Shown here one piece after another: positions 1-64,000 of a stretch of 64,000 nucleotides of DNA (positions are counted from its first letter, which is position 1; the number at the start of each line of letters is the position of its first letter). Made by a program: the position numbers and the translations under genes. The stretch is from a virus (lineage: Duplodnaviria > Caudoviricetes), in the IMG/VR virus record IMGVR_UViG_2823817231_000001, positions 1 through 64,000 of that record, one strand, 5' to 3'. The notes under the pieces were generated by a model. It had not been told where the DNA came from. It worked only from the letters and a program-made list of their open reading frames with translations, and did not search any database.

Positions 1-192
1 TCATCTGGGGCCTTTCAACAGCCGGTCGAGCGGGTTGCGGCGCGTGACGGTTTCGCTTGGGGCCTCGCTGGCCTCCATCACGATATTGCCGCCGGGCTCA
101 ATAACCACGCGAATCGCCGAAAAGCCAGCCTTGCGCGCGCCCTTCATCGCGCGGGCAATGTCGGTCTGGGTGAAGCGGGCGGGGGCGCTCAT
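1..192 (-). CDS. Small putative excisionase/DNA-binding protein
   Basis: 63 aa, FTQTDIARAMKGA motif, last gene of the leftward operon where an integrase would follow; function inferred from position. Confidence 0.5.
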   Translation of the reverse strand: MSAPARFTQTDIARAMKGARKAGFSAIRVVIEPGGNIVMEASEAPSETVTRRNPLDRLLKGPR

Positions 193-509
193 CCCGTTAC
201 GCCTCCTTGTCCCCGGATATAGGCCAAGGTCTGTTCTTCGGTTTGCGGCTGTTGGCCGGGCCGGGCCATGTTGGGCAAGCCAAGTTCAGAATAGCGCTTG
301 ATAATGTCAGCGCAGCCGACGTCTTTAGGCGGAAAGTGGTCCGTCACCAGATAGATATAGCCGGGCAGCATATTCGGCGGCAGGCGGCCGTAATCAAACT
401 TTCCGCAATCAAACACCCGGTCCGTAGGCATGTTGAATAGGGCAGCAATCGAGGCGGCGTGAAGTGTCTTACCGCATGCGGGCGGCCCATAAATGATGAC
501 GGTTTTCAT
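189..509 (-). CDS. Small P-loop (kinase/ATPase-like) protein
   Basis: IIYGPPACGKT Walker A; ATGA-coupled on both sides. Confidence 0.6.
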   Translation of the reverse strand: MKTVIIYGPPACGKTLHAASIAALFNMPTDRVFDCGKFDYGRLPPNMLPGYIYLVTDHFPPKDVGCADIIKRYSELGLPNMARPGQQPQTEEQTLAYIRGQGGVTG

Positions 510-1240
510 GCGAACAAACCTCCTGTTGCGGGCGCGATTTTGGCCCATTGGTCGGGATAGGCGGGGTAGTCCCCTGCCCGCTCCAGTTTGGTGCGGCAGG
601 GGGCGATCCAGTGGAGTTCGGTGGGGCGGTCGCCGTGGCCGGGGAGCCAGAGCAGCCAGCAATAGCTGGTGGCGGTGCTGGCCTTGCGGGGCTTGCCCTT
701 CTCGTCCAGGTTGAACGGATCGGGCTTGCCTGTCTCGATCAGGCGGCCACGAAACATGCCCACCCTTTCGGAGAATTGTAGGACATGGCTAGGCCGGTGC
801 TCGCTCGCGAACAGATCGTGGTGGCGGTCCTGACCTTCGAGGAAGGATGTGCGCACCAGCATGGCCACGCCCCGGCGCGCGTGGCGGCGGGCGGTGGCGA
901 TGAATTGTTCGGCCACCAGAAAGGGCGGGTTGGTGATGATCCATTCGACCGGCGGCCAAGGCGCATAGGTGTCGAGCGCGAGGAAATCGCACAGGCCGTT
1001 GTTGCCGTATTGATGGACATCGGTGGCGCGGACTTCCTCGAAATATTCGCCCAGCGCATGGGCCATGTGCATTTCGCCGCAGGCCGGTTCCCATGCGTGG
1101 AAGGATGACAGCGGTTCGCCGCGCGCGGCCAGCCATTCGCAGAAAGCGCGCGTGGCCCATGGAGGCGTCGGGAAATAGTCGAGCGCATCGGGCGCCGGGG
1201 CGCGCTGGGCCATGACGGCGGGGGAGCGGTTGGCAGTCAT
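506..1240 (-). CDS. SAM-dependent DNA amino-methyltransferase
   Basis: DYFPTPPW, WEPACGEMHM (motif I), ITNPPF (motif IV). Confidence 0.85.
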   Translation of the reverse strand: MTANRSPAVMAQRAPAPDALDYFPTPPWATRAFCEWLAARGEPLSSFHAWEPACGEMHMAHALGEYFEEVRATDVHQYGNNGLCDFLALDTYAPWPPVEWIITNPPFLVAEQFIATARRHARRGVAMLVRTSFLEGQDRHHDLFASEHRPSHVLQFSERVGMFRGRLIETGKPDPFNLDEKGKPRKASTATSYCWLLWLPGHGDRPTELHWIAPCRTKLERAGDYPAYPDQWAKIAPATGGLFA

Positions 1241-1809
1241 GCGGCTTGAACAGTCCGGATGGCGGCACAACATTGGAGCGAACGGTCACGCTCTATTGCA
1301 TTCTGATACTTTGCCTGCCGAGCATTACCATTCTGTGGATAATTTTGATTTCTACGTAACTGGCATCCTTTATCGGAAATCTGGTTTTCTGATATTAAAG
1401 ATAAACAGAATCCCAAGATATGGATACAAAAATGACAGATACGCAATACCAAAGCAGTATTGATCTCGTTGAAACCACCGGGTTTCATCGCGATTTTGAA
1501 TACATGATAACCATTTCCGCTTTTAATGGCTGCAAAGATGATTGGGTAAATATTTTTATTAACGGCCAATATCTTCGCATCCGGTTCGACATCTGCATCG
1601 ATAGTCTCGCTGATGTGCGGCATGGCGTTAATCTCAGAATAGGAGATTTTAAGCAGCTCGCGTTGGACGAGATCGCATCTGGAAGGTCGCAAACGCTGAC
1701 CCCGCGGGAGCAAGGATGGGCATGTGGCAGAGGTCATAGCGTCTCGCTTGGCCCGGCCAGCCATTCGCAGAACGCGCGTGTGGCCCAAGGTGGCGTTTGG
1801 AAATAGTCG
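1126..1809. repeat. 56-bp imperfect direct repeat (1126-1181 and 1754-1809)
   Basis: 50/56 identical; both encode DYFxTPPWATRAFCEWLA on the minus strand. Confidence 0.9.
1420..1806 (+). CDS. Low-GC inverted moron, hypothetical protein
   Basis: 128-aa ORF in AT-rich island, opposite to operon. Confidence 0.5.
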   Translation: MDTKMTDTQYQSSIDLVETTGFHRDFEYMITISAFNGCKDDWVNIFINGQYLRIRFDICIDSLADVRHGVNLRIGDFKQLALDEIASGRSQTLTPREQGWACGRGHSVSLGPASHSQNARVAQGGVWK

Positions 1810-1838
1810 GGCGCGGCGGTGAAGATGTCGCGGGTCAC
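1734..1838 (-). pseudogene. 34-aa truncated N-terminal copy of the methyltransferase
   Basis: GTG start coupled to upstream stop; DYFQTPPWATRAFCEWLA then stop. Confidence 0.7.
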
Positions 1839-2248
1839 AGGAAGCATTCCCCATCGTGGAACACTTCGCAGCGCAGGCCGTCGCAGAGCTGTCCGACCAT
1901 GACGGTATAGCCGCCATAGGTGGGGCCATTGTCCCAGAAGCACATGTCGAGCGAACGGCAATAGTGACGGCCGGTGCGGCGCTCGTAGGCATCCTCCTGC
2001 GTTTGGGTCCAATGACGGCCAAGGATCAGCGCCAACGACATGCGGACGGCGCGCCAGAAGGTCCAATCATCGCCCTTCCCGGCACTGTGGCCCATGCAGC
2101 CGAGATACCCGACCTGCGGCCCGCGATAGCCCCAGAGCGCTTTGAGCGCCTTGAAGCGCTGGTGGCGCTCTTCCTGATCCAGATCCCAATGCCAGAAGCG
2201 GCGATCCTCGGCCGACATGCCCCATTCGTCTTTGGGTGGGTAGGTCAT
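1835..2248 (-). CDS. Hypothetical phage protein
   Basis: Coupled ORF MTYPPKDEW... Confidence 0.65.
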   Translation of the reverse strand: MTYPPKDEWGMSAEDRRFWHWDLDQEERHQRFKALKALWGYRGPQVGYLGCMGHSAGKGDDWTFWRAVRMSLALILGRHWTQTQEDAYERRTGRHYCRSLDMCFWDNGPTYGGYTVMVGQLCDGLRCEVFHDGECFL

Positions 2249-2766
2249 TTGTTGATCCCAAATTGCCAAGGTTGGTGGCCTGCATCGCGCAGCTTGCGTT
2301 CGACTTCGGCCAAGGTGCGTTCGGCGTAGAGGGCGCGTTTGCGCAGCAGGTCCGCATCGCGGTTGATGTTGCCGCTTTGCCGGATCAGCGAGACGACGAA
2401 TTCCCAAGAGGGCGCGTCCTTGTCGCGCAGGGGCGCGTTGATGCGGGTTTTCAGCTTCTCGCCGTCAAACTCGATCAGCCCGGCCCAATCGGGGCATTCC
2501 TCCGGGCGGATCAGATCGACCGGCGTCACGTAATAGAAGCGGTCGGAGAACAGGCGGGCTTCGCGCTGTTTGATCGCGGAATCGCGCTTGAAGTCGGCGC
2601 GGGACACCTTGATTTCATAGGCGTCGGCCTTGAAACCGGAGGATGAATTGGCGCTGATCGTCCAGAAGTCGACGCGGCGCGCGCCTTGGGAAAAGGCCAG
2701 TTCGGAGGCATAGATGCCGTCACCAGCGCGCTTGACCAGTGCGGCAAGGATTTCCTCGGCGGTCAT
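2245..2766 (-). CDS. MmcB/DUF1052-like PD-(D/E)XK endonuclease
   Basis: RRVDFW...AYEIKVSRADFKRD...DRFYYVTP...CPDWAGLI signature. Confidence 0.8.
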   Translation of the reverse strand: MTAEEILAALVKRAGDGIYASELAFSQGARRVDFWTISANSSSGFKADAYEIKVSRADFKRDSAIKQREARLFSDRFYYVTPVDLIRPEECPDWAGLIEFDGEKLKTRINAPLRDKDAPSWEFVVSLIRQSGNINRDADLLRKRALYAERTLAEVERKLRDAGHQPWQFGINK

Positions 2767-3034
2767 GGCGCCCCCACTTTGGAAATGCCACAAGAGGACA
2801 GGCCATTCGATTGGCTCGAAAACGGAAGGCGAAGCACGCCAACCGATGACAAACGCGTCTCCAACTTTGCCGCGATGGGATTAGTTGGTGTGGCTTCTTT
2901 TGAAAGGAAAGAAGCAATGAAGCGACACATCCGCAAGCGTTTGTCTTTGTCCGACCTAGTCCCAGCCGTCCATCTTCTGTCCCATCTATGGGATTGGTTG
3001 GAGCATTTTAGGTCGGACGATTGGAATTGGTAGG

Positions 3035-3340
3035 TCATGCCCCTGCCCTCCCGGTCGGCGGGGTGTCGGGGTGGGCGTTGATGCCGGTGGCGTCGGCCGG
3101 GTCGATGCAGATCCACATCGGGCAGTCTTTGGCGTGGCCCCAGCGATACCAGCGGCCCAGCGGGGTGCCGTCCTGATAGGCGTGGATCAGCCAGCGCAGG
3201 TCGCCCGGCTGATGCGGGACATAGCCCTTGTCGCTGCCGGGCACCGGGGCGCCACCCCGCCACATCGGGCGGATGGCGCGCGGGGTATAGGCGCGGGCCG
3301 ATGGTTGCGCCGGGGCGCCCATGAGGTCGAGGAGGTTCAT
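3035..3340 (-). CDS. Hypothetical phage protein
   Basis: ATGA-coupled ORF. Confidence 0.6.
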   Translation of the reverse strand: MNLLDLMGAPAQPSARAYTPRAIRPMWRGGAPVPGSDKGYVPHQPGDLRWLIHAYQDGTPLGRWYRWGHAKDCPMWICIDPADATGINAHPDTPPTGRAGA

Positions 3341-3921
3341 GCCGCTGCCCTTTGGGCGCAATGGACGCGCAGGCCGTGCAGTGGGCAGACCACAACGCCA
3401 TCAGCATCGGGGGCGAAGCTCGACAGGTCCACCTTGCGATGGGGGCATAGCAGGCGGCCATCGGGCTTTTGGATGGGGATGGCCGGATCGGAATATTCGG
3501 CGCGCAGGGCCTGCATGGGCGGCCTATCGCCAAACGGATAAATGGGAGTTTTGCGGCTGCAACGCAGCGCCTTCAATTCCGGGCGCCCTTTGGGCACTTC
3601 GACCGGATTTGCTACGCGCCGCTTTGCCAGTGGTAGTCCGCTAACCGTGACGGCCAATGGATCAAACCCATCGGCCAAGCGTGATCCGCGCATGTAGTTG
3701 CGCACTAGGCGCGCCTGATCGGCGGTCAAAAAGCGTGCGTCGATATGGTAATGCGGCTCAGGAAAGTTGAAGTGCTTGGCATCGGTATGCATCGGGCCAA
3801 GTACCGGCCAGTCATCTTCGCGGTTCAGATAGATGAAATGGACCACGGGCACCATGTAGGTGCGGCGAATGACCGGTGGGGTGCGGAGGTCGGAAAGCAG
3901 GGGGATGGCGGGATCAGCCAT
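3337..3921 (-). CDS. Protein with C-terminal Rieske-like CxH...CxxH motif
   Basis: LLCPHRKVDL...VVVCPLHG. Confidence 0.6.
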   Translation of the reverse strand: MADPAIPLLSDLRTPPVIRRTYMVPVVHFIYLNREDDWPVLGPMHTDAKHFNFPEPHYHIDARFLTADQARLVRNYMRGSRLADGFDPLAVTVSGLPLAKRRVANPVEVPKGRPELKALRCSRKTPIYPFGDRPPMQALRAEYSDPAIPIQKPDGRLLCPHRKVDLSSFAPDADGVVVCPLHGLRVHCAQRAAA

Positions 3922-3939
3922 TGTCGTTTTCCTTCCCAA

Positions 3940-4977
3940 TCAGGTGAATTGGCGCAACGAGCAGTGGCGGTCGGGGCAGGCTCCGGCCTTGCCGCGTGAG
4001 ACGAGGCTGTCGCATTGGTCGCACCAGCCTTTGCCTTCGGCGTTAAAGGGGGATTTGGGCGCCGGGCGTGGCGTCATGGAAACGCTCTGCACCTGTATGA
4101 TTGTCGCCTTCGGCAAAGCTTCTGCGACTTCTCGCTTTGGGGCCGATGGGCGCAGGTTGGGCGCGCATTCATAGAGGATCGCCATGCGCAGGGCAGCCTC
4201 GCGCGACACGTTCAGCCGGTCGCGCTCCAGCGTGGCGCGGGCGATCCATCCGGTGGCCGGGGTGGCGCCCAGCACCTGCGCCACGCGGGCGGAATTGATG
4301 TTGTGCCGCTGCGTGTCAGGGAACAGGTCGATCAGTGCGCGCAGGATGGTCGAAGTCTGACGCATGGACGTGTCGATGTAGGCGGCGCGGGCTGTGGCCA
4401 GCGCAAAGCGGATCGGATGTTCGCCCCGCTGGCGCAGCAGCTTGACCAGCGCGGGGGCGCATTGCAGTTCGCCCGCACCCCAGCGTTCGGGGTTATTATC
4501 GCGCGTGATGCGCCAGTCGGTGTCGCGCAAGATCTGGGCCAGATGCTGCGCGTAATGATCGCCGGCTGCCAGCATGCCCAGAAACTTGTCGTTCTCGCTC
4601 AGCTTCTGGCGCTGGGTGTTGAGGTCGACGAAGGTGCGCGCCTCCTCGCCCTGGGCGATGCCGGTGACGATGAAGCAGGGCAGATGCGGAATATCGCCGC
4701 GTTCGCGCGCGCCGTTCAGCCGGTGTTGACCATCCAGCACCCACAGCGTGCGATCATCGCGGCGCGACACGGCCAAGGGCTGGCACAAGGGCCATTTCCA
4801 TTCGCGAATCATCGCCACGATCAGGCGGCGCGAGGTGCCATTGTCGGCTGCGCGCTGATATTCGTGGTCGATGTTGAGCTGATCCAGCGCCACCCATTCG
4901 ATGGACGGCGGGGAGCCGGTGACGGGGCCGGTGGGCACCGCAGGCTTTGCGGATGGTGAAGCGGCGGGTTTAGCCAT
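3940..4977 (-). CDS. ParB/Srx-like N-terminal domain protein
   Basis: LNIDHEYQR...WVLDGQHRL motif; C-terminal CxxC...C..C. Confidence 0.75.
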   Translation of the reverse strand: MAKPAASPSAKPAVPTGPVTGSPPSIEWVALDQLNIDHEYQRAADNGTSRRLIVAMIREWKWPLCQPLAVSRRDDRTLWVLDGQHRLNGARERGDIPHLPCFIVTGIAQGEEARTFVDLNTQRQKLSENDKFLGMLAAGDHYAQHLAQILRDTDWRITRDNNPERWGAGELQCAPALVKLLRQRGEHPIRFALATARAAYIDTSMRQTSTILRALIDLFPDTQRHNINSARVAQVLGATPATGWIARATLERDRLNVSREAALRMAILYECAPNLRPSAPKREVAEALPKATIIQVQSVSMTPRPAPKSPFNAEGKGWCDQCDSLVSRGKAGACPDRHCSLRQFT

Positions 4978-5197
4978 GGCGCTGGGCCTCCTGTCGTTGT
5001 GCCTCGCGGCGGATGCGGTGGTAGAGGGTGCCGTGCAGGCGGTTTTCTTCGGCCTGTTCGGCGTCGGTGAGAGGCCGGGCGAGGCGTAGGGCGCCCAGAT
5101 CGGCAAGGCGTTCGGCCACGCCGTGGCGCGGCGCCGGGCCGGGGCGGCGGCGGGGCTGTGTCCAAGGCGGCGGAGCGGATTTGCGGCGGGTTGCCAT
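4970..5197 (-). CDS. Hypothetical phage protein
   Basis: ORF in operon, overlaps next start. Confidence 0.55.
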   Translation of the reverse strand: MATRRKSAPPPWTQPRRRPGPAPRHGVAERLADLGALRLARPLTDAEQAEENRLHGTLYHRIRREAQRQEAQRHG

Positions 5198-5198
5198 A

Positions 5199-5900
5199 TC
5201 AGGCGCCCTTTCCCGGTTGCCCCGGCCCGGATTTGTCCGGTGCCGGGGTGGGGTTGCCCTGGGTGCGACCCTCTGGGCTATCTGCCTGCGCGGTGGCGGG
5301 CGGTGAAAGGGGGTGCGGCGCGTCGGGCCAGTCGGGTGCGGGCCAGTCGCCGCCGATCATGACTGCGACGGCATTGGCGCAGGGGCATGGGTCCATCGCG
5401 AAATGGGCGTAATCCAGCGCGCCGGTGTTGCGGCAATGGGAGCAGACGGGGCGGGCATCGCCCAGCGCGGACGGGGCCCAATGCGCGGGGAAGCGGAAAG
5501 ACAGCCAGTGGCCGCTGGGGCAGTGGGAGAAGTCATCCATGCGGTCCAGCACGTCGATCAGGGCGCGTTGATCGCCGTCCATCACCAGATCGGCCAGCAT
5601 GGGCAGATTGTCGCCGCGCAGGCTGAACTGGACGCAGATCCACGGGCTGTCTTTGGCGCGGGACAGAGTGCAGCGCGGCCAAAGGTGATGGTTCAGCGCT
5701 TCGACAAGGGCGCGGCGGCGGCTGAGGCGCCAGAAGCCGAAATAACCGGCGCGATACTTCCATGAAAAAAGATACTTGGGTGCCGCAATGGCTTGGGCCG
5801 TCAAAACCTTGGTAAATCCCCAAGTGATATTCAGATGGGGCACAACAACCCATCCTTCGAACGGCTGACGGTCGCCATCGGGTTGACGAAGAAATTTCAT
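5199..5900 (-). CDS. Hypothetical phage protein
   Basis: 233-aa ORF, ATGA-coupled. Confidence 0.6.
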   Translation of the reverse strand: MKFLRQPDGDRQPFEGWVVVPHLNITWGFTKVLTAQAIAAPKYLFSWKYRAGYFGFWRLSRRRALVEALNHHLWPRCTLSRAKDSPWICVQFSLRGDNLPMLADLVMDGDQRALIDVLDRMDDFSHCPSGHWLSFRFPAHWAPSALGDARPVCSHCRNTGALDYAHFAMDPCPCANAVAVMIGGDWPAPDWPDAPHPLSPPATAQADSPEGRTQGNPTPAPDKSGPGQPGKGA

Positions 5901-6031
5901 GGCATCGACCTCGCAAGCAGGAGGATCAGGCGGGCCAGCGCGTCGGTCCAGGCGGGAAGCCGGGCGATGGCGCAGCCGGTGAGAGTGCCCAGCACCAGCA
6001 GGGCGGAATAGATCAGGGCACCGCGCATCAT
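5897..6031 (-). CDS. Small membrane peptide
   Basis: Hydrophobic ALIYSALLVLGTLTGC; coupled at both ends. Confidence 0.5.
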   Translation of the reverse strand: MMRGALIYSALLVLGTLTGCAIARLPAWTDALARLILLLARSMP

Positions 6032-6285
6032 TTCCCCCTTTGGGGCGGCGGCGGCAGCGCGGGGCGCTGTTCGAAGAAGCGGGCGGATGGGCCGCATTGC
6101 TCCACCCGCATGATCAGCGAGTGATCGCGGGCGCGTTCGCAGGTGGGGTTTTTGCTGGCCCGGATGGTCACTTCGCCCCACGCGTGGGTGAAGGTTTTGC
6201 CGATCGGGCGGGTGCAGCGCTGCGGGGCCATGCCCATCGCCGAGGATAGCCAGCGGCATTCCCCGCAGGTTGGGGCGCCGGTCAT
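6028..6285 (-). CDS. Small Cys-rich hypothetical protein
   Basis: CGEC...C...C...C; coupled. Confidence 0.55.
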   Translation of the reverse strand: MTGAPTCGECRWLSSAMGMAPQRCTRPIGKTFTHAWGEVTIRASKNPTCERARDHSLIMRVEQCGPSARFFEQRPALPPPPQRGK

Positions 6286-6473
6286 GCGTATTGCACCGTG
6301 ATGCTGATCAGCGTGCAGACCACGGCCAGAACGATCAGGCCGTAATCCCACATGGCCGAGCGGACCGGGCAGACCGGGCAGCGTTCGTCGCGGCGCAGCG
6401 TGGCGCGATAGGCATCGAGGGCGGTGGCGCTGTCTTCATCGGCGCGGGGCGCGAGGGAGAGGATGGAGCGCAT
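6282..6473 (-). CDS. Small membrane-anchored hypothetical protein
   Basis: CPVC plus C-terminal hydrophobic helix. Confidence 0.55.
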   Translation of the reverse strand: MRSILSLAPRADEDSATALDAYRATLRRDERCPVCPVRSAMWDYGLIVLAVVCTLISITVQYA

Positions 6474-7450
6474 CAGGCTTGGCCCTCCTGCGCCCGCGTA
6501 ATCTCCGCATACTGGTCGATGGCATCCTGTTCAGGGATTGCGATCTCATCGGGGTTGTCCTTGCGAACGTGCCATCCGCCATCGCGTGTGCCCGCAATCT
6601 TGAGGGCCTCGTCACGGCTATAGCGGCCAGCATTGGCAATGATGCGCGTGTAGCCGCGGCGGTCCTTGCCCCACCAAGCCGCGTGTTCGTTCGACCAGAC
6701 GAGGTATTTTTGGGCATCGCGCGGGTCGATCACGCCCACGGCCTCAAGCGCGCCCGTTTCCTGAAAATGCTCTGCCATTTCCGAAAACGACACGGGCAAA
6801 GGCGCAGGGCCTTCGATGTTGGGGAGTGCGGTGATCGCAGTGGCCTGACGGTGGGCGATGATGTGAGGGAATGCAGGATGGCTGTCAGGAGCGTCCCGCA
6901 GTTCGCCTTCTGAGACCCACTCATTTCCGTTCATGGACAGAAGGATGTGCGCGAACAAATCCCGATCCATCTGCGTCACCCCATCGCTGGCCATATAGGC
7001 CTGTACGGTCGCGAACGCGGTTTTGGCGCGGCTCAGATAATGCTGGCGAACGGCATCGGCGTCATGGTCCTCGTAAAAGGCGGCCATGCAGGTGCTGCTC
7101 TCGCAATAGATGTCGTTGTCGGCATCCTGCAGGCAGGGCTCATCCCAGTTAAGCTGATCTGCCTTGGCCTGATCGCGGGCGATACGTTCGACCAGATCGG
7201 CGTGGGCGGGATAAGGTGCAGACCCGGCAATCAAGCGGGCAGCGACACCGATGATGCATGGCTGCTCTTCCTGAGGAATTAGGCCTTCAAGCGTTTCGAC
7301 AGCCTTGGAAAGATTGTCCCATGATTCCTGCGACACCTCCGGCGGATTGTCGTTCGCAGTGTCGTCCAGCAGGTAATATGCATGGTTCAGAACTTCGCGA
7401 ACGGCCTCGACCAGATCGGCGGGTGCGGTTTGGGTGGTATCGACCATCAC
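6473..7450 (-). CDS. Hypothetical multi-domain early protein
   Basis: 325-aa ORF coupled on both sides. Confidence 0.7.
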   Translation of the reverse strand: MMVDTTQTAPADLVEAVREVLNHAYYLLDDTANDNPPEVSQESWDNLSKAVETLEGLIPQEEQPCIIGVAARLIAGSAPYPAHADLVERIARDQAKADQLNWDEPCLQDADNDIYCESSTCMAAFYEDHDADAVRQHYLSRAKTAFATVQAYMASDGVTQMDRDLFAHILLSMNGNEWVSEGELRDAPDSHPAFPHIIAHRQATAITALPNIEGPAPLPVSFSEMAEHFQETGALEAVGVIDPRDAQKYLVWSNEHAAWWGKDRRGYTRIIANAGRYSRDEALKIAGTRDGGWHVRKDNPDEIAIPEQDAIDQYAEITRAQEGQA

Positions 7451-7911
7451 GCCGCCTCCGCAATCGGGGTGTGGCTGGCGCCGTAGGGCGGGATCGGGTG
7501 GCCGTTGGGGTCAAAGGCCAGTGCGAGGCCGATGCGGTAGAGCGCGAGGGCTTCGGGGGTGCCCGTGGCGACGGCCTTGTCGCGGGTGCGGGTCAGCAGA
7601 CCCGCCCAGCGGTCGCGGGGGAAGATGTTATCCGCGATGGTGCGGCGGGCGCGGCCATCGGAAACGGGGACGGTGGCGCCAAAGATGGCCTGCCCTTCCC
7701 GCTCCTCGGCAATCAGGCCGCCCAGCTCGGGCAGATCGGCGCCGCATAGGCAGGCTATGGCCAGCCACGGATGGAGCGCCCGGTCGGCCTCGGGGGCGGT
7801 GATGCGGCCAGCGTTGACCGCTGCCTGCGCGTTGGCCTTGCGGGAAAGATAGAGACCGGCCGCCATATCGGCCAGCGAGGGTTCGGATGAAACGGGCGAT
7901 GTAAGGGACAT
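7447..7911 (-). CDS. First gene of leftward operon, hypothetical
   Basis: RBS AAGGAGG before ATG. Confidence 0.75.
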   Translation of the reverse strand: MSLTSPVSSEPSLADMAAGLYLSRKANAQAAVNAGRITAPEADRALHPWLAIACLCGADLPELGGLIAEEREGQAIFGATVPVSDGRARRTIADNIFPRDRWAGLLTRTRDKAVATGTPEALALYRIGLALAFDPNGHPIPPYGASHTPIAEAA

Positions 7912-7934
7912 GGGCGCCTCCTTTCGGTGGCGCC

Positions 7935-7988
7935 TGTATCGTGTGACGCATCACACCTTGTCAACTCAAAAAGTGTGATGCATCACAC
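7935..7988 (-). promoter_or_regulatory. PL promoter with two operators GTGTGA-N4-TCACAC (7941-7956, 7973-7988)
   Basis: TTGACA on minus strand at 7964-7959 between palindromes. Confidence 0.8.
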
Positions 7989-8060
7989 TGTCCGCAATCT
8001 AATCCAATCCATCACACTGATCAAAAAGGGGGAAATATCCTGCGGAAGCGACCGGGCAAC

Positions 8061-8097
8061 AAAAAAGGCGGGCCATGCTGCCATAGCCCGCCGCTTT
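8061..8097 (-). terminator. Rho-independent terminator after cI
   Basis: A6 followed by GGCGGGC...GCCCGCC hairpin. Confidence 0.6.
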
Positions 8098-8125
8098 AAG
8101 CCGCCGCATGTTCAATCCTGGCTAG

Positions 8126-8494
8126 TCAGGCCGGTTCGGGCTGGTCATCTTCGTCACCCTTGTGCTTGAATTTTGCAGAGGTTTCGCGAAGGGTGTTGAT
8201 GAATATCTTGGCCTGCTGCTGCATTTGCGGGTCAAGGTTCCTATAGATTTCAAATGTTTCTACTTTTTCGTCATCTTCGCGGCCAAGCATTTCCTCAAGC
8301 GTAACCCCGAAGTAATCCGCCAGCTTGACCGCAGTGCCGATATGCACATCCTTGCGCTTTGGAGCGAAGATGTCCCGCACCGCCGTTTCACCCAGACCTG
8401 CCCGGATAGACAATGACTTAGGCGCGAGGCCATGCATTTCCATCAGGTATGTCAGGCGTGTGCGAAACCGCTCAATATCGAATGCTTTACCCAT
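8126..8494 (-). CDS. CI-like XRE HTH repressor without S24 peptidase domain
   Basis: SLSIRAGLGETAVRDIF...AVKLADYFGVTLEEML; 122 aa; divergent from cro. Confidence 0.85.
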   Translation of the reverse strand: MGKAFDIERFRTRLTYLMEMHGLAPKSLSIRAGLGETAVRDIFAPKRKDVHIGTAVKLADYFGVTLEEMLGREDDEKVETFEIYRNLDPQMQQQAKIFINTLRETSAKFKHKGDEDDQPEPA

Positions 8495-8548
8495 GGGTGC
8501 AGTATCCCACGTGGGCATAGGGCATGAACAGTTGAGACGTTTCACCTC

Positions 8549-8578
8549 TTGACGGTGTGACATATCACACCTTATGCA
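8549..8578 (+). promoter_or_regulatory. PR promoter with operator GGTGTGACATATCACACC (8554-8571)
   Basis: TTGACG -35; third copy of operator in the spacer. Confidence 0.8.
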
Positions 8579-8584
8579 GGCGCC

Positions 8585-8932
8585 ATGAGCCTGCTTCATG
8601 ACATCGAGACGTTCATCGTCGAAACTGGGATCGCCCCGACCGCACTTGGCGTCGGCGCGACTGGGGACCGGCATCTGGTCCGTCAAATGCGCCAAGGTCG
8701 CGAGGTATTTTCTCGCACTGAGAAGCGCATCAGGGACTTCATGGAGAGGTATCGGGGGGCTCATGAGGTGACTTCTACCGCAACTGCGAACAGCGGTTCG
8801 ACTGGAAATATCAAGGATTTGTCCGCCGGAACAAACGGAGTCGCAGCCGGTCCGGGTGATGCCACGGTTGCGCATGCGGAAGCCGGAGGGGCGGCAAGCC
8901 TCTCCGGTGGATGCGAAGGATATGCGGCATGA
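8585..8932 (+). CDS. Cro-like regulator
   Basis: LLHDIETFIVETGIAPTALGVGATGDRHLVRQMRQGR; divergent from cI. Confidence 0.75.
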   Translation: MSLLHDIETFIVETGIAPTALGVGATGDRHLVRQMRQGREVFSRTEKRIRDFMERYRGAHEVTSTATANSGSTGNIKDLSAGTNGVAAGPGDATVAHAEAGGAASLSGGCEGYAA

Positions 8933-9213
8933 GCGCGCCCTATGACATGTCCGACCAGATGGAGCGGACGCGGGCGCTGTTTGCGGCGATCCTGGGCGAG
9001 CTGCACCCAGTGATCCGCGAAGCGCGCGACCAGAAGCGAAATCCGATAGATGTGGCAGAAGTCATCTCCAATGCCGTGGGCAATGCGCTGGGCATGGTGA
9101 TTGGCACGTTGCCGGAACCGCATCGCGGGGAAGTGCTGGCGAGGTTTATCGCGGGACTGCCGACATTCGTTGCCGCTTGGCAGGGCGATGCTCCGAAGGG
9201 CGGTGTGCAGTGA
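8929..9213 (+). CDS. Hypothetical phage protein
   Basis: ATGA-coupled ORF. Confidence 0.6.
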   Translation: MSAPYDMSDQMERTRALFAAILGELHPVIREARDQKRNPIDVAEVISNAVGNALGMVIGTLPEPHRGEVLARFIAGLPTFVAAWQGDAPKGGVQ

Positions 9214-9680
9214 GCCCCGCCCTCGCCCGGATCAAGCGCGCGGTGCGCAAGGCGATTGGTCATAGCGGCGGGATCGACGGGGCTGCCGCCACGGTCGAGC
9301 GAAGCCGGTCCACCGTGGGGGATTGGAACAATCTGAACACGGACACTTTTCCGCCGCTCGATTGTGCCTTCGCCATGGATGAAATTGCGGTGGCCGAGGG
9401 GCAGTTGCCGCCGGTGATCTGCGCGATGGCGCGCGAGCTGGGCGGCGTGTTCGTGCCCGCGATCGATGTGGGGGCGGATGAAGGTTCGCCCGCGTTTCTG
9501 GCGATGCAGCTGGCCCAGACGCTGGGTGAGGTATCGGGCGAAATTGCGCGGTCTTTGGCCGATGACAACCGGATTGATCACCGCGAGGCGGCAAGGTGCA
9601 GCGACAAACTGCACGCGCATAATCGCATCGCCGCCCAGTTGCAGCAGCAGCTTGAGAAGATCCTGAAGGAGGGGGAATGA
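9210..9680 (+). CDS. CII-like phage regulator
   Basis: N-terminal HTH and helical C-terminus (LADDNRIDHREA); position after cro. Confidence 0.65.
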   Translation: MSPALARIKRAVRKAIGHSGGIDGAAATVERSRSTVGDWNNLNTDTFPPLDCAFAMDEIAVAEGQLPPVICAMARELGGVFVPAIDVGADEGSPAFLAMQLAQTLGEVSGEIARSLADDNRIDHREAARCSDKLHAHNRIAAQLQQQLEKILKEGE

Positions 9681-10180
9681 CGCAGGATCAGGCCCTTTAT
9701 GCAGACCTGCGCCAGTTGAGGGCATGGTTCCGCAATACCGGACCGGGCGGCGGGCGCGTGATCTATGCCGTGGGCGCCGGGCCTGATCCGGAGCATGAGG
9801 TTGTGCGGCAGGTCAATGCTTGGCGCCGCGCGGGCGATGTTGTCACGGTGCAGCAGCGCGTTAACGGTCGCCTGCATTATCTGGTCGAGAGGTCAAGGCG
9901 CGATAAGGGCCGGGCCGCGACCATCGCGCCCGATATGGCCGAAACGGTCGAGGGGCGCATGTTCGCGGCCATTGATCGCGCGGCGCAAAAGGGGATGCCC
10001 TGCCCCAGCTACACAGATTTGGCCGATGCGCTGGGCCTGCGCGACAAGCAGGCGGCGGCGCATCGGTTTCGCAAGCTGGTCAGCGCCGGGCTGATCAGTG
10101 TCCGGGATATTGGCGGCAGGCGGGTGGTCACGATTGTCGAGACGGGCGCCAGCACCGCAAGCGGAGTGGCCGCACCATGA
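9677..10180 (+). CDS. Winged-helix DNA-binding protein
   Basis: PCPSYTDLADALGL...FRKLVSAGLI. Confidence 0.7.
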   Translation: MTQDQALYADLRQLRAWFRNTGPGGGRVIYAVGAGPDPEHEVVRQVNAWRRAGDVVTVQQRVNGRLHYLVERSRRDKGRAATIAPDMAETVEGRMFAAIDRAAQKGMPCPSYTDLADALGLRDKQAAAHRFRKLVSAGLISVRDIGGRRVVTIVETGASTASGVAAP

Positions 10181-10551
10181 AGCAATCCATTCATGAATTG
10201 CCCGCCGTGTGGGGCTTTGCGCCCGAGACGCATCAGGGCGAAAACCTTGTTGGGCGGCTGGAAGTGGTGGGCGGCGGCGAAATCCGCGTTCGGCTGAGCA
10301 TCTGGCCTGAAGGTCTGCGCCGCAATGGTGAGCGCTATGCCTTTGTCGGGCGCGAGCGGCTGCACCACATGGCCGATGATATCGAGCGGGCTCTGGCCGG
10401 TGACGATGGCTCGGCCGAGGTGCTGCTGGTGTGTGGAGAGCCATTTCCGGCGCAGCAGGTCCACGCGATGCAGCGCATCTTTTCCGGTTTGATCGAGCAG
10501 TTGAAGGAAATCGGTTATGACCTTCCAGAGCCGACCAACGCGCAAAAGTGA
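10177..10551 (+). CDS. Hypothetical phage protein
   Basis: Coupled ORF. Confidence 0.6.
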   Translation: MKQSIHELPAVWGFAPETHQGENLVGRLEVVGGGEIRVRLSIWPEGLRRNGERYAFVGRERLHHMADDIERALAGDDGSAEVLLVCGEPFPAQQVHAMQRIFSGLIEQLKEIGYDLPEPTNAQK

Positions 10552-10578
10552 CGTGATTTCCACCGTTTGAGGTGACCC

Positions 10579-10761
10579 ATGAGCAAGTTGAACAAGGCCA
10601 TCCGCGCCATCGGCAAACGCCGGGCGCGGAACAGGGAAGTGCGTGCCCGCTCCAGGCGGGCCGAACGGCGCGATGTGGCGCAGCAGCTGGCCGCGATGGT
10701 GCGGCACGATCCGGTGAGCGGGGTGCAGATCCTGCCTGATCAAGGGAGCGAGGCGGAATGA
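10579..10761 (+). CDS. Small basic hypothetical protein
   Basis: RBS GAGGTG; coupled to next ORF. Confidence 0.55.
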   Translation: MSKLNKAIRAIGKRRARNREVRARSRRAERRDVAQQLAAMVRHDPVSGVQILPDQGSEAE

Positions 10762-10958
10762 GCGCGCAGGATGATATCGGGCCGGTTGGCCGGTTGCGGA
10801 AGTTGCCGAACTGGCGTGTTTTGCAGTTGGCAGAACAGGTCAAGGGTTTGGCCAGTGCCGCTGTTGATCATGCCCGGAGTGGTGATGTGAACAGCCTTAT
10901 GGCAGCCAGAAAGGCGCTCGAAAAAATCGAACAGCTGTTGGCGGATGGTGGCGAATAA
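10758..10958 (+). CDS. Small hypothetical protein
   Basis: Coupled between neighbours. Confidence 0.55.
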   Translation: MSAQDDIGPVGRLRKLPNWRVLQLAEQVKGLASAAVDHARSGDVNSLMAARKALEKIEQLLADGGE

Positions 10959-12676
10959 TGGCCCTGCCCGCTTCATTCCTCGACGCGCTGCGCGATCGGG
11001 TGAAACTGTCCGAACTGATCGGTCAGACTGTCAAGGTCGTGAAAGCCGGGCGGGAGTTTAAGGCCTGCTGTCCGTTTCACGGTGAGAAAACGCCCAGCTT
11101 CACCATCAATGATGCCAAAGGTTTCTATCACTGTTTCGGGTGCGGCGCCCATGGCGATGTGATCCGGTGGATGATGGATGGCCAAGGGCTGGGCTTCATT
11201 GATGCGGTGAAAGAGCTGGCCGCGCGTGTGGGTGTCGATATGCCGGAGGCCAGCCCGGAACAGCGCCAACGCGAGGAACGGATCGACACCGCTCGCGCCG
11301 CGCTGGACAAGGCACAGGCCATTTATCGCCGGCAGCTTGAACCGGCTGGTGCGGTGCTGGAATATCTAAGCCAGCGGCGCATCGGGCCGGAGGAAATCGA
11401 GGTATTCGGCATCGGTTATGCGCGCGGACAGGATGGGTCGCTGCGCGGTTCGGGCATTGGTGAGCGGTTGGGCGTGATGGCCGGGCTGTTGGTGCGGCGC
11501 GAGGATGAGAGCCTGCGCGAGGTCTTTTATGATCGCATCACCATTCCCATTCATGATGCGCGCGGGAGGCTGGTGGGTTTTGGCGGCCGGGTTTGGCCGG
11601 GGCGGCGGGGCGATCAGCCCAAATTCGTCAATTCGCCCGACAGTCCGATTTTCGACAAGGGCCGGACACTGTTCAATCTACATCGTGCAGCACCAGCGGC
11701 CCGACCGCTGGCCGCGAACCGGCTGATCGTGGTCGAAGGTTATTTCGACGTGGTGGCCATGACGCGTGGGGGTTTTCCCGAATGTGTTGCGCCCATGGGC
11801 ACAGCCTTGACCGAAGCGCAGCTTGAGCGGCTTTGGCGGGTGCATCATCGGCCGATCCTGTTGTTCGATGGGGATAAGGCAGGGCGCGCGGCGGCCTTGC
11901 GCGCGGCGAAGCTGGCCCTGCCCGCGCTTGGGCCGGGGCGCGAATTGCGCGTTGCCTTATTGCCGGAAGGCAAAGACCCGGATGATTTGTTGCTTCTCGA
12001 TGCCAGCGGCATGGGCAAGCGGGTGATTGTAGGCGCCCTTGAAGCGGCCAAGCCACCACATGAATTGCTGTTTGAGGCAACCGCCGATGGGGTCGATCGC
12101 GAGTCGGCGCCAGAGGCCATTGCCCAGGTGTGGGCCCAACTGGCGGATATGGCCGGGCAGATCTCGGAGCCGGAAACGCGGGCGCAATATCTGGGCTTGT
12201 GGCGTGCGCGGTTTGAGCGCGAGATATCCGCGGTGCCCCAGATCGTGCCCGAACAGGCGTTGCACTCGATCACCTATGCCGATGATGGCGATTACGCCTT
12301 TCCCGAAAGTGAAAGCGACAGTGCCGGACGGTTGATCGCTCTTGTGCGGGCCGTGTTGAAGCGGCGCGAGGAGCGGCGCGCCATCACCGAGGAAATCAGG
12401 GAATTGATGAAAATGGCCGAATTGGCGGGCTTTCAAAAGAAGGCCATCACCGCCGCGGTGCAGGATATCGAAAGTGATCTGGAGCACGGCCCGGCCAAGC
12501 GGGAAGAGGATGAAATGCAGCGGGTCTTGTATCGGCGCGTGTTGGGCATTCGTGGGCCCATGACAGAGGCAATGATGCCCCAGTTGATTGAAGGCCGCCC
12601 GCGCGGGGCCAGTCCGCAAATCAAGCGGCGGGCTACGGTTCATGCCCTGATCGATGCGGGTGGTGCCTCGGTATGA
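10958..12676 (+). CDS. dnaG: DnaG-type primase with C-terminal GapR/DUF2312-like domain
   Basis: CHC2 finger CPFHGEKTPSF...HCFGCG; TOPRIM VVEGYFDV, LFDGDKAG, KDPDD; GapR-like helices at about 12317-12550. Confidence 0.92.
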   Translation: MALPASFLDALRDRVKLSELIGQTVKVVKAGREFKACCPFHGEKTPSFTINDAKGFYHCFGCGAHGDVIRWMMDGQGLGFIDAVKELAARVGVDMPEASPEQRQREERIDTARAALDKAQAIYRRQLEPAGAVLEYLSQRRIGPEEIEVFGIGYARGQDGSLRGSGIGERLGVMAGLLVRREDESLREVFYDRITIPIHDARGRLVGFGGRVWPGRRGDQPKFVNSPDSPIFDKGRTLFNLHRAAPAARPLAANRLIVVEGYFDVVAMTRGGFPECVAPMGTALTEAQLERLWRVHHRPILLFDGDKAGRAAALRAAKLALPALGPGRELRVALLPEGKDPDDLLLLDASGMGKRVIVGALEAAKPPHELLFEATADGVDRESAPEAIAQVWAQLADMAGQISEPETRAQYLGLWRARFEREISAVPQIVPEQALHSITYADDGDYAFPESESDSAGRLIALVRAVLKRREERRAITEEIRELMKMAELAGFQKKAITAAVQDIESDLEHGPAKREEDEMQRVLYRRVLGIRGPMTEAMMPQLIEGRPRGASPQIKRRATVHALIDAGGASV

Positions 12677-14331
12677 AGGCGATGTCCGCATTGGAGCGGT
12701 CGAAATTGCCCTTGAACGATCTGGGCAATGCGAAACGGGTGTATGAGGCCGCCGAAGGTCGGTTGCTGTGGCTGGCCGATGCGGCAGGCGGGAAAGGCGG
12801 CTGGATTGCCTTTGACGGCGTGCGTTGGTCCGCCGATGTGGGTCCGGCGCATGCGCTCTCCTATGCCCAACGCGCGGCGATGGCCATCACTGATGAAGTT
12901 CATGCCCTGCGCGAGGCGGAGCCGGATGAGCTGGCCCGCGTCTATGGCGGCAGGTTCAGCAAGGAAATGGCGGATGAGCGCGTCAATCTGCTTTGGGCTT
13001 GGGCGATGAAGTCCGGCGATTCGGCCAAGACAACCGGCATGCTGGCCCAGTTTAAGGGTCTTCGCGATTATGAGGCATCGGGCGGTGATGTGGTTGAGGC
13101 ACCTTTTATCACTCAAGCATGGTCGCGGGATTTCGATGCCAGGCCGATGGCATATCATTGCGCCAATGGAACGTTGCTGTTCGAGAAATTGCCGGGAGGG
13201 GAATGGATGCACCGTTTCGAGCCGGGGCATCGGCCTGCCGATCGCTTCATGCAGGTAGGCAATGTCGCCTATGATCCCGATGCGGTGCCCACCGAATGGA
13301 TGAAGCGTATGGAAGTGATGCACCACGATCCGGTGCAACGACAAGCCCTGCGCCGGATCTACGGCATGACGCTGACGGCGCTGATATCCGATCAGGCGTT
13401 CTACATCTTTCAGGGTAAGGGGCAGGACGGCAAGAGCGTCACCAATGATATTATCTGTCAGCTGCACGGCGCCTATGCACGCAGGGCCGATCCCAAAACG
13501 TTTCTGGAAGGACCATCACAGGCCAGCGCCTCGCATCAAAGCGACATTGTACGCCTTTCGGGCGATGTGCGGCTGGTAGTCATGGATGAGCCCAAAAAGG
13601 GCAGTACATGGGATGGACAGCGCATCAAGCAGGCCACGGGCAGCGAGATGATTGCGCGCGGGGCCCATGCCACCACGGAATTGAGCTTTAAGCCGCATTG
13701 GCAGCTGATCGCGGAATGCAACGGGCTACCCAAGCCGCCCAGCGATGATCGCGGGTTTCGCCGGCGCTTCAAGCTCTATCCGTGGGTGGTGCAGTTCGGC
13801 GTCACGCCCGGCGTGGCGGATGAGCCGGTGCATCTGGTCACTGCCCGGTTGATGGCGGAGAGTTCTGGTATTCTGAACTGGATGATCGAAGGCTGTCTGG
13901 AATGGCTTGCCGATGGAAACATACCGGAGCCGGAAATGGCGAAACGGGCTACGGCCTCGTTCTGGTCGGCCAGCAGCGCTTTGGGCGAATGGATCGAGCG
14001 GTGTTGCGATATTACCGATCCGGAAGCCCGGTCGGAGGCTACGGCCCTGTATCAGCACTTCCGCCAGTTCTGTATCGAGCGCGGCGATAAGGAGGATCAC
14101 ATCCTCAAGCAGACCAGCTTTGGACTGCGCCTGAACGAAGCCCAGATCTATTCCGTGCCAAATCATTCAACTGGCAAGAAAGAACGTGTGGGTATCCGCC
14201 TGAAGGGTGCTGGCGACCTGGCCGGTTATGCGTCTACACACGGTGCCCCGCGCGCCAGCGATAGCACCGGCTCTCAGGATTGGGATAACCTGCCTGATGT
14301 CGATGATGATCCGTTCGGCGGCCCGGCGTAG
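12673..14331 (+). CDS. P4/D5-family SF3 helicase with C-terminal winged helix
   Basis: D5_N-like NDLGNAKR; Walker A GKGQDGKS; Walker B VVMDE; DRGFRRR. Confidence 0.88.
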   Translation: MKAMSALERSKLPLNDLGNAKRVYEAAEGRLLWLADAAGGKGGWIAFDGVRWSADVGPAHALSYAQRAAMAITDEVHALREAEPDELARVYGGRFSKEMADERVNLLWAWAMKSGDSAKTTGMLAQFKGLRDYEASGGDVVEAPFITQAWSRDFDARPMAYHCANGTLLFEKLPGGEWMHRFEPGHRPADRFMQVGNVAYDPDAVPTEWMKRMEVMHHDPVQRQALRRIYGMTLTALISDQAFYIFQGKGQDGKSVTNDIICQLHGAYARRADPKTFLEGPSQASASHQSDIVRLSGDVRLVVMDEPKKGSTWDGQRIKQATGSEMIARGAHATTELSFKPHWQLIAECNGLPKPPSDDRGFRRRFKLYPWVVQFGVTPGVADEPVHLVTARLMAESSGILNWMIEGCLEWLADGNIPEPEMAKRATASFWSASSALGEWIERCCDITDPEARSEATALYQHFRQFCIERGDKEDHILKQTSFGLRLNEAQIYSVPNHSTGKKERVGIRLKGAGDLAGYASTHGAPRASDSTGSQDWDNLPDVDDDPFGGPA

Positions 14332-14342
14332 CGATGTTGTGT

Positions 14343-14520
14343 CAACTGTTCGGCCAACTGTCTGCTCAACTGTCTGAAAGACTATCAGGCGATAATGATC
14401 GGACCAGAAGCTGGCAGGAAAAAGAGCGGCGATTTTGGGCAACTGAACAGTTGAACAAACACCCGCCAGACAGTTGGCCAGACAGTTTGAGCGCTTGATT
14501 TCGCGGGGTTTCCGACAGTC
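14343..14520. other. Candidate replication origin (iterons)
   Basis: CAACTGT at 14343, 14355, 14367 (12-bp period); palindrome CAACTGAACAGTTG 14440-14453; inverted GACAGTT at 14469 and 14481. Confidence 0.65.
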
Positions 14521-14610
14521 CTAACACCTTTGCGCCCAATTGATACCGGGCCTGTGTGCGCACCCACGCGAGAATATGAAATCTGTAGTTAACTGTAGGG
14601 GTATCGGAAG

Positions 14611-15075
14611 ATGGCTAGAAAGGACGTTGAGCTTGAAGCGGCTGAGAACACGCTGATCGAGGCGTGGGATGCGCTGATGCGGGTGCCTGACCGGGAAAAG
14701 GGCTGGCTGCGTGCGGGAGAGCGGTGTTGGTGGCCGGAGATCGTGCGTGATGCGGTCACCGACTATAAGGCGGATGAAGCGCCCCGGCGCCCGTTGAGCC
14801 GCCGTGAGGTCGATCTGATGGATCGCGTGTTCATCCAGCCGGGTGCGTTGGTGATGATGCTGACGGATGATCAGCGCCGCCTGTTGGGCATTGTGCTGGC
14901 CCACAAGAGCCGCAAGATGGGTGAGGATGGGTTCTGGCCTGCGGTGCTGGGTGCATGGCGCAGGCTGCCCGGTAATGCCAAGCTGGGCACCACAGACGGG
15001 TTACGGGTGCGCTATGAGCGGGCATTGCAGCGGTTGGCGCGGGCGGGTGGATTGGTGGCGCTCTCGGCTTGGTGA
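14611..15075 (+). CDS. Putative late-gene regulator
   Basis: Position between replication and packaging; C-terminal basic helix LRVRYERALQRL. Confidence 0.55.
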   Translation: MARKDVELEAAENTLIEAWDALMRVPDREKGWLRAGERCWWPEIVRDAVTDYKADEAPRRPLSRREVDLMDRVFIQPGALVMMLTDDQRRLLGIVLAHKSRKMGEDGFWPAVLGAWRRLPGNAKLGTTDGLRVRYERALQRLARAGGLVALSAW

Positions 15076-15249
15076 GTCAGGAGATTGGCGGATTTGCTGG
15101 GGGTTGACGTGTCAAGAGTCTTCAACCCTCAACCCCCTAAATAAAGGGTGTTCGTTTCAACCCCTGTTTGGGGGTAACGTAGGTCATCATCGGGGCATCG
15201 CGTGTTGATCGCTGGATGCCCCGGCTCTCTCTTCGAAAGGTTTGGTGGC

Positions 15250-15567
15250 ATGGCGGGCAAGCGCAGGCTGATGGCCGCGCCCGGTCGGCTGGTGGCGGCG
15301 AAGCCTCGATTGGTGGCTAAGCCCAAGGTAGCAGAGCCTATCTATCAGTCGGCAGAGTGGCGGGCCTTGCGGGATGCGAGGCGGAAGGATGCCGACTATC
15401 GGTGTGCGGTGTGCGGGTCGAAGCATCGGCTGATCCTCGACCACATCCGCGAGATCAGGGATGGCGGCGCGAGGTTCGACCCGAAGAACACGCAATGGCT
15501 TTGCAGGGTTCACCATGGGGTGAAGACCGAGGAGGCCAAGAGGGCGCGGGTTGGGTTGGTCGGGTGA
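15250..15567 (+). CDS. Terminase-associated HNH endonuclease
   Basis: CAVCG...LDHIREIRDGG...KNTQWLCRVHHGVKT. Confidence 0.88.
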   Translation: MAGKRRLMAAPGRLVAAKPRLVAKPKVAEPIYQSAEWRALRDARRKDADYRCAVCGSKHRLILDHIREIRDGGARFDPKNTQWLCRVHHGVKTEEAKRARVGLVG

Positions 15568-15771
15568 CTGGGTAGGCCGACCAGCGCAAGGCCTCCAAAT
15601 CATTGAAAAATGGCTGATTTCAGCCACTTTCGCGGGGTCGAATGGGTGCAGCGAGGGTGCCTCGACCATCCACCTGTGACATTGATGCAACACCAAAGGG
15701 GGGGGGTGGGTCAAAATCGGGGGGTCTGGGCCGTCTATCACCGCCCCTCCCCCCATTCGGAGATTTTTTCC

Positions 15772-16278
15772 TTGGTCGATGAAATTTCGGACGCTGAACC
15801 GGGCCTGTTTGGCTGGGTTCCGGCCCCTGCAAAGGGGCAAGGGCGACCGGCCTATCTATGGACAAAAGAAAAATCTAATAAAGTCATGTGCTTATTTGCA
15901 TCAAGCCATTCGGTTAAAGATGCCGCTGCCGTTTTAGGCTGCGATGCCAAGACCTTCCGCAAGGTTTTTTCCCGCGAGGTGAAGTACCGCGAGATCGCGA
16001 TGCTCATTATCCGGTCGGGTATGATGGCGACCTTAGTAGCCGAAGCCGAGGGTGGCAGCGTCTCGGCTATCAAGCATTTGGACAAGATGCTGGCTGCCGA
16101 AAAGATGCGGGTGGATAGCGCTGGTTTTGCAGATAAGCCTGCCGCTGCTCAGAAGGCAGCTGCCAAGCCCAAGGGCCTCAAGGAAACCCGGCGTGAGAAT
16201 GCCTATACCGCTGGTGTAGGCGATGATGAATGGGGAACCCTGCTTCATGGCAGTGTGCCAACTGGCGCCCCCAACTGA
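15772..16278 (+). CDS. Terminase small subunit (TTG start)
   Basis: GRPAY...HTH; directly upstream of TerL; GGAG RBS. Confidence 0.65.
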   Translation: MVDEISDAEPGLFGWVPAPAKGQGRPAYLWTKEKSNKVMCLFASSHSVKDAAAVLGCDAKTFRKVFSREVKYREIAMLIIRSGMMATLVAEAEGGSVSAIKHLDKMLAAEKMRVDSAGFADKPAAAQKAAAKPKGLKETRRENAYTAGVGDDEWGTLLHGSVPTGAPN

Positions 16279-16280
16279 CC

Positions 16281-18107
16281 ATGGGTGATATGAGCGGTGG
16301 GTGGGATTTCTCCTGCCCTGACTGGAAAGATCGGCTTGCCGAGGGGCGCAGCCTGATCCCTTCCTTGCCGCTTAATCGCGAACTGGCCAACCGTGCGGTC
16401 AAGATCTTCAACAAACTGCGCCTGCCCGATGTGGTGGGCCTGCCGGAATTGCGGACGCATGGCGGCAACTGGCAGCGGGAAATTCCGGCTGTCATCTTTG
16501 GTTCACTGGATAGGAACGGTCGGCGGCATGTCCGCAAGCTGCTGAACCTGATCCCGAAGAAGAACAACAAAACCACCGGCAGCGCAGCTATCATGCTGAC
16601 CGCGCTGCTGATGGATGATGAACCGCGCCAGAGCTATTCGCTGTTGGGCGCAACACAGAAGATTTCCAACCGTGCCTTCGCCCAGGCGGAGGGCATGATC
16701 CTTGCCGATCCGGTTCTAAAAGACCGATTTCATATTCAGGCTTACAACAAGACGATCAAGGATCAGGTCACCGACTCGATCCTTTCGGTTCAGACCTTCG
16801 ACGAAAAGATCGTCACGGGCGAAATCCCCAAAGGCGCGCTGGTCGATGAACTGCATATTTTGGGCAAGGTCCATTATGCAAGCCGCGTCTGGGGCCAGTT
16901 ATGGGGCGGCATGGTGGCCCGTCCGGGTGCTTTCCTGCTGGCGATCACCACGCAATCCGATGAACCGCCCGCCGGGCTGTTTAAGGAAGAGTTGGATCTG
17001 GCCCGCGCAATCCGCGACGGGCGATTGACGGGCAAGGCAGCCAATACCCTGCCCCTGCTCTATGAGTATCCGGAAGAGATCCAGACGGATCGCAACCGGC
17101 CATGGAAGAACCCGGCAATGTGGCCGATGGTGCTTCCCAACCTTGGGCTGTCATGCCACCTCGACCTGTTGGAAGAGAATTTTGCCGAGGCAGAGGCTAA
17201 AGGCGAGGCGGAGCTTATCCGCTGGGCCTCGCAGCATCTGAATATTCAGCTGGGCCTTGGCCTTCATGCGGCGCGGTGGCGCGGTGCGGATTACTGGCTG
17301 TCGCGCGCGGCTCCGCAAACCGGTGTGCCGTGCGATGATGAGGTGCAGCCGGATACGGGTATGCCGCCGTCCGACAGGGCCGATCTGTCGAATATTGATT
17401 GTACGCTGACACTGGCCACGCTGCTGGCGCGGTGCGAAGTGGTAACGGTCGGTATTGATGGCGGCGGCCTGGATGACCTTTTTGCCCTGACCGTAGTCGG
17501 CCGCGAAAAGGATACGGGGCGCTGGTTGATGTGGACGCGCGCTTGGGCGGTGCGGTCGGTGCTGGACCTGCGTAAGGACATTGCATCATACCTGCTTGAT
17601 TTCGAACGTGATGGCGATCTGAAACTGGTGCCCATTCTGGATGATATCATCCAGCAGGCGGCCGATTTGCTGGATACCATCCGCAACAGCAACAAGCTTC
17701 CCGAAGCCGGTGGCATCGGCCTTGATATGGCCCTGATCGGGGCGCTGGTCGATGAACTTGTGAAGCGGGGATATGACGCGGGCGATGCTGTCAGCGGCCG
17801 TTCCGGCCTGATCGAACCTATCGCCCAGAATGCGAAAAACCTCTCATCCGCGATCTGGACGGCGGAAACCAAACTGCATGGCGGCAAACTTCACCATCCC
17901 GGCCAGGGGATCATGACCTGGTGCGTGGGCAATGCCAAATCGGAAGACAGGGGAAACGGCGTGTATATCAGCAAGCAGGCAACCGGGCGGGGGAAGATCG
18001 ACCCCCTGATTGCCGGTTTCAACGCCATCAAGCTGATGGAGCGTTCGCCCGTAGCCGCCGGGCCCAGCGAATCGGTCTATGCCACGCGCGGCCTTTTGGT
18101 GCTCTGA
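16281..18107 (+). CDS. terL: Terminase large subunit
   Basis: IPKKNNKTT Walker A variant, LVDELH, GIDGGGLDDL, GKIDPLIA. Confidence 0.93.
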   Translation: MGDMSGGWDFSCPDWKDRLAEGRSLIPSLPLNRELANRAVKIFNKLRLPDVVGLPELRTHGGNWQREIPAVIFGSLDRNGRRHVRKLLNLIPKKNNKTTGSAAIMLTALLMDDEPRQSYSLLGATQKISNRAFAQAEGMILADPVLKDRFHIQAYNKTIKDQVTDSILSVQTFDEKIVTGEIPKGALVDELHILGKVHYASRVWGQLWGGMVARPGAFLLAITTQSDEPPAGLFKEELDLARAIRDGRLTGKAANTLPLLYEYPEEIQTDRNRPWKNPAMWPMVLPNLGLSCHLDLLEENFAEAEAKGEAELIRWASQHLNIQLGLGLHAARWRGADYWLSRAAPQTGVPCDDEVQPDTGMPPSDRADLSNIDCTLTLATLLARCEVVTVGIDGGGLDDLFALTVVGREKDTGRWLMWTRAWAVRSVLDLRKDIASYLLDFERDGDLKLVPILDDIIQQAADLLDTIRNSNKLPEAGGIGLDMALIGALVDELVKRGYDAGDAVSGRSGLIEPIAQNAKNLSSAIWTAETKLHGGKLHHPGQGIMTWCVGNAKSEDRGNGVYISKQATGRGKIDPLIAGFNAIKLMERSPVAAGPSESVYATRGLLVL

Positions 18108-18110
18108 TCC

Positions 18111-19409
18111 ATGAACTGGTTTTCCCGCCTTTTGGGTTCGGCTTCGGCCGGGCCATCCGCCGCTGCGTCTGAGCCTGATTATTTCAACGGCCCGCGCGCC
18201 GGTGTTTCGGGCACTATGATCAGCATCAATACGCCCGAGGAGCTGGAACAGGCCCTGCGCCTCGGCAACATGTCGAATTCGGGCGTACCGGTGAATGAAT
18301 GCACGGCGCTGAAGGTCGCAACGGTCTTTGCCTGCCTGCGCATCCGCACCGGCGCCGTTGCCAACACACCGTTGGGTATCAAACGCAAGGTTGATGAACG
18401 CACCCGCGTTGATGCATCCGACCATGAGGCATGGAAGCTGCTGTGCCGCCGCCCGAACAAGTGGCAGACGCCGCAGCAGTTCAAGCGGATGATGGAAGCG
18501 CATGTCCTGCTGCGCGGCAATGCCCATGCGGTGAAGGTACGCGGCGTAGGCGGCAAGGTCATTGCGCTGATCCCGCTGCATCCGGATCGGGTGAAGCGCG
18601 CGCAGCTTGACAGCGGCGAACTGGCTTTCACCTATACCCGCAAGGATGGGCGCCAGTTCGTCTATCCTCAGGAAGACATGTTCTACCTCACCGGCCTGTC
18701 GCTGGATGGAGTGAACGGCCTTTCGGTGCTGCATTTCGCGCGCGAGACGATTGGCGGCATGCTGGCCATGGAAAACCATGGCAACACCGTGTTCCGCAAC
18801 GGCGCCAATGTATCGGCCGCGTTCAAATTGCCTGCGGGCAAGGCGCTGACCAACGAACAGAAGGATTACCTTCGCGCACAGTTGGACGAATATCGGGCGG
18901 GCGGCGCGCGCGAGGGCAAGGCCATCGTTCTGGAAGACGGCCTTGAATACGAACAGATGGCCCTGACATCGAAGGATCTGCAATGGTTGCAGGGCCGCGA
19001 ATTCGGCCGCACCGATGTCTGCATGTTCTTTGGGGTCCAGCCCCATATGATCGGCATCACGGCGGGCAACACCCAGCTGGGCAGCAGCATTGACGGCCAG
19101 ACCCAGAATTTCGTGACCTTCAGCCTCGAAGATAGCTTCATCGCATGGGAAGAGGCCATCGGTCTGCAACTGCTGAAATGGGACGTGTTCACGGCCCTGT
19201 ACGCCCGGTTCAACCGCAACGCGCTGGTGCGTGCGGACTTCAAGACCCGCTGGGAAGGCTACGTCAAGGCCATGCAATGGGGCGTGTTCAGCCCGAACAA
19301 GGTGCTGGCCAAAGAAGACGAAAACCCGCGCCCCGGCGGCGATGTTTATTACGATCCGCCGAACACGGCGGGCACCTCGAACAAGGACAATAGCAATGTC
19401 GCTCCGTAA
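18111..19409 (+). CDS. HK97-family portal protein
   Basis: ALKVATVFAC, RPNKWQT, LLRGNA, LIPLHPDRV, FGVQPHMIG. Confidence 0.95.
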   Translation: MNWFSRLLGSASAGPSAAASEPDYFNGPRAGVSGTMISINTPEELEQALRLGNMSNSGVPVNECTALKVATVFACLRIRTGAVANTPLGIKRKVDERTRVDASDHEAWKLLCRRPNKWQTPQQFKRMMEAHVLLRGNAHAVKVRGVGGKVIALIPLHPDRVKRAQLDSGELAFTYTRKDGRQFVYPQEDMFYLTGLSLDGVNGLSVLHFARETIGGMLAMENHGNTVFRNGANVSAAFKLPAGKALTNEQKDYLRAQLDEYRAGGAREGKAIVLEDGLEYEQMALTSKDLQWLQGREFGRTDVCMFFGVQPHMIGITAGNTQLGSSIDGQTQNFVTFSLEDSFIAWEEAIGLQLLKWDVFTALYARFNRNALVRADFKTRWEGYVKAMQWGVFSPNKVLAKEDENPRPGGDVYYDPPNTAGTSNKDNSNVAP

Positions 19410-20256
19410 CCTGCCGCAGGCGGCCATGCCGACGCGCCCGCAGAATTTCCAGTGGGACGCGCCCAGCGATGTTCTCTCCCGCTGGGCCGATGTGCCGCAG
19501 GCCGCCGCCAGCGATGACGCCAACACGATCACGATCTATGACCAGATCGGCGTGGATTGGTGGACGGGCGAAGGCACCACGGCCAAGCGCATCGCGGGCG
19601 CGCTGCGCAACATCGGCAACAATCCAGTGGCGGTGAACATCAATTCGCCCGGCGGCGATATGTTCGAGGGCATCGCCATCTACAACCTGCTGGCCGCGCA
19701 TCCGGCCAAGGTGACGGTAAATGTGCTGGGCCTTGCCGCCAGCGCCGCCAGCATCATCGCTATGGCGGGCGACACGATCAACATGGGCGTGGGTTCGTTC
19801 CTGATGATCCACAACGCTTGGGGCGTGATCGTGGGCAACAAGAACGACATGCGCGCAGCGGCCGATACCTTCGACGGCTTCGACGGCGCGCTTGCCGATA
19901 TCTATCATGCCCGCACCGGCATGAAGCTGGCCGATGTGAAGGCGCTGCTGGATGCCGAAACCTGGCTCAATTCGTCCGACGCCATTGCCAAGGGCTTTGC
20001 CGACGCGACGGTTGCCGATCCCGCACCGGCCGCAAAGGCCGATGCGCGGGATCATGCCGCCATTCTGGCCCGCCGCCGCACCGAGGGTGCGCTGGCGCAG
20101 GCCGGTTTCTCCCGCGCCGATCGTCAACAGATGATCAGCGCCATGATGGGGTCCAGCGCGATGCAAACCCCACCCGACGCCGCGCGCGATGCAGGCGCCT
20201 TCGACCAAGCAGACCATGCCGCCGCGCAACGGCTGCTCGCAACGCTCTCCGTTTAA
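19396..20256 (+). CDS. ClpP-like head maturation protease
   Basis: INSPGGDMFEG, LAASAASII, LMIHNAW, ETWL. Confidence 0.93.
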   Translation: MSLRNLPQAAMPTRPQNFQWDAPSDVLSRWADVPQAAASDDANTITIYDQIGVDWWTGEGTTAKRIAGALRNIGNNPVAVNINSPGGDMFEGIAIYNLLAAHPAKVTVNVLGLAASAASIIAMAGDTINMGVGSFLMIHNAWGVIVGNKNDMRAAADTFDGFDGALADIYHARTGMKLADVKALLDAETWLNSSDAIAKGFADATVADPAPAAKADARDHAAILARRRTEGALAQAGFSRADRQQMISAMMGSSAMQTPPDAARDAGAFDQADHAAAQRLLATLSV

Positions 20257-20268
20257 AGAGGTTCCACC

Positions 20269-21546
20269 ATGAACATGATGACGCCTATTCGCCGCTTTCG
20301 CGGCCCTGCCCTTGTGCGTGCTGAAACGCCCACCCCTGCCGCCACGCTCGATGCCATCAATCGCGCCGTCACCGAAATGCGCGCGAAGTATGATGAAGAA
20401 CTGGCCGCTGTTCGCAATGGTCAGTCGGATATCGTCCGCACCGAAGAGGTGAACCGCATCAATGCGGCCATCACTGAACTGACCAACACGCTCAATGCGC
20501 AGCAGGAAGCGATTGCCGCCGCCGCCGCGCTGGGCGGCAACGGCCGCAATACGCTGAGCGCCGAAGCGCGCCAGCATGCCGAGACCTTTAACCGCTGGTT
20601 TCGTCGCGGCGATCAGGCGGCCGAAGCCGCTTTGGGCGATCTTCAGGTGCGTGCAGGCCTGACCACCCAGAGCGATCCCGATGGTGGCTGGCTGATGCCG
20701 GAAGAGATGGACCGCACCATCACGCGTGTTCTGAGTGTGGTTTCGGCGATGCGCGGCCTGTCGCGCGTCATCAGCACGGCTACCGGTGAATATTCCGCGC
20801 TGGTGTCGCAGGGCGGCGCGGGCGCCGGTTGGGTCGGCGAAGAAAGCGCCCGCCCGGATACGGGTACGCCGCAGCTGAGCAAGATCGAGCTGGAAACCGG
20901 CGAGATCTATGCCAATCCGGCCGCGACCCAGCGCGTTCTGGATGATGGGTTCATCGACATTGCTCAATGGCTGGCCGATGAAATCTCGATCACCTTTGCC
21001 GAACAGGAAGGCGCCGCCTTCATCAGCGGCAATGGCATCAACAAGCCGCGCGGCATCCTCTCCTATACGCCGGTTGCCAATTCCTCCTATGCCTGGGGCA
21101 AAGTCGGTTTCGTCGTCACCGGCGGCGCCGCCGCCTTTGCCGCATCCAGCCCGACCGATGCTCTGATGGATCTCTATTATTCGCTCAAGGCAGGCTATCG
21201 CAATGGCGCCAGCTTCGTCACCAGCGATGCGGTGTTGGGCACCATCCGCAAGTTCAAGGATGGCCAGGGCAACTATATCTGGGCGCCGCCCACTGCCGAT
21301 ATGCCCGGCACCATTCTGGGCAAGCCGGTGATGACGGATGACAACATGCCCGCGCTGGGTGCCGGCGCGTTCCCCGTTGCCTTCGGCAATTTCCAGCGCG
21401 CCTATACGATCGTTGATCGCATGGGCACCCGCGTGTTGCGCGATCCCTATACCGCCAAGCCCTATGTGAAGTTCTACACCACCAAGCGCGTGGGCGGCGG
21501 GATCACCAATTTCGAGGCGATCAAGCTGCTCAAGTGCTCGACCTGA
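20269..21546 (+). CDS. HK97-fold major capsid protein
   Basis: DGGWLMPEE, AGWVGE, GNGINKPRGIL, KRVGG. Confidence 0.95.
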   Translation: MNMMTPIRRFRGPALVRAETPTPAATLDAINRAVTEMRAKYDEELAAVRNGQSDIVRTEEVNRINAAITELTNTLNAQQEAIAAAAALGGNGRNTLSAEARQHAETFNRWFRRGDQAAEAALGDLQVRAGLTTQSDPDGGWLMPEEMDRTITRVLSVVSAMRGLSRVISTATGEYSALVSQGGAGAGWVGEESARPDTGTPQLSKIELETGEIYANPAATQRVLDDGFIDIAQWLADEISITFAEQEGAAFISGNGINKPRGILSYTPVANSSYAWGKVGFVVTGGAAAFAASSPTDALMDLYYSLKAGYRNGASFVTSDAVLGTIRKFKDGQGNYIWAPPTADMPGTILGKPVMTDDNMPALGAGAFPVAFGNFQRAYTIVDRMGTRVLRDPYTAKPYVKFYTTKRVGGGITNFEAIKLLKCST

Positions 21547-21635
21547 TCAGCGCCTAGGCGGGTTGTAACTGCATCCCGCCTCCTTCCAGCGCTGGATATG
21601 ATCCGGCGTTTCACCAAAATTTGCGGAGAAATCCC

Positions 21636-22073
21636 ATGGAAGACATGCATTCGAACATCGCGCTGGCGGTGGCGATCGCTGCTGCGGCTTATGCGGCGGA
21701 CAGCACCGCCGTCACTATCGACCGTCTGGGCTATGATTCGCTGGAAATCGCGCTCAATATCGGTGTTGGTGGCATCACCTTTTCGGGAACGAACAAGATT
21801 GAATTTGTTCTGACCCATTCGGATGATGACAGCACCTATACCGCTGTCGCCGATGCGGACATGCTGGGTGTTTCCGGCATCACCAATGGCATCATCAAGG
21901 CTTTGGTCGCCGCCCATGCCGCAGCGGCCGTCTATCGCTTCGGTTACAAGGGCGGAAAGCGCTACCTCAAGCTGGTCGCCGATTTCAGCGGCACGCATGG
22001 TACGGCCACGCCGATTGCGGCCAGCGCCATTCTTGGCGATCCGGCGCTGGCGCCGGTGGCCAATCAGGCCTGA
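21636..22073 (+). CDS. Putative capsid decoration/cement protein
   Basis: Beta-rich, directly after MCP; GYKGGKRYLKLV. Confidence 0.55.
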   Translation: MEDMHSNIALAVAIAAAAYAADSTAVTIDRLGYDSLEIALNIGVGGITFSGTNKIEFVLTHSDDDSTYTAVADADMLGVSGITNGIIKALVAAHAAAAVYRFGYKGGKRYLKLVADFSGTHGTATPIAASAILGDPALAPVANQA

Positions 22074-22086
22074 TGCCGGATAACTG

Positions 22087-22117
22087 GCGGGCCGGGCCAT
22101 TCCGGCCCGCCATTTTC
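22087..22117 (+). terminator. Terminator after head genes
   Basis: GGCGGGCCGG...CCGGCCCGCC hairpin then ATTTT. Confidence 0.55.
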
Positions 22118-22143
22118 CCAATCACGATTTTCAGGAGGCGATC

Positions 22144-22695
22144 TTGGGTCTGACACTGGTCACCCCGGCCACCGAAGCGCCGATCACGCGCGATGAGGTG
22201 AAGGTGTGGGCGCGGATCAGCGCGGACAACACCGCCTTCGATGCTGCCATCGATATGGTCATCCCCGGCGTCGTGCGCCAGATCGAGAAATACACCGCCA
22301 AGACCATCAGCGAACAGGTCTGGGAACTGACCCTCGACGGGTTTTGCAGCGTGATCGATCTGCCGCGTGGGCCGGTCACGGCCATCGACAGCTTCACCTA
22401 TCTGGACAGCAACGGCACCTCGCGCGACGTGATGGCCAGCACCTATGTCCTCGACCTCACCTGTTCGCCCCAGCGCGTCCTGTTGGAGCCCAATGCGGCT
22501 TGGCCGTCCTATCAAAACCGCCTGTCGGTCATCACCATCCGGTTTAGGACCAAGATGCTGGACGACATGGCGGCGGCCGACATGAAACAGGCGATGATCA
22601 TGCTGGCGGCCTATCGGTTCGACCATCCCGAGGATGGCGCCATTCCGGAGGGCATCCGCGACCTGCTGTCATCCTATCGCGATCTGGTGATCTGA
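22144..22695 (+). CDS. Head-tail connector (gp6-like)
   Basis: PITRDEVK...QVWELTLDGF...LPRGPV; AGGAGG + TTG. Confidence 0.82.
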   Translation: MGLTLVTPATEAPITRDEVKVWARISADNTAFDAAIDMVIPGVVRQIEKYTAKTISEQVWELTLDGFCSVIDLPRGPVTAIDSFTYLDSNGTSRDVMASTYVLDLTCSPQRVLLEPNAAWPSYQNRLSVITIRFRTKMLDDMAAADMKQAMIMLAAYRFDHPEDGAIPEGIRDLLSSYRDLVI

Positions 22696-23048
22696 TGGCG
22701 GACTATGGGCGAAACAGCGGCGCCCTGCGCGACCGTATCCAGCTGCGCCGCATGCAGCTGGTGGACGACGGCAAGGGCGGCCAGACCAAGGCCCCGATCA
22801 TTTATGCGCAGCCCTATGCCCGCATCGAGGATCTGGGCGGCCGCGAATCGGTGATCGCCCACGCCTTGCAGGGCATAAAGGCCGTCCGCATCACCATCCG
22901 CTGGCAGGAAGGCGTTTCCGAAGAGGATCAGGTGATCCTGCCCGATGGCTCCGAAGTGACGGTCACCGCGCCGCCCACCGATCCGGATTATCGCCGCCGC
23001 TGGCTGGTCATCATGGCCAGCAACGAAAGCGTAGTGAGGGCCGAATGA
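22695..23048 (+). CDS. Head closure protein
   Basis: GALRDRIQL...DDGKGG...ITIRW. Confidence 0.8.
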   Translation: MADYGRNSGALRDRIQLRRMQLVDDGKGGQTKAPIIYAQPYARIEDLGGRESVIAHALQGIKAVRITIRWQEGVSEEDQVILPDGSEVTVTAPPTDPDYRRRWLVIMASNESVVRAE

Positions 23049-23533
23049 CCCAGACCGTCGAAAACCTGTCCGCCACACTGTCGTTTCTGGCCTCGGTCGA
23101 GCCCGCCGCGCGGCGCAGGCTGGCGCAGGAGCTGGGTGATCTGGGCGAACAGGCGCTGGCGGTTCAGATGGCCGCCGCGCCGGTCCGCACCGGCCGCCTT
23201 CGCGATGCGCTGACCGTCGCCCAGGCGATCAGCGGCCTGCGCGTCCGCGTGGGCTATCCCGACCTGAAATCCGGCCGCGATCCGCGCTTCTATGCGATCA
23301 TGCAGGAGGGCGGGGTCAAAGCGGGCGAAAAGACCGTCACTCGGCTCAACAAGCGCAAGGGCCGCACGGTCCAGAAGGGCCGCGTCAAGGTCTATCCGCG
23401 CAGCACCTATATCATGCACTGGCGCGCTCGCGAAGGTCGCCATTTCGTCCATCAGGAAAGCCGCTTCGATCAGCTGCTGATCGCTGTCCAGGATCGCTTC
23501 TGGGCCGAAACCCTCAATGATGTCGGAGCCTGA
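23045..23533 (+). CDS. HK97 gp10-like tail completion protein
   Basis: APVRTGRLR...FYAIMQEGG. Confidence 0.75.
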   Translation: MTQTVENLSATLSFLASVEPAARRRLAQELGDLGEQALAVQMAAAPVRTGRLRDALTVAQAISGLRVRVGYPDLKSGRDPRFYAIMQEGGVKAGEKTVTRLNKRKGRTVQKGRVKVYPRSTYIMHWRAREGRHFVHQESRFDQLLIAVQDRFWAETLNDVGA

Positions 23534-23535
23534 CC

Positions 23536-23976
23536 TTGGCCGAAGATGTTGACCTTCTGACCCCGTCGCAGGACGCGCTGTTCGCCGCGCTGGCGCCGCT
23601 GGCGGGCGCGGCGGATCGGCCGGATGATCTGTCCCCCGATCTGGCCCAGCTTCAGGTGTTTCAGCATCTGCCCGAAAACACCCAGCCACCCTATATCCTG
23701 ATCGGCACCATCGAGGCCGATGATTTCGCAAGCCGCGATGAACAGGCCAGCACGATTAAGGCCGAGGTCATCACCGTTTGGCGCGGCAACCGCCGCCGCG
23801 AACTGCTCTGGATGATGTGGCAGGTTCGCCGCCGCCTGAATTATCAGCGCATCGCCGCCGATGGCGCCGCCTTCAACCGCCCGCAGATCGAGAAGGAAAT
23901 CGCCAGCGAGGCCATTGCCGACGGCGTGACCTACACCGGCCTGTCCACCTTCACTTTCACCGCTCAACCTGCCTGA
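23536..23976 (+). CDS. Tail terminator (DUF3168-like)
   Basis: QDALFAAL...VFQHLP...PYILIG; synteny. Confidence 0.75.
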   Translation: MAEDVDLLTPSQDALFAALAPLAGAADRPDDLSPDLAQLQVFQHLPENTQPPYILIGTIEADDFASRDEQASTIKAEVITVWRGNRRRELLWMMWQVRRRLNYQRIAADGAAFNRPQIEKEIASEAIADGVTYTGLSTFTFTAQPA

Positions 23977-23986
23977 GGAGGGCATT

Positions 23987-24427
23987 ATGACTGCTATCCA
24001 CCAACTTGGTAAAGACTATCGCGTCAAGATTTCGGACGGCGCCGGTACGCCCGCATTCCTGACCATCGCAGGCGAACAGAAGGTCAGCCGCAAATCCAGC
24101 AGCGACGCCATCGACACCAGCTCGAAGGACGACGGCGCCTATAAGACCGGCACCTATGGCCAAAAGACCATCTCCCTGTCGGTCAACGGCATCACCAAGA
24201 TCCCCGATCCGGGCTATACCCGTCTGTATGCCGTGCAGAAGCTGGCCCTGCCCGAGGTCGAGGTTCAGCTGGTCAACACCATCACCGATGAAGTGGTGTT
24301 TCAGGCCGTCATGGGCGTCGGCAATTTCGCCGATGATTACGACCAGAAGACCGGCGCGACCTGGAGCCCCGATCTGACGCTGGCCGCTGCGCCCACCATC
24401 GATATCGTGCCGACTGGGAGCGACTAA
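23987..24427 (+). CDS. Tail tube protein
   Basis: GKDYRVKI...IDTSSKDD; synteny. Confidence 0.82.
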   Translation: MTAIHQLGKDYRVKISDGAGTPAFLTIAGEQKVSRKSSSDAIDTSSKDDGAYKTGTYGQKTISLSVNGITKIPDPGYTRLYAVQKLALPEVEVQLVNTITDEVVFQAVMGVGNFADDYDQKTGATWSPDLTLAAAPTIDIVPTGSD

Positions 24428-24992
24428 TGGCAGTCAATCGTAAACCTCGGGCCGGGCGTTCTGCCCGGCCGAAGGCCAATCCCGTTCGCGGCGAGGCCAC
24501 CCTCACCCTTGCCGGGGTCGAATATGTCCTTCGCCCCACATCGGAAGCCGCCTTTGCCATCGAGGAGGAACTGGGCGGCAGCATGTTGCTGCTGGTCCAG
24601 CGCGCGGGCTCGGTGGCGCTCAGCTATCGCGAGCTGGGGACCATCGCGGGGGCCTTTATCCGCGCGGGCGCCGCGCCGGATGACAAGCTGACCGCCAACA
24701 TCAATGATGATGCGCTGGCCGACCTGATCTATGCCGAGGGTCAGGTAAAGGTTCTGGGCATCCTGTCCGCCGTGATGGCCAATGTCGTGAACGGCGGATA
24801 CACCCCGCAGGGGGAGCCGCGCGCGGTGGCGGAGACCCCGTAGAGGGCCATGCCCGCTACCGCATGCTGATGGGCGTCATGATGGACGCCTTTGGGTGGA
24901 GCGCGGATCAGTTCTGGCGATCCACGCCCCATGAAATCTGGGCCATGATCGAGGCGCGGCAAAGGGCGAATGCGCGGATCAATCAGGAGTGA
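24427..24992 (+). CDS. Tail assembly chaperone G (24427-24843) and -1 frameshift extension GT (to 24992)
   Basis: NPVRGEATL...YVLRPT; slippery G-GGG-GAG at 24810-24816 opens -1 frame encoding GWSADQFWRSTPHE. Confidence 0.8.
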
Positions 24993-24995
24993 TCG

Positions 24996-25349
24996 TCATG
25001 ATGCATCTTGCTCACCATCCAGACCAGCTGATGTTGCAACGGCATCAGCGACAGATCGAAGACTTGCAGCTAGCTGTTTCGCTGCTTTCGTCTCAACTTC
25101 GGCATATGGAGTGTTCGATGCGAGGCCGTGAACCTTCTCCGTCCAGAAGAACGAATTACTGTCCAGCGGCCCACCGTCCTTCACTCGCCCGGTGATATAA
25201 AACGTTACGCCAAAATATTCTGGTATTTCAGGCGTCCCGATAACATTGACCGTGGTATTGCCTTCTGTTGTTGAAGTGGTCGGAACTTCATCAACCTTGT
25301 TGAAATATTGAACTGAACCATAGCCCACAATCACTTCAAGGTCGCTCAT
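24996..25349 (-). CDS. Low-GC moron, hypothetical protein
   Basis: 117 aa, GGAGGG RBS, opposite strand. Confidence 0.65.
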   Translation of the reverse strand: MSDLEVIVGYGSVQYFNKVDEVPTTSTTEGNTTVNVIGTPEIPEYFGVTFYITGRVKDGGPLDSNSFFWTEKVHGLASNTPYAEVETKAAKQLAASLRSVADAVATSAGLDGEQDAS

Positions 25350-25387
25350 AAACCCTCCGAATCGTTGAAGGGCTTACGGTGGTCTAC

Positions 25388-25576
25388 CTATTCGGATGAG
25401 TCCAGAGAGGCGCGCAGGATGCGGCGGATGGCTTCGGGGCGGGTCAGGGGTTCGCTCTGGGCGGCGATATAGGCGTCGAGGGCAGCCAACTCCTCGGGCG
25501 GAAACCGCGTGTTGACTGGCGTAGCATCGACCTTCGGTCGTCCTCGCGGTTTTCTAGCGCTGGGTAATGTTGACAT
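25388..25576 (-). CDS. Ribbon-helix-helix (Arc/CopG-like) regulator
   Basis: RGRPKVDATPVNTRFPPEELAALD...TRPEAIRRIL. Confidence 0.8.
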   Translation of the reverse strand: MSTLPSARKPRGRPKVDATPVNTRFPPEELAALDAYIAAQSEPLTRPEAIRRILRASLDSSE

Positions 25577-25600
25577 AGGCATTTTCTAGCGCCATATAAG
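25550..25600 (+). promoter_or_regulatory. Promoter flanked by TTTTCTAGCGC direct repeats (25550-25560, 25582-25592)
   Basis: TTGACA at 25570; identical 11-mers on either side. Confidence 0.65.
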
Positions 25601-25668
25601 GCGGGCGGCAAGAGAGATTGAGCCCTCTCCGCCGCCCTAACCGCAACGTGCTTTACAGGAGCAACGTC

Positions 25669-26112
25669 ATGGCTGATGCCGCCTATAACAGCGGATCGCA
25701 CCCCCGTGCGACCGGAAAATGCAACGAAAATTCCAGCGCCTTCATCGCCGCCCTTCTGGCGCCCCTGCCCGAGGGCGAAGAACCGGCGGCAAGCAAGACC
25801 TGGCTGCGCCGGCTCGATACCGATGCGCGCATCATGTGGCAAATGGGCATGGAAGAAGTGGAACATGCGCGGGCGCATTGCATTGTGGATGACGAAAGGC
25901 TGCGTCGGTTGAAGATTCTGCGCGACAGCGCCAGCTTTGCCGTGCTGGGTGCATGGAATGCCGCGATTGATCGGCAATGCTGCATTCCGGCGCCGGGCAT
26001 TATGGCCCTACGCTGGAAAAGGCGCCAACTGCGTTTCAGCAAGCTGTCCGATGCTGCCCTTGCCCAGATCGCCGCCGATGAAGCCCGTATGGCCGCAAAG
26101 GTGGCCGCATGA
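25669..26112 (+). CDS. Hypothetical protein
   Basis: AGGAG RBS, coupled to Rha gene. Confidence 0.65.
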   Translation: MADAAYNSGSHPRATGKCNENSSAFIAALLAPLPEGEEPAASKTWLRRLDTDARIMWQMGMEEVEHARAHCIVDDERLRRLKILRDSASFAVLGAWNAAIDRQCCIPAPGIMALRWKRRQLRFSKLSDAALAQIAADEARMAAKVAA

Positions 26113-26882
26113 ACGCGCTGGTGCGGATCGAGGCGGATCGCGTCGTGGCCGATAGCCGCGACGTGGCGGCGGACTTTGGCAAGCAGCATGCGCATGTTTT
26201 GCGCGCCATTGATACGAAGATCAAAACCAAGCCGGATCTTGCATCCAATTTTGGATGCAAGATGTTTCAGATCGACGCGGGCAAAGGCGCCCGGCGCTCT
26301 GCCCGTTGCTACGATATGGACCGCAAGGGCTTCATGCTTCTGGTAATGGGCTTCTCCGGGAAAAAGGCGCTCGATATTCAAGCGTGCTGGATCGATGCAT
26401 TTGACCGCATGGAGCAGCAGCTCCAGCGCGCACTGGAAGTCAGCAATGATGAAGGTGAAATTGAGCCTGTCGAAGCGATGGCGTCGCTGCCCGTCGATTT
26501 CCGCGACCGCCTCCGTTTTGTCTCCGAAGCTCGCCTACTGGGCGGAAAGGAGGCCGGGCGGCGGGCATGGCGGGTGATGGAATTTCCAGACGTGTTTGTC
26601 CCTGAGGCGCTGCTTAAGACCTTTAAGGAAACGCACCGGCTAATCTCGCAGAAGGCGGAAGATGCCGGGATCGCAGATTGGGCCAGAGAGCGGCTTGCAG
26701 TGGCAGAGGGATACCGTGCCCGCCTTGGTATATTCTACGCCGATTATGATGATTGGCATAGAACACACCGGGGCGGAGGTGCGCCGGTCAGCATCGTGAC
26801 CTTTGGTAAGGCGGTAAAGGGGTTGGGCCTGCGAACCTATCGGTCGGATGGGTCCTATTTAGCTGGTTGGATGTTGGCTTAA
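26109..26882 (+). CDS. Rha-family regulator with C-terminal D5-like winged helix
   Basis: DSRDVAADFGKQHAHVLRAI...YDMDRKGFMLLVMGFSGKKA...WIDAFDRME. Confidence 0.85.
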   Translation: MNALVRIEADRVVADSRDVAADFGKQHAHVLRAIDTKIKTKPDLASNFGCKMFQIDAGKGARRSARCYDMDRKGFMLLVMGFSGKKALDIQACWIDAFDRMEQQLQRALEVSNDEGEIEPVEAMASLPVDFRDRLRFVSEARLLGGKEAGRRAWRVMEFPDVFVPEALLKTFKETHRLISQKAEDAGIADWARERLAVAEGYRARLGIFYADYDDWHRTHRGGGAPVSIVTFGKAVKGLGLRTYRSDGSYLAGWMLA

Positions 26883-26887
26883 ATTGA

Positions 26888-27478
26888 CTACTTATCGGTT
26901 ATTAGTGTCTTCGCGTAGTTCGTTCGCAGAATTGCAGCCGCAACAATTGTTCCGGTAATAGTAATGCTCTGGTAGTCTCCAAATCTATCATACAAGCGAA
27001 ACTGCCAGCCATCTTCGGAGCAAACCTTTGCTTGATCTGCTGATACCTTTAAAACTCGCTCAGGTATTTCAAATGTCAGGTCTTCGGAAATAGTGCATCG
27101 TCTATAGGCGCCGCACGACAAAACGGATGTGTCCAATTTGTTTACACGGAGTGAGATTGGATTATCGCCATCCATATAGGCAGCCGTCGAATAATCGCGA
27201 TGCTCGCCATCATATATGGCACGAACATAAATTTGATAATCTATACTTTTATTTTTACGTGACACAAAACTTCGAATGATAGCATAACTTGAAAATGCAT
27301 CTTTTGAAGTAAATGGTCCGAACTGCAATTTCAAGGCGGGCTGAAATGGATCGTCTTGAATGTCTACAACTGATGCTATTTCCTCTGGCGTTTTTGACAG
27401 CAACTCGCGGTCTTTTTTGGACAGCCCCTTCAAGTCGCATTGGGCGGCAAGTGCTAAGATTAAAGGTGCGAGAATCAT
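26888..27478 (-). CDS. Low-GC exported protein (moron)
   Basis: Signal-like MILAPLILALAAQC; AAGGAGG RBS. Confidence 0.7.
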   Translation of the reverse strand: MILAPLILALAAQCDLKGLSKKDRELLSKTPEEIASVVDIQDDPFQPALKLQFGPFTSKDAFSSYAIIRSFVSRKNKSIDYQIYVRAIYDGEHRDYSTAAYMDGDNPISLRVNKLDTSVLSCGAYRRCTISEDLTFEIPERVLKVSADQAKVCSEDGWQFRLYDRFGDYQSITITGTIVAAAILRTNYAKTLITDK

Positions 27479-27521
27479 AAAGCCCTCCTTATCGGAAGGT
27501 ATTTTTACATAGTGTACCCAG

Positions 27522-27545
27522 CCCCGCCAACCGGCGGGGTTTTTT
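27522..27545 (+). terminator. Terminator upstream of tape measure gene
   Basis: CCCCGCC-AACC-GGCGGGG-T6. Confidence 0.75.
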
Positions 27546-27560
27546 ATTGGAGCAAAGCCC

Positions 27561-30281
27561 TTGGCCGTCAAACCCCTCGTCCTTGTCCTTAGCGGCCAGA
27601 CCGATAAGCTGAAGGCGGCGCTGCGTTCGGCCCAGACGGACGTTGCCGACACCAGCAAGAGCATCGGCGAGGTGCTGGAAGGCATTCAGGAAAAGGTCCG
27701 CAACTCGCTGGCCGATGCAGGCAATAACGCCGGGGAGCAGATCGGGCGCAATATCGCCCGGCAGGTCAAAGAATGGCAACGCGCGGCGGCCAGCGCCACG
27801 GCATCCGGCGGTGCTGTTGATCCCTTTGGCGGGCTGACGTCAGCCTCCGTTCTGGAGCGCGCCGCCGCGCAGGATCGTCTGGCCGCATCACTGCGCGAAC
27901 AGGCCGCCGCCGCCGATAAGGCGGAAGGGTCCAACACGCGCGAGGCGCAGGCGCTGCGCCAAGTCGGCATTTCGGCCGGGATCGCTGCCATGGAGGCCGA
28001 CCGGGAAGCCGAATCCCTGCGCGTGCAGGCTGGAGTGCTGGCCTCCATGGAGCAGGCGCTTGGCCGTCATACCAATGCCCAGCGGCAGGTTGCGCAGGTC
28101 AGCGGTGCCACCCGCAACGCCATGCGCGATCTGAGTTTTCAGGTGTCCGATGTGGCCACCAGCCTGTCAGGCGGGATGCCGCCCATGATGGTTTTCAGCC
28201 AGCAGTTTGGCCAGATTGTCGGCGCCTTTCAGATGATGGAGGGCGAAGGCAGCGCGGTCATTAAATTCCTGTCCGGCCCTTGGGGCATGGCTCTTTCCAC
28301 GGCGGCCGTCGCCATCGTGCCCTTGCTGGGTCATCTCGACATCTTCAATGACAAGGTGGGAGATGCGGCCAAAAAGCTGAAGGATCAGGCCGAAAGCACC
28401 AAGATTGCCGATCAGGCGCAGGCCGTGTTTGACGCTACGCTCGACGGTGCCATCGCCAGAGAGAAAAAGCTGGGCGACGAACTGGACCGTCAGCTCAAGA
28501 CGCGTCGGCAGATCCTACAGCTTCAGGTTGCCAACAATGAGCAAAGCCAAGCTGAACTGGCCAATCAGGTATCCGCCGCCCGCAAAGAGTTGCAGGTCGC
28601 ACTTGCGGAACAGCAGAAGGCCAACGCCCGGCCCGCCAATGGTGAGGCCGCGCGTGCATCACGGGATTCGGCCATTCAAACGGCTGACAAGCGCGTGGCC
28701 GATGCACGAAAGAATTTGTATGATGCCCAGACAGCGGAATTGAATGCCGAAACCGATGTGCGCAAGGCTCGCGGTTTGCAGATTGCGCAGGCTGCAAAGG
28801 ATGCCGCCACTCCGCAGGGCAAGAAATTGGCCGATCTCGATAAGCGCGCGGATTCGCTGACCGATCGCTTTGGCAAGGGCTTGATCAGCGAGGCTGAATA
28901 TTCCTCGCAGATGGACGCCATTGAGAAAGCGCGGGATGCCGCCAAGCAGAAGCCCAAGAAAGACACAACGGCCGCACGCGATGCCGAGGCCGAAAAGAAG
29001 TCTGATGCGGCTTATGATGATGCCTATGCGCGCAGCCTTACCGAGCTTGCCACAATTGCGCGCCAGAATGTCACCGATCTGGAAGAGCTGGGGCGTCTGG
29101 ACAAGGCAGCCGTCGATTTCGCGCGCGAGCGTGAGCGCCGGGCAACTGAGGAGCAAGGGCGCCGGGAAAAGTGGAGCCGGGCCGATATCGACGCCTTGCA
29201 GTATAAGCAAGGCGAGGTGGCCGAGGCCAAAAAAGCCCAGATCGATGAACGTGCCAAGCGCGATGTTGCAGACCGCTGGATCGAAGTTCAGCGCAATGCC
29301 CTTGGCCTCGAAACGCAGCTTTTGCAGGCCCAGTCCGGTTTGGCGCTGACTACGGCTGAGCGGCGCACGCTGGCGCTTCAGATCCTCGAAAATGAGCGCA
29401 AGCAGGCGATCCTTGCCGTCGACAAGAAGGTCACCGATGGCCAACTGACCGGCGATCAGGGCATGGCTGAAATCGGCAACATCAACCAGACCTTTGACCT
29501 GCGCCGGACGCGGACCGAACAGCAGAACGCCGGGCCGATGGCCACCTATCGGCAGCAGCTGCGCGCATCGACCGCCGATATGAACGCCTCGCTCGAAGGG
29601 GTGAAGGTCGATGGCCTGAAGGGGCTGGAAGACGGCCTTGTCGGGCTGGTGTCGGGCACGGAAACCGCCGCCGGCGCATTCAAGCGAATGGCGGCCAGCA
29701 TCATCGCCGATCTGGCGCGGATTGCCATACAAAGGACGATCCTGTCGGTCATCGGCGTTGGCCTGTCCACCGGGGGCAAGGTTACCGGCCGCGCCTCGGG
29801 CGGCCTTCTCGGCTTCGCGCTGGGCGGTCTGCCGGGCTATGCGGGCGGGGTGCGCCTATCGAGCGGGATGATTTCCGGGCCGGGCACGGGCACCAGCGAC
29901 AGCATCCTTGCGTTGGTCAACGGATCGCGCCCCATCGCGGTTTCAAATGAAGAGGGCATCGTCAACGCGCAGGCGGTGCGTAATTACTGGCCGATGATCG
30001 ACGCGATGAACAAGGGCACCTTCCCGCGCTTTGCCGATGGCGGCCTGCTCTCGGCCGCAACGCTGTCCTATCCGCGCATCCCCACCGCCAAGTCGCTCGC
30101 GCCCATGGGCCAGACGGTCCACCAGTATTTCAACATCGACGCCAGAAACGGCATTCTGGCTAATGAACTGATGGAGACCTTCACGCAAATCTCCGCCCAG
30201 CATGCCAGCTCCGCGCTGGCCGCCGCGCCCGGCCTGACGCAACAGCGCATGCAGCAGCGCGCCGAACAAAGGATCTCCTGA
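27561..30281 (+). CDS. Tape measure protein
   Basis: 906 aa Ala-rich helical; QVSDVATSLSGG...QQFGQI; GPGTGTSDSILA. Confidence 0.9.
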   Translation: MAVKPLVLVLSGQTDKLKAALRSAQTDVADTSKSIGEVLEGIQEKVRNSLADAGNNAGEQIGRNIARQVKEWQRAAASATASGGAVDPFGGLTSASVLERAAAQDRLAASLREQAAAADKAEGSNTREAQALRQVGISAGIAAMEADREAESLRVQAGVLASMEQALGRHTNAQRQVAQVSGATRNAMRDLSFQVSDVATSLSGGMPPMMVFSQQFGQIVGAFQMMEGEGSAVIKFLSGPWGMALSTAAVAIVPLLGHLDIFNDKVGDAAKKLKDQAESTKIADQAQAVFDATLDGAIAREKKLGDELDRQLKTRRQILQLQVANNEQSQAELANQVSAARKELQVALAEQQKANARPANGEAARASRDSAIQTADKRVADARKNLYDAQTAELNAETDVRKARGLQIAQAAKDAATPQGKKLADLDKRADSLTDRFGKGLISEAEYSSQMDAIEKARDAAKQKPKKDTTAARDAEAEKKSDAAYDDAYARSLTELATIARQNVTDLEELGRLDKAAVDFARERERRATEEQGRREKWSRADIDALQYKQGEVAEAKKAQIDERAKRDVADRWIEVQRNALGLETQLLQAQSGLALTTAERRTLALQILENERKQAILAVDKKVTDGQLTGDQGMAEIGNINQTFDLRRTRTEQQNAGPMATYRQQLRASTADMNASLEGVKVDGLKGLEDGLVGLVSGTETAAGAFKRMAASIIADLARIAIQRTILSVIGVGLSTGGKVTGRASGGLLGFALGGLPGYAGGVRLSSGMISGPGTGTSDSILALVNGSRPIAVSNEEGIVNAQAVRNYWPMIDAMNKGTFPRFADGGLLSAATLSYPRIPTAKSLAPMGQTVHQYFNIDARNGILANELMETFTQISAQHASSALAAAPGLTQQRMQQRAEQRIS

Positions 30282-30886
30282 TGACCGACCCCATCATGTT
30301 GCCCCGCAAGCGTGGGGTGAAGGTGGACAAGGTCCACTTTGTCGATTTTGGGGGCCAGTTGAAACCCTTCATGGGCGGCCCGGTGCAGACCCTTCTGCGC
30401 CTCGGCTCACGCTTTGCGTTGGAGGTGACCATTCCCCTGATGCGCGCCGAACCCGATGGCCGCATCTGGGCCTCACGCCTGACGCAGGCCAAGATCTTTG
30501 GCGCGGCGATGCATTTTCGTCAGGACGGCCTGACCATCGGCCTGCCCGGTTCGCCGGTGGTCGATGGCGCGGGCCAGACCGGCTTTGCCATCGCCCTGCG
30601 CGGCCTGCGCCCGTCCTATGCCATCCGCGAAGGGCAGGCTGTTCCCATTGTCACCGCGAATCGCCGCTATCTCTACTTCGCCGCGCAAACCACCGTGGCC
30701 GACAGTGATGGCAATGCCACCGTGCCGATCTATCCGATGCTGCGCCGCAGCCCCTTGGACGGCGATGCCTGCGAAATCGCGGCGCCGATCATTCAGGGCA
30801 GCATCAGCGGCAACGAATTGGCTTGGGCCCGCCTCGCCGCGCCTTTCCATGATTTCGGCACGATCATCATCGCAGAGGACGAATAA
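30281..30886 (+). CDS. Distal tail protein-like
   Basis: Synteny after TMP. Confidence 0.65.
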   Translation: MTDPIMLPRKRGVKVDKVHFVDFGGQLKPFMGGPVQTLLRLGSRFALEVTIPLMRAEPDGRIWASRLTQAKIFGAAMHFRQDGLTIGLPGSPVVDGAGQTGFAIALRGLRPSYAIREGQAVPIVTANRRYLYFAAQTTVADSDGNATVPIYPMLRRSPLDGDACEIAAPIIQGSISGNELAWARLAAPFHDFGTIIIAEDE

Positions 30887-30889
30887 GCC

Positions 30890-31528
30890 ATGTCGCAATT
30901 ACCGCCCGCCATGTCCGCTGCGCTGGCGGACAATCGGGTGTTGCTGTTCGGCGCGGCACGGATCGCTCTGCCCGATTACACCATCCGCCTTCTCGATGGT
31001 TCGGGCGCGCTGATGATCGGTGGCGAACTCTATCAGGGCCGCGATGATGTCTATGGCGTGCTGGATACAATCGAGGGCATCGAGGAGAGCCTGAGCGAGG
31101 AAACGCCCACGCTCTCCATCGGCCTGATCCCGGCCACCGATACCGCGCTGGCCGCTCTGGTTGATCCGGCGGTGCAGGGGTCCGAGGTGCAGGTCATGGT
31201 GGGCGTGGTGGATCTGTCCACCGGCCAGCCTGTGGCCACGCCTTATCAGGTGTTTGTGGGTGAGCTGGACGTGCCCACGATCACCTGGGGCGAAAATGAC
31301 CGCCGCCTTGAATATCGCGTCAACAGTGTGGGCGAGCGCTTCTTTCAGATCGAGGAAGGCCGCCGCCTGTCCAGCGCTTTTCATCAAAGCGTATGGCCCG
31401 GCGAAAAAGGGCTCGATTACTGCACCGATGTCGAAATCACCCTCGCATGGGGGCAGGCCGTCGATAATTCCGTTGTTTACACCCGGTCGAACCTGCCGGG
31501 CTATGCCGAGACGTTCAACCGCACATGA
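30890..31528 (+). CDS. Tail tip/hub protein
   Basis: HQSVWPGEKGLDY motif; synteny. Confidence 0.65.
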   Translation: MSQLPPAMSAALADNRVLLFGAARIALPDYTIRLLDGSGALMIGGELYQGRDDVYGVLDTIEGIEESLSEETPTLSIGLIPATDTALAALVDPAVQGSEVQVMVGVVDLSTGQPVATPYQVFVGELDVPTITWGENDRRLEYRVNSVGERFFQIEEGRRLSSAFHQSVWPGEKGLDYCTDVEITLAWGQAVDNSVVYTRSNLPGYAETFNRT

Positions 31529-31992
31529 CCGAACATTCGTTGATCCTGCGCGCCCGCGCGGCTCAGGCCACGCTGGACGAATGGAAGGTGCGCGCCTTCC
31601 GCCTTGGCGAGGCCGATTGCGCCCGCCTCACCGCCTCGCATCTGCGCCGCCTTGGCCATCGTATCAAGCTGCCCCCGGCGCGGTCCTATCGCACGGTTAA
31701 ATCGGCCGAGGCGGCGCTGGACAAGCTGGGCCTGACCACCATGGCCGACGCGCTCGATGCGCTGGGCTTTGAACGCATCGCCCCCGCCGCCGCGCTGGTG
31801 GGCGATATTATCCAGATGCCCGGCGATCCCGATGGCGTGGCGGCATCGGACCGTCTGGCGGCGTTGACCGTGGCCTTGGGCAATGGGCGCGTGGTGGGCT
31901 GGCACCCCGACGCGCCGGGCGGGGCCGTGGTGATGCAGCCGCTGGATATGGTGATGGCATGGCGCGTTGAACCGAAAGGGGCGGCCAAGTGA
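31525..31992 (+). CDS. NlpC/P60-like tail assembly protein
   Basis: FRLGEADCARL...ALVGDII. Confidence 0.65.
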   Translation: MTEHSLILRARAAQATLDEWKVRAFRLGEADCARLTASHLRRLGHRIKLPPARSYRTVKSAEAALDKLGLTTMADALDALGFERIAPAAALVGDIIQMPGDPDGVAASDRLAALTVALGNGRVVGWHPDAPGGAVVMQPLDMVMAWRVEPKGAAK

Positions 31993-34310
31993 AAGTGCTG
32001 AAGGTCGCGGCTATCGTGGTCACGGCGGCGGTATTGGTGGCCACGGGCGTGGGCATCGCGGCCGGGGCAATGGTGGCCGGTGGCGGGCTTAGCGCCGCCT
32101 TCAGTGCAGGCGTCGCCATGACGCTGGGCGCTGGCGGTCTGGGCCTTTCCAGCGGTCTGGCCATGTCGATCGCGCTGACATCGGCGGCAATCGCGGCCAG
32201 TACCGCCTTGGAGGCCCTCTATCCAAAGCCCAGTACCGGGGGCAGCCAGACCAAATGGAAGGCCGACCCCTATGCGGGCATCCCCTATGTGATGGGCCGG
32301 ACGCTGGTGGCGGGCAATATCGTGGCCAAGCTGCTGCGCGGCTCGGCCAATGAGTTTCTGGGCATGGCCACGGTGCTCTCGCTGGGCCCGATCCATGGCT
32401 ATGAAGCCAGCTTCATGAACAAGACCACGATGACGTGGATGGTGCGCGATCCGCTCAATTCCGTGGGCATGGCCGAGGCATCGAACGGGTTTCGCGGCTA
32501 TATCTGGGAACAGCGGACGCTGGGCCTCTGCCCTGAAACCTATGCGCCCGGCTGGTCCGATGGCTTCACCGGGTGGAACAATGACAACAAGCTGTCCGGC
32601 CTCGCCTCGGTCTTCAACATCTTCTGCTATAATTCCAAGGCGTCCGACACGCTCACCAGCGTTCCCACGCCCGGTTGGCTGGTCAATGGCGTGCTGGTCT
32701 ATGATCCGCGTTTGGACAGCACCTATCCGGGCGGTTCGGGTTCCTGCCGCGCGCTGGATGAATCGACCTATGTTTACAGCGAGAACCCCCACCTTCACGC
32801 GCTGACCTGGTGCCTAGGTCGGTGGCAAAACGGGGTGCGCGTGGCGGGCCTTGGCGCGCCGATCAACCGCATCAACGTGGCCAGCTTTGTCGAGGGCGCG
32901 AACCTTGATGATGCGCGCGGGTGGAAGTTGGGCGGACAGGTTTACACCCGGCCTGATACGCAGTGGAACAGCCTGAAGGCGATGCTTCAGGCTGGCGGTG
33001 CACGGCCATCTCTGGCGGGTGGCATCATCACCGCGATCAACCGCGCGCCCCGTGTCTCGCTGGCCACGATCACCCATGCCGACATCATCGGCAAATGCAC
33101 CTTTTCGGGCACGCAAAAGCGGAAAACTCGGATCAACGGCATCATCCCGCAATACCGGTCCGAAGCGCATGATTGGGAAATGGTCAGCGCCAAGCTGGTG
33201 CAGGTGGCCGCCTATGTCACCGCCGATGGCGGCGAGCGGACCAAGGAAATCAGCTATCCGCTGGTGCAGGATGTGCATCAGGTGGCGCAGCTGGCCGCCT
33301 ATGACATCTGCGATGCGCGCGAGGCGGGGCCGGGCTCGATCCCGCTCAAACCGGCATGGATGAATTACGCCATCGGCGATTGCGTAACGTTTCAGCCGGA
33401 GCCGGGATGGTCGATCAAATGCCTGATCACCGGGCGCCATATCGACCCGTCCAACGGCTCGATCACCTATACCGTGCAGGGCGAAACCGATGGCAAGCAC
33501 GCCTTTGCCCTGGGAGAGACGGGCGTGGCGCCGCCGATTGCCAGCCTGACCTATGACGATCCTCTGGCCGCGCCCGGTGCGGATTGGGCGCTGGCAGGAA
33601 CCACGCTGACGGCGACGGACGGCACAACCGTCCCGGCGCTGGTGCTGACCGGCGATGTCAGCAACACCACGGCCGAGGCGGTGGTGGTCGAATATCGGCT
33701 CTATGTCTCGACGGCGGGCGATGATGACAACTGGATTTCGGCCAGCATCGACGCGCCCACGATCACCCGCAAGGAAATCACCCAGGTCACCAGCGGCACC
33801 GACTATCAGGTCAGCGTCCGCTATCGCTCACGCGGGCGGCTGGGCGCGCGCTCGATCTATGGCCCGGTCACAGCGGGCGCGCTGGCGGTCAATGGCGGCA
33901 CGGTGTTGCCCGGCACCATCGACACGCCCCAGCTTGCCATCGGATCGGTCACCGATTCCGTGCGCGTCCTGCCCGCCACCAGCTTTTACGGAACCGGCGG
34001 CTGGGTCACGGTGGCCACGCTCAATGTCGTTCTCGATACCGATGCGCAGGTCGATATTCAGGCCAACGCCGAACAGGGCTTCAGCTCGGGCAGCCGCGAC
34101 TGGGGTTTCCGCGTCAAGGTCGATGGCACAATCGTCAAGGAATATGCCTTTGGCGGCAGCCGTACCGCCCTGACCGAAATCCTGACCATCCTGCGTACCG
34201 GCCTCGATCTGCTGGCCGGAACCCGCGTGATCACGCTGGAGCATGCAGGGACCGACAGCACGGTGGTCATCCGATCTATCGACATGACAGCCACAAGGAG
34301 GAGCGCATGA
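31989..34310 (+). CDS. Central tail fibre/host-specificity (gpJ-like) protein
   Basis: IPYVMGRT, VYDPRLDST, YSENP; FN3-like C-terminus. Confidence 0.82.
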   Translation: MKVLKVAAIVVTAAVLVATGVGIAAGAMVAGGGLSAAFSAGVAMTLGAGGLGLSSGLAMSIALTSAAIAASTALEALYPKPSTGGSQTKWKADPYAGIPYVMGRTLVAGNIVAKLLRGSANEFLGMATVLSLGPIHGYEASFMNKTTMTWMVRDPLNSVGMAEASNGFRGYIWEQRTLGLCPETYAPGWSDGFTGWNNDNKLSGLASVFNIFCYNSKASDTLTSVPTPGWLVNGVLVYDPRLDSTYPGGSGSCRALDESTYVYSENPHLHALTWCLGRWQNGVRVAGLGAPINRINVASFVEGANLDDARGWKLGGQVYTRPDTQWNSLKAMLQAGGARPSLAGGIITAINRAPRVSLATITHADIIGKCTFSGTQKRKTRINGIIPQYRSEAHDWEMVSAKLVQVAAYVTADGGERTKEISYPLVQDVHQVAQLAAYDICDAREAGPGSIPLKPAWMNYAIGDCVTFQPEPGWSIKCLITGRHIDPSNGSITYTVQGETDGKHAFALGETGVAPPIASLTYDDPLAAPGADWALAGTTLTATDGTTVPALVLTGDVSNTTAEAVVVEYRLYVSTAGDDDNWISASIDAPTITRKEITQVTSGTDYQVSVRYRSRGRLGARSIYGPVTAGALAVNGGTVLPGTIDTPQLAIGSVTDSVRVLPATSFYGTGGWVTVATLNVVLDTDAQVDIQANAEQGFSSGSRDWGFRVKVDGTIVKEYAFGGSRTALTEILTILRTGLDLLAGTRVITLEHAGTDSTVVIRSIDMTATRRSA

Positions 34311-34471
34311 TGTTTGCCATAGGCCGACCCGGCGAAATGCCGCGGTGCTGGATCGAGGCGCGGCGGCGCGAACAGGCTGAGGCCCAGCTGCTGCCCGATG
34401 AAGTGCTGTCCGACGATGTGGCGATGGGCGAGGACGGGCGCCCGGTGCCTGCCGCCCTGCCCGCAAACTGA
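34307..34471 (+). CDS. Small tail-region protein
   Basis: 54-aa ORF coupled to gpJ-like gene, AGGAGG RBS. Confidence 0.5.
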   Translation: MMFAIGRPGEMPRCWIEARRREQAEAQLLPDEVLSDDVAMGEDGRPVPAALPAN

Positions 34472-34481
34472 GGAACCGAAC

Positions 34482-34910
34482 ATGAGCATCTTTTTCGAAC
34501 GCGGCATTGTCGCGTGGCGGCGTGTGCCCTTTGGCGGCGCGAGCGGCGATGCCGATATCGTGGTGCTGGGCCTCGACTGGTCGGATGCCACCTATGCCAT
34601 GCAGATCCGCGCGGCGCCGGGCGATACGGGTGATCCGCTGGTGTCGCTGGCCAATGCCGCCGCCGGATCGCAGGGGATCAGCGCCGCCTATGATGCGGAC
34701 TATGTCCACCCGATCACCGGGGCGACGGTGGGCGCCACCACCATCCGGCCGCAGATCGATGAAACGACGATGGAGGGCTTGCCGGTCAATCCCGATGACC
34801 CGGCCAGCCCGATTTATCTGTGGTGGGACATGCATGTGACGGCGGCAGGATTGCCCAAAGCCGTCTTTTGTCAGGGCAAATTTACTGTTGATCCGGGGGT
34901 TACGATCTGA
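34482..34910 (+). CDS. Spike adaptor/baseplate-like protein
   Basis: YAMQIRAAPG...WWDMHV...GKFTVDPGVT; upstream of spike. Confidence 0.6.
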   Translation: MSIFFERGIVAWRRVPFGGASGDADIVVLGLDWSDATYAMQIRAAPGDTGDPLVSLANAAAGSQGISAAYDADYVHPITGATVGATTIRPQIDETTMEGLPVNPDDPASPIYLWWDMHVTAAGLPKAVFCQGKFTVDPGVTI

Positions 34911-37834
34911 TGGCCGTCTTTGTCGATGCAACCAACGCTCAGCCGACCGTGCTGGCGATCAGCGAGAACACCGCAGAAGCCACCCGGCAGGCGGGTCTGG
35001 CCATGGCCCGCGCCATGGCGGCGCAAACGGCGCAAACGGGTGCAGAGACGGCGCGCGATGCCGCCTCCGCCAGCGCGACGGCGGCCGACAGCAGCAAGAC
35101 CGCCGCGCAGACCGCACGCACCGGTGCAGAGACGGCGCGCGATGCTGCCTCTGCCAGCGCGACGGCGGCCGACAGCAGCAAGACCGCAGCGCAGACCGCG
35201 CGCACCGGCGCGGAAACGGCGCGCGATGCCGCCTCTGCCAGCGCGACCTCGGCCGACACCAGCAAGACCGCCGCGCAGACCGCGCGCACGGGTTCTGAAA
35301 CCGCGCGTGATGCCGCCGCCGCCAGCGCGACAGCGGCAGATGCCAGCAAGACCACGGCGCAGGCTGCGCTGACCTCGGTGCAGGCTATCCAGTCCACTCT
35401 GCCCTTCCCCTATCGCGCCACACGGGCGGCGGCGCAGGCGGACAGCACGCTGGCCAATGGCGCTTGGTATGTTTCGGACGAAACCGGCGTGCTGAAAATG
35501 TACAGCAAGACCAGTTCCTCCGCGTCTGTCGATAGAGGGGCGGTTTCCACACCGGGTTATACCGACCGCCTGAAGCCGCGCACCGTGATTCCTACGCAGG
35601 ATCGCGGTGCGGATGGCAGTGGAGCGGGAACGACTACGTCTATGGCGGCGGACCAAGCCGGTTTCTTGGCCTCGGTGAATGAGATTGTAGCTTCGCGCAA
35701 CAATCTGCCGACCGGCATCAATGACCTTTTCCAGTTCCAAAACGGTATGGAGCTGGATCCCGGCATTTATGATGCTGGCGACTTCACCATGGCTGACTGC
35801 AAGCTGTGGATGAAGGCACGTATTCCGGGCACTGTGTTCATTCGTATCCCGGCAGGCAAGTACTTCCTGACTGTCACCGGGCAGGTGATGGGCATGTATG
35901 TCGACGGCATCGTATTCATGGGCGGTAAGGGAGCACTCAAGTTCACCCGGACCAGTACCAACGCCTGCCAGAATATGCGGATCACGAATTGCTATCTTGC
36001 CAATTACACCGAATGCGGGATCGGCAATTCCAGTGCTGATATGCCCTTCCTAAAAGTCGATAATACCCAGCTTGGCGGCAGTGGTGCAATCTGTGGTATC
36101 GCATGGGGTGGGTATGTTGATCAGTTGGCCATCAAAGATTGCGCCATTGGTGGTAATGACTACGGCGTCGCCATAGGTCCGCGCCTGTCGGCCAATTATA
36201 ATCTCGATACGATTGACTTCATTGGCAATCGCAAGGCTGATATTTGGCTTAAGCCGAACATTGACGGTGGCTCCGGTCTTTCTTCGGTGGCTGGATGGGG
36301 TGCAGGCATCAAACGAATTAAATACGGAAATGAGCTTCAGACCAGCGGAAGCCCGTACCCGCGCATTCTAATCGCCAATGAGGACACGTCCGATTCCACC
36401 AAATGGCGTGGCAGCTATCCGCCGCTGACCTCGGGCGCTGGATCTGACGCCGGATTCCTGATCCTGCCCACAATCATGCATAACCATATCAACCAGATCA
36501 GCCCTTGGTATGGTCCGTTCATCCGTTCCTATATTTCCAACCTTCAATATGGCTTGATGGAGAACAACAAGTTCAACGGCGGCACCAATACATATTTCAT
36601 TGAGTTTCCGAACGGGCGGACTGCGAATTACACCAACAGCAACAGCCATTTCATCTTCCGTGAAGGTGACGGCTCTGTGCCGACTGCATTTTCCACGCAT
36701 GTTATTGGGCGGATGGAAGATCACGCATCGTTCTGGCCGGGCGACCCCAGCGCCATTCCGGTTTATCCCGTCAGCGACAATCCCAATCTGAAGGTGATCG
36801 GCAACGGGCTTGGTCCGTCGCTGCGAACGATTTACGGCACCGGAACGACCACCGCCGTGGCCGATCCCTATGGCGGTATGGATTTCGAGATTGTCACCGC
36901 AACCAACACGAACAGCGGCGCGGGCAAATACATCAGCCTTGACGGCACCAACCTTGCGTCTGGCGGGATGATCTTTGTCGAGATCGCTTTGCAGCAGGCC
37001 CCGACCCATAGCGTTTCGCGCGTGCTGATCGAGCTGGTGAACTATTCGTCGCCATCGGTTTGGGCATTTCAGCGCTATATCCCGTTGCCCGCTAATCTTG
37101 GCCGCTTCCTGCTGCCTATCTATGTGCCCCCGAATGCCAATCCGGGGAGCTGGCAGTTGAAATGCTATTCCGTGAGTGCCGATGTGGTTTCGGGCACCAC
37201 GGACCAGTTCATCATCGGCGATATGATCGTGAACAGCGGCGGCGGCCGGATCGGGCGCGACAAGGCTCTGACGCGGTGGCCGGTGGCTCCGCGCAATCAG
37301 ACGATGCTTGGCGGTGCGCAGTCCACATGGCCTACCGGATGGTCGCAGGCCAACCTCAATGGGCTGGCGGGTCTGACCACAACCATCAACAGCGTGGGTG
37401 TGGATGCGGATGGCGATTATATCGAAGTGGCGGTTTCCGGCACGACAAGCGCATCGGGTGGATGGGCTGTCTATCTGGAGCCGACCCGCGCCCTCAATGT
37501 TGTCAACGGCCAGCATTGGCAATGGTACAACAAGATCAAGCTGGTTTCCGGGAGCCTCAGCACCGCCTTCAGCGGGAGCGGCACGGATAGCACAACCGGC
37601 CAGATGCTGATGCAATGGGAAACGCATGATTCCAGCGATACGGTTGTCGGGACTACATTGAAAACCGCATTCACCCCGACCGGCACGATTGCCAATTTCG
37701 GCCATGCCAAATGGAACGGCTTCAATGGTGCCACCGCTTGGGTCCGCCCATATTTGAGCATGACCTTCCCGAACAGCACGGCGGTTTCCTTTGTCTTGCG
37801 GATCTACCAGCCGATGATCCGGAGGCTGGCATAA
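34910..37834 (+). CDS. Tail spike/receptor-binding protein, probable beta-helix depolymerase
   Basis: Ala/Thr repeat stalk; LDPGIY...IPAGKYF beta-helix start; Gly/Asn/aromatic-rich lower-GC C-terminus. Confidence 0.75.
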   Translation: MAVFVDATNAQPTVLAISENTAEATRQAGLAMARAMAAQTAQTGAETARDAASASATAADSSKTAAQTARTGAETARDAASASATAADSSKTAAQTARTGAETARDAASASATSADTSKTAAQTARTGSETARDAAAASATAADASKTTAQAALTSVQAIQSTLPFPYRATRAAAQADSTLANGAWYVSDETGVLKMYSKTSSSASVDRGAVSTPGYTDRLKPRTVIPTQDRGADGSGAGTTTSMAADQAGFLASVNEIVASRNNLPTGINDLFQFQNGMELDPGIYDAGDFTMADCKLWMKARIPGTVFIRIPAGKYFLTVTGQVMGMYVDGIVFMGGKGALKFTRTSTNACQNMRITNCYLANYTECGIGNSSADMPFLKVDNTQLGGSGAICGIAWGGYVDQLAIKDCAIGGNDYGVAIGPRLSANYNLDTIDFIGNRKADIWLKPNIDGGSGLSSVAGWGAGIKRIKYGNELQTSGSPYPRILIANEDTSDSTKWRGSYPPLTSGAGSDAGFLILPTIMHNHINQISPWYGPFIRSYISNLQYGLMENNKFNGGTNTYFIEFPNGRTANYTNSNSHFIFREGDGSVPTAFSTHVIGRMEDHASFWPGDPSAIPVYPVSDNPNLKVIGNGLGPSLRTIYGTGTTTAVADPYGGMDFEIVTATNTNSGAGKYISLDGTNLASGGMIFVEIALQQAPTHSVSRVLIELVNYSSPSVWAFQRYIPLPANLGRFLLPIYVPPNANPGSWQLKCYSVSADVVSGTTDQFIIGDMIVNSGGGRIGRDKALTRWPVAPRNQTMLGGAQSTWPTGWSQANLNGLAGLTTTINSVGVDADGDYIEVAVSGTTSASGGWAVYLEPTRALNVVNGQHWQWYNKIKLVSGSLSTAFSGSGTDSTTGQMLMQWETHDSSDTVVGTTLKTAFTPTGTIANFGHAKWNGFNGATAWVRPYLSMTFPNSTAVSFVLRIYQPMIRRLA
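35018..35353 (+). repeat. Four tandem 84-bp (28-aa) repeats
   Basis: AAQTARTGAETARDAASASATAADSSKT units; TGCAGAGACG at 35041 and 35125. Confidence 0.92.
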
Positions 37835-37870
37835 TCCACCACCCGTAAAATCGAGCCTTCAATTTTTGCG

Positions 37871-37891
37871 CCGCCTTTGGGCGGTTTTTTT
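37871..37891 (+). terminator. Terminator after tail spike
   Basis: CCGCC-TTTG-GGCGG-T7. Confidence 0.7.
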
Positions 37892-37913
37892 GTGTCCAGG
37901 GGGACCGCGCTCA

Positions 37914-38222
37914 ATGGCTGAAATACCGCAAATTCCTGCCGAATATGTCTGGACCGGCGCCGGTGGCGTGCTGGGGCGCCTGATGTTTCATGCCCGCGAG
38001 GTCCAGCGCGGGCGGCGCAAGCCATGGTCGGGCGCCCTGCTCTACGATGTGCCGATCGCGCTGGGCATGGGGTGGAGCGCCTATGGCGCCTGCGTCTGGG
38101 CCCATCTGGCCATCCAGCCCTCGGTCACCGCCGCCATCCTCGCCAGTTACCTCGGGCCCTACACGCTCGACCGCATGATCGGCCGGGTTGCCGACAGATA
38201 CCTTGGGGGAAAATCCGCATGA
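37914..38222 (+). CDS. Holin
   Basis: Multiple TM helices; GGVLGRLMFHAREVQRGRR...YLGP. Confidence 0.75.
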   Translation: MAEIPQIPAEYVWTGAGGVLGRLMFHAREVQRGRRKPWSGALLYDVPIALGMGWSAYGACVWAHLAIQPSVTAAILASYLGPYTLDRMIGRVADRYLGGKSA

Positions 38223-38410
38223 ACTGGATCAAGCGCAAGTGGGCCGAGGTTTCGACCAAGGCCGGGACGGTCATCATCGCCGTTGCGGGCTATCTGGCCG
38301 AGGTGGCGCCGCAATATGCCGGGTTTGACCGGCGCATCGCCTATGCCGGGATCGCGGCCGGGGCGGTGCTGGTGGCGATCCGTGAGAAGGTCAAGACCGA
38401 TGGCCAGTAA
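38219..38410 (+). CDS. Small two-TM membrane protein (holin-like)
   Basis: 63 aa, two hydrophobic helices. Confidence 0.55.
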   Translation: MNWIKRKWAEVSTKAGTVIIAVAGYLAEVAPQYAGFDRRIAYAGIAAGAVLVAIREKVKTDGQ

Positions 38411-38510
38411 GCTTCTGACTGAATGCGCATGGCTGGTGCTTTACGTCGGCCTCAATGTCGCGGGTGGTTATGCTATTCGCTGGGTGAAAGGGCGCGTCAA
38501 TGGCCAGTAA
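38400..38510 (+). CDS. Single-TM peptide
   Basis: 36 aa, overlaps both neighbours. Confidence 0.4.
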   Translation: MASKLLTECAWLVLYVGLNVAGGYAIRWVKGRVNGQ

Positions 38511-39144
38511 GCCAGCCACCGCGCGCAAGGGTCCGCGTAAACCGATTATCATCACGGCGGCCATGGCCTCGATCCTGATGGGCGTTTACGCGCATGAGGG
38601 CGGCTATGTGAACAACAAGCTGGATCGCGGCGGGGCAACGCGCTGGGGCGTGACGGAAAAGGTCGCGCGCCAGTGGGGCTATCTGGGCGATATGCGCAGC
38701 TTTCCCAAGCATTGCAGCGCGGCCGAGCCGGTGTGTGCCGATCAGATCTATGCGGGCAGCTATATGGCCGATCCGGGCGCGCTGGCCATCATCGACCTTT
38801 CGCCCGCGATCACGGCCGAGCTGGTGGATACCGGCGTCAACATGGGGTCGCAGCGACCATTGCCGTGGTTTCGTGAGGGACTGAACGCGCTGGGCGGCTT
38901 TCGCTTGCCGGTGACTTCGGCGCGGCTTGGCTCGGCCGATGTGCGCGCACTGGCTGGGCTGCGCGCTCGCAAGGGTGGGCTTTGGACCTGTGTGGCCATG
39001 CTCGATTACCTCGATGCGCGGCAGCGCCAGCGGTACGACGCCATCGTGCGGAATAACCCCAGCCAGCAAGTGTTTTACCAGGGCTGGATCAGCCTGAGGA
39101 TCGGGAATGTGGACCGGCGTGAATGCCGGAAGGAGGCGATATGA
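38500..39144 (+). CDS. Endolysin, GH108 family, N-terminal anchor
   Basis: HEGGYVNNKLDRGGATRWGVT, DTGVNMG, FYQGW. Confidence 0.9.
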   Translation: MASKPATARKGPRKPIIITAAMASILMGVYAHEGGYVNNKLDRGGATRWGVTEKVARQWGYLGDMRSFPKHCSAAEPVCADQIYAGSYMADPGALAIIDLSPAITAELVDTGVNMGSQRPLPWFREGLNALGGFRLPVTSARLGSADVRALAGLRARKGGLWTCVAMLDYLDARQRQRYDAIVRNNPSQQVFYQGWISLRIGNVDRRECRKEAI

Positions 39145-39398
39145 TCAACATTTTGAGGCGGACAGTGGGTATTGACAGGGGTGTGATAGAAGGGATCGAC
39201 ATCAGGGATAATGCATTTCCTAATGTATCTGCTGCCGATGATAAATTCGTCGAGGCCCTGCGGCTCATTGCGGAATTGGTCAACGATCTTGACGATCTCT
39301 TAGGCGGTGAGCGCGCGGCCTATCGTATCGCAAGTTCCGCCTCGGCAGTGCGTGATGCGCGGGAATTTCTTGCCGCGCATAATGAGCTTCTGAAGTGA
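39141..39398 (+). CDS. Hypothetical protein inside lysis cassette
   Basis: AGGAGG RBS, lower GC, coupled. Confidence 0.55.
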   Translation: MINILRRTVGIDRGVIEGIDIRDNAFPNVSAADDKFVEALRLIAELVNDLDDLLGGERAAYRIASSASAVRDAREFLAAHNELLK

Positions 39399-39946
39399 TG
39401 CCCATCACCACCATCTGGGCCGCCATCAAGGCATTCGGCATCTGGCAGCGTATCGCCGCCGGGCTGAAATGGCTGTTTGCCAGCCCGGTGCGCCTCTGCC
39501 TCATTCTGGCGATTACTATGGCGGCGGTGGCCTATGCCGAGCATCGCAGCGCGGCGACATGGCGCCAGCGCACTATCAATGTCGTGGCCCAGCTCAGGCG
39601 CGAACGCGCCGCCGCGACTGCCGCCAAGCTGGCCTATGAGGCCAAATCCCGAAAGGATGCCGACCATGCTGACACGAATCACGCCGCGCTTTCCGCTGGC
39701 GGCGCTGGCCGCTTTACCGATTATGCTGCTGGCCACTGGGTGCCACAAAACGCCCCCGCCCATCGCCCCGCCGGTTCCCAAAACCTCGACCCCGCAATTC
39801 CTGAAAACCCCACCACCGACGCCATCATGGCGGAAATCTCCCGCGTCTGGATCACCCGCTCGGACTGGCTGACCTGCGATGCGGATTGGGCCTATGCGCA
39901 GGCCGCGCATGATTGGGCCAAGGTACGGGATGATAATCAGCCCTAG
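39398..39946 (+). CDS. i-spanin (Rz-like)
   Basis: N-terminal TM plus Ala-rich coiled coil. Confidence 0.7.
   Translation: MPITTIWAAIKAFGIWQRIAAGLKWLFASPVRLCLILAITMAAVAYAEHRSAATWRQRTINVVAQLRRERAAATAAKLAYEAKSRKDADHADTNHAALSAGGAGRFTDYAAGHWVPQNAPAHRPAGSQNLDPAIPENPTTDAIMAEISRVWITRSDWLTCDADWAYAQAAHDWAKVRDDNQP
39666..39872 (+). CDS. o-spanin (Rz1-like lipoprotein) embedded in Rz
   Basis: Lipobox LATG-C followed by Pro-rich tail. Confidence 0.7.
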   Translation: MLTRITPRFPLAALAALPIMLLATGCHKTPPPIAPPVPKTSTPQFLKTPPPTPSWRKSPASGSPARTG

Positions 39947-40230
39947 TCGCTGGAAATCCACCGATCAAAATGTTCATTATCCGCAAGATGCCGCATGACA
40001 CCGTTCAAAAACATGAACCTGTTCCAACCATTGCAGCCGGGCGTCAGGCGGCATCGGCACCGGCGATTGACCAGCGAATAATCCCGGCCGACCTTCTCGG
40101 CCAGCGTGGTCATGTCATCGCGGGTAAAGGGGCGGAACACTTTGCAGTCCATGCAAAACACCTGAATGACCGCCTCTTCGTCGATCATTGCGCCCAAGGT
40201 CAGAGCCCATGTCGGTATGGTTTTAGTCAT
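39943..40230 (-). CDS. SOS-boxed small Cys-rich protein
   Basis: CMDC...CRC...C; LexA box upstream. Confidence 0.7.
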   Translation of the reverse strand: MTKTIPTWALTLGAMIDEEAVIQVFCMDCKVFRPFTRDDMTTLAEKVGRDYSLVNRRCRCRLTPGCNGWNRFMFLNGVMRHLADNEHFDRWISSD

Positions 40231-40240
40231 GCCCAAACGT

Positions 40241-40255
40241 GAACGAACGTGGAAC
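40241..40255 (-). promoter_or_regulatory. Alphaproteobacterial LexA box GTTC-N7-GTTC
   Basis: GAACGAACGTGGAAC on plus strand; TTGCCA -35 at 40264-40259. Confidence 0.75.
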
Positions 40256-40431
40256 ATATGGCAACGATTCTTGTGAGAATGGGGCGCGCAAATTGAATGG
40301 TGCCCCGGCATCGCAGGGCGCCAAAAACCACTAAAAAGGTTAGACATGTCCCCGCGCGACTCGCAGGGCCGCATAGGCAAGCTTTTTCGGGTTAGGCAAA
40401 CGAAGCTATTGTTTGAAAACGCTTGTTGTTT

Positions 40432-40448
40432 TCCTGCCGGGCCCACCA
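40432..40448 (+). repeat. attR of prophage 1: tRNA 3'-end fragment
   Basis: TCCTGCCGGGCCCACCA = 3' T-stem, acceptor strand and CCA with no upstream tRNA body. Confidence 0.7.
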
Positions 40449-40487
40449 TGATAACTGGCGCAAGCTGTATAAATTGCAGTTTTCCCC

Positions 40488-40516
40488 TTGCGCTAAATGC
40501 CCAGCAATTCTAGGGG
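40488..40516 (+). promoter_or_regulatory. Promoter of the tRNA-Pro gene
   Basis: TTGCGC-N17-TAGGGG, 11 nt upstream of tRNA start. Confidence 0.6.
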
Positions 40517-40527
40517 CGTGGCGGTGT

Positions 40528-40570
<43 letters not shown>

Positions 40571-40573
40571 GTT

Positions 40574-41755
40574 TCATTTGACCCTCCTAAGGCGCGGTTT
40601 TCCGCCATTTTCTGAAACACTGGTGTCAATCACTTCGGGACTATTCCGGGACTGCTGAGCATTCTCCATGGTTGCGAGCAAATCTGCGTCCGTCACATGG
40701 GCATAACGCGCGGTCGTTTCGATGCGCGTGTGGCCGAGCAGTTTCTGGGCGGCCTTGAGGTTTCCGCTGTCGCGTACAAGGCGCGTGGCGGTCGTGTGGC
40801 GCAGATCGTGGAAGCGGAAATCCTTGATGCCCGAATCTGCCAGCGCCCGCCGCCATTGCCTGTCCCAGCCCTGCGCGCTGTAAGGGTAGCGTTCGCCCTT
40901 GAGCCGTCCCACGCGGTCACCACGGCGCGGCGAGGCGCGCTTGCAAACATAGGTGAATACGTGAGCCCCTGCGCGCGGGCGGTTGGCCAGAATTTCGAGC
41001 ATCCGCTGCGTCAGGGGAAAGGTGTGCCACACGCCGCCCTTGGTATAGACCGAGGCCGTGCCGCGCTTGAAATCCACCTTGGACCAGATCAGCGTCACCA
41101 ACGCATTCTTGCGCGCGCCGGACAGCAGGGCGAACTCGACCAGATCGGCCAGGTCGTTGTCGCTCTCGCGCAGCGTCTTGAACAGCGCGGCCTCTTCTTC
41201 CTCGCTGGCCTCGCGCACCCGCTCTTCGCTCTCGCGCAGCTTGTGCTTGGTCCACTCGATTTCGCCCACCCGATAACGGGCTGACAGGAAGCGGATCACT
41301 CGCTTGAGCAATTCGACTTCGCGGTTGACGGTCGCGCTCGACACCGGAGGCGGGGGCGGCAGAGACTTAGCCCCCTTCCCGCGCGGCTTCTTGGCGCCGC
41401 GATTCTTCACCCGCTCAGACCGGCGCACCGCAACAAACCGGCTAAGGGTCAGGTCGTCGATTTCATGGATCGGCATCCGGCCGCCGATGAGTCGGATCAG
41501 GTTGCCAAGCTGGTATTCGGTGGTCTTGGCCGCCTTGTCGAACTGCCCCTTGTCGCCCCAATAGAGGCCCGCGCCCTCGTCCAGAGTGATCGACGGCTTC
41601 TCGCGCTTGCCTGAGGCAATCTCGGTGCGCAGGTCGCGCTCGAAGCGTTCCGCGTCACGCTTGGCCGCGCAATGGGTTGAGCCATGATAGCGAACGCCCT
41701 TCATCTGGAAGTCGTAATGGTAATAGGGGCTGTTCTTTGGCCGATAGAGCGACAT
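40574..41755 (-). CDS. int: Tyrosine integrase
   Basis: SGAR, FHDLRHT, LLGH, TARYAH catalytic motifs. Confidence 0.95.
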   Translation of the reverse strand: MSLYRPKNSPYYHYDFQMKGVRYHGSTHCAAKRDAERFERDLRTEIASGKREKPSITLDEGAGLYWGDKGQFDKAAKTTEYQLGNLIRLIGGRMPIHEIDDLTLSRFVAVRRSERVKNRGAKKPRGKGAKSLPPPPPVSSATVNREVELLKRVIRFLSARYRVGEIEWTKHKLRESEERVREASEEEEAALFKTLRESDNDLADLVEFALLSGARKNALVTLIWSKVDFKRGTASVYTKGGVWHTFPLTQRMLEILANRPRAGAHVFTYVCKRASPRRGDRVGRLKGERYPYSAQGWDRQWRRALADSGIKDFRFHDLRHTTATRLVRDSGNLKAAQKLLGHTRIETTARYAHVTDADLLATMENAQQSRNSPEVIDTSVSENGGKPRLRRVK

Positions 41756-41758
41756 GGA

Positions 41759-42037
41759 TCAGACCTTCTTGCGCTGGGTGAACGGGACAACCTTCCCGCT
41801 GGGCGTTGCGCTGATGGAGCGGCGGCGCGTCTTGCCTTGCGGCTTCACTTCGACAGGCGGCGTCTCGACGCGAACGCGGGCCTCAACATACTCCGCAAGA
41901 TCGTCCTCACGATAGGCGATCTTGCGGGCGGTAATGGCCACATAGCGGATGCGACCGTGCTGGCGCAGATCGCGCAATGACCTGGGCGACATGCGCAGGC
42001 GGCTTGCTGCTTCTTCCTCGGTAAGCAAAATGTTCAA
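41759..42037 (-). CDS. xis: Excisionase (HTH)
   Basis: LLTEEEAASRLRMSPRSL...IAYREDDL, next to integrase. Confidence 0.8.
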   Translation of the reverse strand: MNILLTEEEAASRLRMSPRSLRDLRQHGRIRYVAITARKIAYREDDLAEYVEARVRVETPPVEVKPQGKTRRRSISATPSGKVVPFTQRKKV

Positions 42038-42420
42038 GCCGCCCTCCCCATTTGCAAAACCTCGATCTCTGCGCGCAGGCGCTTGATGATCCGCCGCTCA
42101 TGCCCGTCACGCGTCAGGATCGGTTCTTCGCCCAGCGCCAGCGCGCGGCGCTCGATGTTCTTCATTCCCATCCGGCAAACCGTGAGGCTCTTTTCATGGC
42201 CCCGAAATCGGGTGTCGCTGTGGGTTCCGGCAATCTTGGCCGCCTCAACCTCGCTCACAAGGCGGTCGAACTCGGCATAGAAAAGCCCATGCCATTCGCG
42301 CAGGAGAGCGATGCTGTTGCAGGCTGCGATGGCGGTGGGGGTGATGCTGTAGGGTGTCATAATCTCAACCGGGCGGCTTGTTGGGCGCGCCCGGCTCCCT
42401 TGGGGTGATGGGTTAGGCAA
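42034..42420 (-). CDS. Hypothetical protein
   Basis: Coupled to xis; start uncertain (42360 or 42420). Confidence 0.55.
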   Translation of the reverse strand: MPNPSPQGSRARPTSRPVEIMTPYSITPTAIAACNSIALLREWHGLFYAEFDRLVSEVEAAKIAGTHSDTRFRGHEKSLTVCRMGMKNIERRALALGEEPILTRDGHERRIIKRLRAEIEVLQMGRAA

Positions 42421-42438
42421 GCGGCGTCTTGAACTCGC

Positions 42439-43374
42439 TCACTTGAGCAAAGCCGCCCGCTTGGCGGCGACAGCATCCGTCAGACCGCCCCAAACATCAT
42501 TGGGCAGCGCTTCCTTGTTGCGGTCCATATCGGCTTCAACCGCGCGCAGATCGGCGGGCTTCGCGGCGGCCTCGATGCGCTCGAAAGTGGTTTCCAGCCA
42601 ACCGGCATAAGCGGGCGCTTCGTCGGCGTCGTCATGCTGGTCGCCTTGCGGTTCGTCGGTTCGACTATCAGCAGCGGCCGGACTATCCTCGCCCAGCGCC
42701 CCGTCATTGGCTGGCTGCGCTTCGATAGTCTCCCCCTTGGCCTGCTCGATCAGCATGGCGCCGGTCAGGGGAGATTGGACTTCCACCGATGCCGCCCCAG
42801 CCATGGACTGATAATCGCGCGCCTCTTCCGCAATATGGAGCCCTTTCAGAACATCGGAAAAGCCATCGCGCATTGCCCATGCGCGGGCGCGCATCTGGCG
42901 CATCCGCTGGGGGTATTGCGACCACGGCCCAGACTTGCCGGACAGGCCAGCTTTCTTGGCATCCTCCTGGCTGAAAGTTCGCACAATCGGCGTGGTCCGA
43001 CCTTTGCGGACAAGGCGGCAGGTTGCCACATTACCATCGTCAAACTCTTCCATATCCTCCAGCAGGCCGGATGCCTGAACCAGCGCCAGCGCACCATCAC
43101 CCCAGAGCGATGGGTTATTGCCAATCACGGCAATGGATTGAAGGGCGGCAAATGGCGTCAGGCCGACTTCGGCACCGGCCATGATGCCGACCATGATCTT
43201 GTTCTGGTCATTGCCATAGGCTTTGGGCGTCATACCCGAAGCAGCCAGCGCGCCCGACAGGCGCCACGCTTCTTCCATGGTCTGGGGCACGAAGGCTGCG
43301 AGTTTACCGCCGCTGGAGACAGCCACCTTTGCCGGGGCCTTGGGTTGTTCGGTGGTGACAAGCTGGGTGGCCAT
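42439..43374 (-). CDS. RecT-like single-strand annealing protein
   Basis: GAEVGLTPFAALQSIAVIGNNPSLWGD, DAKKAGL, WSQYPQRM. Confidence 0.85.
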   Translation of the reverse strand: MATQLVTTEQPKAPAKVAVSSGGKLAAFVPQTMEEAWRLSGALAASGMTPKAYGNDQNKIMVGIMAGAEVGLTPFAALQSIAVIGNNPSLWGDGALALVQASGLLEDMEEFDDGNVATCRLVRKGRTTPIVRTFSQEDAKKAGLSGKSGPWSQYPQRMRQMRARAWAMRDGFSDVLKGLHIAEEARDYQSMAGAASVEVQSPLTGAMLIEQAKGETIEAQPANDGALGEDSPAAADSRTDEPQGDQHDDADEAPAYAGWLETTFERIEAAAKPADLRAVEADMDRNKEALPNDVWGGLTDAVAAKRAALLK

Positions 43375-43385
43375 TGGGGTTTCCT

Positions 43386-44315
43386 TCAAGCTGCGGCCGC
43401 AAAGGCCATTTCTTCGGGGTTCAGATCGTCGATGCGCATCCGCGCCCAGATCGGCAGGCCGACTTGCTTGGGATCGTCGGCATAACCGGGCCATTTCCCG
43501 GTTTGCAGGCAGCGGTCGAACAGGTTGATGGCGCGGCGGTTCAGCACACGCCCGCGCTCGATATCCTCGCCGGGAAGCTCGTAGAGAGCGACACAGTGCG
43601 GCGCGTCACGCTCGACTACCACATGCACCCAATGGGTCGGATAGTGGCCGTAAACCGCCTTGATGCCGTCCATGTAGAACGCTGCGCTCTGGTGATAGCC
43701 GAAGTTATCAATGGCGCGCTCAAAGCCCTTGGGGCTGGCGTTGCTCTCAGCCACGAATTTCAGGTCGGAGACGACCATCACCGCCCGCTTGGTCAAGATA
43801 CTGTGGGGGCGGAAATCGGGCCGCGCGCGAAGCCACACGCCGGTCTGCGGATCTTGCCAAGCCAGCGTTTCCTCGGTCACGCCGTTGGTCAGCGTGGCCA
43901 CGGCCAGATCATTCTTGCGGATCGCGGCGGCAACCTGCTTGACCGTTTCGGCCTGGTCGAAAGACAGCACCACCATGCCGCTTTCCTGCGCGGCATCGGC
44001 TTCGGCAATTTCCAAGGCAAACTTCTTGCTGGCGGCGCGCGTGAAGCCCTCTGGGGTCACATGGTAAAACTCGTTCCAGCGCTCCGGCAGCAGGATCATA
44101 TCATGCGCGGCCTTGCCGAAATTGAAGTGCGCCTTCTGCACCTCGACGCGCGCCGGGTTCATCGGGCTTGCGTGCCAGAAGTGAAACGGCGACTTGGTGA
44201 GCAGCATCTTCGCGCCGCTCGATGAAAGCGAGGGGCCGGGCAGAAGATCGGGGTTGCCGTGGTAATCCTCGGCGGGAATGTCGGGATAAGCGCCGGGGGC
44301 GGTGATGAGAGGCAT
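43386..44315 (-). CDS. RecE/exonuclease VIII-like PD-(D/E)XK nuclease
   Basis: LSSSGAK, FGKAAH, RARPDF, DLKF, YHQSAAFY. Confidence 0.88.
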   Translation of the reverse strand: MPLITAPGAYPDIPAEDYHGNPDLLPGPSLSSSGAKMLLTKSPFHFWHASPMNPARVEVQKAHFNFGKAAHDMILLPERWNEFYHVTPEGFTRAASKKFALEIAEADAAQESGMVVLSFDQAETVKQVAAAIRKNDLAVATLTNGVTEETLAWQDPQTGVWLRARPDFRPHSILTKRAVMVVSDLKFVAESNASPKGFERAIDNFGYHQSAAFYMDGIKAVYGHYPTHWVHVVVERDAPHCVALYELPGEDIERGRVLNRRAINLFDRCLQTGKWPGYADDPKQVGLPIWARMRIDDLNPEEMAFAAAA

Positions 44316-44396
44316 AGCTCTATCCTCGAAAGGGTTTGCCGGTGGCCTGTGGATGGCAGAGCCACCGGCGTTCGGGCTTGGATCAGGTGCCCGAAA

Positions 44397-44528
44397 TCAG
44401 TTGGGGGTGACGAGCCAGAGCCCGGCAATCGTGCCAAACAGCACGCCGACAATGAGCAGACCGGCGACCATTTCGGCGGGCGTCTGGCTCATGAACAGCG
44501 CATAGGCGGCGCGCAGGTCGTCACGCAT
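44397..44528 (-). CDS. Small membrane peptide
   Basis: 43 aa MRDDLRAAY...VAGLLIVGVLFGTIAGLWLV read from sequence. Confidence 0.5.
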   Translation of the reverse strand: MRDDLRAAYALFMSQTPAEMVAGLLIVGVLFGTIAGLWLVTPN

Positions 44529-44745
44529 CGATGTGGTCGTGCCTTTGGCGGGCAAGGAAGGCCTCGCCGGGCAGGTAGTCGATGCCGAAAATGCGCAGGC
44601 GCCTGGACACCTGGCGCAAATGGTCGGTCGCCTCGGAAAGCTGGCGCTGCATTGCGGCGATCTTATTGCCGGCCATCATGGCGGCCATGAAAAAGCCAAA
44701 GGTTGCCCCGCCAGCGATCAGCCCAAAGGTGGTGAGGATGCTCAT
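44521..44745 (-). CDS. Small membrane-anchored protein
   Basis: N-terminal TM; coupled. Confidence 0.55.
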   Translation of the reverse strand: MSILTTFGLIAGGATFGFFMAAMMAGNKIAAMQRQLSEATDHLRQVSRRLRIFGIDYLPGEAFLARQRHDHIDA

Positions 44746-45026
44746 GCAGCCCACTCCCGTTCAAGCTGGGCGCGGCGGGCGGCGGGCATGGCGGCAAGGT
44801 GCGCCTGCGCATCGACCATAGCGGCATCCAGTTCGGCCTCATAGGCGTCGATCAGGCCCAGCAGCGCGGGCTTGGTCAAAGCCCAAAGTTGCTCCTCATA
44901 ATCGCCGTTGAAAGCGGACCAGCCCACCAGACCGGCGCCGTCCAGCGCCCAGCCGCGATAGGTCGGCGCGTTATAGGCGCTGCCCTCGATGTGAGGCAGC
45001 GTGAAAGCATGGTGCTTGCCCATCAT
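44742..45026 (-). CDS. Hypothetical protein
   Basis: Coupled ORF. Confidence 0.55.
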   Translation of the reverse strand: MMGKHHAFTLPHIEGSAYNAPTYRGWALDGAGLVGWSAFNGDYEEQLWALTKPALLGLIDAYEAELDAAMVDAQAHLAAMPAARRAQLEREWAA

Positions 45027-45208
45027 GCCACCTCCAGATTGACGAAGCGGTTGCGGTGAAAGGCGACCTTCCAGCGGCGCAGGATCAGCGGGATTTCCAT
45101 CGCATCGACGGCGGCGGCGATCTCCTGGGTGAACTCGCGGAACTCGTCGTTGCTCAGCCAATCGGCCAGCGAGGCCGCGCGGATGACGGCGATCTGGCTT
45201 TCCATCAC
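45023..45208 (-). CDS. Hypothetical protein
   Basis: Coupled ORF. Confidence 0.55.
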   Translation of the reverse strand: MMESQIAVIRAASLADWLSNDEFREFTQEIAAAVDAMEIPLILRRWKVAFHRNRFVNLEVA

Positions 45209-45444
45209 GCGGCCTCCGCTTCGATGCAGTTGGCATGGTCGATCAGGTCAAAGCAGCCCTCGGCGCTGTCCTCAAAGCCCTGCAAAAGGCCCCTCGCCTC
45301 GTCGGCAAAGGCGGTGTCGTTCAAGCCGTCTGCGAGGCGAACGAGGTTTTCAAGGTTTTGGCGGGCAGCGCGCAGGTAGTGATCGAACACCAGGCCGGTT
45401 GCGATCAGCGGAACCTGTGCGGGAAAATGGGTGTGGGCGTTCAT
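45205..45444 (-). CDS. First gene of leftward operon, hypothetical
   Basis: GGAGG RBS. Confidence 0.6.
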   Translation of the reverse strand: MNAHTHFPAQVPLIATGLVFDHYLRAARQNLENLVRLADGLNDTAFADEARGLLQGFEDSAEGCFDLIDHANCIEAEAA

Positions 45445-45507
45445 AGGTGAAACCTCCATCGAGGCGGCGAGGTCTGCGCTGGTGGCTCACTCGCTGCTGA
45501 TGGAAAA

Positions 45508-45550
45508 ATGCTACGTTTTTCGTAGTTTCAAGTCAATACGTTTTTCGTAG
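45508..45550 (-). promoter_or_regulatory. PL with two operators CTACG-N5-CGTAG (45511-45525, 45536-45550)
   Basis: TTGACT-N17-TAGCAT on minus strand overlapped by palindromes. Confidence 0.82.
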
Positions 45551-45622
45551 CGCCATGAAGAAAATTCCTGCTACACCCGCCATACGAAAAGGGCCCCGCG
45601 CGGGGGCCTTGGAGAAACGGTG

Positions 45623-45796
45623 ATGCGGAAGATCATGGAGCCGATCTGGGCGTGGCTGCTGCGGGCGGCCCCGACCTATGCGCTGCAATATGCGCTCAAT
45701 GGGCGCGCAGGCGTGAACGCGCGGCTTTTGCTGCCGGGGGAGGCACTGGACCTGCGGGTAGAGGGCGTGTGCTGGGTGACGGTGAATGAGGATTAG
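45623..45796 (+). CDS. Small hypothetical protein
   Basis: 57 aa MRKIMEPIWAWLL..., GGAGA RBS. Confidence 0.4.
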   Translation: MRKIMEPIWAWLLRAAPTYALQYALNGRAGVNARLLLPGEALDLRVEGVCWVTVNED

Positions 45797-45987
45797 CAGT
45801 GGTATCGGTCAGCTATGAACGCGTTGAAGTATCGCCCCGGCGATCCAGCGGCTAGGAGGCCTTGCCAAATTTCTAGCGGCACCCCGCAATAATCATAGCT
45901 ATGACCCTGAGGAAACCAGATCGTGAGCCGACCTGTTGCCTCATCGTACTCGGCGCGCTTGATGGCTGATGAATTGAAGTACGGCAT
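45793..45987 (-). CDS. KTSC domain protein
   Basis: SSAIKRAEYD...LTIWF..G.SYDY.GVP...LLAA.S.GRYFN.FI. Confidence 0.85.
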   Translation of the reverse strand: MPYFNSSAIKRAEYDEATGRLTIWFPQGHSYDYCGVPLEIWQGLLAAGSPGRYFNAFIADRYHC

Positions 45988-46038
45988 TTACCCCCCGGCA
46001 TCCGATCGATTCCCCAATAGCATAGCATACTTACGGAC

Positions 46039-46068
46039 AAAAACCCCGCCGAGCAGGGCTGGGCGGGG
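46039..46068 (-). terminator. Terminator after three-gene cassette
   Basis: A5-CCCCGCC...GGCGGGG. Confidence 0.55.
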
Positions 46069-46088
46069 CACAGATCATTGGATTCAAA

Positions 46089-46511
46089 TTAGTCCACAAC
46101 CGGAACATTTGAACTAACAAATGATATTTCTCTCGTAAACGTATCACCAAGAACAGTCACAGTAGCAACAATTGACAGACCCGCATGAACCTTTATTGAT
46201 CCAAATTCAGCCAAAATATTTCCGTTCTGGATAATACCTCTTTCGCCAGGGTCCATAGGTATAGTCAAAAGTGGAGGAAGCGCGGGCAAATCTGAAACAG
46301 ACTTATTCGATTTTGCGGTAATTTCGATAGTCGCCTCAACCGGCTCATCCGATATGTAGCGAATTATGGCGCCAACTGTGAACGACTTTACGTAACCGGA
46401 ATCCCCTTCGATGATAGCTTGGGTTCCGTGCAACCCCATTAAGCTCAAACGCCCCCCCAGCTCATGGCGAACGTCATCACAGAAAAAGATAAATACTTCA
46501 GGCTTTTCCAT
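46089..46511 (-). CDS. Beta-rich hypothetical protein (DUF6941-like)
   Basis: FFCDDVRHELGGRLSLMG N-terminal motif. Confidence 0.65.
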   Translation of the reverse strand: MEKPEVFIFFCDDVRHELGGRLSLMGLHGTQAIIEGDSGYVKSFTVGAIIRYISDEPVEATIEITAKSNKSVSDLPALPPLLTIPMDPGERGIIQNGNILAEFGSIKVHAGLSIVATVTVLGDTFTREISFVSSNVPVVD

Positions 46512-46959
46512 TTTCGATTGCCCTGAACAGTTCATTTGGCTCGACAGACAAAGACGAAGACAGCAATTTGAGCTTCTCATAGCTCAACTCGCGAGTGCCC
46601 CGCTCATACTCTGAAACAGCAGCTTGTGATGTTCCCAAAAGAACCCCGAGCTGCGTCTGCGACAGGCCGCTGCGTATACGGAGTGAACGAAGGGTTTCTC
46701 CACCGGCGGACCGAGCAAACGCTTCAGCCAACTCCAAGCTGACATCTTCAAGATGCTCAGCCACGTCTGGGAGGCTCAGGACCTCATCTAGAAACGAATC
46801 CAGATCCTGCCGACTATCAAGCGATGCAACACCGTTCCACTTCAGAACATACATGACTCGATTGTCGGGAGATCTGACATAATCCCCGCCCCGAGCCTGA
46901 CCAGCCCTAACCGTAACCGGATAGCCGCTTGAATCAGCGATGCGTGAAAATGTGTTCAT
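46498..46959 (-). CDS. XRE HTH antitoxin-like protein
   Basis: LRSLRIRSGLSQTQLGVLLGTSQAAVSEYERG. Confidence 0.8.
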   Translation of the reverse strand: MNTFSRIADSSGYPVTVRAGQARGGDYVRSPDNRVMYVLKWNGVASLDSRQDLDSFLDEVLSLPDVAEHLEDVSLELAEAFARSAGGETLRSLRIRSGLSQTQLGVLLGTSQAAVSEYERGTRELSYEKLKLLSSSLSVEPNELFRAIENGKA

Positions 46960-47332
46960 TGAATTCTCTTTCAATTCTCGCCCAAAGGACGGGGTCATTC
47001 TCATAATCTGCAGAACGCGGCATAATCGAAAAAAGACCAATGCGAGCGGTCCTTTGATCATGCACCCAAATCAAGCGCCATTGAGAGTGATGGACAAGCT
47101 TTACGCGATAAGCATCTATCCGCTTGCTCTGCAAACTTACCAGAGCCATGACATCTTTAACAACGCCATCGGAATAATCCTCATCGATCATACATTCCAA
47201 AAATGCAGCATCGTCCTTTAGCTCGCGTATCATCAAAGCCAGAGTCGCAGCTGCTCTCGCATCCGCCTCTCGACATGCGTGAAAGTCGGCAATCGCCCCT
47301 TGGGTAATCAGGAACTGATAGTCGACCGCCAC
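46934..47332 (-). CDS. RelE/HigB-like toxin
   Basis: YQFLITQGAIADF; YRVKL...WRLIWVHD...LFSIMPRSADY. Confidence 0.65.
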   Translation of the reverse strand: MAVDYQFLITQGAIADFHACREADARAAATLALMIRELKDDAAFLECMIDEDYSDGVVKDVMALVSLQSKRIDAYRVKLVHHSQWRLIWVHDQRTARIGLFSIMPRSADYENDPVLWARIEREFNEHIFTHR

Positions 47333-47670
47333 TCGCACCACCCTTATACCAGACTCGATATACACCAACTTAACGGATGGGCAATGGAAATTGCCGATTT
47401 GTCTCGTTTGAACCGCAATGACCAATCTTCAAAGATCCATCATCTGGCAATCAAACAACTCACTTATGCCGCCCATACCGCGCGCCAGTCCGGCAGTTGG
47501 CATAATGCCCTCCCCTATGACCCGATCCACCGAAGCCGCCGCGATCCGGCGTAGTGAACGCGGTATCCGTGGTGGCCGCGCGGCGGGGATGAAGTGAACA
47601 GGAGGGCAATTGTGGCCCGATTTGGCGCGATGGACACGATCAGATTGCGGATTTTTGCCGTCGCCCAAAT

Positions 47671-47685
47671 GTTCTCATTTCGTTC
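47671..47685 (+). promoter_or_regulatory. LexA box GTTC-N7-GTTC
   Basis: GTTCTCATTTCGTTC exact consensus in intergenic DNA. Confidence 0.75.
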
Positions 47686-47762
47686 TTTCCTACAAAATCG
47701 CCTCGCCATATGAGCCCCGCCCCGGAGGAGCGGGTTAGCACATTCTAACGAGGAGGAATTTT

Positions 47763-48086
47763 GTGCCCAAATTGCTAGACCCAGTTTCGGGCATCGAATG
47801 CAAAATTGGATGCCCCGTGTGTGACATTGGCTGTCACCTCACTCGAGTCATGATTGCAAACCTCTATCACGAGATAGAGCAATTGCGCCGCGCACAGCCA
47901 CACGCAACGCGTCAGGAGTGGCTGGAGAACTTAGAGAACATCCGATCAGCTCAAGGCCATGTGCAAGCGTTGCAGACACGGCTTTTAAAGATGGGGCGGC
48001 CATTGGCGGCAGAATCGCCTCCAGAAGCGGAAGAACTACATCCGCTGAAATGGGAATATTCGTCTGGGCGGGATGCCCTTCATTGA
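47763..48086 (+). CDS. Putative SOS-inducible Cys-rich antirepressor, antisense to cI
   Basis: GAGGAGG RBS, GTG start, CKIGCPVCDIGC, downstream of LexA box. Confidence 0.5.
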   Translation: MPKLLDPVSGIECKIGCPVCDIGCHLTRVMIANLYHEIEQLRRAQPHATRQEWLENLENIRSAQGHVQALQTRLLKMGRPLAAESPPEAEELHPLKWEYSSGRDALH

Positions 48087-48279
48087 TACCCAGAGCCTCG
48101 ACCAGCTTCTTGGCCTCATCAAGTTTGATCATGCGAGGCTTTTTGCTGGGGTCGGTGGTGAAAATTTCAGCAACGCGCGAAGTGGGAATGCCAATCAGGC
48201 GTGAGATCTTCGCCTGAGTGGTTTCCCCCGTCTCAAGCTTGAGGCGCAATTCCGCCAATAATTCAGCATGGCTCAACAT
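47848..48279 (-). CDS. CI-like HTH repressor without peptidase domain
   Basis: TQAKISRLIGIPTSRVAEIF...IKLDEAKKLVEALG; divergent from cro. Confidence 0.8.
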   Translation of the reverse strand: MLSHAELLAELRLKLETGETTQAKISRLIGIPTSRVAEIFTTDPSKKPRMIKLDEAKKLVEALGINEGHPAQTNIPISADVVLPLLEAILPPMAAPSLKAVSATLAHGLELIGCSLSSPATPDALRVAVRGAIALSRDRGLQS

Positions 48280-48314
48280 TTTCCGACCATGCCAGCGATA
48301 GTCGCGCAAGTCCG

Positions 48315-48365
48315 CTTCGTTTATCGTAGTTTTTCCTTGCGATGGCACTACGTTTATCGTAGCAT
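48315..48365 (+). promoter_or_regulatory. PR with two operators (48315-48329, 48348-48362)
   Basis: TTGCGA-N17-TAGCAT; CT(T/A)CG-TTTAT-CGTAG palindromes matching OL. Confidence 0.82.
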
Positions 48366-48372
48366 TTTTGAC

Positions 48373-48621
48373 ATGCAGACAGTTTCCGACATTCTGGAGG
48401 CCCTTGGTGGCGCAGCCCGTGTAGCCAGAGAGGGGCGAATTCCCCTCACCACTGTTATTGGGTGGCGTGATGCCAATTTCATTCCGGAATGGCGCAGGCC
48501 GACGATCATTGATGTATCGAAGCATCAGGGGCGTCCCCTTTCTATCAAGGATTTCCCGCCTGTTGAGGCGCGTGTTCCCAGAAAGCGCCCCTCCCCCCAA
48601 ACCACAGGTAGGGCGGCATGA
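48373..48621 (+). CDS. Cro-like regulator
   Basis: ILEALGGAARVAREGRIPLTTVIGWR...IP. Confidence 0.78.
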   Translation: MQTVSDILEALGGAARVAREGRIPLTTVIGWRDANFIPEWRRPTIIDVSKHQGRPLSIKDFPPVEARVPRKRPSPQTTGRAA

Positions 48622-48629
48622 ACGGGCAT

Positions 48630-49400
48630 CTACTCATCCCTCGGCTGGGCGTCGACCAGGTTGGTGATGTGATAGCTCACGGGCTTCCCGCCAACCGTTT
48701 TGACGACACCATCAACCCAAAAGATTTGCTCGAACGGGTTCCCGTCGTGATGAAGGATGGCGTCCTTTACCGCGTCACCAGCGAAGGTGAGTTTTTTCTC
48801 TTTCGGCGTAAAACGGTCGATGATCCCAAAATCACCGCTTTTACCAGAAGGTGCATTGCGCATCTGGAAAAGTGCCATTGGCTCATTTTCAAACCGTATT
48901 TCATCAGGAAATTGCGAGTTCAGAAGGTGATTGGCATTATGGCTGATCGCGGACGCCTCCATTGGCGTCACGGTGTAGTGATTGATGATCGTTCCGCCCC
49001 TGTTGTCGATCATGTTTATGCGAGCGCCGTCTCCATCGATAGCAAGTGGGGCGACAAAGCTGGCGGCATTTTTGATCGTGGGTCGATCAAGCTCTTTGGC
49101 CTCTGGGGTCAGGTGCAAAATGGACTGCAGGACCGCATAAAACGAGCCTGCAAAGTCTTTGACCTTTTCGTAGGCATCGTAAAGGTCTGCTGCTTTCTGC
49201 CCAAGAGCGATCAACTCGGTAATCGTGCTGCCCGTTCTTACCTCGTGGACGAAAAGACGGGTTTCGCTATCGATCCCGTTTTCATCGGAGACGAAGCGCT
49301 TAAATTGATTTCCGAGCGCCGACAGAGAATTCGTCAAGTCGAGAAGTTCAAGCGGTCGCTTGTTTTTGTACTCGATTATTATGCTCGCTTCTTGAGTCAT
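48630..49400 (-). CDS. Inverted moron, hypothetical protein (256 aa)
   Basis: AAGGAG RBS, lower GC, globular composition. Confidence 0.78.
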   Translation of the reverse strand: MTQEASIIIEYKNKRPLELLDLTNSLSALGNQFKRFVSDENGIDSETRLFVHEVRTGSTITELIALGQKAADLYDAYEKVKDFAGSFYAVLQSILHLTPEAKELDRPTIKNAASFVAPLAIDGDGARINMIDNRGGTIINHYTVTPMEASAISHNANHLLNSQFPDEIRFENEPMALFQMRNAPSGKSGDFGIIDRFTPKEKKLTFAGDAVKDAILHHDGNPFEQIFWVDGVVKTVGGKPVSYHITNLVDAQPRDE

Positions 49401-49606
49401 TCCGATTCTCCTTTGGAGAGTGATGAACATAGGATGGCCGAAGCTAGCGGGGTTTCAAGCCCTGCCAGCGGAGGGCGCGCCGCATGATTTGCCCCCGCGC
49501 GAACAGTTCCAAGCCCGTCTCGGGTCGCCGTGGTGGGCAGAGCGCAACCGCCGCCCACCCCAATTCGATTTTCATCATTCCTCATACCACTGTGGGTAAC
49601 TGAAAC

Positions 49607-50059
49607 ATGACCCTGCAATCCACGGCAAAACGCCCTGTGTTTTCCGCTTATTCCGCGCTTTGCATCGTCGGTGACGCCCTCTCGCGCATCAAAAAGGACG
49701 ATGGCCTGACATGGGCCGATGTTGGCGCGGTCCTCGGCAAGAGCGAGGATCAGGCGGCAAAGTATGCGGCCGGTGAGGCCGACATGGGGCTGGTGTCCTT
49801 TGCGCGAGGAATGCGCGAATGGAATGGCCGCCTTTCCGGCGAACTGCTCCAGCTTTGCAAGGACAGCCGCCCAGGCGCAGCATCGGATCGGATCGACGCA
49901 ACGCGCGTCTTGCAGGCCGCTACCGCCCTGTCCGAGGCCCTGCAAACCGGCGACGAAATCACCATCGAGGCGATCCGCAAAAACCGTGCCGCGCTGGAGC
50001 GCGCCCGCGATGCCATCGACGCCCAACTCGGCAAGCTGCGCCCGGAGGCGGCTGCATGA
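49607..50059 (+). CDS. CII-like regulator
   Basis: HTH LTWADVGAVLGKSEDQAAKYAAG; position. Confidence 0.65.
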   Translation: MTLQSTAKRPVFSAYSALCIVGDALSRIKKDDGLTWADVGAVLGKSEDQAAKYAAGEADMGLVSFARGMREWNGRLSGELLQLCKDSRPGAASDRIDATRVLQAATALSEALQTGDEITIEAIRKNRAALERARDAIDAQLGKLRPEAAA

Positions 50060-50271
50060 TCCCCGATGGCCTCACTCCGTCCGAGCCCACGCTGGAAAGC
50101 ATCGAGGAGATTATCGCCTGCGCCGAGCGTCGGGTGAAGCGCGCGGGCCTGCGCCTTGAGCGGGCGCAGGAAGAACTTGGCGGCGCTGCTGCCGCGCTGG
50201 TGCGGGCGCGCGAGGACAAGGCGGCTTGGCTGCTGGCCAATCCTCAGGATCAGTTGGAAATGTTTGAGTGA
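50056..50271 (+). CDS. Small coiled-coil protein
   Basis: Coupled ORF ending QLEMFE. Confidence 0.55.
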   Translation: MIPDGLTPSEPTLESIEEIIACAERRVKRAGLRLERAQEELGGAAAALVRAREDKAAWLLANPQDQLEMFE

Positions 50272-50603
50272 TCTCTCTCCCCTTTCCACCCTCTAGCCTG
50301 TCGGGCCATGCCAAGGGGCATTGGCACGGAAAGGCTGCTGTCACAGCCAAGTGGCGCGCATGGGCCAAGGCAGCCGCTTTGGCGGCCAAGGTTCAGGCAC
50401 CTGCCACTGGTGATATTCTGGTGCGCGTGAAGTTCACGCCCCCGGATCGCCGGGGCGACCGGGTGAACTTTCCCAACCGCATGAAGCCGATCTTCGATGG
50501 CCTCGCGGATGCGTTGAAGGTCAACGATAGCCGGTTTCTGCCCAGCTTCGAGTTTGCGGCCCCTGAGAAGCCGGGCCGGATCGAGATTGAGATTTTGCCG
50601 TGA
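50268..50603 (+). CDS. RusA-like resolvase
   Basis: ISLPFPPS...PPDRRGDRVN...KPIFDGLADALKVND. Confidence 0.75.
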   Translation: MISLPFPPSSLSGHAKGHWHGKAAVTAKWRAWAKAAALAAKVQAPATGDILVRVKFTPPDRRGDRVNFPNRMKPIFDGLADALKVNDSRFLPSFEFAAPEKPGRIEIEILP

Positions 50604-51262
50604 GCGATCTCCTTGCCCGCCTCATTGCTGCCGGTACGCCTGCCGATCTTGTTGCCGAAGTGGCGATGGAGATTGCGCGCGCCGATGTGGTGCGGCGGCA
50701 GGAGGCCGAAGAAGCGGCCCGCAAGGAGAAGAAGCGCGCCGACACCGCCCGCCGCCAACGCGAGTTCAAGGCCCGCAACCGGCAAGAGGTAACGCAAAGT
50801 AACGCAGATAACGCGTTACCGGCGTTAGCTGGCGTTACCTCCCCCGCCCTTTCCCCCTCCCCCAATGAAATTAATTCTAACCCCCACCCCCATACCCACC
50901 CGGAAACAAACACCGCGCGCACACGAGGGACGCGCCTTCCGGTCGATTGGGTTCCCGAACCGCTGACGGGCGATGCGGCCAAAGCCATCGCCCAATGGCC
51001 ACCCGGCGCGCTGGAGCGCGAACTGGCCCGGTTTCGGGATTGGGCAGCATCCACCAGCGGCCCCAACGCCGTGAAGAAAGATTGGCAAGCGGCATGGCGC
51101 AACTGGCTCCGCAAAGCTCACGATGAAGGCAGGTATCTGAAACATGGCAACCACGAGCGAAACCAAAACCATCGGCCAGCAATTGCCCAGCCTCCCGGCG
51201 ATGGGCTCACCGAAGCCCTGCGGCGCCGAGGGGTCTATGATTGCGTTGGCTATGACCGCTGA
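50600..51262 (+). CDS. Replication initiator-like protein
   Basis: RGTRLPVDWVP...FRDW...KKDWQAAWRNW C-terminal domain; internal iterons. Confidence 0.75.
   Translation: MSDLLARLIAAGTPADLVAEVAMEIARADVVRRQEAEEAARKEKKRADTARRQREFKARNRQEVTQSNADNALPALAGVTSPALSPSPNEINSNPHPHTHPETNTARTRGTRLPVDWVPEPLTGDAAKAIAQWPPGALERELARFRDWAASTSGPNAVKKDWQAAWRNWLRKAHDEGRYLKHGNHERNQNHRPAIAQPPGDGLTEALRRRGVYDCVGYDR
50789..50880. other. Candidate origin within initiator gene
   Basis: Three TAACGC then three inverted GCGTTA at 9-10 bp spacing, then AT-rich AATGAAATTAATTCTAA. Confidence 0.6.
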
Positions 51263-51779
51263 GCAGCGCCGCGACCTGCGCGCCATTGCTGCCGCCCCAC
51301 TCCCGGTGCTGCGCACTTGCTCCGATGAGGGCTTTGACCGCTGCATGGCCGCGCTGAGCATCCTGCCGCGCCGCAAATCCGGATCGGACGAAGGCGCGGT
51401 GCTGCTTGAGGTCTATCGCCGCGCCCTTGGCGGCCTGCCCAGCGCGCAGCTTGTGTGGGTGGTCGATACGGCGCTGGTCCGCCTCAAGTGGTTTCCCACG
51501 ATTGCCGAATTGCTGGAGATCGCGGGTGAATGGCGGCGGGATGATGAACACGCCCGCGCGCAGGCCCGCGCTGAGGCTGCGCTGCGCCATGATCGGCAAG
51601 CCCGGTATGACGGGGCCATGACGGCACTTAGCCGCGGCGAAATGGATCAGGGGGCGATTGATGCTCTCCCGCTGCCCTGGGCGCAGGCTGCGGCGCGTCT
51701 GGGCTGGCTGGTGGAGAGCGCGGGCCGGTTCGCCCTGCCCCGCCCGGTGGCTGGGCGGATCAATGGGGAAGCGGCATGA
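51252..51779 (+). CDS. Helicase loader-like protein
   Basis: YRRALGGLP...KWFPTIAELLE; follows initiator. Confidence 0.6.
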   Translation: MTAEQRRDLRAIAAAPLPVLRTCSDEGFDRCMAALSILPRRKSGSDEGAVLLEVYRRALGGLPSAQLVWVVDTALVRLKWFPTIAELLEIAGEWRRDDEHARAQARAEAALRHDRQARYDGAMTALSRGEMDQGAIDALPLPWAQAAARLGWLVESAGRFALPRPVAGRINGEAA

Positions 51780-52015
51780 CCGAAGCGCAGGATCTCTTTG
51801 CGCGTCTGGGCTTCGATCAGCGTGGCCGTTTGGCTCCCCAGCCTGCGCCCGCTCAGGTGTCCGCGCCTGCCGCCACCCTCTCGGAATACATCTGCGACCT
51901 GTTCGTGAAGCGGCTGAGCGATGCGCAGCTAACCGAGCGCAGGACCGCAGGCGCCTATCGCAACATTCGGCCCGAATATCTCAAGGGCTATCACCAAGCA
52001 GCAAGGGGGAAGTGA
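51776..52015 (+). CDS. Hypothetical protein
   Basis: Coupled ORF. Confidence 0.55.
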   Translation: MTEAQDLFARLGFDQRGRLAPQPAPAQVSAPAATLSEYICDLFVKRLSDAQLTERRTAGAYRNIRPEYLKGYHQAARGK

Positions 52016-52398
52016 TGAATATCCAGAGCGCCGGGCAAATGGACCTGTTTCCGCATCGGGCCGAACTGAGCCCCGCCGAACAGGTGGTTTACCAGATGAT
52101 CTACGAGGCGGCCGAGAACAGCCAGCCCTGCCCGGTCAACATCGATTTCGAAGTCGCTGCGGGTTTCAATTCCAGCAGCATGGGTTCCGTCACGGTCGCG
52201 CGGCTTGAGGCCAAGGGCCTGATCAAGGTCGAGCGTTTTCAGAAATTCAGGGAGGTTGAAGTGATTGCAACGGGTAAGCGCACGGCGCGCGCATCGAACA
52301 TGCATGTGGTTCGCCCGCATGTGGCGCGTGGCTTTGGCGCCGGGTCGCGCGCACCGCGTCCGACCGACCGCAAGGGCTATAAGCGGGGGAGGCTCTGA
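52015..52398 (+). CDS. Winged-helix DNA-binding protein
   Basis: PCPVNIDF...ARLEAKGLIKVER; similar to C-terminus of 9677-10180. Confidence 0.68.
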   Translation: MNIQSAGQMDLFPHRAELSPAEQVVYQMIYEAAENSQPCPVNIDFEVAAGFNSSSMGSVTVARLEAKGLIKVERFQKFREVEVIATGKRTARASNMHVVRPHVARGFGAGSRAPRPTDRKGYKRGRL

Positions 52399-52400
52399 GC

Positions 52401-52940
52401 GTGGCTGAACTGAACGACAAGCAGCTTCGCTTTGTCGAGGAATATCTTGTGGACCTCAACGCCACGCAAGCGGCGATCCGCGCGGGCTACAGCGCGAAAA
52501 CGGCTTATTCGCAGGGGGAGCGCCTGTTGAGGCATGTTGAGGTTGCCAGAGCCATTACAGAGCGGAAAACGGACAGGTCGGTCAAGACCGGCATTGATGC
52601 GCAATGGGTACTGATGCGCCTTGCCGGTGATGCCGAGGCGGATCTGGCCGACCTGTATGATGATGCGGGCGGGCTCAAGCCTATCCACGAATGGCCGGTT
52701 GCGTTTCGCAAGGGGCTGGTCGCCGGTGTAGAGGTTGAGGAACTGTTTGAAGGGCAAGGCGAGAACCGCACGCAGATTGGCCGGGTTCGCAAGATCCGCC
52801 TCGCTGACCGCCTCAAGGTGGTGGAACTGATTGGCAAGCATGTCGATGTGCAGGCGTTCAAGGAGCGGATCGACCATGGCCTGACCGATGACCTTGCCGC
52901 CGCGATCATGGCGGGCAATGCGCGGGTGGCGGGCGCCTGA
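52401..52940 (+). CDS. terS: Terminase small subunit
   Basis: LNDKQLRFVEEYLVDLNATQAAIRAGYSAKTA. Confidence 0.93.
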   Translation: MAELNDKQLRFVEEYLVDLNATQAAIRAGYSAKTAYSQGERLLRHVEVARAITERKTDRSVKTGIDAQWVLMRLAGDAEADLADLYDDAGGLKPIHEWPVAFRKGLVAGVEVEELFEGQGENRTQIGRVRKIRLADRLKVVELIGKHVDVQAFKERIDHGLTDDLAAAIMAGNARVAGA

Positions 52941-54442
52941 TGGCAGAGGTCAGCCCCAAGATGGAATTGGCGCGGCGGATTGGCGAGTTTCGCTATTCGC
53001 CGCGCAGCCATGCCCTGTTCGCCTATCCGTGGGAGAGCGAACGCTTGCCGTCCTCCGGGCCGCGCACATGGCAGAATGAAATGTTCCTGCAAATCGAGGA
53101 GCATTTGAGCAGCCCGGCCACGCGGCACACGCCCTGCCGGATCGCGGTTGCATCAGGCCATGGTATCGGCAAGTCGGCCGGTATCTCGATGGTGAACAAG
53201 TGGGCGCTCGACACCTGTGTCGATACGCGCGTGGTGGTGACGGCCAACACCGAGGGCCAGCTTCTGACCAAGACCGGGCCGGAACTGACCAAGTGGTGCC
53301 AGTTGGCGCTGACCTCAGATTGGTTCAAGCCCAGCGCCACCAGCATCGCCTCGCTGATGCGCGGGCATGACAAGGCATGGCGCACGGACCTTGTGACCTG
53401 GAGCGAGAACAACACCGAGGCTTTCGCTGGCCTGCACAATCAGGGCAAGCGCATCGTCCTGATTTTCGACGAGGCATCGGGCATCGCGGCGAAGGTCTGG
53501 GAGGTGGCGCTGGGCGCGCTGACCGACGAGGACACCGAAATCCTGTGGCTGGCGTTCGGCAACCCGACCCAGAACACCGGGGCTTTCCGCGAGTGCTTTG
53601 GCAAGGCGCGCAATCTCTGGAAAACCAAGCAGATCGACAGCCGCACGGTGGAAGGCACGAACAAGGCCTATCTGGATGAACTGGTGCGGACCTATGGTGA
53701 GGAAAGCGATATTGCTAAGGTGCGTGTGCGCGGGCTGTTCCCCTCGGCCTCCTCGATGCAGTTTATCGCGCTGGATGCGGTAGAGGCCGCCCAGAAGCGC
53801 CAGCCCTTTGATGCGCTTGGCTCTGAGCCGGTGATCTTCGGCGTGGACTGCGCGCGCATGGGCGATGACGAGAGCGTGTTGGCGATCCGCTGCGGGCGCG
53901 ATGCCGTGTCGCGGCCGTGGAAGCGCTGGACCAAGATGGACAGCATGACGCTGGCCGGTGACATTGCGCTGGAGGCGGACAAATATCACCCCGATATGAT
54001 ATTCGTCGATGCGGGCAACATCGGGGCGGCCATCGTGGATCGCCTGCGCCAGTTGCGCCCCGATGTGCCGGTGGTCGAGGTATGGTTTGGCGCCGAGGGG
54101 CGCGATGCCGAACTGGAGCCGGGGGTGCGCGTCCACACCGCCAACAAGCGCGCCGAAATGTGGACCAAGATGCGCCATTGGCTGCGCGGCGCCAGCATCC
54201 CGCAAGAGGATCGCCTGCGGGACGATCTGATCGGGCCGACCTATTCATTTGGTGGTGACGACACCTCGATCCTGCTGGAGCGCAAGAAGGACATGAAGAA
54301 GCGCGGACTTCCCTCGCCAGATTGGGGCGATGCGCTGGCCTGCACCTTTGCCGAGCCGGTGATGCCGCGCGCGGTGCCGGGGTATCTCAATCCTGACAAT
54401 TACGGGGAAAGCGGAGGGGATCGGTATGCGGAACTCGACTGA
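52940..54442 (+). CDS. terL: Terminase large subunit
   Basis: SGHGIGKS, IFDEASG, GNPT, GVDCARMGDD, SPDWGDAL. Confidence 0.93.
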   Translation: MAEVSPKMELARRIGEFRYSPRSHALFAYPWESERLPSSGPRTWQNEMFLQIEEHLSSPATRHTPCRIAVASGHGIGKSAGISMVNKWALDTCVDTRVVVTANTEGQLLTKTGPELTKWCQLALTSDWFKPSATSIASLMRGHDKAWRTDLVTWSENNTEAFAGLHNQGKRIVLIFDEASGIAAKVWEVALGALTDEDTEILWLAFGNPTQNTGAFRECFGKARNLWKTKQIDSRTVEGTNKAYLDELVRTYGEESDIAKVRVRGLFPSASSMQFIALDAVEAAQKRQPFDALGSEPVIFGVDCARMGDDESVLAIRCGRDAVSRPWKRWTKMDSMTLAGDIALEADKYHPDMIFVDAGNIGAAIVDRLRQLRPDVPVVEVWFGAEGRDAELEPGVRVHTANKRAEMWTKMRHWLRGASIPQEDRLRDDLIGPTYSFGGDDTSILLERKKDMKKRGLPSPDWGDALACTFAEPVMPRAVPGYLNPDNYGESGGDRYAELD

Positions 54443-54608
54443 TGGCTATGAGGCTTTCATCCATGGCATGATTGCCTTGGGGCATGATAGGCATTGGCTG
54501 CGGCGCAATGAGGCGGCGCTGCGGCGCAGGTTTGCGCGGGATGGGATGCCGTTTCCGCCGCTGCCTGAGCCGGAGCCGAGGGGGCGGGATCGGTATGAGG
54601 GGCTTTGA
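54426..54608 (+). CDS. 60-aa peptide ending in DRYEGL
   Basis: GGAGGGG upstream of ATG; overlaps terL end. Confidence 0.5.
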   Translation: MRNSTDGYEAFIHGMIALGHDRHWLRRNEAALRRRFARDGMPFPPLPEPEPRGRDRYEGL

Positions 54609-54756
54609 GAGTAAGCGTGTATTGGCCGCATGGTTGGGCATTGGACAAGAATTTGCTCGATAGACTTTAGACATCTAACTGAAATTTCGAAAACTTTAAT
54701 ACATTTATACCAATGAAAACAGAATAAATTACAAGCATCATTGAAAATTTTCAAAT

Positions 54757-55641
54757 TTATCCGACATTAACACCAACATCACCGACTACAACGCAATGTA
54801 CAGGGGTCTTAAATTCAGGGAACAACTGGATAAAAACCAGAACCAAATTAGCATATCGCCCATCTGGATCTAACTTGAGTCTAATGTTGAACCATCCTTT
54901 GGCTTCGTCGTCGCACTTGAATTCAATGTTCCTATCTTTATGACTAGAAGTATCTCCCACGTATTTTTCAATTTCCTGTGTGCGATTTAGAATAATATCT
55001 TGCAGAAACGGCTTAAATTTATCCAGTCCAAGTTGTGCAACGGCAAATGCATGCGCCGTCTTCGCCAGCCATCGCAGATACATGTCTCGAGAAATACTTC
55101 CTATTTGGGCCTTCACAAATTTTGCGCCTTTATCTCTTCCTACTTCTTGGCAAATAGAATCTATTGCAGCACGATCTCCAGTGTCCCACAAGCGCCCTTT
55201 TTCGAAACCAGGCGCTACTGGAAGCCCAAAAATCGCTGGCGGAGGTGATTCCCAAAGCACAATATACCATGGGGCTTGGGCAAGCGGAATTTTCTTGTAA
55301 CCCAGATCACGGAGTTGTTGGCCATGTTTGTCAATTTCCGTGAAGGTAATCCTCATTTCACTGGGGCGATCTTTTGGTTTTGTCCTTGAAGGTGCTCCAA
55401 ATTTCGCACGAAAGGTTCCAAGCTGCTTTTTTAGAACTTCTTGCTCATAACGCTGGATAATTGCCTGACACTTTACACAACATGCGTCCTTAATGCTGAT
55501 AACATGGGCACCAAGGGCATACGGAATGACGTGCTCATCAGTAAGATTTTCCGAATGATTATTGCAATAAATACAACAACCAGGACTGGTTATTTTAATA
55601 GGCTTGAAATTATCTAGACTAATTATAGTAGAATTCATCAT
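54757..55641 (-). CDS. AT-rich HNH endonuclease-domain protein (moron)
   Basis: CIYC...LTDEHVIPYALG...CVKC plus about 230-aa extension. Confidence 0.82.
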   Translation of the reverse strand: MMNSTIISLDNFKPIKITSPGCCIYCNNHSENLTDEHVIPYALGAHVISIKDACCVKCQAIIQRYEQEVLKKQLGTFRAKFGAPSRTKPKDRPSEMRITFTEIDKHGQQLRDLGYKKIPLAQAPWYIVLWESPPPAIFGLPVAPGFEKGRLWDTGDRAAIDSICQEVGRDKGAKFVKAQIGSISRDMYLRWLAKTAHAFAVAQLGLDKFKPFLQDIILNRTQEIEKYVGDTSSHKDRNIEFKCDDEAKGWFNIRLKLDPDGRYANLVLVFIQLFPEFKTPVHCVVVGDVGVNVG

Positions 55642-55759
55642 TCATCCTAATTGTCTAAATTTTTAAATTTATTAGTTTATATTAATTTTTACTAAAATAT
55701 CAGCATCTGCCGAATCTTAGAAAATCCGAGATAGGGAGGCAAGCTCATTTCCCTCCCAC

Positions 55760-55793
55760 CCCGCGATTCAAGCCCCACCCCATAAACGATAGC
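55760..55793 (+). promoter_or_regulatory. Candidate late promoter CCCGCGATTCAA-N18-TAGC
   Basis: Same motif and spacing at 60863-60896. Confidence 0.6.
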
Positions 55794-55819
55794 CAGCCTC
55801 CTAACCACAGGAGGCTCCT

Positions 55820-56002
55820 ATCTGTTCCACCCCTGATATTTCGACGCCAGCGGAGCGGCAGGCCACAAAGGTTCCCGATGGCGGGGCGACCAACATTGGC
55901 GTTGATACCGCCAAGATGCGGCGCGCGGCGCTTGCGGGCCTGATGACCAGCCCGGCCGGGACGCTGAGCGCGCCCACCGTGGCCAAGCCGACCCTTGGCT
56001 GA
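55820..56002 (+). CDS. Small pre-portal virion protein with ATC in start position
   Basis: AGGAGG-N5-ATC TGT TCC..., 60 codons ending KPTLG, TGATG-coupled to portal. Confidence 0.55.
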   Translation: MCSTPDISTPAERQATKVPDGGATNIGVDTAKMRRAALAGLMTSPAGTLSAPTVAKPTLG

Positions 56003-57675
56003 TGGATCAGGCCAAAGCCCAGACCCTGCGCCAGAGCCTGCAAACGCAGCTTGAGGGCATGAAATCCATTCGGACCGATTATGAGGGCGAATGGAACGAT
56101 ATTGCGCGCTTTGCCCAGCCTGCGCGCTCCCGCTTCCTGACCAATGCGCGGGACCGTGGCGGGCGGCGGCGCATCCGCAACAACCGCCTGCTTGACCCCA
56201 AGGGCATCGAGGCGTTCCGCACGCTGACCAACGGCATGACCTCCGGCCTGTCGAGCATTTCGCGGCCTTGGTTCCTGTTGACCATTGGCGACCCGGAATT
56301 GGCCCAGCATCCCGAAGTCAAGGCGTGGCTGGCTGAGGTCGAGAAGCGCCTCTACGACTTCCTCGCCTTCACGAACTTCTATGGCGCGCTCAAGGCGGGC
56401 TATGCCGAGTTGGGCCTGTTCGGGACTGAGGCCTGCGTGATGGTCGAGGATCGCCAATTCGGCGCGGTCTGCCATGCCATGACGGCGGGTGAATACTGGA
56501 TCGCCATCAGCGCCTCGCTCAAGCCTGACACGCTGTTCCGCTATTGCCCGATGGACGTTCGCCAGGCGGTGCAGACCTTCGGCGCCCGCGTGGCGCCATG
56601 GGTGCGCCAAGCCTACAACGCCTCGAACTATACCCAGCTTGTCGAATATTATCAGGCGATCCAGCCCAACCCGGACTATAACCCGGAGAAGCTGGGCTCC
56701 AAGCCCTATCGCTCGGTCTATTGGGATCAGGGCGACACCCGCGCCGATGGGCTGACGCGGGTTTCTGGCTATGACGAGCAGCCCTTTTGGGCGCCGCGCT
56801 GGGATGTGGTGGGCGGCGATACCTATGGCGTCTCGCCGGGCATGGACGCCCTGCCCGCGCTGCGCGAATTGCAGATGCAGACCAAGCGCCGGAACGAAGC
56901 CATCGACGGCATGGTCAAGCCGGAGAAGATCGCGCCGCCCTCGGTGCGCCTGACCGGAGAGCCGGGGCGCACGGTACGCGGCACCGGTATTACTGCCGAT
57001 CAGATCATCATCCCCTACCAGATACCCCATCAGGCGGTGCTGGCCATCGGCGGCGAGATCGACAAGCTCTATGTGCAGATCGACGCGCTTTCCTATGCCG
57101 ACCTGTTCAACGCCATCACCAACATGCAGGGCATCCAGCCGCGCAACATGGAGGAGATCGCCTCGCGCAATGAGGAAAAGCTGACCCAGCTTGGCCCGGT
57201 GATCGAGCGCGTTTCGGATGAGAAGCTGCAACCGGCCATCGACCGCGCCTTTGGCATCATGGATCGCGGCGGGATGCTGCCGCCTGTGCCGTCTGTTCTG
57301 GCCCAAATGGCGGGGATGCCGATCAAGGTCGAGTTTATCTCGATCCTCCACCAGATGCAGCGCATGATCGGCATTGGCCAGATGGAGCGCGTGGTGGGCT
57401 TCATCGGCAATCTGGCAGGGGCCGACCCGACCGCGCTCGACAAGCTCGATACGGACGCCACGATTGACGAATATGCCTATCGCGTGGGCGCGCCGGTCAA
57501 GATGCTGCGTTCGGACGAGGATGCGCAGAAGATCCGCCAGCAGCGCGCCCAGCAGCAGCAAGCCCAGATGGCGGCCATGGCGCCAGCGGCGCAGCAGGGC
57601 GCGCAGGCCGCGCGTCTGCTCTCCGAAACCGATGCCGGGGGCCAGTCGATGCTTGATCGGCTTATCCAGCCATGA
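56002..57675 (+). CDS. Podoviral portal (head-tail connector)
   Basis: RPWF, TNFYGAL, ELGLFGT, PRW...YGVSPG, EEKLTQLGPVIER. Confidence 0.92.
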   Translation: MDQAKAQTLRQSLQTQLEGMKSIRTDYEGEWNDIARFAQPARSRFLTNARDRGGRRRIRNNRLLDPKGIEAFRTLTNGMTSGLSSISRPWFLLTIGDPELAQHPEVKAWLAEVEKRLYDFLAFTNFYGALKAGYAELGLFGTEACVMVEDRQFGAVCHAMTAGEYWIAISASLKPDTLFRYCPMDVRQAVQTFGARVAPWVRQAYNASNYTQLVEYYQAIQPNPDYNPEKLGSKPYRSVYWDQGDTRADGLTRVSGYDEQPFWAPRWDVVGGDTYGVSPGMDALPALRELQMQTKRRNEAIDGMVKPEKIAPPSVRLTGEPGRTVRGTGITADQIIIPYQIPHQAVLAIGGEIDKLYVQIDALSYADLFNAITNMQGIQPRNMEEIASRNEEKLTQLGPVIERVSDEKLQPAIDRAFGIMDRGGMLPPVPSVLAQMAGMPIKVEFISILHQMQRMIGIGQMERVVGFIGNLAGADPTALDKLDTDATIDEYAYRVGAPVKMLRSDEDAQKIRQQRAQQQQAQMAAMAPAAQQGAQAARLLSETDAGGQSMLDRLIQP

Positions 57676-58028
57676 GCGGCTTTGACGGCGATGATGCCGA
57701 ATATCTCCTGAATCGCCCGGAGTTTCTGCGCTTCCTGTTCGCCGCGATTCAAGGCGCGGGCATCCTCGGCCAATACGCTCCTGCCAATGGGCAAATGGGG
57801 CGCGATCTCGGCCATTTCGAGGGGCGCCGAAGCCTGGGGTTTGAATTGCTCATGCTTGCCGATGCTGGACAGCCTGAGCCGCTGCGTTCGCCCGAAGCGC
57901 TGGCAACGCTCGATCTGATCCTGCGCGAAGCCCTGAACCCCAAGCCCAAACCCAAGGACAAGCAACGTGACCACCGAAAGCCCGACCCCAGCCTCGACCG
58001 ATACGCCGCCCTCGGCGGGGACGACTGA
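57672..58028 (+). CDS. Bbp19-like small protein
   Basis: LLNRPEFLRFL...FEGRRSLG; follows portal. Confidence 0.68.
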   Translation: MSGFDGDDAEYLLNRPEFLRFLFAAIQGAGILGQYAPANGQMGRDLGHFEGRRSLGFELLMLADAGQPEPLRSPEALATLDLILREALNPKPKPKDKQRDHRKPDPSLDRYAALGGDD

Positions 58029-58707
58029 TGCACCGCCCGCCGCCGCGCCGGAGGTTGCCCCTGTCGCGCCCGCAGCCAGTGAGGAAGGCGACCTTGAAAC
58101 CGTGCTGGGCGGTGCGGCGCCCGAAGCAGGCGGCGAAGGCAAGGTAGAGGGCGAAGGTGAGGCCAAGCCCGAAGGCGAGGAGGCCCCGCCCGCTGGTGCG
58201 CCGGAAGCCTATGAATTGTCGCTGGAAGGCGTGACGCTCGACACGGAACTGGTCGCAGCGGCGGAACCGATTTTCCGCGAACTGAACCTGACCAACGATC
58301 AGGCCAATGCCCTGTTGCCGCTGGCCCCGCAGATCATGGAAAAGGCGCAGGCGTCCGTGGTGCAGCACCTGATCGAACAGGGCGCGTCCCAGCGCAAGGG
58401 CTGGCATGACGCCTTCAAGGCTGATCCCGACATTGGCGGGGCCAAGATGGAAGAAAGCGCCCATCTGGCCGCCAAGGGGCTGGATGGGCTCGGCTTCAAG
58501 GCCACCGGCTTTGGCGAGGGCGGCAAAGACCCCCACCCCTTCCGCGCCGCGCTCAACGAAACCGGGTTTGGCAACCACCCCGATATGATCCGCGCCTTTC
58601 GCGCCATTGGCGAAATGATGGGCGAGGATGGCCTGTTCCCCCGCGAAGGCGCCGCGCCGCGCGAGAATATTCCCGCCCACAAGGCCCTCTACCCCAACGA
58701 AACCTGA
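57967..58707 (+). CDS. Capsid scaffolding protein
   Basis: Acidic Pro-rich N-terminus; TGFGNHPDMIRAF; LYP C-terminus. Confidence 0.75.
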   Translation: MTTESPTPASTDTPPSAGTTDAPPAAAPEVAPVAPAASEEGDLETVLGGAAPEAGGEGKVEGEGEAKPEGEEAPPAGAPEAYELSLEGVTLDTELVAAAEPIFRELNLTNDQANALLPLAPQIMEKAQASVVQHLIEQGASQRKGWHDAFKADPDIGGAKMEESAHLAAKGLDGLGFKATGFGEGGKDPHPFRAALNETGFGNHPDMIRAFRAIGEMMGEDGLFPREGAAPRENIPAHKALYPNET

Positions 58708-58721
58708 AAGGAGTGTGATCC

Positions 58722-59738
58722 ATGGCCATTCTCGGCTCCACCTATTGGAATTTGATCGATGCGTTGAAGGCGCAGGACCTGAACGCCGAGGCCGCCGTAG
58801 CCGAGGTGCTGCATCAGTTCACGCCCTTCCTCAAGGACGCGAATGTGCAGTCCTGCAACAAGGGGACCAAGCACGCGATTTCGATCCGTTCCGGCCTGCC
58901 TTCGGTTTCGTGGGGTGCGCTCTATCAGGGCATCGCCCAGAGCAAGGGCAACTATACGACCGTCGAGGAAACGACCGGCTTTGTCGAAGGCCTCTCGAGC
59001 GTCGATACGCGCCTGCTTGGCCTCTATCCGAACGAAACCGGCAAGCTGCGCCTGATGGAGGCGCAAGGCTTTATCGAAGCCATTGCGCAGGCCTTGAGTA
59101 GCGCGATCTGGTATTCGGACGTTCGCACCTCGCCCACGCAGTTCCACGGCATGGCCCCGCGCTATAACTCGCTGGCCAACAAGAACGTCATCAACGGCGG
59201 CGGTTCCGGTTCGGACAATATGTCGATCTGGTTTGTCACCCATGGCGACATGCAGACCTCGATGCTGACCCCGCAGAGCATTGCGGCCGGTCTGCGCCGT
59301 GAGGACAAGGGCGAGCAGCGCGTTCTCGACGGCAATGGCAACCCCTATTACGTTAAGGAAGAAATGTTCTGCCAGCACGCGGGCATTGGCGTGAAGGATT
59401 GGCGCTGGAATACGCGCATCGCCAATATCGACGTGTCCGATGTGGTGGCTGGCACGGTCGTCCTGAACCCGTTGCTGCGCAAGGCCTATCACAAGCTGCA
59501 AGGCACCCATGCCTATCAGATGGACAAGCCGGGCGTGGCAGCGCCGGGCCGCACGGTCATTTACATGAACCGCACGGCCTTTGAGGCGCTGGATGCGGAA
59601 AGCACCAATTCGCGCGCCACGGACAATTTCATTCGCCTGACGCCGATGGAGATCCAGGGCGAAGAAGTCCAGACGTGGCGCGGCATTCCGATCCGCCGCG
59701 ACGACACGCTGGTCGAAACCGAAACGCTTGTGGCATAA
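58722..59738 (+). CDS. Major capsid protein
   Basis: QFHGMAPRY, KDWRWNTRIANID, WRGIPIRRDD; synteny. Confidence 0.88.
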   Translation: MAILGSTYWNLIDALKAQDLNAEAAVAEVLHQFTPFLKDANVQSCNKGTKHAISIRSGLPSVSWGALYQGIAQSKGNYTTVEETTGFVEGLSSVDTRLLGLYPNETGKLRLMEAQGFIEAIAQALSSAIWYSDVRTSPTQFHGMAPRYNSLANKNVINGGGSGSDNMSIWFVTHGDMQTSMLTPQSIAAGLRREDKGEQRVLDGNGNPYYVKEEMFCQHAGIGVKDWRWNTRIANIDVSDVVAGTVVLNPLLRKAYHKLQGTHAYQMDKPGVAAPGRTVIYMNRTAFEALDAESTNSRATDNFIRLTPMEIQGEEVQTWRGIPIRRDDTLVETETLVA

Positions 59739-59750
59739 GGAGCAAAGGCC

Positions 59751-60194
59751 ATGATCTGGGATAACACCCTCATTTTCAGCACCAATCAGGCTGTTACTGC
59801 CGATGCTGCATCGACCAATGTTCTCGACCTTGGCAAGACGGGCGCGCCCTTTGGCGGCTCGGCCATTGTGCGCGATTTGGGCGTGGGCAACGAGGTGCCG
59901 ATTTCGGTTCTGGTGACGGAAACCTTCAACAACCTGACCTCGATGAACGTCAAGGTGGACCGTTCGCCGGACAATGCCACGTGGACGACCGTCTATCAGT
60001 CGGGCGAAGTGCCGCTGGCTAACCTTGTCGCGGGCTATCAGTTCAAGTGCCCGGCTGAACTCGATCTGGGTGTCAACGCGCGCTATGTGCGCCTGTATTA
60101 CGACATCACCGGCACCGCGCCGACCACCGGCAAGATCACGGCGGGCGTGGTGGCTGCGCGTCAGACCAACAGCGCCATGGGCGTGGCAATCTAA
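59751..60194 (+). CDS. Bbp16-like capsid cement protein
   Basis: MIWDNTLIFS..QAVT...STNVLDLG...RYVRLYY...GKITAG. Confidence 0.8.
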   Translation: MIWDNTLIFSTNQAVTADAASTNVLDLGKTGAPFGGSAIVRDLGVGNEVPISVLVTETFNNLTSMNVKVDRSPDNATWTTVYQSGEVPLANLVAGYQFKCPAELDLGVNARYVRLYYDITGTAPTTGKITAGVVAARQTNSAMGVAI

Positions 60195-60200
60195 GGAAGC

Positions 60201-60425
60201 ATGACGATGGCAACCTATCGCGCCAATGGCAGTCCGATCTATCTGTGCGACGAAGGCCGCATGGTGGCCGATGGTGATCTGTTCACCACCAAGGCCATCC
60301 CCGGCAAGTTCTGGGAACCGCAGGACGATGAGGCGCAGGCCGCCTGCAAAGCCCGGTTCCCCGAAAATTACACCGCCGACGAGGCTCCGGCTGACGAGGC
60401 AAAAACCGGCCGCAAGACTTCCTGA
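60201..60425 (+). CDS. Small hypothetical virion-region protein
   Basis: AAGGAAG RBS; before terminator. Confidence 0.6.
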   Translation: MTMATYRANGSPIYLCDEGRMVADGDLFTTKAIPGKFWEPQDDEAQAACKARFPENYTADEAPADEAKTGRKTS

Positions 60426-60434
60426 ACTTGGGGA

Positions 60435-60462
60435 GGGGCTGGGAGCAATCCCGGCCCCGTTT
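60435..60462 (+). terminator. Terminator after capsid genes
   Basis: GGGGCTGGGA-GCAA-TCCCGGCCCC-GTTTT. Confidence 0.7.
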
Positions 60463-60541
60463 TCTATGGTGCGTTGCGCGCCTTGAAAATACTTTTCCCA
60501 AATGTATTCTCAAAGAAAGTTGCGCACCAAAGGCTACAGCA

Positions 60542-60787
60542 ATGCCGAAATATGATCCGTTGCAGGAATTTCTTGAAAATTGCGGTTCGGATCGAATTTC
60601 ATTGAGCTTCGATCAAATAGGAAGAATGGTCGGCGGCCTGCCGCCCACTGCATACAAAAACGATGAATGGTGGGCCAACGAGGATGTGCGCACCACTCGA
60701 CATTCGCAGTGCAAATCCTGGCAAGGCGCAGGCTTCCGAGCTTCGGCACACCGCAATTCTAGGACAGTTGAATTCGTTCGGATATAA
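60542..60787 (+). CDS. Low-GC moron, small conserved domain (DUF7662-like)
   Basis: KYDPLQEFL...LSFDQI...LPPTAY...WWANE...SWQGAGF. Confidence 0.7.
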   Translation: MPKYDPLQEFLENCGSDRISLSFDQIGRMVGGLPPTAYKNDEWWANEDVRTTRHSQCKSWQGAGFRASAHRNSRTVEFVRI

Positions 60788-60862
60788 CATTCTGCAATAT
60801 GGCATTGAGTTTGCCCATTTACCTGCCTTCCATCGTTCTCTCGATTTTTCCGACTTAATGAG

Positions 60863-60896
60863 CCCGCGATTCAATCGCCGCTGAACTGAGCCTAGC
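60863..60896 (+). promoter_or_regulatory. Candidate late promoter CCCGCGATTCAA-N18-TAGC
   Basis: Second copy, upstream of tail genes. Confidence 0.6.
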
Positions 60897-60935
60897 AGGG
60901 GAACAACCCCCACCTCTGCTTAGGAGCCCGCCGCC

Positions 60936-61571
60936 TTGGCCTCTCTCATCACCCTCTGCAATGAGGCGCTGTCCACCATCGCGGCCGGGCAGATCTCCAT
61001 GATCGACGAGCCATCCATCGAGGCCCGCGAATGCAAGCGCTGGGCGCCGACCGTGTTGGCGGAAATGGCCGATTGGACATCGTGGTCCAGCGCCATCAAG
61101 CGGGCGCCGCTGGCCCGCACGCTCAATGATCGCGGCGCGGAATGGCTTTGCGCCTATGCAGCCCCTGCCGATATGGCCGATCCTGTTGCCCTGCGAGAGC
61201 CTGAGGCGGATGCAGAATGGTTGCCGCCCTATGGCCCCGGCACCTTTCCCGCGCAGGACGCCATGGCCATTCCCTTCATTTATGAGGGCGGCAAGATCTA
61301 TGCGAACATCGTCGGCGCGATCCTCGTTTACACCTCAAGCACTATGGACCCCGGCCTTATCCGCCCGCTGGTGCGCCGCGCCTTTGTGCTGGAACTGGCC
61401 GCGCGCCTTGCGCTGCCCATCAAGAAGGACGCGAAGCTGGCGCAGGCCATCAGCCAGCAAGCCGAGGTCGCGCGCAATCGCGCCATTGCCGACGAGGAAA
61501 ACAAGAACCCACGCCGCGATCCTGAATATGTCTCGCAAGCCGAATGGGCGCGCATGGGGGTCGGCCTGTGA
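60936..61571 (+). CDS. Tail tubular protein A-like (adaptor)
   Basis: ITLCNEALSTIAA..I..IDE.S.EA; AFVLELAARLA. Confidence 0.78.
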   Translation: MASLITLCNEALSTIAAGQISMIDEPSIEARECKRWAPTVLAEMADWTSWSSAIKRAPLARTLNDRGAEWLCAYAAPADMADPVALREPEADAEWLPPYGPGTFPAQDAMAIPFIYEGGKIYANIVGAILVYTSSTMDPGLIRPLVRRAFVLELAARLALPIKKDAKLAQAISQQAEVARNRAIADEENKNPRRDPEYVSQAEWARMGVGL

Positions 61572-63668
61572 GTTTCCGGGTTGGCCAGGTCAGTTTCAGC
61601 CGCGGCGAAATCGCGCCCCCACCTCTATGCCCGCTTTGATGTGGAGGCATGGCAGTCGGGCCTGAAAACCGTGCTCAATGTGTTCGTTCTGAAATATGGC
61701 GGCGTGTGCAAACGCCCCGGCACCCAGCTTGTGGCCGAGGTCATCGACGCCAGCGGCGACAATCGCCTGATGCCGTTCCAGTTCTCGCTGACGCAGGCCT
61801 ATGCGCTGGAATGGGGCAACCACTATGTTTCGCCCTGCGCCTTTGGCGGGCGCGTTCTGGATGGCACCACGCCCTATCAATGCCCCTCGCCCTATGCCGC
61901 CTCTGAACTGGCCGATCTGGATTATGAGCAAACCACCGATACGGTCTATCTGGCCCATATCGACCATGTGCCAAGCAAGCTGACCCGCAGCGGCAACACC
62001 GATTGGGCGGTGTCGGGGGTCAGTTTTGCGCCAACCATTTCAGCGCCGACCGGCCTGGGCGTTACCGCCTACATCCCCAATCAGGACCAAGGAAACAGCG
62101 GCGCGGCCTATTATCCTGTTCGCCAGACCTATGTCGTTACCGCCGTCAATGACGACACCGGCGAGGAAAGCCGGGCCAGCGCATCGATCGAGGTTCAGAA
62201 CGATCTGAGCCTCAAGCGCAATTACAACTATCTGACATGGACAGCGGTGGACGGGGCGAGCCGTTACAAAGTCTATAAGGCTGATGAAAGCCAGTGGTTT
62301 GGCTATATCGGTACGACCGAAAAGCTGTGGTTCACGGATAACAACATCGGGCCCGCGCTCGATGAGGCGCCCCCTCAGGCCTATAACCCCTTCCCCGGCG
62401 CGGGGGATTATCCCTCCTCGGTCACGCTGTTTGAGCAGCGCTCCGTCTGGGGTCGAACCGCCAATGTCCCGCATGGCATCTGGGGCTCACGCACCGGGCG
62501 CATGGAAAATATGGACCGGTCGCGCCCGCTACAGGCCGATGACTGCTTTTCGCTGGCCATCGCCGGGGGCAAGGTCAACGCCATCAATCATGTGGTGGCC
62601 ACTTCGGGCCTTGTGGCGCTGACCTCAGACGCGATCTGGTCGGTCGATGGGGATGGACAAGGCGGCGCGATCTCGGCGGCCTCTGCGCCCTCTGTGCGGC
62701 GCCAGAGCGGGCGCAGCGCCTCGCGCCTGAAACCGCTGCTGGTCGATAACGTGATTTTCTACACGCCTGCTGCCGGTTCAGCCGTCCGCACGATTGGCTA
62801 TGACTTCTCGATTGATGGGCTCAAGACCAATGACGTCTCAATCTTCTCGCCCCATTTCCTTGAACAACATCGCATCGTGTCATGGTGCCATGCTCAAGAG
62901 CCGCGCTCTCTGATCTGGGCCGCCCGCGAGGATGGTGCGCTGCTGTGCTTTGCATGGGAGCAGGAGCAGAACGTGTGGGGCTGGACCCTGTGCGAGACGG
63001 ACGGGCTTGTGAAGTCGGTCTGCTCGATCTTTGAGGATGGCGAGGACCGGGTTTATCTGATCGTCGAGCGCGTAATCGCTGGAGTGACGCGGCGCTTCGT
63101 CGAGCGCATGGCCTCGCATTGGTGGAGCGATGTGGCCGATACCTGCTTTGTCGATTGCGCCGTCTCGGCATCCTTCGATGAGCCTCGCCGCACCTTTACC
63201 GGCCTCGACCATCTGAACGGGCGAACCGATATTGCCGGGGTTGCCGATGGCTTTGTGGTGACGGGTCTGACCGTGACCGATGGCGCGGTGACGCTGCCCA
63301 CCTCCCTGCCCGCCTGCCGCAAGGCTTGCTTTGGCATCCCCTATCGCGTGGCCGTCGAAACCCTGCCCTATCGCGCCAATCTGCAAGGGATCGGCATGAA
63401 TGTGGGGCGGTCGCACAATGTCGGTGAGGCGGTGCTGATCCTGCGCAATTCGCGCCAGATCCTTGCCGGCATCGATGCGGATCATCTGTTCATGGTCAAA
63501 TCGCGCATGACCGAAGCCTATGCCCAGCCCGACGAGCTGATGAACGGCGAATATACCGTCAACATGGACAATAAGGTTTCGGACAATGCGGCCGTCAGGA
63601 TCGAGCAGACCGCCCCCCTGCCCTTCACGCTGCTGGGCGTGGCCTACGATCCGGTGATTAATGGCTAG
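61568..63668 (+). CDS. Tail tubular protein B-like (nozzle), with apparent frameshift at 61616-61620
   Basis: SFSRGEIAP/HLYARFD N-terminus split across frames; GGVCKRPGT, YPSSVTLFEQR, EQNVWGW. Confidence 0.8.
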
Positions 63669-64000
63669 GGCCGTCACCATCGTTCCGGCCCGCCATGCCC
63701 ATATCGGGGCCATTGTGCGGCACATGCGCGCCATCGATGCGCTGGAATGCCGCGCCTTTGGCCGGGAGCCCAAGACCGCGCTGCGCGTGGGACTGGCCAA
63801 CAGTGCAAAGGCGTGGACGGCGCTGGTCGATGGGCGCCCTGCGGCGATGTTCGGCGTGGTGGTCAATTCGGTGCTGACCGGCGATGCGGTGCCGTGGTTC
63901 CTCGGCACGGATGAGGTCTATCGCCATGGCCGGGAATTGCTGGCGTGGGGGCCGGGCCTGATCGAGCGCCTGTGCGATTCAACGCTGACCCTGCGCAATC
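63661..64000 (+). CDS. T7 gp13-like/GNAT-like protein, partial
   Basis: MARAVTIVPA...MRAIDALEC...AAMFGV...VPWFLGTD, runs off window. Confidence 0.6.
   Translation, partial: MARAVTIVPARHAHIGAIVRHMRAIDALECRAFGREPKTALRVGLANSAKAWTALVDGRPAAMFGVVVNSVLTGDAVPWFLGTDEVYRHGRELLAWGPGLIERLCDSTLTLRN

Follow-up and report, generated by a model that had tools for sequence, protein, structure and literature searches.

The locus described here raises the question whether the strand opposite to a gene can be kept free of stop codons because it is itself read by ribosomes. The window analysed is a stretch of 64,000 nt (positions 1 to 64,000 of the IMG/VR record IMGVR_UViG_2823817231_000001; Duplodnaviria, Caudoviricetes), in which a gene for 256 aa lies inverted in a putative early operon and is accompanied, on the operon strand, by a stop-free ORF of 289 codons. 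This antisense ORF, here called the bridge, overlaps a stop codon at its beginning and a start codon at its end. Stop/start overlaps of the ATGA type give translational coupling in operons, and early termination of translation results in Rho-dependent polarity. The original prediction held that the antisense frame is kept open in order to preserve coupling and to avoid Rho polarity across a gene that was inserted backwards. We asked how much of this arrangement is accounted for by chance and what homologues and related phages tell about the remainder.

Organization of the locus

The features of the locus are:

47848..48279, minus strand: cI-like repressor candidate, a 143 aa ORF divergent from the cro-like ORF and labelled by position
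48373..48621, plus strand: cro-like ORF of 82 aa, first link of the operon chain, with its TGA overlapped by the ATG of the bridge
48618..49487, plus strand: bridge, the candidate relay ORF, 289 codons with an ATGA overlap at each end
48630..49400, minus strand: inverted accessory gene (moron), 256 aa, phrog_9226
49484..49603, plus strand: 39-codon ORF, a putative gene, with its ATG overlapping the stop of the bridge
49607..50059, plus strand: phrog_16695 gene (called cII-like in the original prediction), PHROG match with E 4e-42, next link of the chain

The coordinates, the double ATGA, the stop-free frame of 289 codons and the inverted gene for 256 aa were all borne out. The cro-like ORF ends with a TGA at 48619-48621, which is overlapped by the ATG of the bridge at 48618 (ATGA, 48618-48621), and the TGA of the bridge at 49485-49487 is overlapped by the ATG of the 39-codon ORF at 49484 (ATGA, 49484-49487). 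The 39-codon ORF ends at 49603, and after a gap of 3 nt the phrog_16695 gene starts at 49607. From stop to stop the bridge frame is open only between 48612 and 49487. It extends barely past the inverted gene on the opposite strand.

Both the bridge and the 39-codon ORF belong to a chain of 12 consecutive plus-strand ORFs (48373-54442), which reaches the gene for the large terminase (52940-54442). The junctions of the chain lie between −4 and +4 nt, with two junctions overlapping by 11 and 1 nt. Those of the bridge are identical in type to the junctions between real genes of the same operon, and at both of its ends the bridge has the start/stop overlap of a translationally coupled operon member. 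An inverted gene of low GC content (54757-55641; Pfam HNH_5, GC 0.42), which has 6 antisense stops and no bridge, interrupts the chain; for this gene the earlier statement that inverted genes of the late region lack bridges holds.

On the minus strand an ORF of 266 codons spans 48630-49430. An ATG at 49400, preceded by AGGAG, gives the 256 aa form, the start codon of which is separated by a spacer of 206 nt from that of the phrog_16695 gene; on the other side the inverted gene lies 8 nt from the upstream gene. The frames of the bridge and of the inverted gene are codon-aligned, and the three plus-strand frames over 48630-49400 contain 0, 12 and 13 stops. TTA, CTA and TCA are absent from all 21 Leu and 15 Ser codons of the inverted gene (0/36). 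For this window alone it is correct that, as had been cautioned, an open bridge needs nothing but the absence of these three codons.

The coding strand is the minus strand, as seen from a full-length match to phrog_9226 (E 7.7e-36; residues 4-250 on profile positions 11-256 of 261). This is a family without assigned function. On the plus strand the bridge has no family match in Pfam or PHROG, and its GC content by codon position (0.61/0.39/0.56) is unlike the coding pattern of this genome. One run gave a 263 nt contig over 49362-49590; nothing spanned the junctions.

The names of the neighbouring genes are positional. The ORF at 47848..48279 has a weak HTH_3 match (E 0.013, below the Pfam cutoff), and in L048 a 34% identical relative of this cI-like ORF adjoins a cro homologue. 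For the cro-like ORF there was no Pfam match up to E 1 and no PHROG match, and the curated cutoffs of PF15943 and PF14549 were not reached. Its 68 aa relatives in L046 and L048 show 44-47% identity over residues 1-62 and have sub-threshold YdaS/P22_Cro matches (E 0.005-0.03); the last 20 residues of the window's ORF are not common to them. The label cro-like rests on position, divergent from the HTH-like gene. For 49607-50059 no Pfam match was found up to E 1, phrog_16695 being the sole match, and no similarity to cII or to a regulator family. The names cro and cII-like of the original prediction could not be upheld as more than labels of position. The 39-codon ORF has no match in Pfam or PHROG and no paralogue in the genome; a GGAGG precedes its ATG by about 10 nt.

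The inverted gene

The search for relatives of the inverted gene gave 35 homologues, 31 of which show 54-77% identity over 96-100% of the query. At GC 0.51 versus 0.63 for the genome its composition is atypical, and it is absent at this position from relatives of the operon (L043, L044, L046-L048), as is the case for a moron. Neither a paralogue nor an empty site of the insert was found in the genome. There was no match in PADLOC or Pfam. The AlphaFold model (pLDDT 83) has no Foldseek match in the PDB at E 0.001 or better; the best VIA-align hit (Z 5.6) is a weak OB-like resemblance over residues 163-256 that stays below the trusted level, and the closest named Atlas cluster, DUF7946 at 0.90, is a lead only. 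No relatives appeared in the single-protein scan of genome contigs or in the alignment scan of viral contigs. At the order level 3 of 400 other genomes and at the class level 5 of 400 had matches, every one of them distant, and the family-level search around the genome of L002 returned weak matches only (L037-L041).

We also scanned for signals of an own transcription unit. By a consensus scan, which is weak for non-enteric promoters, no promoter-like site was present on either strand in 49401-49606, and the same kind of scan gave no terminator-like site after the inverted gene on the minus strand. Over 47700-50200 the minus strand contains two promoter/terminator-like sites, both outside the flanks of the gene, in a scan for sigma-70-type sites only. 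On the plus strand terminator-like hairpins are seen within the bridge (48775-48790, 49349-49362), in no excess over shuffled sequences (4 found versus 2.5 expected).

How far chance accounts for the window

To judge the bridge by itself we used chance rates computed on crude, self-made gene sets of the genome (5.73 Mb, 62.9% GC). No TTA, CTA or TCA is present in 41% of 549 genes of 240-300 codons. Among genes of low GC content the share is 1/10 at GC 0.50-0.54, 7/51 at GC 0.54-0.58, and 8/84 for GC below 0.57. At the genome's low-GC rate of 8.8%, the 0/26 of the window copy alone has a probability of about 0.09. The window by itself is within chance: about 10-17% of comparable low-GC genes are equally open.

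The linked ends are less frequent. In 576 genes with a spanning aligned antisense ORF we counted 92 with a start overlapping a stop and 207 with a stop overlapped by a start; 4 nt overlaps at both ends were present in 36 (6.25%), and in 8 (1.4%) when, in addition, the frame upstream had to have 60 or more codons and the ORF downstream 30 or more. Antisense ORFs of 562 and 586 codons run over structural genes of the same window. Long frame −1 ORFs were put down to codon usage in passages of PMC3454372, which cite Merino 1994 and Silke 1997.

Antisense openness in homologues of the inverted gene

To compare contexts we used 13 distinct homologues including the window; DNA was obtained for 13 places besides the window, from which a weak match, duplicates and one partial copy were dropped, so that 12 were kept. 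In particular, L003, L018 and L036 proved to be the window itself or loci that were in the set before, L005 and L015 recur as L007 and L017, L006 is a partial match of low strength (4 stops), and L010 is partial and belongs to the same element as L009. The aligned antisense frame has no stop in the window, L002, L008 and L011, and 3-15 stops in the other nine homologues. All four open copies are inverted inside phage operons. The copy in L002 is flanked by a YdaS/Cro-like gene (PF15943), the copy in L008 by RusA (phrog_34) and then by a 68 aa ORF and a DNA methyltransferase (phrog_757), and the copy in L011 by phrog_7669 and a primase-like gene. The homologues in a Bordetella phage, L013, L015 and L016 are co-oriented with their neighbours, while L004, L005, L012 and L014, together with L009, the context of which is only partly visible, are chromosomal or IS-associated.

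An open antisense frame was thus present in 4/4 operon-inverted copies and in 0/9 copies from other contexts (Fisher p 0.0014), in a small sample of 4 versus 9 whose groups were assigned after the open frames were known. When restricted to GC-rich rows the contrast is 4/4 versus 0/2 (p 0.07). Equally open frames in homologues outside operons, an outcome that was to count against the original prediction, did not occur: none of the nine was open, each having 3-15 stops.

The stop-free state is also reflected in codon usage. In the four operon-inverted copies A-ending codons make up 0/104 of the CTN/TCN codons versus 61/405 of the other four-fold families (p 6e-7). The nine homologues from other contexts show no such depletion (41/237 versus 158/838), and for the two GC-rich ones among them the values are 6/63 versus 24/198. 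In the flanking genes of the four operon-inverted loci CTA and TCA account for 27/477; at that rate the probability of 0 in 104 is 0.002. A first null model, based on A-ending use in other four-fold codons, had given 4.0-7.6 expected stops per open copy, and 66 observed versus 79 expected for ten other copies. This null is not relied on because it overestimates 2-3 fold in this genome; it was dropped and replaced by the between-group and flanking-gene contrasts.

When the window is compared to L008, the bridge frame shows 39.5% identity and the opposite frame, that of the inverted gene, 58.4%. In a second family, a small conserved inverted gene next to the phrog_16695 gene, the inverted frame outscores the bridge frame in 10/10 pairs. 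Because the bridge frame is the less conserved one, these sequence comparisons indicate that the product of the bridge is not what is selected; any selection would bear on the act of translation.

Inverted genes at the same slot in related phages

The phrog_16695 gene was used as query to find the same slot in relatives, which gave 17 loci from 15 genomes (among 400 other genomes of the same family) and 7 viral contigs. In L020, L043, L044 and L046-L048 all genes from the cro-like to the phrog_16695 gene are co-oriented with overlapping junctions, and no inverted genes are present. The slot lies within an operon, since relatives without inverted genes join the cro-like gene to the phrog_16695 gene by overlaps. 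The intervening gene of L020 is a real C5 methyltransferase; its shadow ORF of 385 codons has the higher GC3. In other phrog_16695 loci unrelated inverted genes occupy the same slot.

We surveyed 17 inverted genes in phage early operons, the four phrog_9226 copies included, and scored them by the criteria applied to the control, the antisense of co-oriented genes in this genome. The near-duplicates L029 and L034 (of L028 and L023) were left out, as was the minus ORF 1080-1571 of L031, which overlaps two GC3-supported plus ORFs. The aligned frame is open in 15 of the 17, and 12 of the 17 genes are spanned from before the gene. Eleven have a spanning ORF that is linked at both ends, namely the window, L008, L002 (twice), L021 (twice), L024, L027, L032, L042 (with a double ATGA) and L045. 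This compares to 66/1568 control genes from crude gene calls (Fisher p 2e-11), the survey loci sharing ancestry and the two inverted genes of L021 being ambiguous in coding strand by GC3. The excess is seen for small genes (8/13 versus 14/174, p 9e-6) as well as for mid-sized genes (3/4 versus 29/520, p 8e-4). With the ambiguous L021 pair dropped and homologues merged, 4/6 conservative independent cases remain (p 1e-3). In L021, L024, L027 and L002 neither the small inverted genes nor their bridges gave a PHROG match on either strand.

There are exceptions: one small inverted gene of L002 and one of L030 have a stop in the aligned frame, and in L028 and L030 the ORF starts within the inverted gene. 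Stops in the bridges of related prophages, another outcome that was to count against selection, are mostly absent, with 11/17 doubly linked, two with a stop in the aligned frame and the rest partial. Lone inverted genes of the chromosome show no enrichment of bridges (11/312 versus 66/1568). The excess is not general to inverted genes, which is expected if most of the lone ones are separate transcription units.

Ends of the inserts

Linked ends are not confined to one slot. In L008 a double ATGA is found in a different slot, in the order RusA, bridge, 68 aa ORF and methyltransferase; the antisense ORF at 1800-2657 starts on the stop of RusA and ends on the ATG of the 68 aa ORF (GC3 0.84). In L002 GTGA is present at both ends of the bridge. 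The ORF of L011 ends on the stop of the duplicated junction; the spare ATG lies 32 nt ahead of the start of this ORF and in another phase.

Direct repeats that contain the junction flank the inserts of L008 (17/19 nt, 854 nt apart), L011 (15/15 nt, 914 nt apart) and L021 (17/17 nt, 465 nt apart). In the window, L002 and L042 the repeat search gave no exact junction repeat of at least 9 nt; in the window 8 of 10 positions of the flanks match by eye. In our reading, the target junction was duplicated when the insert arrived, which gave rise to the flanking repeats and left one side with a spare start and the other with a spare stop. Spare start, aligned frame and spare stop share one phase in 7/8 checks at four loci, with 1/3 expected (p 0.003). 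Junction duplication accounts for the start and stop motifs, not for the shared phase.

A possible translation relay and its alternatives

Considering these comparisons, we lean towards the view that the bridge is a cis-acting translation relay, which may be kept open by selection on its being translated and not on its product. A 256 aa accessory gene would have come to lie inverted in an early operon of stop/start-overlapping genes, probably by an illegitimate insertion that duplicated a stop/start junction. By such a duplication one side would gain a spare start and the other a spare stop, and only inserts readable between the two would survive. The antisense of the insert would then stay stop-free and in phase. 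Ribosomes finishing at the stop of the cro-like ORF would restart at the overlapping ATG of the bridge, traverse the insert by translating its opposite strand, and terminate at the ATG of the following ORF. As a benefit, the downstream genes would stay translationally coupled and the transcript would stay covered by ribosomes. The anatomy of the locus, its recurrence in other loci and the codon depletion are observations; we infer both the translation of the bridge and a benefit by coupling, by transcript protection or by both.

The two parts of the original prediction fared differently. An antisense frame that is kept open and in phase gained comparative support from the homologues and from the survey. 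The part concerning Rho is mildly contradicted, since the plus strand over the inverted gene is G-rich and not C-rich (G at or above C) and would be poorly suited to the loading of Rho. With a GGAGG of its own, the 39-codon ORF may not need coupling. The G-rich plus strand and the GGAGG argue that neither coupling nor Rho protection is strictly required. Counted against the relay were also the window lying within chance, the post hoc grouping, the shared ancestry, the exceptions in the survey, the missing enrichment among lone inverted genes of the chromosome and the HNH gene without a bridge.

In the main alternative the bridge is a chance shadow ORF, a by-product of GC-rich codon bias that is neither translated nor selected, and its ATGA ends are leftovers of duplication or coincidence. 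In its favour, long aligned antisense ORFs are routine in this genome (41% of the 549 genes fully open), ORFs of 562 and 586 codons run antisense over structural genes of the window, and the 385-codon shadow over the real methyltransferase of L020 even has the higher GC3. Double 4 nt overlaps occur in 36/576 spanning shadow ORFs, junction duplication alone would place start and stop motifs at both ends, and passages of PMC3454372 give codon usage as the cause of long frame −1 ORFs. Chance would leave unexplained that openness follows context (4/4 versus 0/9), that A-ending codons are missing at 0/104 versus 27/477 in the flanking genes, that the phase is shared in 7/8 checks where 1/3 is expected (p 0.003), and that doubly linked ORFs reach 11/17 versus 4-8% in the control. 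We regard a shadow ORF by chance as rather unlikely. A functional protein of 289 aa, forming a true antisense overlapping gene pair with the inverted gene, is far more doubtful still, to the point of being hardly credible. The ORF is long, has an ATG start and is placed in an operon, and there are reports of antisense overlapping genes in bacteria. Against this stand the lack of a Pfam or PHROG match, the lower conservation compared to the opposite frame (39.5% versus 58.4%), the broken frame in 9/9 homologues outside operons and the GC content by codon position (0.61/0.39/0.56), which is not the coding pattern of the genome.

It is also conceivable that two transcription units meet at the slot, the first ending with the cro-like ORF, and that divergent promoters in 49401-49606 drive the inverted gene and the phrog_16695 gene; nothing would then have to cross the insert, and the bridge would be irrelevant. 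The spacer of 206 nt between the two start codons would offer room for them, and in L002, L027, L028, L030 and L032 a conserved small gene is divergent from the phrog_16695 gene, which suggests a regular divergent arrangement. Moreover, the inverted gene points in the same direction as the cI-like gene, an arrangement that resembles lambda's leftward establishment transcript. The scans found no promoter-like site in 49401-49606 on either strand, with little power for non-enteric promoters, and no terminator-like site on the minus strand; relatives join the cro-like to the phrog_16695 gene via overlapping co-oriented genes, and in-phase linked ORFs across inserts are not predicted by such a boundary. 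We consider this explanation improbable.

Relation to known systems

Shadow ORFs, ATGA coupling, polarity and morons are each already known. Like a shadow ORF, the bridge is codon-aligned and antisense to a real gene, is open by the absence of TTA, CTA and TCA, belongs to no family and is poorly conserved, and such ORFs are common here. Unlike shadow ORFs it plugs into real flanking genes at both ends, its stop-free state tracks the context of the homologues (4/4 versus 0/9), and the three codons are depleted beyond their use in flanking genes. The junctions of the bridge are of the same type as those of ATGA-coupled genes, and the proposed benefit is the one predicted by coupling and polarity; in contrast to the known cases the coupled unit would be the antisense of an inverted gene without a selected product.

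Morons are said, after Juhala et al. 2000, to be accessory genes inserted among conserved genes of a phage, each classically carrying a promoter and a terminator of its own. The inverted gene resembles them in its lower GC content, its absence from relatives of the operon, its place between conserved neighbours and its homologues in several unrelated contexts. It differs in that it runs backwards within an operon of overlap-linked genes, at 8 nt from its upstream neighbour, and in that the scan found no terminator-like site after it; a duplicated junction flanks the insert in three loci. In leader peptides and upstream ORFs translation matters and the product does not. The role proposed for the bridge is likewise purely in cis, with an unconstrained peptide sequence, but the bridge has 289 codons, overlaps a gene on the opposite strand, links two genes and involves no sensing of a signal. 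A full-text literature search, which covered few subscription journals, did not find a coupled operon in which one of the links is an antisense ORF lying over inverted cargo.

It seems possible, and we propose it tentatively, that in GC-rich temperate phages with early genes chained by stop/start overlaps, cargo of early operons can sit inverted only as a cassette readable on both strands, with the junction duplicated and the antisense held open and in phase for ribosomes to relay from spare start to spare stop. If true, this would be a constraint on phage mosaicism that is absent from the literature searched, as inverted cargo in a coupled operon would have to be translatable in antisense. 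It would amount to a general rule, open to selection, for the sites and the manner in which lysogen-expressed cargo can insert. The opposite strand would determine which synonymous codons such cargo uses (no TTA, CTA or TCA), and codon use of accessory genes would be predictable from their orientation. It would also account for some of the long antisense ORFs that annotators discard, and would offer engineers a simple rule for designing phage operon inserts that cause no polar effects.

Direct repeats around inverted genes

Inversion of a gene within an operon is also seen in prophage 1 of the window, where ORF layout gave the following two features:

1420-1806, plus strand: 128-aa gene within a minus-strand operon
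1237-2022, minus strand: 261-codon aligned ORF across the whole 128-aa gene

At 1237-1240 the sequence ATGA joins the TGA of the 261-codon ORF to an overlapping ATG, which is in frame with the 506-1273 gene. The insert carrying the 128-aa gene is bracketed by a 64-nt direct repeat (1123-1186 and 1751-1814, 87.5% identical), which corresponds to the 5′ part of the 506-1273 gene. This flanking repeat points to a long target duplication at the insert.

Shorter direct repeats (15-19 nt) containing the stop/start junction lie on either side of the inverted genes at three loci, two with an inverted homologue of the phrog_9226 gene of prophage 2 (L008, L011) and one in a relative (L021):

L008, 1796-1814 / 2650-2668: junction direct repeat
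L011, 1952-1966 / 2866-2880: junction direct repeat
L021, 371-387 / 836-852: junction direct repeat

In each of these loci they rank as the top repeat family of their region. Because their length varies, the repeats suggest illegitimate joints that were staggered, not the action of a transposase. Homologues of the phrog_9226 gene that lie outside phages (L005, L012, L016) are adjoined by IS1595-like transposase ORFs, recognised by eye from the translations, and two of these homologues (L005, L016) have a small helix-turn-helix-like ORF next to them as well.

Strand assignment and low-GC blocks

Locus L020, from a relative, holds a long ORF opposite a real gene:

L020 299-1477, plus strand: C5 DNA methyltransferase gene (phrog_363, E 3.8e-72)
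L020 368-1525, minus strand: 385-codon antisense shadow ORF

GC3 is higher in the shadow ORF (0.73) than in the methyltransferase gene (0.63), so GC3 alone can choose the wrong strand. In five loci a conserved 77-aa gene diverges from the phrog_16695 gene, at 1432-1665 in L002 and directly upstream of the phrog_16695 gene in L027, L028, L030 and L032. Its product has the N-terminus MxKDxKAR and the C-terminus ND, and in all ten pairs (10/10) the conserved frame is the inverted one.

A low-GC block and a low-GC inverted gene were noted in the window:

46000-47450: low-GC block (0.44-0.50) with the integrase (40574-41755) on one side and the immunity region on the other
46498-47061: HTH_3 gene in this block
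54757-55641, minus strand: inverted HNH_5-domain gene (GC 0.42) that follows the large terminase and precedes the next late gene

Two 163-aa ORFs of the 46000-47450 block had no family match. Six antisense stops lie across the HNH_5 gene, where the plus-strand ORF chain is broken.

Immunity region of prophage 2

The cI-like and cro-like ORFs are separated by a 93-nt spacer in which a 12-nt word occurs twice (48318-48329 and 48351-48362), and both copies are candidate operators; a short palindrome flagged by the terminator scan includes the second. The inverted phrog_9226 gene shares the minus orientation of the cI-like gene (47848-49400 together), and just 8 nt separate it from the stop of the cro-like ORF. 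Since the consensus scan found no terminator-like site after the inverted gene, its predicted transcript would continue in antisense across the cro-like ORF in the direction of the cI-like gene, a layout that may resemble lambda's leftward establishment transcript.
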